Below are positions 1 to 64,000 of a DNA stretch of 64,000 nucleotides, one piece after another. The stretch is taken from contig OZ287069.1 in the NCBI GenBank assembly GCA_965645245.1, positions 2,666,001 to 2,730,000 on the forward strand. The letters run 5' to 3'. A model generated the notes under the pieces. It saw nothing but the letters and a program-made list of their open reading frames with translations, did no database searches and had not been told where the DNA came from. Positions within the stretch are counted from its first letter, which is position 1, and every line of letters begins with the position of its first letter. The position numbers were made by a program, and so were the translations under genes. This DNA comes from Massalongia carnosa (Eukaryota).

Positions 1-355
1 CTTGGTTGATCGCCTTCTTCGTCCAGATCCAAGGGTTCAACTCTCTAAAAATATTATACTCCCCTCATTTCTCACCTAAAGACTTGTGTGGTCTCGGCTA
101 CTACCTCCTTTCGCACTTCTTACCTTCGGACACACCTTGAGCACATAATTACCTTGTCTTTGTCGCGTCCTTCATCCAAGAACGAGCTGTCGACCTTGAG
201 CTATCGTTGATCCCCTTCTCCATCAGGATCTAAGTCTTTACCCGTCGCCATAGATACCTTGTGCTCTTTACCTCCTCCCCTATCTCTTCGAAATCGAAAA
301 CCTTCACATTCGACCTCGATATTACCTCGCATCGCCTTCAGTCTACCTCATAAAC

Positions 356-1030
356 TTAGAATTTGTCGTATTTGATTCTTCTGGTCATAGAAGAATTCGA
401 GCTGGCATCTATAGAGTTTACCGCATTCTTAGCATTTGCTTTCTCTTGATTCTTTTGGTCATAAAAGAGCCAGAGTTAGCATTTACAGAGTTTGCGAGAC
501 AGAACAAGCTTGGTTGTTTCCAGATCTTGTCTTACGCATTCTTAGCATTTGTTGCGACTTGGTTCTTTTGGTCATAAAGGAACTTGAGCCAGCATTTACA
601 GAGTTTGCAGCATTCTTAGCATCTGTTTCCTCTCGATTCTTTTGGACATAAAAGATCGGGGTTAGCAGTTACAGAGTTTGCCAGACGCATTCTTAGCATT
701 TGTCGCGATTTAATTCTTCTGGTCATTGAGGAATTCGAGTTCGACATTTACAGAGGTTGCAGCATCCTTAGCATTTGTTCTCTCTCGATTCTTTTGGTCA
801 TAAAAGAGTCAGAGTTAGCATTTACAAAGTTTGCTAAAAAGAACGGATTCACTTCTTTTTAACTCTCGACATATGCATTCTTAGCATTTTTTGATTCGGT
901 TCTTTTGGTCATAGAAGTATTCGGATCGATATTTACAGAGTTTGCAGCATCCTTAGCATTTGTTTTCTCTTGATTCTTTTGGTCTTAAAAGAATCAGGGG
1001 TCAACATTTACAGAGTTTGCTCGAGAGAAC
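356..1030. repeat. Tandem array of eight ~73-77 bp monomers arranged as four A/B dimers (higher-order repeat)
   Basis: Consensus GCATTCTTAGCATTTG-N8/9-GATTCTTTTGGTCATA-N~17-CATTTACAGAGTTTGC. Monomers start at ~356 (partial), 423, 536, 610, 687, 762, 875 and 947. B copies at 423 and 762 carry a ~40 bp tail, and the copy at 947 begins a similar tail. Confidence 0.9.
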
Positions 1031-1095
1031 GGACTTACTTATTCTCACATCAATATTTCATGGGATCTTTTCGCCGCCGGGAGCTGTTAGGAACC

Positions 1096-3530
1096 ATGCC
1101 GACGTTTATGGAGATGCAAGTTGTTTTGTTTTGGGGGATAATCTCAGCAATCATGGAACGTGTTATCAGTGTATATTTATTCATCGAATCACATTTCGAG
1201 AGAGAGAAAGATTTTGAGAAACTTGACGACCTCTATAGAGTAAGTGTTGGAACTTCCTCATACTCGTAAACTTCATAGCTAACACATCATTTTAGTTCGT
1301 CATGTTTTATGGTGTCAAATTCTTGTGCTGTCTTCTCTTCGTCGCCTGTTTGCTTGTATGTACCTGGTACAAATGGCCAATTGAGCGGATTTCTCGCGAG
1401 GACTTACGACAAACAAAAGAGCATGCTCTAGCGAAGGCCAAGCTGCTCGAACAAGAAAACGCCAGGCTTCACGGGATGGCTCTGCGGGCAGATCAACACC
1501 GAATGAACTGGATGCAAGAACACGCCAAGGTTGCGACCGAAAAGATCATACTTGGCAACCAAATCGCAAATATGGAGTTGAAGCTCGCAGAAGTCCCCCG
1601 TCTAGAAGCGGACATCGAGGCTTTGGAGGAAAGCCTCGAGCGCGCACACTGCTGGAAAAGAGGAAACTGGGAGGATGATTTCACGGTACTCAAGCGCAAA
1701 GCGGCAAGATTTGCCGCTGATGCGCGAGAGGCCGAGCAATCATTGTCCGAGTTCCAATCGGAGTCGCTCTCGAAGCTAACCAAGGTGCGAAAGGAGCGGG
1801 ACGAAGCTGTACGAAAGCTTAAGACCGCTACCAATTGCAACCATCAGGACCTGTTTGAGCGCACGAACGCTCAAAACAAGGAGATCGTTCGCCTGAGGAA
1901 AACCTTGCTAGCCGAGAGAGCGGCTTCCCACGACCGCCTGGCGGAGAGGATGTCCGAGAGCAGCCAGCTCCAGTGGGATCTCAAAGCGGAACAGCTCCAC
2001 CATAGAGAGCTGAAAGCCGCGTTTGAGGTACTCGCCATCGCTGCTGCACCAGCGCAGGTCACAGCGCTAGTGCAGCAGGATCCAGTGTGCGTGCAGGCGA
2101 GTGATGACTCGGAGAAGCAGCTTCAGCTGACTCGCTTGGAAAACACGAGAGACCAAGCCAGCACGGACCTTCTCAAAGAGCATCAAGGCCGAATTGAGCA
2201 ACTGGAGCAACTGCTCCAGGCCAAGGACGCCGCTCGCCGAGATTCCGGATCGGAGAGCTTGGGAAACCAACTCGACGAGACCGAGAATCTCAAGGAAACA
2301 ATCGCCCAGCGCGAGGCGGATTACGCACTTCTTCAGGCCCAACAGTCTGCAGCGTCAATGGATCTGCAGATCCAACTGAAGGAGTGCCAGGATTCCCTCG
2401 CGGCCAAGGCTGCTGAGCTTTCACGCAACAACGCGTCTCATCTTGCAGAGCTTGCCCAGCATCTTGGCGACCTTGCGAATGAGCGAGTCAAGTCTGCAAA
2501 TTTGCAGAACGCGTTGTCCGAGCGAGACATGGGCATGGACATTGATACTCATATCGGCCATGTCTGCGATCACTCACAATGCGTGAAACCAGGCAGCCAG
2601 GAAGGCCAGGCGATTGTGCAGCAGCAGACTGCTGCGATGGCTCGCGACCTGAAGGTCGGCGAGTTAAAGAAGGCCAGCGTGCAAAAGGAAGTGGAGATGG
2701 TGGGTCTTCGGGCCCTGGTTGATGACAAGAAAGCTGCAATTCAGCAGCTGCAAGACAAGCTTGCGACCAGCGACAGTCAAATGTCGCACCTAAAAAACTT
2801 CCTTGGCTTGAGTGACAAGCATGACCTCGCGAGCATGGAGCGCGTAATGGCCACCTGGAAGGCAGCTTCCGAGCAGGTCTCGGCTGCCAACCAGGGCCAT
2901 ACGTGCGACCACTCGGTCTGCGACAAACGTCACCGAGCCAGCACGAAGGAGATCGATGATCTCGGTCATTCCCTTAAGGGAATGACGGCCAAGTTCGAGG
3001 ACCGGGAGCGGAAGCTCGCTTTCCAAGCCACCGAGATGCAGAAGGCATCTCGCAAGTCAAACATGGGCATCAAGGAAATGGGTGACCGCCTCCGGTCCAA
3101 AGAGAAGGAATGGGAGGCAGAGCGGGCAGGGCACCAAGCCGCCTTGGCGAAGGAGAGGGAGGTCGCTAAAGAGCGATACGAGAAGACCAACCCTCTCCGG
3201 GACCAGGTGGCGGGGTTGCGAAAGGCCCTGGAGGAGATGCGGAAGGAGCGGGATCGGAGCCGGAAGGCCAACGAGGCCTTCCAGAAAGATTCCGCGGAGG
3301 CGCGGGAGGTGGCGCGGGAGAGCGAGGCCGCGCAGCTTGAAGCTGCGCGGCAGCGGGACGAGCTGGCTCGTGTGAACGGGGGGTTGGAGCTGGAGAACGT
3401 GAGGATGCAGTTGTGGGCGCAGGGGGCGCAGGGAAGCGGTGGAAGCGGAGGGAGGAAGAGGGAGGAGGGAGAGGAGGCTGAGAAGGCCGAGGTGGACCTC
3501 AGGCCAGCGAAGTTCTTGAAAGAACAGTAG
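1096..3530 (+). CDS. Uncharacterised protein (~790 aa): N-terminal hydrophobic segments, long coiled coil, two HxCDHSxC motifs
   Basis: Exon 1096-1239 (MPTFMEMQVVLFWGII...LYR) and a phase-0 intron 1240-1295 (GTAAGT...GCTAAC...TAG) join in frame to ORF 1302-3530. The body is E/K/Q/A/L-rich and heptad-like. HVCDHSQC at 2559-2582 and HTCDHSVC at 2898-2921. Confidence 0.75.
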
Positions 3531-3764
3531 CTGTGCCTGAGGTCGAGTAGAGGATCGGCCGGGGATAGCGGGTTTCTTTTGTTTTGTTTTATCGCGTTGA
3601 TTTTTTTTTGATTTTTGCGTTTGATTTCTTTCCTTTGTTTTGTTCTACGGGTGTTTAGGGAATCCGTCCTGGAGACGGAGGGAAGAGAGGGTCAGTCATC
3701 AGAAATTCAGTCATCAGGACTTCGCCCAGCAGGATTAGGCAGGCGGATTAATACCACGACTCGC

Positions 3765-4760
3765 CCCTAGCATCCAGCTTCAAGCAGCCAACTTCTTCTT
3801 CGGCTTCAAGAATTCAGGAATCAGCTTCAAGCAATTAACTTCTTCCTAATGGATATCAATACAACTTTTAGCATCCGGATTTTTCATCAGAACGGAAATC
3901 ATTCCAGCTTGCAGCTTCTCCAATCCAGCTCAGATTTTTCTCAATAACGGAAATCAATCCACCTTCCCGCTTTTCTTCAAGAATATATACAACCCAATTC
4001 AGCTTCTTCTCGAGAACAAAATCCAACCCAGCGTTTAGCTTCAAGCTCATCAACAATATAAAGAAATCCAGCTTTCGGAACTTAGCTTCTTCTTGGGAAC
4101 GAAGATTAATTCAGCTTCGAGCTTCCTTTTGAAAACAGAAACAAATCCAGCACTCAGCATTAAGTATCTAGCTCCAAGCTCATCAGAAATAAAATTCATC
4201 CAGCTTCCGGCATTCGGTTTCTTTTCTAGAACGCAAGTTAACTCACCTTCCAGTTGCTTGTCACAAAGAAGCGAGGATTCAGCGTTGAGCTTATTCTCAA
4301 ACAGAGAAGTCAATCCAGTTTGTAGCTTTAAGCTTCTTTTCGGCTATAAAGATCAATTCTGCTTTCCACATCGGTCCTTCTTCAGAACGAAAATTAGTTC
4401 AGCTTCCAGCTTGGTCATTGACAATGGAAATCCATCCATCTTTCAGCTTCTTCTTAAAGAGAGAGATAACTTCAAGCTCCTACCAAACAATGAAAATCAG
4501 TTCAGCTTTCAGCATCCAGCTCCGAGCTTTTTCTCAAGAAGAGATTTCCATCCAGCTCTTGGCATTAAGCTTCTTCTCGACAAGAGAAATCGTTCAATTT
4601 CTAGCATCCAGCTTTCCGCTTCTAGCATCCTTTCCACAAGAAATATTCATCCAGCGTCTAACTTGCGCAACATCCAGCGATGACCAATGAGCATTGAGCA
4701 TCAAGATTCTGTTCCAACAATGAAGCTTCATCTGGGTTTAGCATCCCGCTCCAAGCTCCT
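3765..4760. repeat. Degenerate tandem array, period about 36 bp
   Basis: Recurring ATCCAGCTTC(N)AGCTTCTTCTC...AGAA..AAAATCA-like unit. It produces spurious ~12-aa periodic ORFs on both strands, e.g. KLEAELIFVPKK and [12 protein letters not shown]. Confidence 0.7.
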
Positions 4761-5661
4761 ACTCAACAGTGGAAACAACCAGATTTGGGCGGAGACAGGC
4801 TAGTTGATCTCTATGCTTTGAAGAAATAACTAATGAGCGATGCACACCGGGGGATACTTTGCACAGTGTAACTATGTGACGTTGATGGTGGACGAATAGC
4901 GATGTAATCATGCGATACCATGACTCGATACGCTCTTACTCTGTACCGTGTACTCTGTACGCTGTATCTGTACCAAAATACCTACTCTGTACTTTGTATC
5001 TAAATTTGACGATGTCGAGATAACGTAATAACGAACCGTTGCACGAGCGCCAAAGGACCCTTGTCTTGAAACATGTCCCTTTCCCCAGCCGCTACCCGAT
5101 GCAGGGACGTTATTGGCGTAGAGAACCTCTGACGCCTCTTTTAGACCGCTCTCGAATACTCCGTCCAGGAGATGAAACCGGGTGCAAGTACACAGTAACC
5201 ATGAACGAAACGGTACTGTTTCGGTGCGCAAAGTATCGGAGACATTCCTGCTTTTGTCAACACGACACGAATTCTTTCTCTTTCCCATTACACAGCTGGC
5301 TGAGGCTTTAATCGAGCTCCGGGGTTGTCAAATCGCCCTATTGTGATCTATCAACCCTTTGAAAGGATTGCCGTTGTGATCAATGCTGGTTCTCATTGTT
5401 CTCACCATAATGAAATAGGCAGCCTTCGTCTCAACAAAGATGGAGCACCCTCGAGATCTCGAGCATTGATTGCCCCCTTGGGCTCCTCACGCCGTTTGCT
5501 TCGAATAAACATCAACAAACTCTTAATAAATCACGATTCAAGACCGATTTATCTAATCACTCCATTTAACCATAGCCAGCCAGCGCTTCAACGTTTTTCT
5601 GCCTTTCCCAAAACCTCAGGCAAATACAGAGCTCAACAAATCCTCCATTCCCCGCCTGACT

Positions 5662-7733
5662 ATGAGCTGCTGTGGTCAGCGCGAGAAGCTTGGGAAAGCT
5701 AGGGAGGAGCAGAAGTGGGATTATATTGTAAGAAATTCACACCCGCCATCCGTGGTTCTGCTAATAGCCAGCTCTACAGAACCTTTCCGATTTTAGATCA
5801 ACTACCTGTTTCACGCCTCTTTCCTATGGCATTCTGTACCTCTCGCTGATTATCTCGGTCACTGTTTATGGAGTAGATATCTTTACCGCAGCGAACCTGC
5901 TGTTCTTCGACCGCTGGTCCGGTCAGGTCAAACCCGTGATACCTTTTTATATTTCGAGGTGGATATTTGCTGCATGCATCTTGCTATCCTGGATTCTTTT
6001 GGTGTGCAGATGGGTACGAGCTGCGCGGGTCATGCGAAGTGGGGTGATTGCTGCCAATTATCTGGATCCGCTCGCGGTTATGATGCAGAGCGTGCGTACC
6101 GGTCGCAACGGCCGTGGATGGAGGAGATTCTTGGTATTTGCCGAGCTCACCAAGGGCCGGAAAGGCACCGAGTACGTGGCGCTTTTCACATACTTCTCAT
6201 TCGAAGGTAAAGCGCACCTCTATTTTCGCTGTCCTCGGCTAACTCGCCCTAGCATGGTTGCGCATTATATTCGCAGAAGGCCCGCGGCAAGTCATCAACG
6301 CGTTGACCCTCTACTCCGTGATGCAGGCCAATCTAGTACCCGTTGGAAATCATAAAGCAAGCCACGGCCATACTCCTATCGTGCAATTCTTCCTTAACGT
6401 CCAGATTCTAGCGAATAGTAACCGGGAGCAGGCTGCGATCCTCTTTAGCATGTTGTTCACACTTATGATATGGGTCGTATCCGCTTTAAGCCTCCTTGTG
6501 GCTGTCTTATTCTATCTTTTGTTCCTCTATCATCATATACCAAACAAAGATAATGGGCTCTCTAATTATTGCAGAAGAAAAATGGATAGCCGTTTGCAAA
6601 AGATTGTAGGAGTAAAGGTTAATCAGGCATTAGCCAAGGTCGATCCCCATCGGAAGAGAAGCGATCCTGGCCCTGGCGGTCCTGGAGGCAGACCACATCA
6701 AATTGTAAGGCAGCCCACCTTGCCCATGCTGGATACGGATCTACATGGTAAAGGTCCAAAAGTGCCTTCGCTTTCAAGGCAGACAACTCAGAGCACGCTT
6801 CCTCTTTATAATTCACGACAATCTTCTCCGAATGACAATCCTCTCGATTTGAGCCTAAGTTCCAATTCGAACTTCCTAGAGATGTATCCTCCCAGTTATC
6901 GACAGTCGTTCCCTTCAAGATCAATCACTCAATCCTTTACCTATTCCAGCGCAAGCTATGCGTCTAATGTCCCTCTAATGAGAGAGGCGGCTGGCATGGG
7001 ATATGTTCCGGCGAGTCGAAATTATACCCCAGCCCCGCCATCGCGAACGGGCACTAGCCATAGCACCAATAGCAGCCGATCACTCATGAACCAAAGCCTA
7101 ATGGCTAGCTCACAGGGTATGCAGCGATCCTATCACTCGGCTTGGAAACCACCCCCTGTATCCCTTGAGACAACTCCAAGTCCGGCGCAAACACAGCCTC
7201 CAAGCCGCCAAAACACTGATTTAAGCGCCTTTGGGAGTTGGGAATCTCGAGCTCAGTCCCCAATGCAAACCCCGGCTCACAGCTCCATTACACAAGATTA
7301 TCCTATCGACACCTACCGAAGACGTACTCCTGGTGCGCAAGCAATTCGTGAAAACCTTGTGCAAGACTACGAAATTCAGCCGCAGAGACCCGTCGACGGT
7401 GTGGCTCAGCATCCAACCCATAGCGAGGGCTACATCGCGTTCAACCCCAATACCCACGCCGCGCAGAGTGCAATTTCGAGACAGCAAAGTTTCCCGGTAC
7501 CGGCATCCCTTCAGCCTCCGACCAGGAATTTCACCATGCCCATCGCTCCGTATCAAAACTTGTCACCCCAACCGTTGCAGCCGCAACCAGCGTTGCCGCA
7601 AAGATCCGGCACAGCGCCCATACCCTCCTATAACGGGTTCTCGCCCGTGTCATATCCAATCTCCGCCAAAGCGATGCCGCCTAGAGCCGCTACCGCAGGC
7701 CCTAACGCCTCGGGTTGGAGGAAACCCAGCTAG
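5662..7733 (+). CDS. KCH1: Kch1/Kch2 (Prm6)-family low-affinity potassium transporter
   Basis: Exons 5662-5727, 5780-6206 and 6253-7733 give MSCCGQREK..EEQKWDYINLSDF...GWRRFLVFAELTK..EYVALFTYFSFEAWLRIIFAEGPRQVINALTLYSV, followed by a long S/P/Q-rich tail. Confidence 0.8.
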
Positions 7734-8456
7734 ACATGACGAAAGCGAAGGGTGATTTTCGGATTTCGTCCTCTTCTTTATTTTTCGTTGCAAGGAGGTG
7801 TTTGTGGGTTGGAAAATATGATACCCACGTTTTTTCTTTAGTTTAATAATGATGTAATGAGGATTTCTGAAGTAGAGGAAGGAGCGGCACTGGGAAATAA
7901 TCAGCCGGCATTTCCAAGGGACCTAATCTAGCGAAATCCAATCAACACCCATCGAAGGGGTAGGAAGATGCTCGCCAGGTGATTGCGCAACTCTAGGTAG
8001 ATGCATGTGGGTGTGGTAGGAGCGGAGAGGGGGAAATATATACAACTTCAGCATGTAGCGGTGGCCTCTTTTCGTTTTCGACGCCACCCTCCCCCCCCCC
8101 ACAAAAAAATCGTCATGCTATCTATATATGATTGATCCCTTGACTGATGAATTGCCTGCACACACACATATACCTGTCTGTTCTCCTCTCTCCTACTCCC
8201 TACCTACATTACATAGGCACCAATCGATAAGATTCGAGGACATTTAGGTTGGGGTAGAGTCTATCTTACTCTCTAGGTATTCTATTCTACTTACCCTACG
8301 ACATTGTGGGGGGGGGGGGGGGGTTCCGGAGGGTACAGGTCAGAAAGCGAAGGATTTAATGATGGACATAATACTTTACACGGGACGGTAATAGTAGTAC
8401 ATCTTACAATAAAACCTCCCCGAAAACAGTTTACCGATCCTGCTCACATCCCCGAT

Positions 8457-11400
8457 TTACCAGATCCTCTTCCCCACCATAGCATACCTCCTCACAGCGC
8501 CAAACCCCCCTCCCCTGGCCTTCCTGCCCTCCTCTTCCCTCTCCCTCAGCTTACGCGCCCCCTCGGGATCGTCGCGGTAGATCCACCTCCGCTTATCCTC
8601 ACCCACCTCCACTACCCCCCACCCCCCGATGCGCTTCCCATCCGCGGCGTGCACGTCGCCGCCCGCGTCCATGGCTCCTTGCGCGTCAGCCGCTTCGCGG
8701 GCCTTCATGCCGCGGTATCGTCGGCGCGCGAACGAGAGCAGGCACATCCCCAGCACAAGCTTGACGGCCAGCAGCACCAGAAAGAGCGTGCAAAAGAACA
8801 GGGCCGCGGTGGCGGTGGCGATGGCGTCGTCGGCGGTCCAGTTCCAAGGGCGGGCGCCAGCGGCCGTGACGCTGAAAGCGGAGCGGCCGAGGACTCGCCG
8901 CACGATGTAATCGATGTGCTGTAGGGCGGCGGTTGTGGCGGGATTGGTGGGTGTGGAAGCATTGACGGCGAGGGAGTTGGCGGGCGAGGAGGAGGGAAGT
9001 GGAAGGGGCATGTTGGCGGCGAGGAACATGTTGTAGGTTTGCACAGAGGCGCGAATGAAGAGGGAAGCGAGGGGAATGACAGGGAGGCCAAGGCGGCGGG
9101 TTAGGTTTTGGTCGGCAAAGGCCTTCATGGGTTGGAAGAAGAGGCAGTTAATATTGTTGCATGTATGTGGAGGAAATATAACAAGGATGACGAAGTATGT
9201 GTACGGCGAGAGCATTCAGGTTCCGTGCAGGAAGGGCTTGTGCTGCTTACATTGGAGTAATAGTCTTTCGCAAGGACATCAAGGAATCTGCCGTAAATAG
9301 CAGGTTTCGTATTGTTGAACTTGGTAATGTACGCGTGCTTGATCCAATCGACCAGCATTTCGCTCCCCAGCACCAGCAAAAAGGGTCCGATGACCTGTTC
9401 CGTCCAGTCGGGGAGCATTGTGAAGCTTTTCGGTAGAATAGTCGATCCCCTCACTGGCGCAGCGGTGCTTGAACCTGAGACAGCACTGCTGCCGGATGAT
9501 CCTTCAGCGGCAAGGCTTAGACCTCCAATTTCAATAATGTTGCGGGACGCAATGATCGTGAGCATGAGCCATAACTGGAATCGTTCAACCACATCGGCAC
9601 ACGTCAGCTGGAACAAATTTTCCTTTTCAAATTTCTTGAAGACCGTAGACTTGATCTCGACGAATTGGTTAGACATTAGAAGTGTGAGCAGAGCGTTTGA
9701 GTATGAGTTAACTGCGACATTCAGGGTAATGACTTGGTAAAAGAGAGATGTGGCATGAACTAGATTGTAAAATAAAGCCAGAACAAAAAGCCATAATGGT
9801 CTCAAGACCTTACTGCGGCCATCTGGCTTGCGCTCTAGCGTTTCTTTGGAGAGAAGACACTCAAGTACATCCTGTCCGAGGGCTGAGAACAGCCGGTCAC
9901 AAACCTACAAAAGGTCAGATCAAAACAAGTCTGAGTCGATGTTTTCTACATACTTCTAATACGTTATATATAACATAAAGCTTGATCGCGGCCTGCCCAC
10001 GTATACCATGGTACATCCGGCTGGCATCAAAATACATAAGAATAGTACAGCTACTTAGGATTAAAAACCCATTCAGAATATCTGCTTTATGCTCTTGAAG
10101 TAAAGCCGATGGCGTGGATTTCGATCTGCGATGCTGCTTCGAACGCCTGCTGCTATACTTGCGGTTTGAGTTAGGATGGTTATGGCTCGGGCCTAGATCT
10201 TGCTTTTCAGCACTTGGCACCTGCGAAGTTGTGGACAGTTTTCCATTGCTCGTGGTTGTTTGCCGATGAGTTCCGGCTCTGTTTGGCGCATTCGACAAGG
10301 AACGGTTGGGACCGTCACGCCATTGCCGCCTTCTCCATACCCTACCTATGCCAGAGTATATGAATTTAGCAAGAAGAAGAACCTCCCCCCAAAAGTTGCG
10401 TCCCCAGGAATGTACCAGGATCGATAAAGCCTTTAAAAATCGCAAAGGCAAGATTGTGAATGAATATAACCATGCATCAAGACACGCAAGCGCACCAAAC
10501 CACAAAACTTGTTCAAGTTGAATAGGTAGTAGAAGAAAGTTCTGCAGACGCTCAATCTTTACTTGGGAGGATTCATAAGGTAGGTCGCTTGTCGTAGAAT
10601 GGTGTATGTACAATGGCGACGGTCTGTGCGAGGAGAGCTCAAGCTGAAGATACGTGTGCAAAGAAAGGGGTGGCATGGGTATGGACTGAGGCATGGGTGA
10701 TGGGATAGGATCCTCGATTGTAGACTTCCGCTTCTCTACCCTTACTTCAGGGAATTGAAGCGGCGTGGGACCTAACGCCAAATGATTGGAAGACGTAGGG
10801 GATGAAGTACCCTCTTTTTTCTGATGATTTTTGCTGCCCTTTGAAGAAAGCCTTCTTTTCGATAACGATTTCGAACTTGTTTGGAGCTTTGAATCCAAGT
10901 TAAGCGTTCTTGCTGACAGCGGAACAGGAGTCACTTGAGAGCCTTCCGTTGCTACAAAGGGTGTCTCTAGTATACTTCCCGATCTACTTCTGCTATAAGT
11001 CTCCTGGGTTCCTGTATGACGTTGTTGCTTGGGATCCGGTACCAGGCGGTTTTCTTGATTAATCCCGTTATAATCTATATCATCAACCAGGTCAATCGCC
11101 GGGCTTGACGAAGAACGCAGAGGAACCGAAGCTGGGGTTGATACAGGTTCATATTTTTTGGCAGATGATAACTTCATGGTTCTTCCTCTATCATCAAGTG
11201 TGGTCGTCATTAAGTCCAAGTGCTCTTGCACTTGCTGCCCATAATCTCTTTGCAGTGGTTGTGGCACGGTAGTGTCTATTTTCAGAATGGCTCGCCCCGA
11301 TGAGCCAGGAAAATCTCTGTGAACATCGCGCTCATCATTCGTTGCTTCATTAGATCTAGATTGAAACGCTTTTACCAGCCCCGAACTATCCACGTAGTAT

Positions 11401-11686
11401 TTGAATGTATTACCAAAATTTGGCAGAGATTTGGGCTTCCGCGCTGGTTCTAAAGAGCTGGCCCCCTCAATACCGTCCTCCGAGCGGTTACTCGTACTAG
11501 GCGATTCTTTGGAGGTATTTGGACTTCGCCAACTTCGAGGTCGCGCAATCCTATTTAGTACATCAAAACACAATCCTTGTGCCTGTCCATCATAAAAGCG
11601 AAACGAGACACTCACTTCCTACTTGCCATCTGAGTACTTGTAGCTTTGAGGCTATCGTGCATCGCCATACCTGAACTGGTGCTCAT
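8457..11686 (-). CDS. EMP65: Emp65/TAPT1 (DUF747) ER membrane protein
   Basis: Motifs LEQVLWFGALACLDAWLYSFTILPLR, IRGQAAIKLYVIYNVLEVCDRL, SNQFVEIKSTVFKKFEKENLFQ, DWIKHAYITKFN, LTRRLGLPVIPLA. Introns at about 11551-11615, 9905-9953 and 9123-9250. First exon starts at ATG 11686. Confidence 0.88.
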
Positions 11687-12699
11687 GACTGAAGGGCCCT
11701 CCTAGCTCCCTTTGTCCGACAATATCCCGGCGAGATAGGATCAGAAGGCACATTGCTATCCTTGAGCGAAATCGTTATAACGGTTATGTCGGAGGCAGAA
11801 ACATTAACACGAGCCCTTCAGTCACTGTAAACGATTATTACTTACTCCGCGAATGGATCAAACAGCGGCAGGGATTACCATAACCCGAACAAACGGGACA
11901 AACTGGGCAACGGGACTAAGTAATTCCGAAATCATTACTTTTTGACCACTCTTACATACGTTTTACATACAAATTCAGCTTCAAATATCATAGTAGATCA
12001 TATTCATCATTTTAAAACGTTATAATCATGGGTGTTAATAAAAAAATCACCTCCCACACCCCTTCATGTTTTCACCCCACCTCCACCTATCAACAACGAT
12101 TGCAGTCAGCCTTTTTGGCCTGAAAATAGGCCGATGGAGCTCTTTTCATTACGAAGGCAGCTTCTCGATATGCTGTTTCAAAGTCTACCCTTCATGCCCG
12201 CATTCAGGACCGTCAACCACGATTTAAATCTGATCAGTTTGAACAACTGCTGACACCCGAGGAGAAAGACGCTTTGAAGAACTAGGTTTTACAACTGTAC
12301 GCCTGGGACTGGCCTGCTAAAATCGCTCAGTTACGTCAGATCGCCGTAGAATTATTGCGAGCAAGGGAGGATCATACTGTGCTGGGAGTCAATTGACAAC
12401 AGTATTTCCTACATCGTCATCCCGATTTGCAGGCTAAATACAGTCGCACACTTGATCAAGAACGATTATTCGCGGAGAATGAAGAGATATTTCAGCACTG
12501 ATTTGAGCTTTTCCTCTCCACCAAAGAAAAGCACGAAATTCATGATAAAGACATCTATAATATGGACGAAAAGGGGTTCATGATGAGGGTAGCTGCTAGT
12601 GCTAAAGTAGTAATTTCTAAGCACGAAAAGCAGGCCTTTTCAGCACAGTCAGGTAATCGAGAATGGGTGTCATTGATCGAGTCCATTTGTACTACCGGT

Positions 12700-12869
12700 T
12701 GTGACGAAGCGAGATAGTGAATAGATTTCTACCATTGCGCCACCTGTCCTCCCGACCAAAAGGCACAATACTTAGTCCGCAGACCAAGCTCTATTCTACT
12801 ATAACTGGGACTCCTGCTATGTTCGCTGTAGGTGCTGCCGTCCGCACCACGCATGGTCGAACCGTCACA
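12700..12869. mobile_element. Solo LTR (170 bp) with 5-bp TSD CCGGT
   Basis: Termini TGTGACG...CGTCACA. CCGGT at 12695-12699 and 12870-12874. Excision restores the transposase frame. Confidence 0.9.
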
Positions 12870-13483
12870 CCGGTCGAGGTTTACCTCTTTTCGTCATCTT
12901 TAAAGGAGTCAACAAGCAAAAGGCCTGATATGATGTTCTGAAAAACATTCACAGTGAAATCGCTTTCAGCGAAAACGAATGAACAGACAATGAACTAGGT
13001 CTTGATTGATTGAAGAAGTGTTTTGAACCTGCTACTGCAAAATATCTACACTATGAATATCGACTTCTTATAGTAGATGATCATGCTTCTCATATTTCTA
13101 CCGAATTCATCAAGTTTTGCAACGAAAAGAAAATCATTCTTTTGTGTCTACCTCCACCTACTACTCATATGTTACAACCTCTAGACGTGAGTGTTTTTGA
13201 GCCCTTATCACGAGAGTACAAAAAAAAATTGAAGATCGTCACTCGATTCAACGTCTGTTCAGTCGATAAGGTGGATTTTCTGATAATCATTCAAAAAGCA
13301 AGAAAAGAAGCAATCAACACAAAAAACGTGCTCACTGCATGAAGAGCAACCGGATTAGTATCATACAACCCGTCATCAGTTCTTCAAAAACTCACTAATA
13401 AACAATCGATGTTGTGAAAGACTAATAGCATCATCACCACTACCACCACTACCACCATGATGAATATCACTTCGTCCTCCCGT

Positions 13484-14762
13484 TGTCATGGTATGAACTG
13501 AACACCTGAAAGTTCATTGAACTTCCATCTACGGTTTCCGTATATGGACCTTTAAGGGTTAGCTCGGTCGCACGGGAACGAACTTACCGCATTGAGCTTA
13601 GGGTGTCATTCAGGAGGCATATAGGAAATCTCTGCAAGCAAGCAATGCTTTTCTCTTCGTGTTCGTCTTGTTTGACTATCATGTAGTATAGTCTAGAGTA
13701 AAGCACAGTTCCACCACATGGATAGGACCATTACCTACCTACCGTGACATTACGAACACCTCCCATACTCCAGTGTGGTCCCTGTTTCTTATTTGTCCAG
13801 CCATGTCTTCCTCAGCCTCTCCAGCTGTCGACACTCCAGCATCTACTTCTCAGCCCCTTCGAGTCCCGATACTCGGGGGAGGTCTTGACCTTTCAGCAAT
13901 CGCGGCCACTCAGGAGGGATGGGCACAGTCGACCCAGGCCTACCCGAGGGAATGGTATCGTTACACACATCGTCTCATCAATTTCGCCTCCGCAGCCGAG
14001 GGTGCCATCGAGGAAAGGACGCGACAATACAACCTCCTCGAGGCGGAACATAACAACATCCTTGCCCAACTCCAAGCCTCCAACGACGAGCTCATAACCG
14101 CTCGTGCCATGATATCTGTCTTCCGTCAGCAAATCCAAGAACATCAGTGCCAACCTACAATCAGGGGGGACAGTCGCTCTGAAAAGCTCCCTGACGTTCC
14201 CAAGTTTTGCGGCAATAAAGATGAGCTTCGTTCCTGGACCACGCAACTCCACCTCAAACTCTTTGTCAATGCTGATCGGTACACAGGGCCCAAGGCGGGT
14301 CTTATTTATGCTATTAGCCGACTAGAGGGCTTGGCCCTTTCCCAAATTCAACCATATGTGAAGTCCGAAAGCGAGATCGTTCTTGAAGACGTTTCGGCAC
14401 TACTGGTGATGCTAGAAAGAGCTTTTGGTGACCCGGACAAGAAGGCAACGGCCCAGTGGGAGCTACGTTCACTTCGTCAGCGAAATCGGGAATTTCATGT
14501 ATACCTCTGTGAATTTCAACGCTTGGCCCCTGACACAAATTTCGACGATGAAGCTCAGCGCTCAGCCCTCCTGGATTGGGTGAGCAATGAACTTAAGCAA
14601 CTTTTGGTCACTCAGGACTTACCGAACGAGCTGAACGGACTGATCTCCTTGCTCCAGAAGCTGGATACTCGTCAGCGTAATGTAAACGCCTCCCTCCGGA
14701 AACCCTTCTCGTCTCGGTCCCCCTCGTCGTCCCCTACAGGGAGCACCCCCCCTACCGTGACA
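13484..14762 (+). mobile_element. Internally deleted Ty3/gypsy (chromovirus-like) LTR retrotransposon: 5' LTR, partial gag, last ~12 bp of 3' LTR; TSD CCCGT
   Basis: LTR 13484-13749 (TGTCATGG...CCTACCGTGACA). CCTACCGTGACA recurs at 14751-14762. CCCGT at 13479-13483 and 14763-14767. Confidence 0.88.
13803..14762 (+). pseudogene. Truncated retrotransposon gag
   Basis: EKLPDVPKFCGNKDELRSWTTQLHLKL..YAISRLEGLALSQI..LERAFGDPDKKATAQWELRSLRQRNREFHVYLCEFQRLA, a Retrotrans_gag-like capsid segment. The ORF runs on into host transposon sequence until 14849. Confidence 0.85.
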
Positions 14763-16194
14763 CCCGTCCTAACACTCCGACAACTCTTCAAAATTCTCAC
14801 GAAGTTATCGTTGAAATTGAAAAGACACCTGCAAATATCGATCAAATAAATTAACTGATTCGTCTAATTCGGAATGATGAAGAATCAGACTTGACCCCCG
14901 TCCGAGCTCTAAATAAATTGATAAAAGGGGCTAAATACGCCTTTGCAGACTCCACCTTGCTACGTATCACCAACACCGAGCTTCTTCAGGCCAATGTACG
15001 ACGACATCATCGAGCCAATCGTAGCGAGGCTCATTATGAAGGAAAGACTCGAGCCCTAAGCCTTAAAGACGTTCAACAAAGACAGCAATGAGCCAATGAT
15101 AAACAGAAGATGAAGGACGACAAAAAGAAGACCGCTCAGCTAAAACGAGCCGAGCAGGACCTTATCAAAACTTTCAGAGAAATGTGTCGATTTGAACCTG
15201 ATTTACTAGGACAAATGTGTACTGCATCTTCGACGAAAAGTCCTCAGAAAGCACCTGATATTTCACAAAGTAGGCCCATTTGTTCTTTGAAAAGACTATT
15301 ACTACCCCCTCCCATGCTTCAATCAATGACAGAAGAGGTAGAAATAGCGAAGAGGATAGAGGGGGTGGAGGAGGTGAAGGAGGTGGAGGGGGTGAAGGAG
15401 GGTGGGGGGGTAGGGGTGGAGGTGGAGGTGGAGGTGGAGGTGGTGGAGGAGGTGGTGGAGGAGGTGAAGAAGGTTCAAACTACCAGACGGGATCGTATTG
15501 TACGTCAACCACGTAAAATGTGATTAATTTGCATGCAGACAAAATATCAGTTCCACGTCTAATAGACATTGAAGCCGAGTTTTCATGTAAAACGGGTGAG
15601 AGGTTAGGCTTAAGAAATTAAGCGAAATTTAGTTAGTCCCGTTGCACGTGAGTTACGTTATCACAGTGCCACAGCTGTGGCGCTGTGGCGCTGTGGCGCT
15701 GTGACTGAGCCTGTACTCGTGTCGCTCAGAAATTTGTCTGTTTCCTATTCGCGTTAGTACCACCCAAAATCAGAGGCGGTAGATACAAAGGTATTTGCGG
15801 GTTCAAATGAAGCAATTCTATTGGTCATACTCCCTGCCATGTACTATGTACTAACACGAGTACAGTGAGTAGAAAGCTGAGTACTCCGACGACTTCTACA
15901 ACATGCTCACTCCATTAGTAATCAGGGATTCCTTTACATTTATATGCATATCACTGGCTTAAACGCAAATAATAATCACTCTGAGCAAGAGTTTGATTCT
16001 GTACAGCGTGTTGGGTAGAATAGTTACATAGTGGTCTAAATTAGTTACTAGCTTTACTACAGAGTATCTATCCCTTCGCGACATCGTGTATACCGTCTCA
16101 TACTCGTACCGTTGGTGTCCTGCTCTGGTTACAAGCCACTCAAGAATTAAACATGTATTGGTAGAGCGCCACCAGGAGTCTCGTAAACGAGATT

Positions 16195-17458
16195 CTAGGA
16201 AAAAATCATCCTCAACGGGGAAGGTTTCTTCGTCTTCTTCTCAACCTTCTCCTTCTCTTTCTTTGACTTCCCCGACTTCGCCGACTTCGAGCTTTTGGAA
16301 CTATTACTCTTCTTGCTAAGAGCGCTCTCAGTTTCGCTGGCTGCTTTGGAGCTTCGATGTTTCCGGCGAGAACCTCTATCGACCTCCTCATTCAGATTCA
16401 ATCTCGAAAGAGCAGCCGCCGTAGGCGTAATGAATTCTCCGTCAACGCTAGTACCAACACTTTGTTCTTCCACTTCCGCAATGCCGCGTCTCCAGGTATC
16501 AATTCGACTCACATCTCCACCTATTTCAAGCAACTCCTCCATGCCAGTATCATCTTCTTCATTTCGAGCCTTGATCTTCTTGATGATCTTATATCCTCCT
16601 AGTGCGACGATTGTCACCCCTACGCCGACGCCAGCTGCTATAAGAAACTGTGGACTTGCCAGCAAAGCGAATACAGCCGGTGCACTTCCCTTCATGGCGG
16701 TAAGAACCCCTGGAGCCATTTTGGTAGCAACGTTGCTGATTTCAGCTAACGTTAAAGCCACAGCCGCCATTGCGTCGGGGTTTTTCTGCAGGGAAGCGAT
16801 AATGGCGGTAACAGAGTAATGAACACAGTCCGCTTCTTCTAAAAGACCTTTTACCTTTCCAACAAGGCCCTTAAATTCAGCCTCTTTATCTAAACGGGCT
16901 ACAGGCAGAGGTGGCGGGATGTCCCCGTATGCCAGATCCATGTCTATGTGGGATGGCGAGGACATGGTTCGGCGAGGAGCTAGTGGTAATGCAGAGTCTC
17001 CATCGCAAGCAGTATGCCGTCGGGTCAGTTCCCAACGTTGTGATAATGGATATGCCTCATGTGTATCCTGTTCTAAGCGTCCATGAGACTGTGTGTATAC
17101 TGTGTCGGTGAGGCTTCGAGGCGAACCGTCAGAGTACTGGCTCGCGCTGATAGATCTTCGGCTTGCATGTTTCGACCTTGAGGACCTCCGAGATGAGGTC
17201 GATGAGCGATCATTATCTCCACCGGATGCCCTCAATTGATAGACCCTCTTTTCTTCTAGGTGATACTGTCGACCAGCAATAATCTCGGCCTTTCTTTCAC
17301 GGTATGCGCATTTAGCTTCTTTGAAGACGTTAATAAGATGCTTGCTCTAAAATCCAGCTGTCAGCAAAATGAAACGCAAGAAGAATGTGGCAACCTACTG
17401 TGCTTACAACCTTGCCAGACCGATCAACGACGGCAATCGTCTGACCTAGCGCTGCCAT
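16195..17458 (-). CDS. Conserved uncharacterised Pezizomycotina protein with a C-terminal hydrophobic segment
   Basis: Exon 17458-17399 (MAALGQTIAVVDRSGKVVST), intron 17347-17398, then SKHLINVFKEAKCAYRERKAEI...LQKNPDAMAAVALTLAEISN...LLASPQFLIAAGVGVGVTIVALGGYKIIKKI. Confidence 0.8.
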
Positions 17459-20045
17459 GATCAACAGCTAGGCTAATTAAATTAGGTCTTCTCGTAAGTT
17501 TTCTTGATGATGTAGGTAATTTTGGCGTTGCAACCGATCTTGCTTGAATCGTGTTGCTTAGAGGAGTTTGCCTACAAGTACGTGGCGACCTTTCTGTAAA
17601 GCTTCAAAGGATAAATGACAAAGAAAATCAGTCACAGTGTGAGCTTAGATACTTCACAATAGACAATAAAGAAGGAAATGCTTGGTGGTTATGATGTCGT
17701 CTATCTACCTTACTTGGTTTGGGTGAAGCATTGTCGAGGGCGCTAAAATATTGATCCCTGAGGCGGTTTCTGCCCAAACATGTTCTGGCCAAATCACGGT
17801 GGAGTGATGAGCAGAACTAATATTTGACGATTTCATTTTGAGTCGAAGCTGATGACTCGTATACTCAATATTGCGCTTCCGATTGCTCGCTTTCTTTGAC
17901 CTTATTCGGTTCAAGCTTTGGACGGGCGCCTCTTTCCAAGCTTGTTTGTCTTGTGTTAGTTCTCAATCTGGTCACGGGGCATTGCTTGGATTTCAAGAGT
18001 CTGGAACGTGGCGCGCGCCAGGTTACAATAGGGTTCTTAGCATTCGTACCATCAGCTTAAGTTTGTTCTGCTTGCTCTGTATTTCAATAGAGAAACACGG
18101 AGGTAGCGAAAAGTGAATTGTCAGGTCATGCAGAGTGACGCATACGAATCAGGCGCAGTCCGACGCTAATTAACTAGGTGTCCGGAACCTCCGCAAGAAA
18201 TCCTCCACATTCATTCCTCAACTTCTTCAGATCTCAGATCTCACTTCTCACTTCTCCGTACTCTGTAAATGAATTAATAAAAGGGTTCTATACTTTTGTC
18301 TCCATGGCGACTTTCCTTCAAGCAAAATGCTGAGCTTATATCATGATCAGTTGTCAACTGTTTAGTGTCCACCGTTGGTTAGGCAGCTGTAAACATTTCT
18401 CTCTCCAATGTTGTGTTGTATGATTTTTGCTGTGAATGATTAATTGAATTATACCTCTCAGGCGGTATTATAAAGCTTTGACATGCTACGTGGACTAGGA
18501 TAATTATTATCCACAGCCGTGGAGGTGTTGTTCGGTGTTGTCCGGTGTTGAAAATGTTTGACAATTCTCAGGAGCACGAAGAATATCACATGATTTAAGA
18601 GTATATCTAGGTACCTAAAACATGATCGCACTCTGCTCCCTAACATCATACTCATCAATAGATATAGTGTTTCATAAGGTGCTCTGTTGGGTTTCAAGCA
18701 GTAAGCTTGGTGGTACGATTGCACGAAAATCAAAGTCTTGAATCACGGCAGTATGCGGTTCGTAAAATAGGCATAACGCTAATAGATACCTACATCGCAT
18801 TCACAGATAGTTGGCCAAGGATACTAACCAAGCCTCATTATGTACCATATGATTTCTATACTTGCCTTGTTGAAAAGCCCTTCTGAATCATGCTACTCTG
18901 TATATCGTGACCTAGGATATGTACAGCTGATACTTCACAGAACGCTGGAAAGTTGTCTGCGTCTGTAGCTACGCAACCCATGGCGAAACATTCATAACAC
19001 CAGTCGAGAGCTCCCATTTTGCTGTTGATGACCTAGTACGGTTTGTCTGTCTCCTTTTTGATGCAGCTGATCCATTCAGTTGCATACTTTTTCTTTTCTT
19101 CTCCTAATCGCTATTGTAAACCTTGGCTGTAATGAGTAAATGCGGATTAGAAACTTTGTTTTGACTGCTAACACATGAAGGAGACCTTGTCGGCACGTTG
19201 CAGAGATGGATGGTTTGGAATTGATTCCAGATACGCTACTGTTAGGGCAACACCAGCATGCCACATATTTTGTAACTTGAGTATTGATTTGGGGCCCATG
19301 GATTCTCCAGAGTCCAAACACGTTTACCGAAGGCAAATATTCTTGGAGGCATTCCTTACGTATTCGACGTCGTGTGCGAGTTTATTGAGAGAAATTGCAA
19401 GAACGTTAACTTCCATCAAGATGCCTTCACAGTAGCTATTATATAGGATATCCATTTAGATGAAATTGCTAACGTAGAACTGCATGGTTTCAAGAAGGCT
19501 CCTGCATACGTTGACCATGGCATCAGGGGCCAAAATATCCTTTTTGAATTGTGGACTTTGACAATCTCCATGAGTGCTATGTCTGTCTTTCCATGAACTT
19601 TGGGCACTTCCATAAGAAATCGGCCGCCTCGATTCGGATGCAGAACTTGGTCACCAACAAGGCCAGGATATCTCCGATATCCTTGCTGTTTTGATTGGGC
19701 AGGCAGAGTTCTCTGGATAAATCAATTGTTTTGAAGTCTGAACAGAAGAAGGACCCTGGTCGGGTCAGCACCCAACAATCATTTTCATCAAGAAAGAAAT
19801 AACGTTAAGTCTAAGCTGACTCTTCTCATATAGTCTAGGTTTTCCTTATGTTAAGAGTTCGCTGTTTGTCATTCATATTATATAGATATGGGTATTTATG
19901 ATTGGAGGACTGTGAGAAAAGTAAGAAAATTTAGCTAGTTAGGCAAGATGCCGCTAGCGCAGGACTAACATTGCTCAAATTTCATTGTCAACTAGCTACA
20001 AGGTTCGCGAGGCCCGAGGCTTACTGTACAAATTATATTACCTTA

Positions 20046-20242
20046 TCCCTTCGTCTGGCAATTTGGCAGCCATTTAGGTAAATGATTATTCTAAAGAAAT
20101 TGTAGATGTTTTAATGATTTTCAACTGATGTTTACCTTCTTATTTACAAAAAAAGGGGAGAATGTTTTGAAGTTCGCGACTCAGCCCTACGGTATCTCAC
20201 TAAGCCTATTTAAGGTGGCTGCCAAATTGCCAGACGAAGGGA
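20046..20242. mobile_element. MITE (197 bp), 27-bp perfect TIRs, TA TSD (Tc1/mariner-dependent type)
   Basis: TA|TCCCTTCGTCTGGCAATTTGGCAGCCA ... TGGCTGCCAAATTGCCAGACGAAGGGA|TA with an AT-rich non-coding interior. Confidence 0.9.
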
Positions 20243-20477
20243 TAGATGTAGAAAGGAGTTGGAAGAAAGGCCACTTACACAGATGCATTGCTACCGAATA
20301 TTGAACTCCCATGAGATTAGCCAAAGGATACTTAATGTTAGCTTGTCATAACTAGTTTTTCTGGACTTTCTAGAGAAGGTTTTTTGACATTCAAAGAGTA
20401 CTCATGGCAACAGTAGACGAATCCTAGCGGCAGCCAGCCGAAGCCTCTCTTGATCATCAAACCATAATAATCCATCA

Positions 20478-23400
20478 ATGGCACCTGCTCTATCGGTCAT
20501 TAGTAGCGGCGAGGATATATACACTGGCATAGACCGTGTCGATTTAGATGCTGGTATTGTCTTTGCTGATCGGAATGGCGATCCCCAAGTTGATGGCCCA
20601 GAACCTATTTTGCTCCATAAAGTGAAGAACCAGAAGTCGATACTTGCTCTGGCTGTGTCTGACTCAAAACTATACGCAGGCACTCAGGGTGGAGAGCTAC
20701 TAGTGCATAAGAATGAGTCTCATTATGAGGTCCCTCAGAAGCTTACATTTTGAACTAGGTTTGGTCGTTGGAAACATATGAGCTCTTGTTCAATATCATT
20801 GCGCATAGAGGTAGTATATTATGTCTCTTCCTCTCCGCGGATAAGAAACTCCTTCTATCCAGTGCTGGTGATGCTATCGTGAATGTAGGGAGTTAAGTCT
20901 TCAGAACGCTGTCGTAGCTAACTTCATGAAGGTTTGGTGCCCGAGTTCTTTAAAGAGACTGTACTCAATCTATTCAAAATACGACGTTGGTGATGTTTTC
21001 TCTGTGGTGTACTCTGCCGAGCTACAGACGGTGTACTTGGGCGCGCAAAACACAAGCATACAGGTACAGCTCATTAAACAACAGGGTTGTCCTGGGGCTA
21101 AACTCCCTGCAGTGGTATGACATTTCAAAAAGGGATTCCAGACCAACCCCAGACCTGACCGCGCATCCATCCCAAAGAAACCATCGATTCTTTGATTCCA
21201 AAGGGCCTGGTGGTGTAATCACTCCTCGCCCGTCTACATCTACTTTGGATGTCCACGGAGGCCAAGATCTCGAGATTGACAAAGACCACATTCTTCAGTA
21301 CGCACATTATGGATACGTATACTGTATGCTGCTCGCAAAAGATGTGAATGGCCGTGATTTAAGCGAAGAAAGCTTGATATCTGGTGGTGGCGATGGAGTC
21401 ATCAAGATATGGACATTAGATCGTAAAACGGGGGAGATTGATAGAAACCCATTGTCCTTGGAGAATGGCGACGATTCTATCCTTACAATAGCCCTTGATG
21501 GTACACTTCTGTATAGCGGGCGGTTGGATGGGGATATCAATGTGTGGGACCTCGATACTTGTCAATTAATCCGGCGCGTCAAAGCCCACAGAGCAGATGT
21601 TCTCACTTTGGCTATTGGACATGGTCTTATATTCACGGGTGGTGCAAATGGATTTGCAAAGGTAAGCTCCCTAATTATGTACTCTTTTAATTTGCTAACA
21701 CGCCTTGTAAGAAATTCAATTCGCGTTACGAATGTATCTCGAGATGGAAGGCGCATGATCGGCTTATTCTCGCTTCAGCAGTTGCCAGCTACAACGGAAA
21801 AGCAATATATGTCACAGGAGGAAACGATGACTGCGTCGCAATTTGGGATGTGGACGATTGTGTCAAACACTCACATACATCGTCAATGACCAGCAATGGT
21901 TTGTAACAACGTGCTACAGAACCTGCTGGGTATGATGCTAACATTAGATGTAGAACAACTTCTCATGTCGCTTAGTGAGTTGGTATCATTTCCAACAGTA
22001 TCCTCCAAACCCGAATATGCTGCAGATTGCCGCCGAGGTGCTTCATGGCTGAGAAATCTCTTTAAACGCTTTGGAGCTGTAACGAGAATGTTCAACACTG
22101 AAGACAGTCGGAATCCTATTGTTTTTGCACGGTTTAAAGGTAAGAATTCAAAGTCTCAGGCAGGCAAAAGGATATTATTTTATGGTCACTATGACGTTGT
22201 CGCGGCCGAGAACGAGCAGAATTCTTGGAACACTAGTCCGTTTGACCTGCAAGGGGTGAATGGGTACCTTTATGGTCGAGGTGTATCGGATAACAAAGGC
22301 CCAGTACTGGCTGCTTTGTATGCAGTAGCAGACCTTGTGGCCGCTCAGCAACTGAGCTCCGACATTGTTTTCTTGGTGGAGGGCGAAGAAGAATGTGGAT
22401 CGCGAGGATTCCAAGAGACGGTGAAGAGACACAAGGATGAGATCGGCACTATTGACTGGATTCTGCTGGCAAATAGCTATTGGCTTGACAATGATTTTCC
22501 GTGTCTCACCTATGGGCTTAGGGGAGTCATTCATGCCACGATCCAGGTTGAGAGTGAACGGCCTGACCTTCATAGCGGGGTTGATGGTAGCCATCTTATA
22601 CACGAAGCGCTAAAGGATTTAATTGCACTGCTGGCGACCTTGACAGACCCACAGGGTAAAGTTAGCATTCCCGGATTTTATGATCCTATCCTTGAAATCA
22701 CCGATGCCGAGAATGGGTTATACGATACAATCAGCGAAACTTTACTCCGCCGTAACCCAAACCTGGGAAATGCAAAGAGTCTGTCCGATTCTTTCAAGGC
22801 TCGATGGAGAGAACCATCATTTACCATACATCGTATTGAAACTTCTGGTCCTGCTAATTCCACAATCATATCTCGCAAAGCAACCGCGGCGCTGTCAATA
22901 CGTCTTGTCCCAGACCAAGACACTGAATCAATAGCTGCAGCTTTGCAGGCCGCCCTCCGAAATGCTTTCATGAAGCTGAATACGTCCAACGAACTCAGCA
23001 TCATAATTAACAACCAAGCTGAACCATGGCTTGGAGACCCAAATAACCAACTCTTCCAAACTCTCGAAGAGGCCATCATGGAGGTCTGGGGCCCGATAAG
23101 GGATCCACGGCGAGGCTCTGCTGCAAGTACAAAATCGCCCTTGAAGAAAGCCGCAAAAGGGCCAACTAGCCCGACCAGCCCGGTAACATCTTCAACTCTT
23201 TCCAACAGTAGCGATCAATTCTCTCAGGCAATCTCAGATCTTGCTATAGATAACCATGTAGAAGTACCAACGTCCCGCTCCCGCACTCCGATGAAGCAGA
23301 AGCCGCTGTATATCCGCGAGGGAGGTTCAATTCCGGCAACTCGTTTTCTAGAGAAAGAGTTTGATGCTCCAGCAGCCCATCTTCCGTGTGGGCAAGCCAG

Positions 23401-23500
23401 CGATAGCGCTCATCTAGACAACGAACGTTTAAGGCTATTAAATCTTTATAGAAGTCGGGATATATTTAAAAAAGTCTTTCGAGATTTACCTTTGAGGTGA
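20478..23500 (+). CDS. DUG2: Glutathione degradosome subunit Dug2 (WD40 repeats plus M20 peptidase)
   Basis: Spliced WD40 repeats (SILALAV..LYAGTQGG, LISGGGDGVIKIW, LYSGRLDGDINVWD) followed by M20 motifs ILFYGHYDVV, LYGRGVSDNKGP, EGEEECGS, IREGGSIP, AHLDNER. About five introns. Confidence 0.9.
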
Positions 23501-25837
23501 TTTCGATATGATATGCACAGTGAGTCTCTATTTTTCTATTGAATTTGTAAGCCGAGGTTTTTATGTACACTATTAGTGATTTGTATAGATTTATTTGTGA
23601 TACCAGAACAGTTGGACACGCTTCCTCCTAGCCAAAGAAAATGGGGAAGGAATGAAAGAATAGAGGATAATTTGATGCATCACCATTTGATCATAAGACA
23701 CCGTGTGAGGGCGAACCGGTTGCATCGAGTAAAACCCAACCAATTTTAGCAGACAGCCCAGCTGAAAACCCTTCGTTAGGTTAAGACTAACCAGTTTGAA
23801 GATGTGGAACCAAGGAGAAGTTGCTATAGGGAAATGGGATTTCTTCGGGAACGTCCCTTGATAGCATAACAATAAATTAAGCCCAGGCAGCCTTTGGATC
23901 GTTCTCTACCTAACGGTCCGAAGGCGTCTCAACAGACACTGTGGCGACGCTCTGAAAATTGTCAACTCAGGGTCATTCCCTACAGCTTTCACGCTCATCT
24001 AGGGTGTTTCTATCAGGCTTCGTTTTTCTAACAATGAGATTGCGCAGACGGTGAGTCCACTCGTCAACAACGTAATCGGTAACAACACAAGCACAATGCA
24101 TGCGTACTTCACCACATGACAAACCCTCAATAATGGCTATTAAAAGGGGTTTAAATAATTGCAGCCGAATGCCATCGCCACTGCAAAGAAGTGCCAAGCC
24201 CTCATCGATACACATTATTTTCCCGTTCTCTTTCTTCGTCGGCTCCTCGCAGAAGTCAATGTAGCTTCGGTTGTGCAGAGGATGGTCCGGTGGGGGCTGT
24301 TGCAACTTCGATCAATTGTACGACCCTTGGGGTTCAAAGCAATAAGAATTACCCGTCACTACCTTCACCTTCTCACCGAAGGCTCTATTCGTCTCGTCCC
24401 CTGTGACGGAAGCTACGTTACCGCCAAGCCTTGGCGATGTAGAGACCATCATCTTCATCCAGGAGATTCCAAGAGTATAAGTTTTGAACGTAGAGTAATA
24501 TCTTTCAGGAGAATCATAATCGAACTCGCTAAGGAGCTACCATCACTTCTGGCTGCTCTTGCCCGAGGAGCAAAGTTGACGCCGAGAAACCGTAGAGCAG
24601 CTGAACAGTCAAGCTTTCGTTGAAAGCATTTGTTGAAGCATATACACTGTTGGTACAATTCTGCTCTCAACTATGAGCTCCTGAATTAATGTAACTTTTG
24701 CCCCCTCCTGGCTGTCTAATAAAGTTGCTACCAAACTAGTGTCTAGAATGACGTTCATTCATCAAGAAGCGTTTGTAACCCATTGTGGAAGTGCTGAACT
24801 CGTCCGTCACGATCATATTGTGATGCCACTTCTACCCGGGAAGATCATAATTACAATAATAGAGGTTTAGGGCTGCAGGAATCCAGAGTCGCTCTCTTAC
24901 TTAACCTCCCTACCCTTTCTAAAAAATTGCCCCTCCTCAAGCTTCCCCCTCCAACAACATGCCGGCCGGGCGGGGAGATGCAGCGGGCTGCGAGGGAGCG
25001 GTAGGGGGTGGGGAAGGGAGTGTGATTGGGATTGAGGTCTTGGTGGCGAATGAGGGGGGTTAATAACCCAACTAATTGGAACTCGACGCGGGAAATAAGC
25101 ATAGCGATTCTCTCTTGTCCCTACCGTGGTCTTTTCTCTCTCGCAGAACCAAACCTCCCAGAACGCTCGATTCCGGCTACCCCTCAACGGCACAAGAGAA
25201 GAACCTTTACGTTCCTCAGGGATAGATTTTTAAGTTTTTAAAAAAACTGTTAGCAACAGGTCAATGCAGGGCACCGGGCAGTAAGCTCTTTTTTAGGGAC
25301 ACGAAACGCCTGACCAGAAAAATACATTAAAGTAAATGCGCGAATAAGCGAGTAATGGATTTTCAAAAGTCGCTAGGACCGATGGAAACGCAGTGCAGTG
25401 ATCCCTCTTGTGCTCATCAATCAGGCCCGGATTGAATCCTACAAGGAACTGAATGCGGAATGAAAGGACGCGTGGTGCTAGTTTTGCTAGTTTTGCACAT
25501 ATTGGAGTCATGCCCTTCGCAGCGTGCACGCTTGGAATGTCGACCATGTAGTTATACGAGTGTTACGGGAAAAAGCCGGTATTTTGCACAAATACTTGAC
25601 GAGCCTTTAACGTGTTAACGTGATTCAAGAAGAAGAAATTGACTGTTAAGATCTAGCACTTACTAGAGTTTCCTTGTTGTGTTATGAATCTTCTGTTTCT
25701 TGGCCCAAAATCCATCCAAGTTAGCTAAGCATACCCGCCCAGAATGTTCCCGGCGCCCAGCAATGGCACCTCGTAGATCGAAGCCTTAGCTGATTCCACT
25801 CAGCTCACTCATCCAACTTAACACCCGCTACTCCACC

Positions 25838-26188
25838 CTAATCAACATCCATGCTAATGGGTCTGTCCCTTGCTTCCTTCTCCTCCGTCTCTTTCTTAGC
25901 CTCTTCAGCAGCGGCGGCGGCGGCGGCAGCATCTACATCCCTCATCTCAACCTCACCCATTTCCTCCATGAGCCTCCTCCTTGCGAACCGTACCTTGCGC
26001 TCCAGCTTTCGCGCCTTCTTCTGGCTGGGCGCGGCGGCGCGGCGCAAGGCCTGGCTGGTGCAAGGAGCGGCGATTCCGGAGGCTTTCTTGCGTAGCAGAC
26101 GTTGTGTCTTTTGACGCTTTGTTTTTAGCGTGCGGGCAGTTTTGGGCTTGAGTGAGGTGGGAGTGTTGGGGTTGGAGCGGGAGGGCAT
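25838..26188 (-). CDS. ALB1: Small basic protein, Alb1-like (pre-60S ribosome biogenesis)
   Basis: MPSRSNPN start, K/R-rich body, SQKKARKLERKVRFARRR..EVEMRDV and terminal MDVD resemble the Alb1 architecture (from memory of the yeast protein). Confidence 0.55.
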   Translation of the reverse strand: MPSRSNPNTPTSLKPKTARTLKTKRQKTQRLLRKKASGIAAPCTSQALRRAAAPSQKKARKLERKVRFARRRLMEEMGEVEMRDVDAAAAAAAAEEAKKETEEKEARDRPISMDVD

Positions 26189-26730
26189 GTTGGGGGATGT
26201 GGTTGGGTGAGGCGTGTGGATAGATAGAGTAAAGGTGAATATCTGATGGAGTTTTGTACTTGTACCTTGTACTCTGAACCGATTCTGATCAAGTGAATGT
26301 GGCGAAGTTTGTGGAAGCGAGGCACTACTCTGTATGGAGGATGTTTAAGGTGACTAAGCACTTGTTTCCGCACGAGATAATTAGCCCGATAGACCGGTTT
26401 CTCGGGATTGAATTCATCCGAAATGGTTTCTTATGGTGCGGACTTATTTCATTCGCTTCTGGTATTCTCTTTTGTACCGTATCATTCCAACTTCCGGCGT
26501 TACAATTCGGGCCACTTGACTCACATTTCGTCGCCTCATATTGGGAAAGGAGGGTGTCCTGGTAATTTTCTTTATTTTTGGCTCTACTTTATTCCCTTGC
26601 TGAGCTGTTTTGAATCCATCCAACTTCACTAGGCAACAGCTTTACAATAAAAGTGTCTCGATCTCCTATCTCGTTGTTCTTGCTTGGTCGTTTGTTCATT
26701 GTCTGTAGTTCTGCAAGCAGTTTTTTTGCT

Positions 26731-28480
26731 ATGGATGCCCCGTGGAAAACCATCCCTCTCATCTCCATCACGGCTACCACCCTCATCGCCCAAATTGCTC
26801 CGAGATATGGTATTCCAGCTCGATATGCGCTAAGTTTCTTCTCTCTCTTTTTTGCGCAAATAACCATCTTGTTCGTATGGAGGGTCCTCATTTATCCCAA
26901 CTTCTTTAGCCCAATTCGCCATCTACCCCATCCGACGGTAGGTTCAAGGTTGAGTTCACCACAGTTGAGGCTCTCAGTGATAGAAACTCTAGGACGGCTC
27001 CTTCTTTAATGGTCACTTTGCGGAACTATCTGCAAAGAAACCAGGGGGCCCTCACCAGGAATGGAACAATAATATCCCAAACGATGGCCTTATCTATTAT
27101 AGATTCTTTCTCAATAGAGAGCGGATTCTAGTCACGAACCCTAAAGGTCTAGCAGAAGTGCTAGTCCATAAGAGCTATGACTTTATCAAGCCTCGCCAAA
27201 TTTCTGAATCGATCGGACAGTTGTTGGGCATTGGCATTTTGGTGGCAGAGGATGAAGAGCACAAGGTACAACGAATCTTTCGTCCCAACGGAGGCCTAAC
27301 TAATCAAACGGAACAGATGCAAAGAAAGAATCTGATGCCTGCATTCCACTTCCGACACATTAAGGATTTGTATCCTGTATTTTGGTCGAAGTCTTGTGAG
27401 ATGGCCAAGGCTTTAAGCCAAATCAGTCAACCTGAAGGAACGAAGCCTGTTCAGGACCTCAAATATGCCCCTGTCGTTGAAATCGGTAATTGGATGAGCC
27501 GTGTGACTCTTGACATTATTGGCGTCGCGGGTATGGGTTACGATTTCAACGCCATTCAGGACCCGACAACTGAACTGATTAGCACTTATCGAAGCGTCTT
27601 CTCACCATCCAGACAAGCCCAAGTCCTAGGATTCATGAGCTTACTTTTACCATTTTGGCTTGTGAGAGCACTCCCATTCCAACGCAACTTCCAAGTTGTC
27701 AAGGCTGTCAGGACCATCCGGCGGATATGCCGGCAAGTCATAGACAAAAAGAAGGAGGAGTTAGAGGGAAAAGATAAGCATGTCGGCATCGATATTCTTT
27801 CGGTTGCGCTTAAATCGGGCGGTTTCACCCAGGAAAACCTTGTCGACCAGATGATGACATTCCTTGCCGCTGGTCACGAAACCACTGCGACCTCCATGAT
27901 CTGGGCCATACACCTCCTCTGCCAGCACCCTGACATCCAAACCCGTCTTCGTGAAGAAATCCGCGGTAATCTACCATCCATCAACGACGCCGAAAACACA
28001 GTGACAGCTCAGGTCCTTGACCGCCTGCCATTTCTTCACGCCGTCTGTAATGAAGTCCTCCGTGTCCACCCAGCTGTTCCCTTGACCGTGCGTGAATCCG
28101 CCAAAGACACCACCATCCTCGGCACGTTCGTTCCAAAAGGAACCCGAATCATCATGGCTCCCCAGGCCACCAACATGGCGGCGCCGCTGTGGGGCCCGGA
28201 ACCCGAGAAGTTTGATCCTGATCGATGGATGGGCAACGGCAGGGCCAACACCGGGGGCGCCGACAGCAACTACGCCTTCCTGACGTTCTTGCACGGGCCG
28301 AGGAGTTGTATCGGGCAATCATTCGCCAAGGCAGAGTTTGCCTGCTTGCTGGCGGCGTTGGTGGGGCGGTTCGAGTTCGAGCTAGAAGATCCAGATAGGA
28401 AGATTGAGCTCAAAGGCGGGATCACGGCGAAGCCGAAGAATGGACTTCCGATTCGTATACGGCTCATGGATGGGTGGTAA
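26731..28480 (+). CDS. Cytochrome P450 monooxygenase
   Basis: N-terminal membrane anchor, AAGHETT (I-helix), EVLR (ExxR), FDPDRW (PERF-like), FLHGPRSCIG (heme ligand). Introns 26938-26992 and 27266-27316. Confidence 0.95.
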
Positions 28481-29946
28481 GGGGAGGATTAACTGGCACT
28501 TCTTCTTCGGATCATGAATCGCATTTCCTCTTCCAGGCCAGCGTTCAAGGGCGTTATGGACTGACGAAACTTCCCTCATTCAGCTTGATGCGGTACTCGC
28601 TATTACGACTGACTCTGTACATGGCATGCATGCACAAACGAAATTTCCTCCGCTCTATCTCCGTGACGGTGCGGAAGGCAAGATGTATCTTCCTAGCCAT
28701 CATATCGAAGCTTGGTTAGATATAGATTCAATGACTCACTTCCTTCCACCATTTTCGTCGCTACCTTAACCCTCTCATCTCATCCATCTACGTACTTATA
28801 CGGTACCCCGGATAATAAACCCCCCTTTCTTTTTCTCCTTTCCCACAACCAATTTCTTTTCTCCTACTCACCTATATCTTCTACTCTGTCTATCTGTACC
28901 CCGCTCGTATTTATTGATATGTATTCAACATTCCCATCTTAAAGCCAACCCCAAATGCCTCCCCCCCTTCTTTCTTTCTCTCTCTCCTTCCTCACTCATA
29001 AACAAACATTCTCTGAATCGCCATGCGTCAAAAACTCTCTACTAACCGATCGATAGACTAGGTTCGGATACGAGGATGCGAAACGTTTACGTTTTGCGTT
29101 TGAAGAAGGGGAAGATCAAACGGTTGGGAATTGAGGGATGCGGGGAAATGGAGTGGAGTGGAGAAGAGGAGGAAGTGGGAATAAAAAAAAGGTGGGTGAT
29201 TGAAGTGATGTTTGTTAATAACGGATGGGAGAGGAGAGGAAAGGGAGGGAAATGGAAGAAGGAGAATAAGTTGGAGAAGAAAAGACCTCTGGGAAGGTAT
29301 ACTTGGTAAACGCATGATCGGACTGGCAAGGGTGAGAGCGGGTGTCGAAGTGGGATTTTGAAGGGGCATCTGGGATTGTTGGGGTGGCTTGACTTGTGTC
29401 TTTGGAAACCCCACTTTTGGAGGGGGATACACAGGTAGAGTATCCTGGACCTGCCTAGGTACATAGTCTGGAATCGAAACGAAGAAATTTCAAGCGTAAG
29501 AGAATCTCTCGTGATACAATCTATCTTACCTACTACCCTAAGCGCACCCCTTTTCCGGTAAAAAACTGTGGAAGACAAAGCTCCCTCTCTACCTGAGCTA
29601 AACCAAACCAAAACAACGAACTTAAAGTACCCCTGGCCGACTCCTATACCTGAAATAACCCCCTCGCGTGGGCTGGCGGCTTCTCTTTGATGAACAGATA
29701 GATGGCTAGGAATGATAAACTAGCGGGTTTTCTGGAACGATGTCCCTTACGCTGGAGTTCCGGAGACTTGATATGCGCCGTAAGCATGCTTGTACAGGTA
29801 CAGAGTGGAGTTTTTGGCGATTCGTTTTCGTAACTTTGGAGGATTGGACGGAGAAATTTTTGTATAAAGGCGTGAGGAGACATTTAGTGATGGTGCGGCG
29901 AGGAGGAGAATGAAGTTAACGGAGAAGGAAAAGGGATAGAAGTAGT

Positions 29947-30872
29947 TTAAACGAGCATCGGAGATTGTGTGCCTTCTACTGCTGGCGAGGGGGGTGCTGG
30001 GGGTTGTGGGATCTGTGTTTACGAGTGTTAGCGGGTGTATCTGAAAAGCTGGAGGGAAAGGGGAGAGCTGAGTTTTGCCATTGTGCGGAAGTGCAAGTTG
30101 TCAAACTCGACAATAGATAAGCACACTGAAATAAAGTAGACATTAAGATGGCAATGGAAGGGGCGAGGGGGAACTTACATCTAATCGTGTATTTTCGGCC
30201 ATCATCCTCTGGATGCCTATTCCCACTCCTTCAATCACAGCTAGCAAGCACGCGCATCCAATCGCTGAGTTACGAGCTGCTTTCAAGCCGCCGCGAGCGG
30301 CTAGGGCGCCGCCGGTAAAAAAACCTGCTATAACTGTTTTTCATGGAATCTGTGGTCAGCCTGGCAATTTGAACAATCCACTGTCCAGAGACTAGGAAAG
30401 CGTGAATCTTTCTCTTGGCTTTTCGAGTAATGTTCTTCTCCCCTCAAGCCGTCGATTGTGAATATATCCTAGGCAAAGGGATAAAGAAGGCAACATACTA
30501 GCGTTATACGGATCCTCCTTTTTCCTTATACCCTTCACCGCACAATCGAACGTTGAGAACAATCCGCCCCAGACCCCGAAGTTCCCCCCCAGAACGGGTG
30601 CGCGCGCTTTGATGGCGGTAACGGCACCGATGCGTCGTTCGCCGTAGGGCGAATTCCGGAACCCTTTAACGCCGTGCCAGACTGCTCCGCCAATGCCCTG
30701 TATTTATATAAAGCTCATGTTAGTTTCTGTTATGAGAAATGGAGGGTAGATAGTAGACGGAAAAGAAAGCTAAGGGACATGAGTGGAGAATGGGGGCATT
30801 TACCCCCATGCAGAACGCGCCGCCGAAATCACTAAGAGTTACCCATGGGCAAGGATCTCGGGAGTGATCCAT
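29947..30872 (-). CDS. TIM17: Mitochondrial inner membrane translocase subunit Tim17
   Basis: Four exons, absent from the ORF track: [23 protein letters not shown] / [46 protein letters not shown] / [26 protein letters not shown] / IPQPPAPP... Introns 30698-30803, 30334-30498 and 30013-30178. Confidence 0.95.
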
Positions 30873-31494
30873 TGTTATCTCAGGCGTTCGGTCAGTATCG
30901 TGTAGTGAGAGCTCTTAAATCACCGGGCTACTGATCATGCAACCTAGGTACGTTCTTGCGGGTTTAGAGAAAGGGAGGTGGTAACAAACCGAAACCTTGA
31001 CTGAAATATGCTAATCTCTTGAATCACTAGATTAATGAGATATCTTTAACATGCTGAAGATCTTAAAAGAAGTAGGCGTGATTAATGACTATGACTTTGG
31101 TTGCGGGATAGCTGTGATTGAGGATTGAGAGGCCGCAAGGGAACTTTTCCAGTAGGTATTCGCCTCGCCGATGCTGACTGATTGACTAAGATTCACTAAC
31201 CTTAATCAGTTAGTAGTAATCTTCACTACGATTTAACAAGGATGTCTTCAGTTCCCTCTGCCTCCTTGATACTTCGTATTTCATCCTTCGTGTGCTCTGA
31301 AGATAGATGTATTTATGACTTTTTGTTGTTGATTTTGTGGACCTTCCAGAACAACTTATGATTTTTACAGACTCTAATGGCACGCTAAGGCTTGCTCTCC
31401 ATCAAACTCGGAATCTCGGCTTGCCTCATGCTAGTCTCAAGTATGTCAAAGCCAATCAGACTAGTCTAAATCTTGCCCAAGCAAGCACAAAAAC

Positions 31495-32147
31495 TTTATT
31501 TTTTATTTTTATTTTTTATTAATTCATTAAGCGTATGCATCCTAAGGATATGACGCTGTGACTGCTATTTATGTACATAAACAACAGTCAGGAAGTGGAA
31601 ACCTGGCCCCCAGGGTAAAACCACTCCCTTGTTCCATGTTGAACGCAACGAGACCGTCCTTCTACCACGCGGTGCATACACCCAGAGCTTCAAGCGCTAG
31701 GAATCCTATAGACTCGATGAACTAGACAGTGTATTTCCACACGTTCGACGAACGTTCTCTCTCTTTAAATGTTTTGATTCAATGGAGGAAAGACTGGCCG
31801 TGATCGAGGGCAGATCGTGGTGTCGTATAAATGAAGGTGTGTAAGTGTGGCCATTCTAAATGAATGGGCTTTTTCGATGTGGTGAAAGGCTTCCGCCTGA
31901 GGGGTGTGGCCATTCCGAATGAATGGGCTTTTTCGATGAGGTGAAAGGCTTCCGCCTGAGGGGTGCGGCCATTCAGAATGAATGGGCTTTGTATGTGTGC
32001 CTTCGAGGCGACGAATTATCAGTAGAGACGTTGATCGTTCAAATGGCCACCGAGGTGGACTTCCGCGTTGGCGATGATCAGATATTGGCCACCTCCGAGG
32101 AGGTGTTGATAGCCTGCACCACGTAGAGGTTTCTGACCCAGCAGGCC
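31495..32147 (-). mobile_element. 5'-truncated, decayed LINE (Tad1-like) 3' end with 9-bp TSD
   Basis: CACAAAAAC at 31486-31494 and 32148-32156. (A5-6T)n tail at 31495-31520 on the minus strand. Remnant peptides RNGHTPQAEAFHHIEKAHS and TV*FIESIGFL resemble a LINE ORF2 C-terminus. Confidence 0.7.
31845..31990. repeat. 59-bp tandem repeat, about 2.5 copies, inside the LINE remnant
   Basis: GTGTGGCCATTC..AATGAATGGGCTTTTTCGATG.GGTGAAAGGCTTCCGCCTGAGGG starting at 31845, 31904 and 31963 (partial). Confidence 0.9.
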
Positions 32148-33085
32148 CACAAAAACATTAAAGCGTGGAGGCCTATATTTCACTTCTTCAGTGATATCGT
32201 CTGGTTTAATCAATGAAGATGTGCCTTAATTTAACTTGCATTGAATTAGACAGCTCATCATGCGGAGATGCTTCTTGAGCTCAAGATTGTTTGCTCCCTA
32301 ATAACATTAGCTATCACGACGTGTTTCTACCATGTCACTCGCAAAAGTGCCATCCTCTGTCAAGAAGCTAGCAAATGGAAATGGATATGTACAGGATGTC
32401 GGGGATTTGTAACTGTGATCAGCATGCAGGTAATAAGAGTATGGAATCAATGAGAAAATGAAGATTGTACCATTCATAGGAGCAAAGAAATCGAGGCTGC
32501 GGAACATTTCTATCTCTTACGAACTGATACAAGAGCCTGGTAGGCGCAAAAAGCCAACGAAACAGGTAGTGCCCACAGATATTTGAATACTTTAGAAATT
32601 GGCAAGTGATAAACCGGCGATAATCAGAGATTCCATAATCCATAGATCGTCTTACCTGGTTAAATGTTTCGGAGCTTTAGGATCCAATATGAGACGGGAA
32701 TCCCCAAATCTATAGGTAACATGGAACAGCCGATACTCGATCCCGAAATCCCACGATAGGAAAAGAACCAAATTCGTTATTTTGTTACCTCCATAATTCC
32801 TCCTTCGTGTCTTTTACCTTGTTTGTACGTCTCTCTCTTCTTGCCTACCGCTAGTCCTGGGGACCTTGTGAATCCCCGCCTCTTAAGTCCCCTTTTCTCT
32901 TATCTTCCTCCCTGGTGCTACTTCAGCCTCGTTTTCTTTAGCGCCCAACAACACTAAATGAACTGGGTACGGGAATGGCACTGACGAAAAACTGGCACCA
33001 GAGTAAGGAGGCGGAGTTTTTAAGGTGAGAAGAGTAAACTACTGTCATATGTGTCCAGATATAAACGGATATGTTTCTGTTTGGC

Positions 33086-34696
<1,611 letters not shown>

Positions 34697-35550
34697 TCAG
34701 AGATATATACGGGAATTACACGCAGGATACACTTGGCGGGACAAGGAAGCTAGTGATGATCCGAGTGAAAAAGCATCGCCATGCGTTGACAGCCTTTTCA
34801 ATGGATCCAGTCCTCATCTACTTCCCTGTGATGCATCTCCCTCACGTTGAATTGCCGTCCCGCTCTTCCGGGACCGTATCCGGAAGGAAGGTACGTGGAT
34901 GACTGCCTACATATTACGCCGTACAACCAGTGATCCAACAAGCGTAGAAGACGCAATCAACGTCATCGCCTGAAACAGAGACGTTATGGGCGGAATGAGG
35001 GAATGAGGGAATGAGGGGACAAGATGACAAGATCCTCATGATGTCAGGGCAGGAGATATGCATGCCCTAAAGGGCGAATGTTGGAGCCACCCACTCCGTT
35101 AGTTTAATGTAAAGTACGGAGTCACGGAGTACAGAGTAGGTGTTTCCTTATCATCCTGACCCGTGTACAGAGCAATACCTAGCGTGCTAGCTTAAGCTTG
35201 CTTTCCCCGCGTTCTGCTCACTCCCCCAAGAAGAGGTCTATAGTAAGGTATTTTCCTAGAGAAGACGATCACGTTGAACACAAGTATTTACGGAGTACTT
35301 CAGCCTACAACTGAACTACCTCATGTTCATCCAAACCGATTTGTTAACTTCCAGCTTCCAGCTTCCAGTACTCTAACTTGATATGCTGCGCGGAGTAATT
35401 ACCTCGCTTTGAAGCGTGCGTTTCGCACCCGTGAACACAAACACCCGTGAACCAACCTGCACTTCAGCTCGATCTGGCATCGTTCCCGCCTCTCGAGTCG
35501 GCTGCGGCTCTTTTCTGCTGTCTCAATCGATGAGGGTCAAAGGAGCGATC

Positions 35551-38500
35551 ATGTCTGCTTCTGAAGAGTCAGATGAGCCGACCATGTCACATGCTGGCCA
35601 CGCTGTTCATGGCCTCCTTACAGATATGAATATGCCGAGTCACTCTACTCATTCCAACCATTCATCTCATCCCGCTCAGCCCTCGCATGCTCCGCTACCT
35701 ACATGGCTATTCCCACCGCTGTCCTCTAGAGCCTCACCGTTGCCAGCATCAGCAGAGACGCCGGTATCTGGTACCATTTACTCGCAACGATCAGCACCCC
35801 GCCACTCCTCGACCGCAACACCGGACTTAGATCCCAACACTCCCGTTCCCGCTCTCCAGCAATCTTCGGTTTTCAACACCCCTAGTCGATCTATCTTTGC
35901 CTCTGGCCCCCCTACATCTTCACTCTCAGCCAATACCGCTCAAGCATCTATGAGCGCCCCATCTCCTGTGAATTCTGCTCGCCCTCTGTCAGCCCTAACG
36001 GCTCCTTCATCGAGCTCCGCCCGGAGGACTGTGCATTATCAAAGCGATGGCACAGCTTCGGGCCGGAAAAATCGTATACCACGAGCAGAAAAAGATGTGG
36101 ACGATCCGTCTGTCACCATCGAGCGGACGAGGTCCGTCGAGCGAAGAGGAAATAGCACCCCTACGGCCTTGACTCGTCTGTTTGCCACTGCAGAGGCATC
36201 AACCCCAACGGTGTCAAGGCATGCATCTTATGTTCGGACCCCCAGCGGCACCACGTATACCAGAGGTATGTTTTCCCCGCGCAGGGCATCTAACATGGGC
36301 CTCAAATGCTAAGATAAATAGCATCATCTTCTGAGACCGCTCCATTGCCAAGCCACCTTTACAACAGAGGATTGTTGAACGGGAGGCATTCGGATATCGT
36401 TGTTCATGCTTTCGGCACGAAATATGCTCTACATAGGCTACTGCTTGACCGAGCGCCCTTCTTCTCGTCTGCGCTGTCCGAACCATGGTTTGAAAGCTCG
36501 TCCAAGGAGATCAATCTTCATCCTGATGACGTCGATGCGAATATCACGCAAGCTGCGTTTGAGTTGGCACTCAAAAGACTGTATGGCTGCAACTTAGCAA
36601 CAGAAGAGGACAAGGAAGCAATTGGGCTATTTGCAACAGGCTGCTGGCTGGAAATGGCCGACCTGATCGAGTCTAGCGTTACGTCTATTCTTCGTCAAAT
36701 GTCGCCCGCCAGACTCTCATCTCTTATACGCTTGGCAGGAAGTAATTATTATGGCAAGGCTGGCGACAGAATACTTGCCTCGGCAAAGGCCATGCTGTGT
36801 CGCGAAGGGTGGGAGATGCCCATTAGATATTGGGACGGAATATCAGGGGAGGTTGCGCGAGAGATAATTGGCGGCGATGGGTTCTTCGTTCCAGGCGAAT
36901 GGGAAAGATGGGTTCTCGCCAGGAAGGTATTGGATCGTAGGCTGAAAATACGAGCCATCGAGGCGGGACTAATTGAGAAGAATGGAAAGCACAAGAAGGC
37001 ACCTCCTGATACTATGAATTTCCTGGCCATACGGTTTGACACTGTTTACCGGAAGAATTCCTTCGTTGGTGGCCGCTCTGTGCCAGAAGCGTACGATCCA
37101 TGGCTTGCTTTATACACGTCGCCTGATGTTGCAGCTCTTCTTGTACTTCTCGATGAAGGTATTCATTACGTTCACCTAAGCTTTGAACAGCTGCAGAAGA
37201 TTCGAGACCAGCGGGACGTATTGGGGCTTCCTGTGATGCCCGAGAAAGTCATTTCGAACGCTTTGTGGATGTCGATGGAACTTCGCCAGAAGGTTGTCAA
37301 CGCGAGGGATTTGGATATGGAACTTGGTTTAAGCCATGTTTCGGAGGAGAACATAGACGATGATAATGCTGATAGGCTAGATGCGAAATCATCAGGTGAA
37401 GCAAGCGATGCACAGCTGAACAACAAAGGTAAACAACCTGGCTCGGAAGGTCATGAGGATGAGAATGAGGAGATGGAATCTGGTAGCTGGGATGGCAATG
37501 GGAAGCCTCGCAAGTTCTGGATCCCATATACTGACTCGACATCTGTCATGGGTGGCAACCCGGATACGATTGTTGCTGCCGCCAATGGAATTCGTCCTTA
37601 CATGACGCGCCATCTGTCACGGCTTTCCGCTTCCATTGATCCGCAAGACGTACAATGGGCGTCCGACTTTACGGCGTCGATTACTAATCAGCCGCAGACA
37701 CCTGGCCGGTCGGTGCCCTCTGAGCCCACCCGGCCAATCTCATACACACATTACCCTCCTTTTCGATTTGCCGCAGAATTCCCGAACCCCAGAAACCTCA
37801 AGGAGAAGAAGCGAGTTTACTCGAGAACAGTCTGGTATGCCGGTAGTTTGTGGAACGTATACATACAAAAAGTCGAAACCGCCAAGAATACCCAACTCGG
37901 CGTGTATCTGCACCGAGCTAAAGAGAAAGAAGAACGTAATGGCTCCGTTGACGAACGCATCGGCCAAGTTGAGCTGCTCATGCGAAGAAACCAGAGAACC
38001 CGACGACATCAACAAGCGGAAACAAGAGTAGAAGCCGACGATGACACCAGCGGCTCGGGCGGCGACCAAGACGCCACCCTGGTGTCTGATCCGATCGGCG
38101 CACCCTCATCCCAAGCCACAGCGCTTAGCAACCTCCTTCGTGGGGATGGCGTTATGAAAGCCAGCCAAACGCCTGGCACCCTTGCGCTGTCCAGCCTCCC
38201 GGACCGCATCTGCAACGCCTCAAATCTCGGCTCCGAAGACGACAACGACGAACTTCCCCATGCAACCAAAAAGTTCACGAACCCTGCTTTAGCCCCTTAT
38301 GTCGACGGCCGACCGACCATCAAGACCTATTTCAAAATATACTCGCCGAGCAAAGGCGGGCGCATGCTGAGCGTGTACGAGAGCGCGCCGGACAATTTCA
38401 ATTTTAGCCAGAGCTGGGGATGGAAAAGTAGCACGATGATCTTGGACGATGGGCTACTCGGTTACGAGGAGGGCGCAAGGAGCAAAGATGGGAAATTGAG

Positions 38501-38611
38501 GTTTATGGTCGTCATTGGTATATCTCCCTAGCCCGTTCCTCTGCCTTGATATGTAAGAATGCTGCGCTGATGATCTAATGCTAACGAGGAAATCCAATAG
38601 GAAACGTATAA
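35551..38611 (+). CDS. Conserved fungal BTB/POZ-domain protein with C-terminal MATH-like segment
   Basis: HLYNRGLLNGRHSDIVVHAFGTKYALHRLLLDRAPFF (BTB), YPPFRFAAEF..VYSRTVWYAGSLWNVYIQK, FSQSWGWKS, KLRFMVVIGNV. Introns 36266-36321 and 38518-38600. Confidence 0.82.
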
Positions 38612-40058
38612 TGCGAAGTCGGCGAGATGCATGATCCTGCACGCCCTCCCTCCACAGCTATTTCACCTAACGACTCACGGACTCTCTTCCTCCCCCATCT
38701 GTACTCTGTATCATACGGCTTACCTAGGTTTTATGCCAGGTAGAAATCGATGGAGAGCTGAATGTACCTCAGGACTACCACTTGCCTTATCCTGGCTATC
38801 TGAGAATGAACATGAAAATGAAAACCTCTAATTTAAGAAACGCTTTTGAACGAACCGTGTTCGCTTGTATCCCCTCCCCCTCTTTTTTTTGTTTCCAAGA
38901 TGAAGAGATAGAGATGAGAGTTCAGGCCCAGAAGAACGTACGCAAGATCTTTGGCGTCTAGCTTCCCGATTGAATAAAGAGAAGGCATTCGCCTTACCTT
39001 ATACACATTGTAGCAAAGTTTGCAGTTTTGAAATGGTTGAGATGGCGTTCTGCATCTATGTCTGCAACCTATCTTTTCTTCAACAACCGTTACGAAGAAA
39101 GCCCAGTTACGCTTTCGGGTGGCCTTTGGCATATTTGTAATCAAGGGGTGCGAAGTCTGAGTAATATCATTTACACACAGTACCAGTCTCAAAGGGACCG
39201 ACCCCGATTCTTATCCGTTTTCGAAAGCTTGTCTCTAACCTTCCGATCTTCCAACTTGTCGTCAAAGACAGATACTTTGGCTTTTTGATGCGCAGGAACA
39301 AGTTTTTCTTCGGGCTGTGTTACATGCCGGCCGGGCTTGGCAAAGCTTTTGCACCAGCATCCTTTTATGCGTCGAGCGAGAGGAATCGCCCAAACAGCTT
39401 TAACTAAAACAACATTGAAGACGATCGATCAAATAAAGAAGCGTCGGATCCGTCCAGGTAACATAAAGTATGTCATGAACAAAACCCTACCTATGTACCT
39501 TAAATCCCAACCACATCTTTCCATTCCTCGTATGTGTTCGCGTCGGCAAAAAACCCTCCCCCTCCTCTCCGTGTCCTCCTTTTCCGCATCCGGGATTTGA
39601 ACCTTTGTGTGGGGGAAAACCACGTCCGACGAAATGTTGATGTGCGCAACCCTAGTTAGCGGACATCGAGCAGTTTTCTGGAATCCTCTTCTCTTCTCTC
39701 CTCTCTCTGCCTTTCCCTATCTTGATGTTCAGCATTGCCACTACTATCCCCCCCCCTTGCAAGTATCCAAATATACGTACATACATACCTAGATATTCCC
39801 CTGAGTCTTATTTCATCTATCTATAGTTAGTTACCTTTTGTTGAATAGGTCTATGACTATGGCTATATGACTATGTAAAGATAGGGGCCTGTATGACCAT
39901 GATGTTAAGGATGCAGAGTTGCTACGGAGTGCAGAGCAATCTGTTCCCTTTATATTGGTCACCTCTGCTAAGCGAGATGATAATAGTTTATCCGAGCCTC
40001 TATGCGATTAGATTAGATCTTATCTTATCTTATCTAGTTAATCTATCGGCTAGGCAAT

Positions 40059-41386
40059 CACGCGGGGGACAAAAAAAAAACTACACCAAAATTTAACCGG
40101 GCTCAACTCCCCACCAAAACACAAGCAATTTACATACGATTTTGATGGGATAATTATCATTATTATGAATTCTAAACATATCGAGACTCCTACCAAAGCT
40201 AAAATTCAGGGAGCCGTTGAATTTTGCGAAAAGCAAGGCATTTCTTATCAAAAAGAGGATGTTTTTCGCACATTTGATGTGGAACGTACGAGGGGCTATG
40301 CATACCTGCGTGAAGGAGCCTCATCACGCCGTCATCATAATAATTCCGATGTTTCTGAAGCTCGTGGGCGTCACAAAATTGTTATGCCTAAATTGATTAG
40401 AGAAATGGAACGGCTATTGGAAGAAGAAGGTATGGAGGCGCGCGCTCTTACATGGGAGCAATTGGGCTTCGAAGTAGGCCTAGACTGCAGTGGCAAAACC
40501 ATTCAACGAATCATGGGCACCATGGATTATCACAAATGCATTGCGTGCAGAAAGGGATGGGTGAACGAGAAGACAAGAAAGCTTCGTATGAAGTGGTCAG
40601 ATGCTATGCTTTCTAGATATCCAAATGCAGAAGACTGGAAACAAGTTCGATTTAGTGACGAAGTGCACTTTGGATGGGGACCTCAGGGCAAATTACGCAT
40701 CATACGAAGATTAGGTGAACGTTATTGTCATGATTGTATTCAAGAAGCAGATGAACCAGACGAGGCCGTCAAGAAGAGACATCACTGTTGGGCTGCTGCA
40801 GGTCATGACTTCAAGTCAGATATCTACTTTTACAGAGTTCCTGGAAACTCCAATGGAAAGATGAGTCAACGAGTCTATATCGACTCTATATTGGAGCCTA
40901 TTGTGAAGCCCTGGATTGAAGCAAAACACGATTTCGTCTTAGAAGAAGACGGTGATTCTGGACATGGACCAGGCAAATCAAACATTGTACGCACTTGGAA
41001 GCAGAACAACGATCTGAAGCACTATTTCAACTGTCCATGTTCACCTGATTTGGCCCCCATAGAAAATTGCTGGCAGGCCCCGAAGCAATATTTAAAAAAA
41101 TATCCTCATTGGGATGATGATACGACCAAGGGGCTAATTTATGAGGGGTGGGCGAACGTTTCCCAGGCATTTATCAATGAACGGGTGTCTACTATGCCAG
41201 ATAGATTGAGAGCTGTTTTGGATGGTGAGGGTAAAATGACTGGTTATTGAATAGATTGAATGAATTGGATGACTGGTTGTTGAAATGGTGATTATCCCAT
41301 CAAAATTGTATGGAAATTGCTTGTGTTTTGGTGGGGGGTTGAACCCGGTTAAATTTTGGTGTAGTTTTTTTTTTGTCCCCCGCGTG
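40059..41386 (+). mobile_element. Apparently intact Tc1/mariner-superfamily DNA transposon (1328 bp, 103-bp TIRs) flanked by 5-bp direct repeat GCAAT
   Basis: TIRs 40059-40161 and 41284-41386 begin CACGCGGGGGACAAAAAAAAAACTACACC and differ at 6 positions. GCAAT at 40054-40058 and 41387-41391. Confidence 0.95.
40165..41250 (+). CDS. Tc1-like DD37E transposase (361 aa, intronless, uninterrupted)
   Basis: VRFSDEVHF, CWAAAG, YIDSILEP, VLEEDGDSGH, SPDLAPIENCW. 37 residues lie between the second D and E. C-terminal TMPDRLRAVLDGEGKMTGY. Confidence 0.93.
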   Translation: MNSKHIETPTKAKIQGAVEFCEKQGISYQKEDVFRTFDVERTRGYAYLREGASSRRHHNNSDVSEARGRHKIVMPKLIREMERLLEEEGMEARALTWEQLGFEVGLDCSGKTIQRIMGTMDYHKCIACRKGWVNEKTRKLRMKWSDAMLSRYPNAEDWKQVRFSDEVHFGWGPQGKLRIIRRLGERYCHDCIQEADEPDEAVKKRHHCWAAAGHDFKSDIYFYRVPGNSNGKMSQRVYIDSILEPIVKPWIEAKHDFVLEEDGDSGHGPGKSNIVRTWKQNNDLKHYFNCPCSPDLAPIENCWQAPKQYLKKYPHWDDDTTKGLIYEGWANVSQAFINERVSTMPDRLRAVLDGEGKMTGY

Positions 41387-42011
41387 GCAATGCTGGTAGA
41401 AGTTGAACATTCAACACCTTTCCCCAACCGCTAGACTTCCTTATGATATGGTACGTACGGTATGTATATATATTCGCCCCCCAAAACGAAAACAACCAAT
41501 GCATCCTGTAAAATCGCATGAATGATAGATTTCACTCTCACTCTTGTTGAGCCTACCTTCCTTGCCAAGCTAGCAACGCTCCCCTCCTGGAAAGCAGACA
41601 TGTGACTAGATTCCTTGTCTCCCCTCTCCCGCTAAACAGCCACCGGATTAATTAAGCTAGGGCTAAGCGGGAACTATTTTTGGGGGGGGAGGGGGGAGGG
41701 CGGGGGTAGAGAAGGGGGGTGGACCCTATGATCGAAAGGCTTCGAAGAGCTGCCCCTTGCGTGATCGATTCCTGTCACTGGCTAGTTCATAGCCAGAGAG
41801 CTACGGCAATGGAACCAGACGGTGACGTAACGTGATGAATGCGCATTTAAATCATATAGAAGCGCCTACAAAAGACCCATATGTAAAAGTCCTTACCCAC
41901 GACCAAACGTACCCGACGATACAGCTTGGAGTCTACCGGAGTAGCTTCTTGTTCTTATACATAGCCACCCAGTGCAATCCTCTTCCTCCAATCTCACAAT
42001 ATCCTTCCCCC

Positions 42012-44450
42012 TCAACTCCGCTCCCCTAAAAGCGGCGTTTCCTCATCTCCCTCAGCTTCCGCCTCCGCCTTGCCGCCCTTCCTCTTCCTCCTTCTCCGCT
42101 TCTTCTTTCCACCTCCCTCAATCTCCTTCGCTTTTGCATCCACTTTATCCGCATCCTCCGATGACTGGCTGCCCTGGCCGTTAGGCGAGCCGGTGGCAGC
42201 ACCGGCAGCGCCGTCCTCGACGTCATCCGATGAACTGCTCGTAGTCTCTAGCACCGTTTTCTTGACGCCGCCCGCGTCAATGATGTTCTCTGTGATGCTG
42301 CCCGAACGCGCAACACTGTGCGTCTTCCTGACTTTCGACAAAGGACTACTGCGATTAGGGAGGGAGCCGACGGTGCTCTGAGAAGAGGCAGAGCGGCTTT
42401 CACGAGGGGGAGAACGGGTAATGGAATTGCTGCGCTGATGCTGTTCCTGTGCGCCGGTGTCGTTTTGGCCGTCTTGTAGGGTTTGACGGCTTTTGCTGGA
42501 GATCCTAGGTGAGGTTGCCAGGTTGCCATGGCCCTCTTGCACTGCGAGAACACCGTCTTTGGCATCTTTCCCTGCAGAATGGAGAAGCCCTGTGCCAACG
42601 CCACCGTGTGGTGCCGTAGACGTTGACAGGTTCCTGGGAGTTTCGGAAGGTTCTCGGCTTCTGGGGACATTATCAGGAAGAGAGCCGCCTCCTCCAGGTT
42701 TGATCTTGACGGTGTTGTAGCGAGTCTGCCGAGGCCTGCTGGCAAGATTCGAAGGTCCCAGATGCTTCAGGTGGTCGCGCCATTCCGCTGGGTTGGATCG
42801 CTTGGGCCCGCTCTCTCGATCGGAGTTGGCTGTAGCGCTCGAAGCTCGCCGTAATTGCGCAAGAGGTTTCGGCGAGGCTCCACGCTCGGGATAAGACCCG
42901 TTGGCTTTGAGAGCTTGGCTATCGGAACCGCCCACTCGTCGCAGCGTTTGGTGTTGTGGTTTGGAGTCATCCTCAAGGTCGATGAGATCATCGTCGCCAA
43001 CAGCAGTGGGACTGTCAGGAGAAGCGACCACTTCGCCCTTTGGAACCCTCGATTTTGGCGCAGGAGCCATGCGGCGAATGGCTTTGTGAACATCAATGAA
43101 AACGTCCGACTCGTCAATGATCTCCCTGTGTGGTGATCAGCAGACCGCCCTGTAAAAAATGGCCAAGTACATACTCTCCAATGAGTTCCTCGATCACATC
43201 CTCCAAAGTGACAACTCCCAACGCACCGGTATCCTCCCCCGGGAATTCGGATACAAGGACCATATGGGATTTACCCTCCTGAAAGAAATTGACAATATCT
43301 AGGCAGCTGGTCTCTGCTCTCGTTTCGGGTAACGTAGCCAAGGCAAAGTCTCTGACGCGTTTGCAGTCTTCCGGGTCGTAGGTGATTAAGATCTTGACAA
43401 GAAGCATTCCCAGAAAGTCCTGGGAATTGTGTGGGGCGTAGATGGGGATCCGGGAATATCCTGCACTGAGGATGATGTCCATGGTCTTTTCGTCCAATAC
43501 GGTGTCTGCAGACATGGTGAAGACATCTTCCATTGGGGTCATTATACTTCCCACTGGCTTCGCTTTCAGGTCTAGGACAGCGCTGATGATGGTAACCTCA
43601 TCCGAGTTCAGCTGCTCGCCAGCCGCACCCAGTGTTTTGTGTAACGTGACCAGTGTCTTTAAGCCGGCCTTTTTGTACGTTGTACCATGATCTTCTCCTA
43701 GCAACCGATCTAGAAGCTTTGCTGTCGGCCATGCTACAGGGGCAAGAATATACATGAGAACAAGTACTAGAGGGGACATCCAAGCCCCAATCGGCAGACC
43801 GTAACGAACGCAAATAGATTGAGGGATGATTTCGCCAAAGATGACTGCAGACTATTAGCATGAGCCATCCGTTGCGGTTTGTGTCCCCTGCACGCACCAA
43901 TCAGGGCCGTGCTTCCTAGCACAGCTGGCCAGCCTCCACCCAGCGAGCGATCAAGCACAATTGGTAGAGTCTCGTTGGTGATGACATTGCCCAGCAGCAA
44001 CGTGACCAGGACCCAATGCTTGCCCCTCTTCAGTAGCCTCAGCACTCTTGCAGCATGCCTTTTCTCGTTCCCCTCGCCAGATTTTTCAATGACCTGTAAG
44101 TAGATCTCGTCCTGGGCAACGTTCAGCACCGTTGTAGGGATTTGGGGGACTGAAGGCATTACCTGGCCCATCAGCGCAATGGTCAGGCCTGCGAACGCTC
44201 CTCCCAGCAGCACAAGAGCCACAGCAAAACTTAAGTATATCCATAACCTGGGGCTATGTGGGGGTAATGAGGCGTCTTCCTTAATATTTATCGTGAGCGG
44301 AGCGAAGAAGGTCGGGGCGGCCCGTAGAAGAGGGAGGTTCATCACGCCAAACAGAAGATGAGCAACAGATAGAACAGCTGGTCGAACGGCAAAATATCCG
44401 CGGGAAACACACATATTTCCATGACGTGCGGGTGCTGTTGATTGCTTCAT
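42012..44450 (-). CDS. MAM3: Mam3/CNNM-family membrane protein (DUF21 plus CBS pair)
   Basis: [100 protein letters not shown]. About three introns. Confidence 0.92.
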
Positions 44451-45160
44451 TACTAGACAATGTCATAGGTCCTCGTTGTGGTGCTGAGTTATCCGGAGAG
44501 ATTGGAGCTAGAAGAGCGTGAGAGAACGAAATGAAGGGTTGACTCAACTCAGTGCCATTATGAAGGGAGTGTCATTGGATCATTAAATCATTCAATGCGA
44601 TGGTACAAGTAGTTAACTCTTCTTAAAACCACCTCCGTGAACTACGATCATGTACTTCATCCAAAGCAGACTAGCGACATATTTTTGCCAGGCACGTGTA
44701 AGGGACTCTAACCCGGCAACAATCAATCCAGAGACCCCCTGGACTCCAACTCGATGACCCATCAAACCCCCCGGTGTTGAAGCCTTGGATTGTTTCTAAG
44801 ACTCATGGTAAATAGTCAATAGCTGCCGGAGAGTTGGACTCATACAGTGTTCTGAACACGTCCTAAGTCTTGTTCATTGAATATCCTGGTGTATGTACTA
44901 TGTCTCGCTTTTCGTACTTCAAGCATGAAATGTCTGTCTTTCATGGTTATATGGCATGACTCAGAAGAATCCAAACGACTGCATACGTCTCACTTGTTCC
45001 TTTATGAATCGCTTCAGACACTGCCGTCTACTCTTTTCATTTCATGCATCTTTCCACCGGTAACCCATAGAAATATGCCTTCAGCCCTTTTCTCCCCTTC
45101 TTTCCATCTCCCCAGTCCTCCGTCCTTCAAACCCACTCTCCGCCCGTTTCGTCCATAGCA

Positions 45161-45723
45161 ATGTCAACCCCTACCCAAGACACCTATTTCGCCTCTTACC
45201 CCACCTTTACGCCTGATTCCACTGCCCCGCTCCTTGAGAACTTCGACCGGTTAGCCCACACCCAAACCTGGAATGCCCGTCGACATCGAAAAGAACGCAA
45301 TGTTTGCCTCTTGGCCGCTTTTGACGTCCATCTTGGGGGAATCGAGGGAAGCGACTTGCAGAAGTGGCAGGGTGTGTGCCGTGAATTGGGAGTGGATCCC
45401 CTGCCCGCGTCGATCAAGGAGTGCAAAAAGGTACGCACGATGGAAGTCATCTTAGCCCGTTTGCTTTTGCAACGGGAAGGGTTTGGATTAATGTAATTTA
45501 AAAGGATGGAAGAAGTTAACGCGAGAGTAAGCAGGTGATGAGTAGAGAGATCCACGTCAATCTGATCGATTTGATTGATAGCCGTCGGCTGGGGTTTCCA
45601 GTCCAAACCTTCCGATCACATCAGGCGCTGCAGGAATACACGCTGAAATCGGGGAAGATCTTTCCAAAGCAAACGGCCAAGAAGGACGCTTTGTTGAGGG
45701 TTTTATTGCGGACGATTTGGTAA
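45161..45723 (+). CDS. Small conserved fungal hypothetical protein
   Basis: Two exons (intron 45431-45534): LQKWQGVCRELGVDPLPASIKECKK/VMSREIHVNLIDLID...LQEYTLKSGKIFPKQTAK. Confidence 0.8.
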
Positions 45724-45943
45724 GCCACCGAGACATGATATGGGAAGAGGCGACAAGGATATTGGAAAGGACGGGTTTACAGAGTAAGAATGTTTTGCAA
45801 GAATAGTATTATCATGTGACTATCCAAATGAAAATTATTAAAATTGGTATGGTGTTGTATATACACAATTCATATCTCATGACAGAAACGAAACAAAAAT
45901 CCTAGCCTAAAAAGACCATGCTGAAATGAAAACGCTGAAGTGT

Positions 45944-46929
45944 TTACTGAGCGGTTAGATCGAAAGTGGGGCTACTGGGCGTGGCCTCGATGATTGCAGG
46001 GCCAAAAATTATGATCGAGTCCGTGACAGGACCGGTTGGCTTAGAGTTGGTGATGAAAACATATGACTGTCCGCTTACGGTCGCTGGAACCTCGACCGAG
46101 AGAGCCTTGTCCAATACCGAGGATGGAGAGACAGCAATGGTGTCCAATCCACTTACAAACACAACGAATGAGCCAGCCGGAATGGATCCTGCAGCCTCAA
46201 GAGTCAGGATGGTCAGTGGCGCAACAGGCAACCCTTGCGTGACTGTCAAGCTAGGGAACGGCGTGACAGGTAATGCAGCATTGGTTGATGGACAAGACTC
46301 GATGAAAGAGGCGGCAAGGGTGAAGACCGAGTTTAGACCAAGAGCGGCACCGTAGGGATTTGCGGCGGGAACCTCGCCCAACGCTTCGCGCTGCATGCTT
46401 GTGTGCAGTGCCTCGGTGATCAGGATAGAAGCCGCAACGCTAAGGTAGTCCTTGCTCGTGATGAGCCCAGCTCCACCAAGATACGCAGAGGTTCCCACGC
46501 CCTCCAGGACTGACGAGAGGGTGATGAAGCTCTTGACGTCGGTGTAGGGAAATTTATATACGCAAGCAGCAACAGGTTTGGCGCCGGCAGCCGTCAAAGC
46601 TGTAGTAAGGAGCTTGACGTGTTCTTCCTCGTCATGCACGATGAACTTAAGGTTGCTATAGTACTCTGGGCTAAATCCTGCAGCCAGAAACTCCGACTCA
46701 GGCATCTGGCTGATAGCTTCTTTGTAGAAGACATTCTCAAGATGCTCGAGCTAAAGAGCAGAATCAGCGATTGTCATTCGATAAGGAAATACAGTTGCAA
46801 AGATCAAAAGCTTACAGTCAAGGCAAACTGAAGTATATCAGCGTCAGTGACGGTTTGGCGTTTCGTAGGAGCCGAGCAGACAGCGGAAGCCAGGAGGGCC
46901 ACAGAACCAATTGAACTGATGAACTTCAT
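45944..46929 (-). CDS. Secreted ferritin-like domain protein (Rds1-like)
   Basis: Signal peptide MKFISSIGSVALLASAVCSAP, TDADILQFALT/LEHLENVFY, HDEEEHV, LEGVGTSAYLGGA, AASILITEALH. Intron 46751-46815. Confidence 0.85.
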
Positions 46930-48693
46930 GATGGAATAGGCAGATATCGAACTAAGGATTGGATGGTAAGAGAAAAGGGATAAGATATCCTTTGAAAGAT
47001 CTCGGTAGCAGGAAGCTTTGCGATAGACAACTCGACTGGAACTGGAGCTGCAACTGAAAGTGAAAGTGAAGGTGAGATTGAGATTGAAAATAAAGATATG
47101 CTTGGTCTGTTAATGGGTCAATTGAAAGGAGGAGGGCAGGCGCTTAAGTACATCTCTCTCCGAGCAATCTTGCCAACTGCTGCGGCCTCCTGCCATACTG
47201 CAAATAGAGCCATGGCGTCAATAGCGGGAAGTCCATGCTCACTGGGGAGTACGGAGTGCTCAGTGCCCGGAGCTTGTTCCCCTCGTTGTCGTATGCCATA
47301 GTTAGCAGTGATTAAAGGGGCGAAGTATGTCAGTGGAGATCTCTAGAGTGAGCGAGACCCATGATCAGGATCAAAAGTTCTGACGCTAAGCCCTCGGTTT
47401 GCTCGACTCCGGGTCCCACGCTAAATAGCATATTACCGCGCCATGAAGTGGGATTTGAGCGAGGGGCAAGAGGAGCACTAGGCTTTATTCGATGCTCGGA
47501 TCGACAATTAAGGTTAGATCCATGAAAAAAAGGTCAAGCGCATGAACTAAAATGCATTAAAGCGATCGAAAGTGAAACCCGATTCGTCTTAAGATGAAAT
47601 ATCGGATGATTCGCTTCCGAAACTGCAAGACTTTCGTTCCAAACTAAGAACTAAGCGCGTGTCTTCAGGCATAACAACTAAACGACAAACCCTGTTGTTG
47701 CCACTTACTCTACACAGAGTTTACTACGGAGTACCTACCTCTAGATGCATCCAGCCTTCCAGCTGGAGCCAGTGGTAATTAGCTCATGGTCCGCTGGATG
47801 TTTGATTCAAGCGGATATCTATTGGTTAAGGTACAGGTACAAGTAAAGGTAGTGCTTTAAAAAGAAGCTCAGAAATATCCATAGCTTCATCATCCTGCCA
47901 GAGGATGACTGCATCTTACCCAACACTCACCAACATCAAATACATCTTTCCCGGTGGCCAGGCTTGTGCGCCACACTGGATATGTCGTGAGGGGAAAATA
48001 GGTATGAATAGCGACTCGTCAACCTTCTTTTTTATAGAATAGGCCAATCCTTAGCTATTTCAGTAAATCAGCTACCTAGTTAGTTGACTTGGTGAAATGA
48101 TGTTCCACCCGCCTCCTCCGCAATGAGTCGGGCCTAAAAGACGCAAAGGAGTACCCCGTACGTAGGTCCAATAATCGTGAGATTGTGACAAGGATCATCT
48201 CATCCCATCCACCAAGATATTAAATATCAACTTCATCGCAAGGATCCGAAATCTTTGGGTTGCCTCTAGAAGAAAGAAAGATTAGTGCAGTAGAAACTCA
48301 GTTCGACCGAAGGATGAAGCCAACGACTGTGCTGCGAGGACAAGCTCAAATCAACAAAACATCGCAAGAATGTAATTTTTTAACTCATATTGAAAACTGC
48401 CAAATCAAGGCTGTGATGTGATAGCTGGAGTCTTCCATCATTCGGTGACTTTCAAGTCCCACGATGAGGCCAAGATGTGGCCGTGCAAGTTACTCTGTAC
48501 CAGACAAGCCACAGCCTTCCAAGGCAGTCTCGCTTCCCAGCTTTTCATGCACGTGGCCTTACCTCATCACGTAACTATGGTGGTAACTGTGGTGGGTAGT
48601 GCCTGCCTATCAGAACTCCCCGCCGACTCCTTGCTAACAACAGCACAATCGATAAGCTCCCATCCTCACAACCCTACACAATTTATCACTACC

Positions 48694-49394
48694 ATGAACA
48701 TCAAGTCTGTGCCCCCCCTCTCCCACCCCCCTCTCCCTACAAAGGTTCATTTCTAACGCCATCCTTGCGTCAGAGTTCGTACCCTAACGGGCAAAGAAAT
48801 CGAGCTCGACATTGAGCCTGAGTACAAAGTACATAGACCATACCCCCCACCTCCTACCACCCTTTCTTTCCATCTTACATACTTCCACCTCCACCTCCAC
48901 CTCCATCCCAACCCCCGCCCTCGCCTTTATCCTTCCGTTTTTCTATCCGTCCAGGTTATCCGGAATATCAACGCAAAAAGCATCAGAACAGAGAAGGAGA
49001 GGGGAAAACCCAAGAAGCTAAAAAGTGAGGAATACAGGTATCCCGCATCAAGGAGCGCGTTGAGGAAAAAGAGGGCATCCCACCCGTGCAGCAGCGGTTG
49101 ATTTATGGTGGCAAGCAGATGTGAGTTACCCCCCCTCCACCCAACCTCCTCCCTTACTACACATTTTCTTGGGTGTTGCTCTCGGGGCTAATCCCCAGAA
49201 CGGCGGGAGGGGGAAATCGGCTACGATTTCAAAGAGCTGGAACTTTTTATTGAAAGGAAGTAGGATTTTATGGATGACTGATTCGTGAGTGAGGGGAACC
49301 TAGGGCGGACGATAAAATGGCTTCGGAGTACAACCTTGAGGGTGGAGCGACGCTTCATCTGGTTCTGGCGCTTAGAGGCGGAACGGAGGTTTGA
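48694..49394 (+). CDS. RUB1: Ubiquitin-like protein NEDD8/Rub1
   Basis: Four exons (introns 48705-48773, 48829-49037, 49121-49303) give [79 protein letters not shown]. Confidence 0.95.
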
Positions 49395-50579
49395 GGGAAG
49401 CAATGGAGGAGAAGGGGGTTTTGAAGATCGAAGGCTGCGGTTATGAAGGAATGAGTGGGTAGATATCACGCTTACGGCTGACATGATATTGTAGAGGTAT
49501 GATTTTTAGTAGTACCTAGACCGCTCTGGAGAATCAACTCGGCAAACATGAGAGTCGTTGACTTGAGTCCTGCCACTAACAAACGGTGCTATGAAAGAAA
49601 GTGGTGATGGGGGATTTGATTTAAGCGGTGAAGTATCAAGTTTCTTTCCATTTCCTCGCTTTTTCTGGACAGTCGTAATAGGGGCTGAGGCGATATGATG
49701 CAAATCAGTGCTCGAAGATAAGCCGAAATTTCGAGAATCTGTATTCTGTAGTTGTAAATGCGATCCAGGAGAAACCCCTCTCATACCCAGGCGAAAATAT
49801 CGCTCGAGTCTTTCATATCAGCTTGCACAAGGATAGCAACCAAGAATCATATGAACAAGTCATGGGAGGAGAGCACAATGGTCTGGTTGATTAGATAAAG
49901 CTCATGAATTGCTATTGGGAAACTTATCCATCTATGGCTGCACTCTATGTACAAAAAAGCTACATGACAGGGTCGCTATGGAAAAAGAAAACATATTCGA
50001 GTCAAAAATCCCGCTGCATGGATCAGCTCATCTTGACTCGTTGACGTGAACATAACGTTGGATCATAAAACCTGAGTTTCGTTGCGCAATATGCCTAGGT
50101 TGCGGGATGAGAAGACATTGGATGGTAGGACGGTGGATGTTAGTTACTAGAAGACGAAACTCCGGTTGATGTTTTGCTGGAGGATAGATTGATGGAAGAT
50201 GGACCTTTGGAAGTTGGAAGTTTAGATTTTTGTACGATAGAACCTTAGATGATGTATTGTTAGATAATAGGTTGCTGGGAGACAGCCCTGGGTGATGAGT
50301 AGCGGGTTGACAAGACCTTGAATAATATATTGCTGCGTAGAAAAGGAAACGGCCGAAAGAAAAAGGCCGTAGCATACGCCGTAAACCATCGCAAACTAGG
50401 CTTGCTTGCGCAAATATGCCATATGAGGAAAGAAACCGAAGATAGTTGCGCATGATGCCATCTAGTCCATAAGCCTAATGAACTCAAACGATACCGCTTT
50501 TATGAAAACCCCGAGGTGGAGAAATCGGTCATGAGGTTATCATGGATATTGGCTTGAACCAGTGATCCTCTGAAATAAA

Positions 50580-52358
50580 TCATGATAATCTGCGGCGCTT
50601 GACGGGTATGAAGATATCAACGGGGGCCTTCTTCTTCGTCAGCAGCGGCCGAATACCACTAGCCGGTGCATGCAAATGCGGGCCTTTGGATGTTTGGAGT
50701 AGCTTAGAAGCACTGTTGGTGCTATCAACTGACGAAGGCATGCCATGAGTCAATCTCGTAGGTTTTCTTTGAGGAATGTCGCTCAATCGCATTGCGTAAT
50801 TGCTCGAAGGTGGTGTAGGAGATGAAACAGCAGGTTTTGGTTTTTTCTCCTCGCGTCTCCGTTCTAATTCCCATACGCTCATCGGAGTATGACGTAAAGG
50901 TCTGGATGAATCCAAATCCGCTGATGTGCTCCGAATAGAACCTGAGGAATCCATCGACAAGGTAGGAGTCACAGATCTGGCTGGGGTGGGAGTCGAAGGT
51001 CTGGCAGGAACAGTAGCCAGCGATGTGGCGGGAGCAGAAAGCGACGATTTTATTGACACTGTTAAGTTCAAGGATTCGGTTGAAACTAGATCTGACGCCA
51101 TGATCTGGGTAGACGTTGGCGATTCAGATAGGTCTACTTGCCTCCTCTTAGGCACATGAATACGCGTGGTGGGCGCTGGTCTGAGTTGACCAGGAATTAC
51201 TAACTCCGGTGCTGGAGCGGCACCGGATGATCTAGCTTGAGCAGGAAGAATGGATGATTCTTTCGGTTGACCGGAAGCCGAAGATCTAGGCTGAGTAGAA
51301 GTTACTGGTTTCGTTACTAGACCGGCAGCCGATGATCTGGCCTGGACAGGAAGAATGAATGATTTCTTTAGTGGAGCGGAAGCAGGTAGTCTGGTTTGAG
51401 CAGGAGTTAATGATTTTGCTTGTGTGGCTGGAGCAGAAGTTCTGCCTGGAACGGGAGCTAAAGATTTGGCTTGAGCCGGAAGTAGTAGTTCTGGGTGCTC
51501 TACTCGCTTCCTCTTGGGTGCAAAGACCGGCGGTGGCTTAACAGTGGGATCTATTAGTTGCCGCGGAACGGGTTGCTGATAATCGTAAATCATATTCTTT
51601 GGCGCAAACGGGATGACGGAAGAACGCTCGTTGAGTTTGTGCGTTGGGACAGCGAGGTGACTACCTTTACTGAAAAGGCTGAGTTCCTTGGCCTCGCGCC
51701 GAGATTTATCTATGACGCCTTTGCCCGTCAGGAGTTTGGTTTTGGATCCTGTCTGGAAGGTCAACTTCGGCTTGTCGTCGGCAACAAATTTTTTCGTTTT
51801 AGGATAAACGATGTTAGGATTTGAATATTTCATGCCGCCCATCTTGGGTAGCCGCGGCACATCGGCTGGAGACACGTGCTTGAGGCGATGCTTTTGGCTT
51901 TCGGATTTGATTCCATCCATCTGGGCTTTGAGTATTTTAGCATCGAGTTCGAGCTCTCTCAAGCTATCGCGATAAAGATTCCGGTAGATAAGGTACCAAT
52001 TCAATGGGTTTCGCGGTTCATGGGGTTTCTGCTCCCAGTTTGGAACATCCCTCTTGATGAATTCGAGCCAAATCTCACCATCATGGCCACGGATTTGAGG
52101 AGATGCTACTTCAATCTCTCTCTAGATGCAGTGATTAATACATCACTCACTTGAGCTCGAGGCCGAGGTACCTACCAGTTGGTAAGGGGTCTCAACCTTC
52201 AGAAGGAATGGTCGTGCAGTTTTATAAGGGATATCTCCAATGTCTGTAATGGCTGATAGGTCTTAGCTTCCAAGTGTTGCTCAACGACGTTTGCACTTAC
52301 AACTGATGTTCCTTATACAAGCTCGCTCGGCTAAGTAAAGAAGAGGAGGAACAGACAT
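50580..52358 (-). CDS. ELA1: Elongin A
   Basis: Spliced N-terminus MSVPPLLYLAERACIRNIS/ITDIGDIPYKTARPFLLKVETPYQL/REIEVASPQIRGHDGEIWLEFIKRDVP..NWYLIYRNL, then a long P/S/A-rich tail ending DIFIPVKRRRLS. Confidence 0.85.
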
Positions 52359-52898
52359 AATAAAGTAGCGCAGTGGTGTTGAGCCAGACACTGACGGCTA
52401 TCAATTTTTAAGAAATATCAGCAGCGATGCCTGTGCTGTATCTAACGATGATGGGAACTTAATATGAGAAGTCTTGAAGGTACGTAACGAGATTTAAGAG
52501 CGATGTATTTGTTGTACGAGTAGTTACATGTAACCAAAGACGATCAAGGTTGGATATGAGAAGTCTTGAAAGTATTTAGAGAAACAAGTTGGGAGAAGGA
52601 AGAATGAAACTAAAAGAAGACTTTGTAGAAGCTGGCTTAGTAGCGAGAGAAAACTCTGGGTTGAATATTGGTATTGTGGGAAGGGAAAAGATGTTATTCT
52701 TATTTAGTTTGTGTTGAAATCATGGGGGAATGATAAAGCAGATGTGTATGAATGGATATAAGTTCGAATCGAGACTAGCGCGAAATCCGCTTGGGTCAAC
52801 CAATGAAAACGTTTATCGGTTTTTGAATATAATCCTGTGTACCCCATCTATGATCTAGAAAATATCTTTCTTAAATATTGACGATACGCTGTACTATA

Positions 52899-54014
52899 AT
52901 GGGATCCTACGCGTTACTCGATCAAGCTGAAGAAGGTAATTTATTCATCATGAACCCCCCAGGAATTGCGCCCTAACGGTTACTAGATGCCCTCCACAAA
53001 TCCCGGCTCCTTAACGTCGAAGAACGGCCTTTCAGACGAATTACGAAGCGCCTTCTTACCTCCGATTCTCTCATCTCAACCCCGCCGACCCTACCCCCAA
53101 CACCACCACCCGATGGGTCCGCCGCCGACGAAGCAGCTGCCGCACATGTGATTAAAAAACAGCAGCAACTAGATCAACGCCGCCAATGGCGCGAAGATGC
53201 TCTTCTCGACTTCGCTGCTTTCGAGAGTAGTATCGTCCGTATCCAGTTCCTCCTTATGAGCAACATTCGAGAGCGAGAGCGGTACGCCGAGGAGAAGGTC
53301 AAGATTCAAGCAACCGCTCAAGCAGTGCGCGATAACACCGCCGATCTAAGGGTGCAGCTGGAGGAAACACAAAAGCAACTAGCGTTGCGAAAGGAGTACG
53401 ATGAGATGGCGGAGAAGATCACGAGCAATCGGTTGCTAAGACCGAGGGAGGATCAGCATGCAAATCTCGCGAAGGTCAACGCCGAGATCCATGAACTGGA
53501 GAGGGAGAGCCAGTTGTACGCGCAAACATGGGCGGAGAGGAGACAGCAGTTTGGGAAGATCATCGAGGAGGGGATGCAATTACGGCGGCTGATCAGGGAC
53601 GAGAAGGAGGAGGTTGAACGGAGGGAGGGGATGATGGAAGATAGGGAGGATGTGGAAGAGGGTGAATCAGGAGATCAACCAGGGAGGAGCAGCGATATCG
53701 GTACACCCAGACATGTGGATGGTGGAGCAACGCCTGTGCACGCAAGTCAGGAGCCGGAAAGAGACACAGCCGGTGGCTTGTCGGTCGAACAGCACCCGAT
53801 CGCGCACGGAAAGTCGCCGTTGAGTAACTCTCAGGTATTAAGCGAAGGGAAGCTTGAGTCTCCGGAGGGCGAGGATGAAGACATGGCCGAAGATGGCGAG
53901 GTGTCGGGGGATAGCGATCTCTCTGCGGTGCTAGCCGAAGGTCTTATCGCAAAGGCGAAAAGGGAGCAAGGTGACAGCCAGACACGCGTTGCGGATGCGA
54001 TGGATACTTCATAG
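52899..54014 (+). CDS. THOC7: THO complex subunit 7 (Thoc7/Mft1-like)
   Basis: MGSYALLDQAEE/DALHKSRLLNVEERPFRRITKRLL...WREDALLDFAAFESSIVRIQFL..NIRERERY..LRKEYDEMAEKI. Intron 52936-52986. Confidence 0.85.
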
Positions 54015-54355
54015 TCATGTTTCCGCTACCGCAGAACCACTTCACATTGATCTAATCTTCCCAAGTCAGCAACGCAAAACATGACTCACATGAGCGCATG
54101 ACAAGACACGTACATGATAGCCCATTCAGCAACCCCCCATCCTCTTTCCTCTCAACCAAAGTCAAGAGTCAACCTCATTCCTTCTCTATCCTCCCACTCT
54201 GTCCAAAAGTCTCGCTCATCTCGACGTCAGTCCTCGGCTCATAAAAAAAAGCATAGAATCCCCCAATCGCTCGCAATAGCACCATCGCCGTCTACTCCTA
54301 AACCGCTCAAACACTACCGTTCCTCTCGACCAGAGCATCATCTCCACCCTCTCGG

Positions 54356-55082
54356 TCAAGAATCGTCTTTCGCGCCTGTACGACCATTTCCCGCACTTTC
54401 TCCACCTCCTCCTGATCCTGCCCCTCGTTGCTCGTCACCTACAACCGCCCAAGCATTAGCCTTACTCTGTTTCCTTAACCCCAACCCTAAGCCCCCCCCC
54501 GCCTCCCTCACAAAAAATTGCATTCAACCCTTCCCCTCCCTTCACCCAAAGACAGGGTCAAGGCCTCAGGTAGCGCTGATCAGTGGAGACGGAGAAAAAG
54601 GAATGACTCACCAAGAGCCCCTCTGCCTTTTCCACGGCCAATTGGAGTTTCTCGCCCAAGGGCTTGAACACAGCCTTGGTCTGCTCCAAGGCGTTTGCCT
54701 ATCGTCGAAAAATAAAACCGAGGGGGCAAAGCGTCAGCTCATCCATTTATTGAATGAAAGGTCTTATGTATAAACTTCCGTGTCTTCCATCTGAATACTT
54801 TCGAACCCCGCCTTTCCCCTTTCCCCCCCACACCAAACCTCGAACTATAACCATCCGAGAAAGAAAAAAACAAATGGGAAAACGAACCTCTTGCCTCTTT
54901 CTAAACTCCCGATTGCCCTCTAATTCCTCCTGTCCCTCTTCTGCCTCCAGCTCTCGTAGTCGGCGCTCTTGCATCTCCATCTCTCGCACATAGCTTCGCT
55001 GTTCCTTCACCAGGCGCTGAATAGCGTCGGCGGCGATTTTGAGGGCTGAGGGGGGTCCGGAGGGTCGGCGGGTGGTTGTCAT
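54356..55082 (-). CDS. RBL2: Tubulin-folding cofactor A
   Basis: PSALKIAADAIQRLVKEQRSYVRE..Q..R...GNREFRKRQE/ANALEQTKAVFKPL..KL..AVEKAEGLL/VTSNEG..EVEKVREMV. Two introns. Confidence 0.82.
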
Positions 55083-55501
55083 CGTATTTTGTAAAGGGGG
55101 GGGTTTCTTTAGTCCGTTTTTAGTATAGCGAGGGGTTGGGTAGAAAGGGAGGGGTGGAGTGGTCAAGGCGGCGTGGTAGGGTGCTCGGGATTCACAGTCG
55201 GACTTTTTGTTGAGACAAATTTGCAGGACTTATGTAGAATAATATGCGGATATTGTAGTATTGTATTGTGTAGTACATATGGTAAGATTTCGAAAAATGT
55301 GTATGTAAAAAAGACTGTAGTAACCCAGTATCTACTGCAGCCGTCCGTTGAATATGTACTAACGAATGCAACGAGGAGCATGTAACATCCGATTCTTTCC
55401 AAATCCCAGAAACCCCCCCCTTCGACGTAAACATCGGTTCTTCAAGAGCTTCCATTCTATAACGCCATTCTAACTTCTCCACCGATGCACATAGATCCTA
55501 C

Positions 55502-58309
55502 TCAGACGATGCCGTACACTCGCTTTGCGATGAAGAAGCACGAAACGCCGAACACCAGCAGGCCAGCAGTGACTAAGACATGAAGTTAGGACCCGGAATA
55601 GAGTATCTTAATAAGTGAGTCCTCTATCGCCACAGGGTAAACTCACTTGACCAAAACCAATATAGATTATGCACGTTTTGTCCTGGGACCAACACGTTCA
55701 TACCCCATATGCCCGTAATAATATTCATTGGCAACACGATGGTGCCAAGCACTGTCAGCTTTCCCAACACATCGGCCGTTTGTTCCTGGCGTTCATTCAT
55801 ACGAATATTGATCTGAGCTAGGTAGTTCGAGTGAGCCCGAGAGAGCAAACTGTTAGGCAGCGGGTCAGCACCATTACTATATTTAGGCTTAATAAGTGTC
55901 GGACATACGTTTCATAATGGCTCAGGTTACCAGTCATGGTTAATATATGGTCCTGGATATCTCCCAGATATAAGCCAATTTCGCTCCTTGGCGCTATCTC
56001 CCATTGCTCGTTGCAACGCTTTGCGAAGCCCTTGATGACGTCCGCTTTGTTGCCTAGGAGCCTATACAAACCCATGACTTTCTTCCTTCCTTCGCCTACA
56101 CGCCGGAGCATATCGACCCCCGAGCCTCCAGACGTCTGCTCGCCAGCCTCAGATCGAGGTTCGTGGGCTTTGGATGCTTTCCCTTTCTCATTTCCGTATT
56201 CTTCTTTGTCACTTGAGTGAAGCTGGAGGATGGCATCGTCGATGTCATCCACCTCCTCCTCGATCGATTGAATAAGAGGAGCGAATACGTCAGTGATGTC
56301 ATCAATAATTGCATAAGAAATCCAATCCGAGCTAAGTATAAGGTAGTCCTTGAGCTGTCGAATTCGCCGTCGTACGTTTGCAGGATGTGGCGTCATGGAG
56401 AAATGGAAGCTGATCACACCTTCTCGAAATACCACAACATACATGTTGACAGGTTCTAAGTATTCTTCGCTGTTCATGTCTTGCTCGAATGTCCGGTAAT
56501 TGACGAGATAATAATTTCGGAAAAGCTCCACCTTCTCACGAGCTTCTTGCATCATAATATCTTCAGCTGTGAGAGGATGGATCCCAAATGTCTTCGATAT
56601 AACACGCATCTCGGCATCTGTAGGGGATAACACATCAAGCCAAAAAGTAGGTCGTGATCCATATCGTTTTGACTTTTTTTTCTGATGACCGATAGATTGC
56701 AGCGGTGTGGGCTCTCCTGATTGATCTGTAGATTGATCCTTTGGGGACATTAACTTCAATTCCCCTGAATGCCTTGTACTTAACCTAGATTGGTTGTTTG
56801 GGCTCAGCTGCTGTCTGTCATTGTAGTTGCTTTGATGACTAATAAGATCTTCATCAGACGACTCGTCACTCAACTCTGGAGGGTCAGGAACAAAGAGGTC
56901 CCTAAAGTTCTGACCAGGTTGTAGAAGCTCAGATATCGTCTGACTATGTATCGTGCTCGGAAATTCTTCGTTAAAGTAGGTAAACCTATATGGTGCATCT
57001 TCTTCGCTTCGATGCCATCCATTCTTTTGGGGTCGTAATCTTCCCCCTACGAGAACTGGCTCGTTGGATTTCTTGGCTCCAATACGCTCGCTACGCTCCT
57101 CTTTTTCTTCTCGGCTCCACTCATCGAGCGCTGAAAGATCTGGCCACTGTCTATACCTTCTCCTTCGGGGCTCCTGCTCACCATTCGCTCCCTGATTTTG
57201 AGCCATGTAATCCTCCTCTGCGATTTCTGACATCCCTGCCACAGGAAAGCAAACGTCTTCTTCGGCAGAAAGAGCAACGGTACGCCTCCTCTCATTAGAA
57301 TCCTTCCGTCCTATGGGCATAGGAGAGGTAGACTGATTCATAGCGTCTCCATCAATGTCAACAAACTGATCTCTAAGTATTGGCGCTGTAGTCCGCCGGT
57401 CCCCTGGAGACATAGGGCCAAACGAAGCAGATACCATAACATCATCATACCCCATGTTAGGACCAAGTTTTGGGCTATTTGGCACTGAGGGTGGATTGTT
57501 GACATCATGAGCTAACTGCGGATTCGATGAAGACGGTGGAGCGGGTAAACGTCTTCGCCGCTTACTTGACTCCGATGTGTTTGTCGAAGTCGGCCTGGGA
57601 GATTGATGGCTTCTTCCCCTTCCTTGGCCGGATAACAAGCCATAGTTGGAGCCAGCATCTTGTTGCACATTTGATAGCAGAGGCGTATAGTCATGGGTCA
57701 CTAAGTTGTCCCCTTCACTGTCACCTCCAGAGGAAGTATGAGCGCGGGTTTGTCGAGTCCGTCTATGTGCTGGGTCGTAGTTGCTATAAGTAGGTGCGTC
57801 ATAAGGTGTTTGCCTTGTTCGAGTACCAAAAGCGCTTTGAGTGATTCGGCTCTCGCGACGGGTACGCATCGGAGGATGATCTCTATTTGGCGATACATAG
57901 AAATTAGTAACTGTAAACCTGTCATTTCCCTCAATGTTCCTTGAGTTTACCTGTGGTCCAATAACGCTTCGCTATCTAAACTCGTCTCGCTCAAATTCAT
58001 CCCACCAGACTGACCAAGCCTATAAAGTGGTGGTCTTGCAGTGGACGGGAGATCATGAAGATTTTGACTCGACCTCATTACATCTCCATTCCCAGCCTCG
58101 TCTCTAGGTAGCACGAATGACTGCCTACGGTTCTTCTTCTTCTTCCCTGCACGATGATTTCGCCTTTTCTTTCCATCCGTGGACTGCTCCCCTTGGGCCC
58201 CTTGGGCTACTGTAATGGCATCGGAAGTGGATTGGGTGTTGATCAAAGCACCGGTAGGCCGCTGATTGCTGCTTGCCTTTGGAAGACTGCCTGAAGCCGA
58301 GGTTGCCAT
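55502..58309 (-). CDS. ALR1: CorA-family Mg2+ transporter (Alr1-like)
   Basis: TFWLDVLSPTDAEM..FGIHPLTAEDI..EAREKVELF, DWISYAIIDDITD, LYLGDIQDHI, LTVLGTIVLPMNIITGIWGMNV (GMN signature). About three introns. Confidence 0.9.
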
Positions 58310-59394
58310 TGTGTGTGCTGAGCTTCCTAGCAGAGTCAATGGCTAGCGCCAACGGTGCGCTTTATTTTTAGCTTGCCGTAACATTCGTCTCGTTTTTTAT
58401 TATCCATAATGTGGCAAATCGAAGCAAGAAGGTCCTCAAATCAAAATAGGTGGTTGAATGAATAGGTGTTATAAGGCAAATCTCTGGCAAATGGGTAGGA
58501 TAGGTATTTCCGCCATGTAGGTGCTCGGGCTTATATGATAGATAACTTTAAACCCATATCAAAAACTCAAATTCGGAGGAGCATGCGGCAATATTAATCG
58601 CCTTTCTAAAGCGACCGATTTCCATCGGCCTTAAGGCAAGATAGTAGTACAACTACTCTATATGGAAGTTAATATCCAATGTCGTTATCAGACTCTAGGC
58701 AATATGCATACAATGTATCACTCATGTGCTTCTTTGCTTTTTACTCATAGCTCCGTCGTAAAGGGAACCGTCATATGACATCATCGTTACAAAGATGCCG
58801 TGCTGAAACTCAACATTGACATCTTTGAGAGTTATAACCTAGAATCATTCAAGCTTATGTACCTAAATCTCTCACAGAACCTCAAAATTTGAATGCTGGC
58901 GGAACAGATTTGTGTGTAGAGTAACCATACGACGGATCTTTGATTACAGGCTTAGTGGGCACGCGGGGTAGTATTGTACCTCCCCACAATAGGAGCAGGT
59001 CACAATTGGGACCAGCTTATCTAGCTATAGTATAACTAAAGCTTCTGCTCACTTCATCAACCATCCTTTTACAACACCCATGATCCGGAGATTACCTTCA
59101 CAAATACCCTTTCACTCACGATAAACAAATAGCCAAATAACAATCTTACAGTTCTTTGTACCTTACTCACTGTTGCTCTCAAGTATCTAAATCCTCTTCG
59201 TATCAGGAACCCACAACCCGTCTTCCTCTCAGCTCAGAATCATAGCCGTCACTAATGGTTAGATAATTGAGTCCTCAATTGGTCTATCTTACATCATAGA
59301 TCTCCCTATTTGCGCTGGTGATTTCAACCACAATGACCGTGGCTCTTCTTAGCATCGTTTTCTTGGAGGTCGACGTCTTCCCACACCCTCGAGA

Positions 59395-60586
59395 ATGTCC
59401 CCTCCTATGTCTTGGAGCTCAAATGAACCATTATATCCGTGGCCTAACTCTCAATCACGAAATTTTACTCCTCCAGAGAGTCAGAAAGTGGAAAGTAACA
59501 CTCCGAGTACACAAGAAAGTATTCCATCATATGAGAAAATCGTCGCTTTGGCAACGAGTTGGGAAAAAAAACCCCGTCAAAGACCGATTTCAATGAAGGT
59601 TTCGTGCAAAGATTTCTACAAATTGATGGATCAGTTGAACTACTCCGAACGGGATCAAAAGTACATCACTTATTCCTTACTTAACTACCTAATTATCATG
59701 CTAATAATTCTAGATACCCGAGATACTTTTATAACTCTTCCACTTCAAAAATTTTTGTGGAATGTATGCCATCTCCACTTCATGAAAACTTTGATGTCGG
59801 TATTCAATGATAAATTTTTTGCAGCCAAGGCCACTTTGCCTTCTTTGGTTCAGTCAAAGATTGATTGTCGTGCGAACGAAGATACAAAAGGCTTTATGGG
59901 GCGGTATGCTAGGTCTACAAAAACTCCTGATCTAAAGATAAAATTCAAAGATGCAAATGGGAAAAGGCAAACTAAACTTGTTGTCGAGGTAGGATTTTCT
60001 GAAAGCTACGAGGCTTTGGTGGACGATGCGCGGCTTTGGCTAGAGGGAGTGCAGTCCGTGTCTTTGGTCATCTTGGCGAAGTATTCAGAGACGCCGTCAT
60101 ACCGGAGCCCTGTTCGGGATCTTAGTGATGAAAATATACAGCATCTAGGATTTCCTGCCGCTTCAGAGCTCTCCGAGAGCAGCTTCACCTTAGAAGGTGA
60201 GTACGGGCCAGCAACATATAAAGGGCTCGTGTGGGTAGGGCGCATCTATGAAGCTTTTTTAGAAGTATGGAAACGGAACCTAGAAACGGGACTGGCAGAG
60301 AGAGTGGGGGATCGGATCGTAAGTGTATCAATGCTAGATTCATTTATTTATGCTAAGGTTCCTTTTACAGGACCTCTGTTCGGATACTAAGCTGAGCCTG
60401 AAGCTCAGCGAGTTTCTTGACATTGATGACGTGAATGATACAGTAATCTCTATAAGCGCTAAAGAGTTGGCACCAATTATCAAAGATGATATTCAGGGAT
60501 TAGCATACCTAAGATTGCAGGAGGAATTATTCAGCCTCTGAGGGAGAAGGACGACGACTATCAGCCTTCCTCAGAGGAGGAATAAA
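59395..60586 (+). pseudogene. Fungal Uma2-like PD-(D/E)xK nuclease-domain gene, apparently frameshifted
   Basis: STKTPDL...LVVEVGFSESYEALVDDARLWLEG. After intron 59661-59713 the frame YPRYFYNSS..VECMPSPLHE shifts at GAAAA (59784-59788). Intron 60319-60370. A second apparent shift near 60535 precedes EKDDDYQPSSEEE*. Confidence 0.65.
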
Positions 60587-60712
60587 TACAGGCTTTGCAC
60601 TTATACTGTGTTCTAAGGACAACCAGCGCTATGAACATTAAAGAAGATTACCAGGTCATTATTGCTACGAAAAGACGATTCAAAGTATTCAAGCCAAAGG
60701 ATCACCAAAAGT

Positions 60713-61570
60713 TTATATTAGCTCGGCATTTCCATTCAACACGATGTCCCTAACTGCGCTCCATCTAATAACATAAATATCATCTTTTCTTAGCTGAAAC
60801 CCCATATCGGTACCTTCCACAAAAATAGGCCCATCAGTATTTCTTAGCGCCCGAAGAAATACTGCTTTATCCACATCTGGCTGTTCAATCATACTAATAC
60901 CACCGGCGGTGTCATCGAGCCGCTGTAAAGAGGTCGGGAATTGGCTAAGAAAAGAAGCGTAATAGTGTGCTTCTAGGAGCGACTGGTGTGTTATAGCGTA
61001 CTGGAGCTCTGATGAGGATAGACGCAAGCGCTGGGAGGCTGTTTTGAGGATATAGAGGGCGTGCTTATCGATCTAAAGGGAAGCCGTTAGACATCCCTAG
61101 CCGTGTGAGGAGCGTAAGCAGGTGCTTTGCCTTGGCGATTCTTGTGCGAAGAAAAGACCGGATTAGGAACTTGAATCTTTCAAGTTCTGTCTGGAGTATG
61201 ATGAGGCGAAAGTTTGTTTTGGGGTCTGGATTGCCGGTTTGTAGCTCGAGCAGTTCGATCTGTCAACCCCAAGTATACGGTGTTAGTTAGGTAGTAATTA
61301 ATGCATCCGAGTCGCGATTGTAAAACCTATCCAAACCCCAAATTTCCTCTTCTACCTACGACCTACAACCTACTACCTACTACAGAAAAACCTTACCTGG
61401 TGAGTGATCCTTGCCAGGACGCGATCCATCAACGACGCAGGCCATGGCAATATCTCGGGCGCGCTTCTTTCCGTGACCCAAGCGCTGGCGAGCTCTTGCA
61501 GATCCCGAGTTTTTTGAGCGACGGCCTGGCCATCACCACTTGCTTCGGCGAGAATATCGTCAATATCCAT
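60713..61570 (-). CDS. SLD5: GINS complex subunit Sld5
   Basis: [32 protein letters not shown]/..[71 protein letters not shown]. Confidence 0.92.
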
Positions 61571-62735
61571 CCATCCAACCTAAATTTCTGTCTCTTGTGC
61601 AAGCCTCAAGGTTTGATTGAGGAGTCAGGGTAGTAAATGATGGACGTTGATGTTCGCGTTATAACGTGACGCTCGGTTACTCCTATCAAGGGCCCAAGCC
61701 CTAATCGATAATGTGTTGGGATGAACTGGAGAGTGTGGCATGCAGGTAAAGTCCAAACATTGAGGATTTGGAAGGGCAAACAACTACGTTTGGCAATTTT
61801 CAAAATAGGAATTGTAGGATTATTCATATTACAGTTGCAATGATTCAGGTATTCGTTGAAGATTTTCTCTTTTTTTCAGGCTATTTTATCAAACATAGAG
61901 ACAAAGTTTCGGATTAGTAGGGAAAGCTCGGTTCAAAGGACACCAGTATTCTCCCTCACAAGGATGATGCTCGTTGCCTCAAGGTATCAACCTAAAGTGA
62001 TAGCTTACAGCATCGCAACTGAAGGACTAAAGAAGAGGGTTGTAGAAGAAGAAACAAAGCTCCATACGAGAAAACCATAGGACAACTGAAGTCAGCTGGA
62101 CTAACAGGGTCTTCAGGTTGCTAGAGATGTGCGAGAATCTTTGCCAAGCCTAAATCGTGGCGGACATAGACACCAAGGTCCACAGTGGACTTTAAGGTGA
62201 GGGATAAGCGGACTCAAAATGGAGTCATAGATAGGCAAGCCAATCCATGGCTAGTGACTCCATCAAAGAGGAGAGGGTTTCGAAGTTCGAAAGGGTGATG
62301 ACTCCAAATAATGGGAATATGAAGATAATGCAATGTAACGATAAGCTTGCCCAATTCCCTAAGGCAACCAACGGCATATGAGAAGATCTATGCCCCAAGT
62401 ATTGGGGTAATCGAGGCAAATTGGGAATTGACAAGCCACCGGGGCAAATTTTTATGCAAGATTTGACCGGGAACTGTGGTGCCCCCAGGCCAGTAGATTA
62501 GCGTCGAGATTGGACTCGAGCTGCCAACACCGTACGCGCATTCCAAAATCCCAAGAATCTTAAGGCTTGACAAGCTCTTTGATGGAGCCCAGATTGAGGA
62601 TGTTTAGCAGAGCAAATTCCAGAATCACCAGCAAAAGAAGCGGCAAAAGGTCCGTTGTACCGGGGAAGCAATCCCCCCTTAGGTTCATGCGATTTGGGTG
62701 AAGTCCATGAGGAGATTAAATATCAACCACCACGT

Positions 62736-64000
62736 TCAGTATGATGCCATACGCCTTGACGGTAGTCGCCTCGAGTCCAGATGCCGATCAATTGAAATAT
62801 CCATTCCCATCATTAAAGAGGAGCTGCACTGCCTGTTAGGAGCTGTGGGGCTGTCATCCATAGGCTGATTATGCTGCCCAAATGCAAATGTTTGCGCTCG
62901 GCTTAGCTTCGCGCGTTGTTGCTTGATCCTTCCTAGACCACGCTCGCAAGCATTGGCGTGTTCCTTTGCAGCCATGGCGACGTAATCCTGCGGGAAGCAG
63001 CGAAATCTATGATGCATGAAGAAACCATTGTAGCCGCCGTCGAGAATGTATACTTCGGGGTAAGTTAACGACGGATAACGATGAGCATTTGCAGCACGAT
63101 CCTTGTGACGGACAAATTTTGCCCTGCATAGATTGTTAGCAAGGTCCAAATGAACAAGATTTGAACCATTACATGATCGGGGCTCGATGAGCCGAATACT
63201 CGCAATGAAATATGAGCAAGGTCTTCTCAGCTTGTGGGGTCTCGAACAGCTGGTTGGCTAATTCGTCTTTATTATTGACATTGATAGCACCTTCAATATG
63301 ACCTCCTTTATACTCGTATTCAAAACGGCAATCTACTATGATTGAATGCTCAAAGCATTGATCATACTTACCATCTAGTACCTCGATTATGGTGTCCTTC
63401 GTGATTCGCGGTAAGCTCTCGTCCTCGGAGATGAAATGTGGAAGTTGTAATCGAGGTGCATCATCAGTGTCCATAATGGAATCCAGCACGCTCGTAGAGC
63501 TAATATTAACTTTCTCCTGCTTCAAAAAATCACCTGGGTTCTCAAACATGCTGAGCGAGCGTCGAAACTGTTTCCGGGGTCTCTGACTTGGCATAGACGG
63601 CTTTCTAACGTGTCCAACAATTGGGGATCCGCTGCTGCGGTGATGTCCGTTTATGCCGGAGAATGGCTGTTTCATCCTCGGGGGTCCCATGGTTAACGGT
63701 AATGATGAATTGGCGTTCTCCTGCGGCGGTGAAGAGGTAAAGCATTCGTCAGAAGACATCAAGGAAGGAGTGGGTAATGAAGGTCCATTCCCAAATTTAA
63801 AAGAGGGCAAAACGTTTTCTGCTCGTACATTCCTTAGAGGCGCTGATGCTGTTGAGCTTACCCTATTCCGTGAAAATGAGGGTCTCACTAGGGTTGATCG
63901 CTTGCGCCTAGAAGGAGAATTAACTTGCGTTCATGGCCCAAGCTTTCGTTCGCTTACTCAAAAAAAATGGGATGCCTGCCAGCTTCTTTTGAGATTTCCT
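62736..64000 (-). CDS. MIH1: M-phase inducer phosphatase Cdc25/Mih1/NimT (5' part lies beyond the window)
   Basis: [33 protein letters not shown] (HCX5R), [22 protein letters not shown]. Confidence 0.93.

What the first reader, a model, noticed from the sequence alone, without database searches (positions are those of the whole stretch)
40054..41391. Intact Tc1-like DD37E transposon with a 5-bp target duplication (GCAAT) and CAC termini instead of TA
Seen: the TIRs begin at CACGCGGGGGAC (40059 and 41386). Neither end is flanked by TA, and both are flanked by GCAAT in direct orientation. The ORF is intact with Tc1-type motifs (FSDE, EEDGDSGH, SPDLAPIENCW; DD37E). Established: IS630/Tc1/mariner transposases typically duplicate TA, while 5-bp TSDs with CAC ends are typical of unrelated groups such as Transib. 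Inference: this may be a fungal ITm lineage with a different strand-transfer stagger and relaxed target choice. Near-identical TIRs and an open ORF suggest recent activity.
Basis: partly seen in the sequence, partly recalled or inferred. Interest (0 to 1): 0.8.

Follow-up and report, generated by a model that had tools for sequence, protein, structure and literature searches.

The report
Tc1-type transposons duplicating five bases
A recently spread fungal jumping gene of the Sleeping Beauty family copies five variable target letters when it inserts, instead of the TA pair that defines this family, and so does a large group of its relatives in many fungi.

Summary
Confirmed and extended. The element (40059-41386; 103-bp TIRs; intact 361-aa DD37E transposase) has at least 31 full-length copies 97-100% identical in its genome. 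All 30 fetched carry a perfect 5-bp duplication (27 different 5-mers, none TA). It sits in a solo LTR, and 16 of 19 paralogous LTRs show a single GCAAT. At least 11 related families in the same genome, and relatives in metagenomes, also duplicate 5 bp. Fold and domains are Mos1/Sleeping Beauty-like, not Transib. The clade has a long, well-supported stem among TA-duplicating Tc1-like elements; its nearest relative with a known TSD, in the same genome, mostly duplicates TA. Target choice is not simply relaxed: the consensus is T-A-N-[S S W S S]-N-T-A. CAC ends are neither universal in the clade nor exclusive to it, so the Transib likeness is convergent. Most likely the strand-transfer stagger widened from 2 to 5 bp, with changes at residues that contact the target in Mos1 and Sleeping Beauty (inferred). 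Nine open-access searches found no description; Repbase and Dfam could not be checked.

The parts
40059..41386 (+). Full-length Tc1-like DNA transposon, 1328 bp
   Evidence: at least 31 full-length copies at 97-100% identity in G000
40054..40058 (+). Left copy of the 5-bp target-site duplication (GCAAT)
   Evidence: single GCAAT in 16 of 19 paralogous empty sites
41387..41391 (+). Right copy of the 5-bp target-site duplication (GCAAT)
40051..40052 (+). TA at positions -3/-2 from the duplication, the preferred flank of this clade (left side only at this locus)
   Evidence: target consensus from 53 sites
40059..40161 (+). Left TIR, 103 bp, begins CACGCGGGGGAC followed by an A-tract
41284..41386 (-). 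Right TIR, 103 bp, 94% complementary to the left
40165..41250 (+). Transposase ORF, 361 aa: N-terminal helical DNA-binding region (HTH_Tnp_Tc3_2, below the curated cut-off), linker with CxxC, DDE_3 catalytic domain
40657..40659 (+). Codon of catalytic D165 (FSDEVH)
40948..40950 (+). Codon of catalytic D262 (EEDGDSGH), aligned to the second Asp of Sleeping Beauty
41062..41064 (+). Codon of catalytic E300 (PIEN), 37 residues after D262
39839..41416 (.). Solo LTR (245 bp without the insert; TG...CA ends; own 5-bp duplication CCTTT at 39834-39838 and 41417-41421) into which the transposon inserted; host site, not part of the element
   Evidence: one contig of run X4 joins 39832 to 41416, lacking LTR and transposon

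Best explanation
An autonomous, recently active cut-and-paste transposon of a large ascomycete clade derived from Tc1-like elements. Its own DDE transposase joins the two ends to target strands 5 bp apart, and gap repair duplicates the 5 bp. Shown: genuine variable 5-bp TSDs across many families, a palindromic target preference, an ITm fold, and descent among TA-duplicating Tc1-like elements. Inferred (about 0.85): the TSD reflects a 5-bp stagger made by this enzyme. Inferred, weaker (about 0.5): the enzyme gave up the Mos1-type bend-flip-trap reading of a central TA and instead reads a GC-rich core plus a flexible TA step 2-3 bp outside one cut. Candidate determinants are the fixed clade-versus-TA differences at H168, the linker (G/T/S131-W132 for Pro plus a hydrophobic residue or Pro), a longer acidic end of the clamp loop, E260-E261, S265-G266, N289-C290 and S/A297.
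For: TSDs: own family 30 of 30 plus 3 of 4 further two-ended copies. Related families in G000: of 60 loci, 42 had both ends; 28 perfect 5 bp, 4 with one mismatch, 3 with 5 bp plus an extra CA/TG, 2 with 4 bp, 5 none, 0 TA (a looser anchor gave 25 perfect of 46). Metagenomes: of 80 loci, 24 scorable; 16 perfect, 1 with one mismatch, 7 none, 0 TA. Empty sites 16 of 19. Target: 53 unique sites, TA on 43 of 106 sides against 5.6% background (p 5e-26); positions 1, 2, 4, 5 are 73% G+C. Controls in the same genome: 16 of 20 other DDE_3 loci have TA at their TIR ends. Fold: the 15 best Foldseek ranks are Mos1, Sleeping Beauty and SETMAR. Tree: clade support 1.0 (FastTree) and 99.9 (SH-aLRT); clade plus the TA family L285 0.991 and 93.1. 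Recency: 22 of 30 copies with a full ORF; 26 of 30 within 4 substitutions of the majority sequence. Mos1 W159 (our H168) and Sleeping Beauty H187, P247 and K248 (our clamp-loop end, S265, G266) act on target DNA (PMC5481204, PMC8934666; passages).
Against: No transposition assay, and no structure with DNA; the clamp loop (174-193) has pLDDT under 50. The residue differences lie on a long stem (0.44-0.61 substitutions per site), so most may be unrelated to stagger. The basic-aromatic clamp-loop motif is also missing from TA-duplicating L287 and L290. The stagger is not absolute: 4-bp duplications at L076, L103 and L326. The early-branching L166, which I labelled 5-bp for the tree from an offset reading, shows a 7-bp repeat at its true termini, so the TSD of the basal part of the clade is unsettled. 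One old copy of the TA sister family (L308) has flanks that match at 4 of 5 bases. Named Tc1, impala and TRT proteins were not in the tree.
Confidence: 0.85

Rival explanations
1. The enzyme still cuts with a 2-bp stagger, and the 5-bp duplication arises afterwards through host repair (unwinding or fill-in of a distorted target).
For: The length is slightly variable (4-bp cases), and five loci carry an extra terminal CA/TG that points to repair events.
Against: Ordinary 2-bp TA duplications are made by other Tc1-like families in the same genome, with the same repair system (16 of 20 loci). The target preference is symmetric about a 5-bp core, and 30 of 30 young copies give exactly 5 bp.
Confidence: 0.06
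2. The elements are moved in trans by an unrelated transposase that makes 5-bp duplications (Transib- or CMC-like), and the Tc1 ORF is cargo.
For: CAC termini with GC-rich 5-bp TSDs resemble Transib (recalled; the Transib paper PMC1131882 was seen only in a search listing).
Against: The ORF is intact with a conserved triad across at least 12 divergent families. The TIR resembles that of the TA sister family, which shares the GGGTGACA core of several clade families. Termini vary (CAC, CAA, CTC) while the TSD stays 5 bp. Transib was reported absent from fungi (PMC5751038, passages).
Confidence: 0.03
3. The biology is as described, but the clade and its 5-bp TSD are already catalogued (Repbase, Dfam, a species library or a subscription paper), so it is a new member of a known group. 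This concerns novelty only.
For: The clade occurs in well-annotated genomes (Pyrenophora, Botrytis, Colletotrichum), and curators record TSDs. The Repbase authors write that ITm elements make TA TSDs 'in general' (PMC10045372, passage). Some named fungal Tc1-like elements (for example discoglosse) could not be compared.
Against: Nine full-text searches gave no description. Proteins of the clade are annotated as hypothetical, generic transposase or 'HMG box protein'. Four clade peptide motifs were not found in the six readable supplements of a Tc1/mariner survey (a weak test, its FASTA files were unreadable).
Confidence: 0.4
4. Artefact: the 5-bp repeat belongs to the surrounding LTR or to the assembly.
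For: The window copy lies in a solo LTR that has a 5-bp duplication of its own.
Against: The LTR's duplication is a different sequence at different coordinates; 27 different 5-mers flank 30 copies; empty paralogs have one GCAAT; the pattern recurs in unrelated metagenome assemblies.
Confidence: 0.01

Closest known systems
[quoted passage not shown]
   Same: About 1.3 kb, one ORF, TIRs, HTH_Tnp_Tc3_2 plus DDE_3; sequence hit to SB100X; DDE triad with an SPDL-x-PIE motif; DD37E spacing as given for impala and TRT (PMC7325037, passage).
   Different: 5-bp variable TSD instead of TA; GC-rich core with TA outside it; termini CAC/CAA/CTC; only 23-28% identity to the TA-duplicating Tc1-like proteins of the same genome in the long alignments. 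TRT is described with TA (PMC5630946, passage). Relationship to impala and TRT was not tested by tree.
Mos1 mariner transpososome (PDB 3HOT, 4U7B, 5HOO)
   Same: Best structural matches over the whole length (E 1e-11 to 3e-9).
   Different: Mos1 integrates with a 2-bp stagger strictly at TA, by a bend of about 147 degrees and adenine flipping held by W159, R186, F187 and K190 (PMC5481204, passages). Here W159 is His, and no basic-aromatic pair is conserved at the end of the clamp loop.
Unnamed TA-duplicating Tc1-like family in the same genome (L285; copies L299-L323), DD41E
   Same: Nearest relative with a known TSD; 28% identity; both CxxC motifs, an EDG-type second-Asp motif, similar TIR.
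   Different: Of 10 two-ended copies, 5 duplicate TA, 2 duplicate TT/AA and 3 are mismatched; keeps the linker Pro, the short clamp loop and the Trp-Pro-Pro motif.
Transib / RAG-like transposons
   Same: 5-bp GC-rich TSD and, in many members, CAC termini (Transib features recalled).
   Different: No RAG1 domain among 41 homologs; no Transib or RAG chain among the Foldseek rows shown; 361 aa; termini not fixed to CAC. The likeness is convergent.
Zator / ISAzo13
   Same: Precedent for an ITm-related lineage with a different TSD length (3 bp; PMC10045372, passage).
   Different: 3 bp there, 5 bp here; no Zator protein was compared.

Membership tests
IS630-Tc1-mariner (ITm) | DDE/D transposase of the Tc1/mariner fold | tested here: met
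   Pfam DDE_3 above cut-off, 40 of 41 homologs match DDE_3; Foldseek top ranks Mos1, SB, SETMAR
IS630-Tc1-mariner (ITm) | Single ORF between TIRs, about 1.3-2.4 kb | tested here: met
IS630-Tc1-mariner (ITm) | TA target-site duplication (2-bp stagger) | tested here: not met
   0 of 30 own copies, 0 of 42 two-ended loci of related families, 0 of 24 scorable metagenome loci
Tc1 family (DD34E) | 34-residue D-E spacing | tested here: not met
   37 in the window protein; 37-43 in 36 of 41 homologs, 5 not parsed
Tc1 family (DD34E) | Phylogenetic placement with Tc1-like proteins | tested here: inconclusive
   Clade groups with the TA families L285 and L251 among Tc1-like controls from G000; no named Tc1, impala or TRT in the tree; rooted on one distant IS630-like protein
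impala / TRT / ITmD37E (DD37E groups) | DD37E spacing | tested here: met
   D262-E300, but variable in the clade
impala / TRT / ITmD37E (DD37E groups) | TA TSD | tested here: not met
impala / TRT / ITmD37E (DD37E groups) | Monophyly with the named elements | not testable with these tools
   No tool returned these reference proteins
Transib / RAG-like | 5-bp TSD and CAC termini | tested here: inconclusive
   5 bp met; CAC in the G000 families, but CAA or CTC in many metagenome members
Transib / RAG-like | RAG1-core-like transposase | tested here: not met
Zator | 3-bp TSD | tested here: not met
Any Repbase or Dfam family annotated with a 5-bp TSD | Sequence match to a catalogued entry | not testable with these tools
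   Libraries not held

The most novel reading that the evidence does not exclude
An undescribed family-level branch of the ITm group, widespread in filamentous ascomycetes, in which a Tc1-type transposase switched from a 2-bp TA stagger to a 5-bp stagger with a GC-rich core, converging on the Transib/RAG outcome. Intact young copies, and a TA-duplicating near relative in the same genome, make it possible to map by segment swaps which parts of a DDE enzyme set stagger length, and could give a Sleeping Beauty-class vector that does not need TA.
Probability: 0.5. Interest if true: 0.8.

Novelty: new variant of a known kind. Interest (0 to 1): 0.68.

Why it matters
The TA duplication is treated as the defining trait of IS630/Tc1/mariner elements and has a structural explanation (PMC5481204). 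A natural, young, high-copy lineage that changed both stagger and target sequence while keeping the fold offers a direct test of what fixes stagger length in DDE transposases and integrases, and a natural template for the retargeting that engineering of Sleeping Beauty has changed only modestly (PMC8934666, passages). For annotation, TA-based searches would miss these elements, and their short non-coding derivatives (260-bp elements with 5-bp TSDs) would be filed under other superfamilies.

Tried and rejected
Zinc-site idea: the two CxxC motifs (35 and 34 of 41 homologs) looked like a cause of the wider stagger, but they are also in TA-duplicating L251 and L285; rejected as sufficient. CAC termini as a marker: rejected. 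Prokaryotic or viral source: 8 weak hits at 25-39% identity in prokaryote genomes, none in viral contigs. Excision footprints (5-mer, CA/TG, same 5-mer) in the G000 sequence held: no excess over other spacers (7 CA/TG cases with a TA flank, 2-9 for other spacers), underpowered. Expression: no RNA holder listed. Laid contigs showed no orthologous site lacking only the transposon. The top 30 DDE_3 hits of the genome (L221-L250) are larger IS630-like elements in which I found no TIR; one served only as the root. No complex prediction was run, since DNA cannot be included. Literature: searches found no description; (discoglosse) gave no TSD data in the two papers opened.
Full report
OBSERVATION. 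The window holds a 1328-bp element at 40059-41386 with 103-bp TIRs (94% complementary), an open 361-aa frame (40165-41250) and GCAAT directly outside both ends. The triad is D165, D262, E300 (DD37E). Pfam gives DDE_3 above its cut-off and HTH_Tnp_Tc3_2 below its cut-off; the only PDB sequence hit is Sleeping Beauty. An AlphaFold2 model from a 41-row alignment (mean pLDDT 79.8) matches Mos1, Sleeping Beauty and SETMAR at the 15 best ranks; no Transib or RAG chain is among the rows shown.

IS THE 5-BP REPEAT A TARGET DUPLICATION? Yes. The genome (52 Mb, 25 contigs) has at least 31 full-length copies at 97-100% identity (40 of 279 candidates scored, so a lower bound). All 30 fetched have a perfect 5-bp repeat at identical termini, with 27 different 5-mers and no TA. 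L026 and L027 share both flanks and may count once. Four further two-ended copies gave 3 perfect repeats and one without (L330). The window copy sits in a 245-bp solo LTR with its own CCTTT duplication; 16 of 19 paralogous LTR loci carry one GCAAT at the junction, and 3 did not match my anchor. A contig of another sample (run X4, labelled lichen metagenome by the tool) lacks both LTR and transposon here, so the site is polymorphic. 22 of 30 copies keep a full frame and 26 of 30 lie within 4 substitutions of the majority sequence: the burst is recent. Present-day activity is not shown.

IT IS A CLADE, NOT ONE FAMILY. A protein search of the genome returned 150 scored matches of 672 candidates; I fetched 60 of the more distant ones. 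They fall into 11 further clusters at 85% nucleotide identity. With a strict end anchor, 42 of 60 had both ends: 28 perfect 5-bp repeats, 4 with one mismatch, 3 with 5 bp plus an extra CA or TG, 2 with 4 bp, 5 none, 0 TA (a looser anchor gave 25 perfect of 46). Some failures are rearrangements: L063 and L064, inverted and 10 kb apart, have exchanged their duplications. One terminal pattern matches 311 times in the genome against 0 for the reversed control. Two 260-bp non-coding derivatives also have 5-bp repeats (L324, L325). In metagenome contigs (80 loci kept of 321 confirmed), 52 lacked both ends by my anchor, 3 were duplicates and 1 lacked a flank; of 24 scored, 16 were perfect, 1 had one mismatch, 7 had none and 0 had TA. 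Their termini are CACGCG, CACGGG, CAAGCG, CAAGCT, CTCGCG or CAAGG. Named homologs are all filamentous ascomycetes: Pyrenophora and Rutstroemia (annotated 'HMG box protein'), Bimuria, Clathrospora, Ophiobolus, Macroventuria, Botrytis, Colletotrichum, Drechslerella and Xylariales. A profile finds 470 cluster representatives at E up to 1e-30, not all of which need belong to the clade. Prokaryote genomes gave only 8 weak hits and viral contigs none.

TARGET. In 53 unique sites (symmetrised, 106 sides): T at -3 in 69, A at -2 in 68, never C at -2; TA on 43 of 106 sides against 5.6% background (binomial p 5e-26). Core positions 1, 2, 4 and 5 are 73% G+C, the centre is A/T in 39 of 53, and there are 44 distinct 5-mers. 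TA occurs on both sides in only 4 sites, fewer than independence predicts (Fisher p 0.010), as if one good half-site were enough. Many sites lie in repeats, so they are not fully independent.

CONTROLS AND ORIGIN. The same genome carries ordinary Tc1-like families: 16 of 20 other DDE_3 loci have TA at their TIR ends, as do further families, one of which starts with CAC (L289-L291). The nearest relative with a known TSD is L285 (28% identity; DD41E), whose TIR resembles the clade's. Of its 10 two-ended copies among 25 loci, 5 duplicate TA, 2 duplicate TT/AA and 3 are mismatched, so specificity may have loosened before the stagger changed. In a tree of 55 proteins and 244 columns, rooted on an IS630-like protein, all rows labelled 5-bp fall in a 42-row clade on a long stem (0.61 and 0.44 substitutions per site; support 1.0 FastTree, 99.9 SH-aLRT) with no TA row inside; the clade plus L285, two proteins of unknown TSD and one bacterial hit has 0.991 and 93.1. 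Limits: 24 of the 42 rows have no known TSD; L166 was mislabelled 5-bp (it shows a 7-bp repeat), and it was also 1 of 18 rows in the residue comparison; named Tc1, impala, TRT and Zator proteins were not available; the bootstrap run timed out.

MECHANISM. Shown: a variable 5-bp TSD tied to one clade of Tc1-like enzymes. Inferred from established DDE chemistry: strand transfer at phosphates 5 bp apart, then gap fill. Mos1 integrates with a 2-bp stagger strictly at TA by bending the target about 147 degrees and trapping flipped adenines with W159, R186, F187 and K190 (PMC5481204). In Sleeping Beauty, H187, P247 and K248 shape target choice (PMC8934666). Comparing 18 clade rows with 8 TA rows: His at the W159 position in 18 of 18 (0 of 8); the linker Pro of 8 of 8 TA rows is absent, followed by Trp in 16 of 18; the clamp loop ends in a longer acidic stretch; Glu-Glu precedes the second Asp in 18 of 18; Asn replaces Trp at 289 (18 of 18) and C/A/T replaces Pro at 290; S/A replaces Asn at 297. 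S265 and G266, which align to P247 and K248, are nearly invariant in the clade. I propose that these changes removed the adenine trap and let a wider, less distorted target span the two active sites. This step is a hypothesis: the stem is long, the clamp loop is poorly modelled, and two TA rows also lack the aromatic clamp residue. The CxxC pairs are shared with TA relatives and do not explain the switch. Five loci with an extra terminal CA/TG (L069, L086, L104, L334, outer element of L342) hint at a 2-nt donor overhang as in Tc1 (recalled), but slippage at CAC during gap fill fits as well, and a footprint scan found no excess.

COMPARISON AND NOVELTY. It works like a Tc1/mariner element in anatomy and fold, but fails the TA test that defines the group, so I do not file it under Tc1, impala or TRT. 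It is not Transib by protein; Transib was reported absent from fungi (PMC5751038). Nine full-text searches found no account of a 5-bp TSD in Tc1-like elements; a tenth concerned discoglosse. The library lacks most subscription papers, and Repbase and Dfam were not available; I put prior cataloguing at about 0.4. Papers, all seen as term-matched passages only, none whole: PMC5630946, PMC7325037 (six supplements searched by term; its FASTA files unreadable), PMC11544213, PMC2851567 (short repeats with 5-bp TSDs read there as possible solo LTRs), PMC4188875, PMC3441728, PMC5576322, PMC5481204, PMC5751038, bioRxiv 10.64898/2025.12.02.690432 (supplements closed), PMC6660238, PMC2817418, PMC4112212, PMC8934666, PMC10045372. 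PMC1131882 was seen only in a search listing. Unseen supplements of fungal TE surveys could hold such a TSD note.

VERDICT. Real, well supported, and a new variant of a known kind unless catalogued elsewhere. Interest 0.68.

Noticed in passing
L069, L086, L104; L334 and the outer element of L342: An extra CA (left) or TG (right) lies between a perfect TIR and the duplication; either a retained 2-nt donor overhang after gap repair or slippage at the CAC end.
   Followed up: partly
L299-L323 (family of L285; L300, L301, L308): The nearest TA-duplicating family also duplicates TT/AA at 2 of 10 two-ended copies; the old copy L308 has flanks matching at 4 of 5 bases.
   Followed up: partly
L166 (metagenome); L169, L173: Early-branching lineage with CAAGG termini; L166 shows a 7-bp repeat, the other two none (short contigs).
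   Followed up: no
G000:C12 about 909000-921300 (L063, L064, L339): Two inverted copies 10 kb apart have swapped duplications, the mark of an inversion between them; a third element of another family sits beside one, with the same 5-mer repeated.
   Followed up: partly
L324 (C3:1511115-1511374), L325 (C3:1886719-1886980): 260- and 262-bp non-coding elements with the clade's termini and perfect 5-bp duplications (MITE-like).
   Followed up: partly
L076, L103, L326: 4-bp instead of 5-bp duplications, two of them in one family.
   Followed up: no
window 39839-41416: Solo LTR of an abundant family (414 candidates), absent from the same site in a contig of run X4; another clade element (L075) inserted into a paralog of this LTR at the site matching about window 39957-39961.
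   Followed up: partly
L221-L250: Several IS630-like elements over 2.5 kb, with a split or intron-bearing transposase and a second, convergent ORF of unknown kind; no TIR found within 1.5 kb.
   Followed up: no
L251, L285 and the clade (residues 125-128 and 188-191 of the window protein): Two conserved CxxC motifs, in the linker and the clamp loop, shared by the clade and its TA relatives; a possible zinc site not seen in the other Tc1-like controls.
   Followed up: partly
P0046, P0058: Transposases of this clade are annotated as 'HMG box protein' in public fungal genomes.
   Followed up: no
53 target sites: The flanking TA tends to occur on one side only (both sides in 4 of 53; Fisher p 0.010).
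   Followed up: partly
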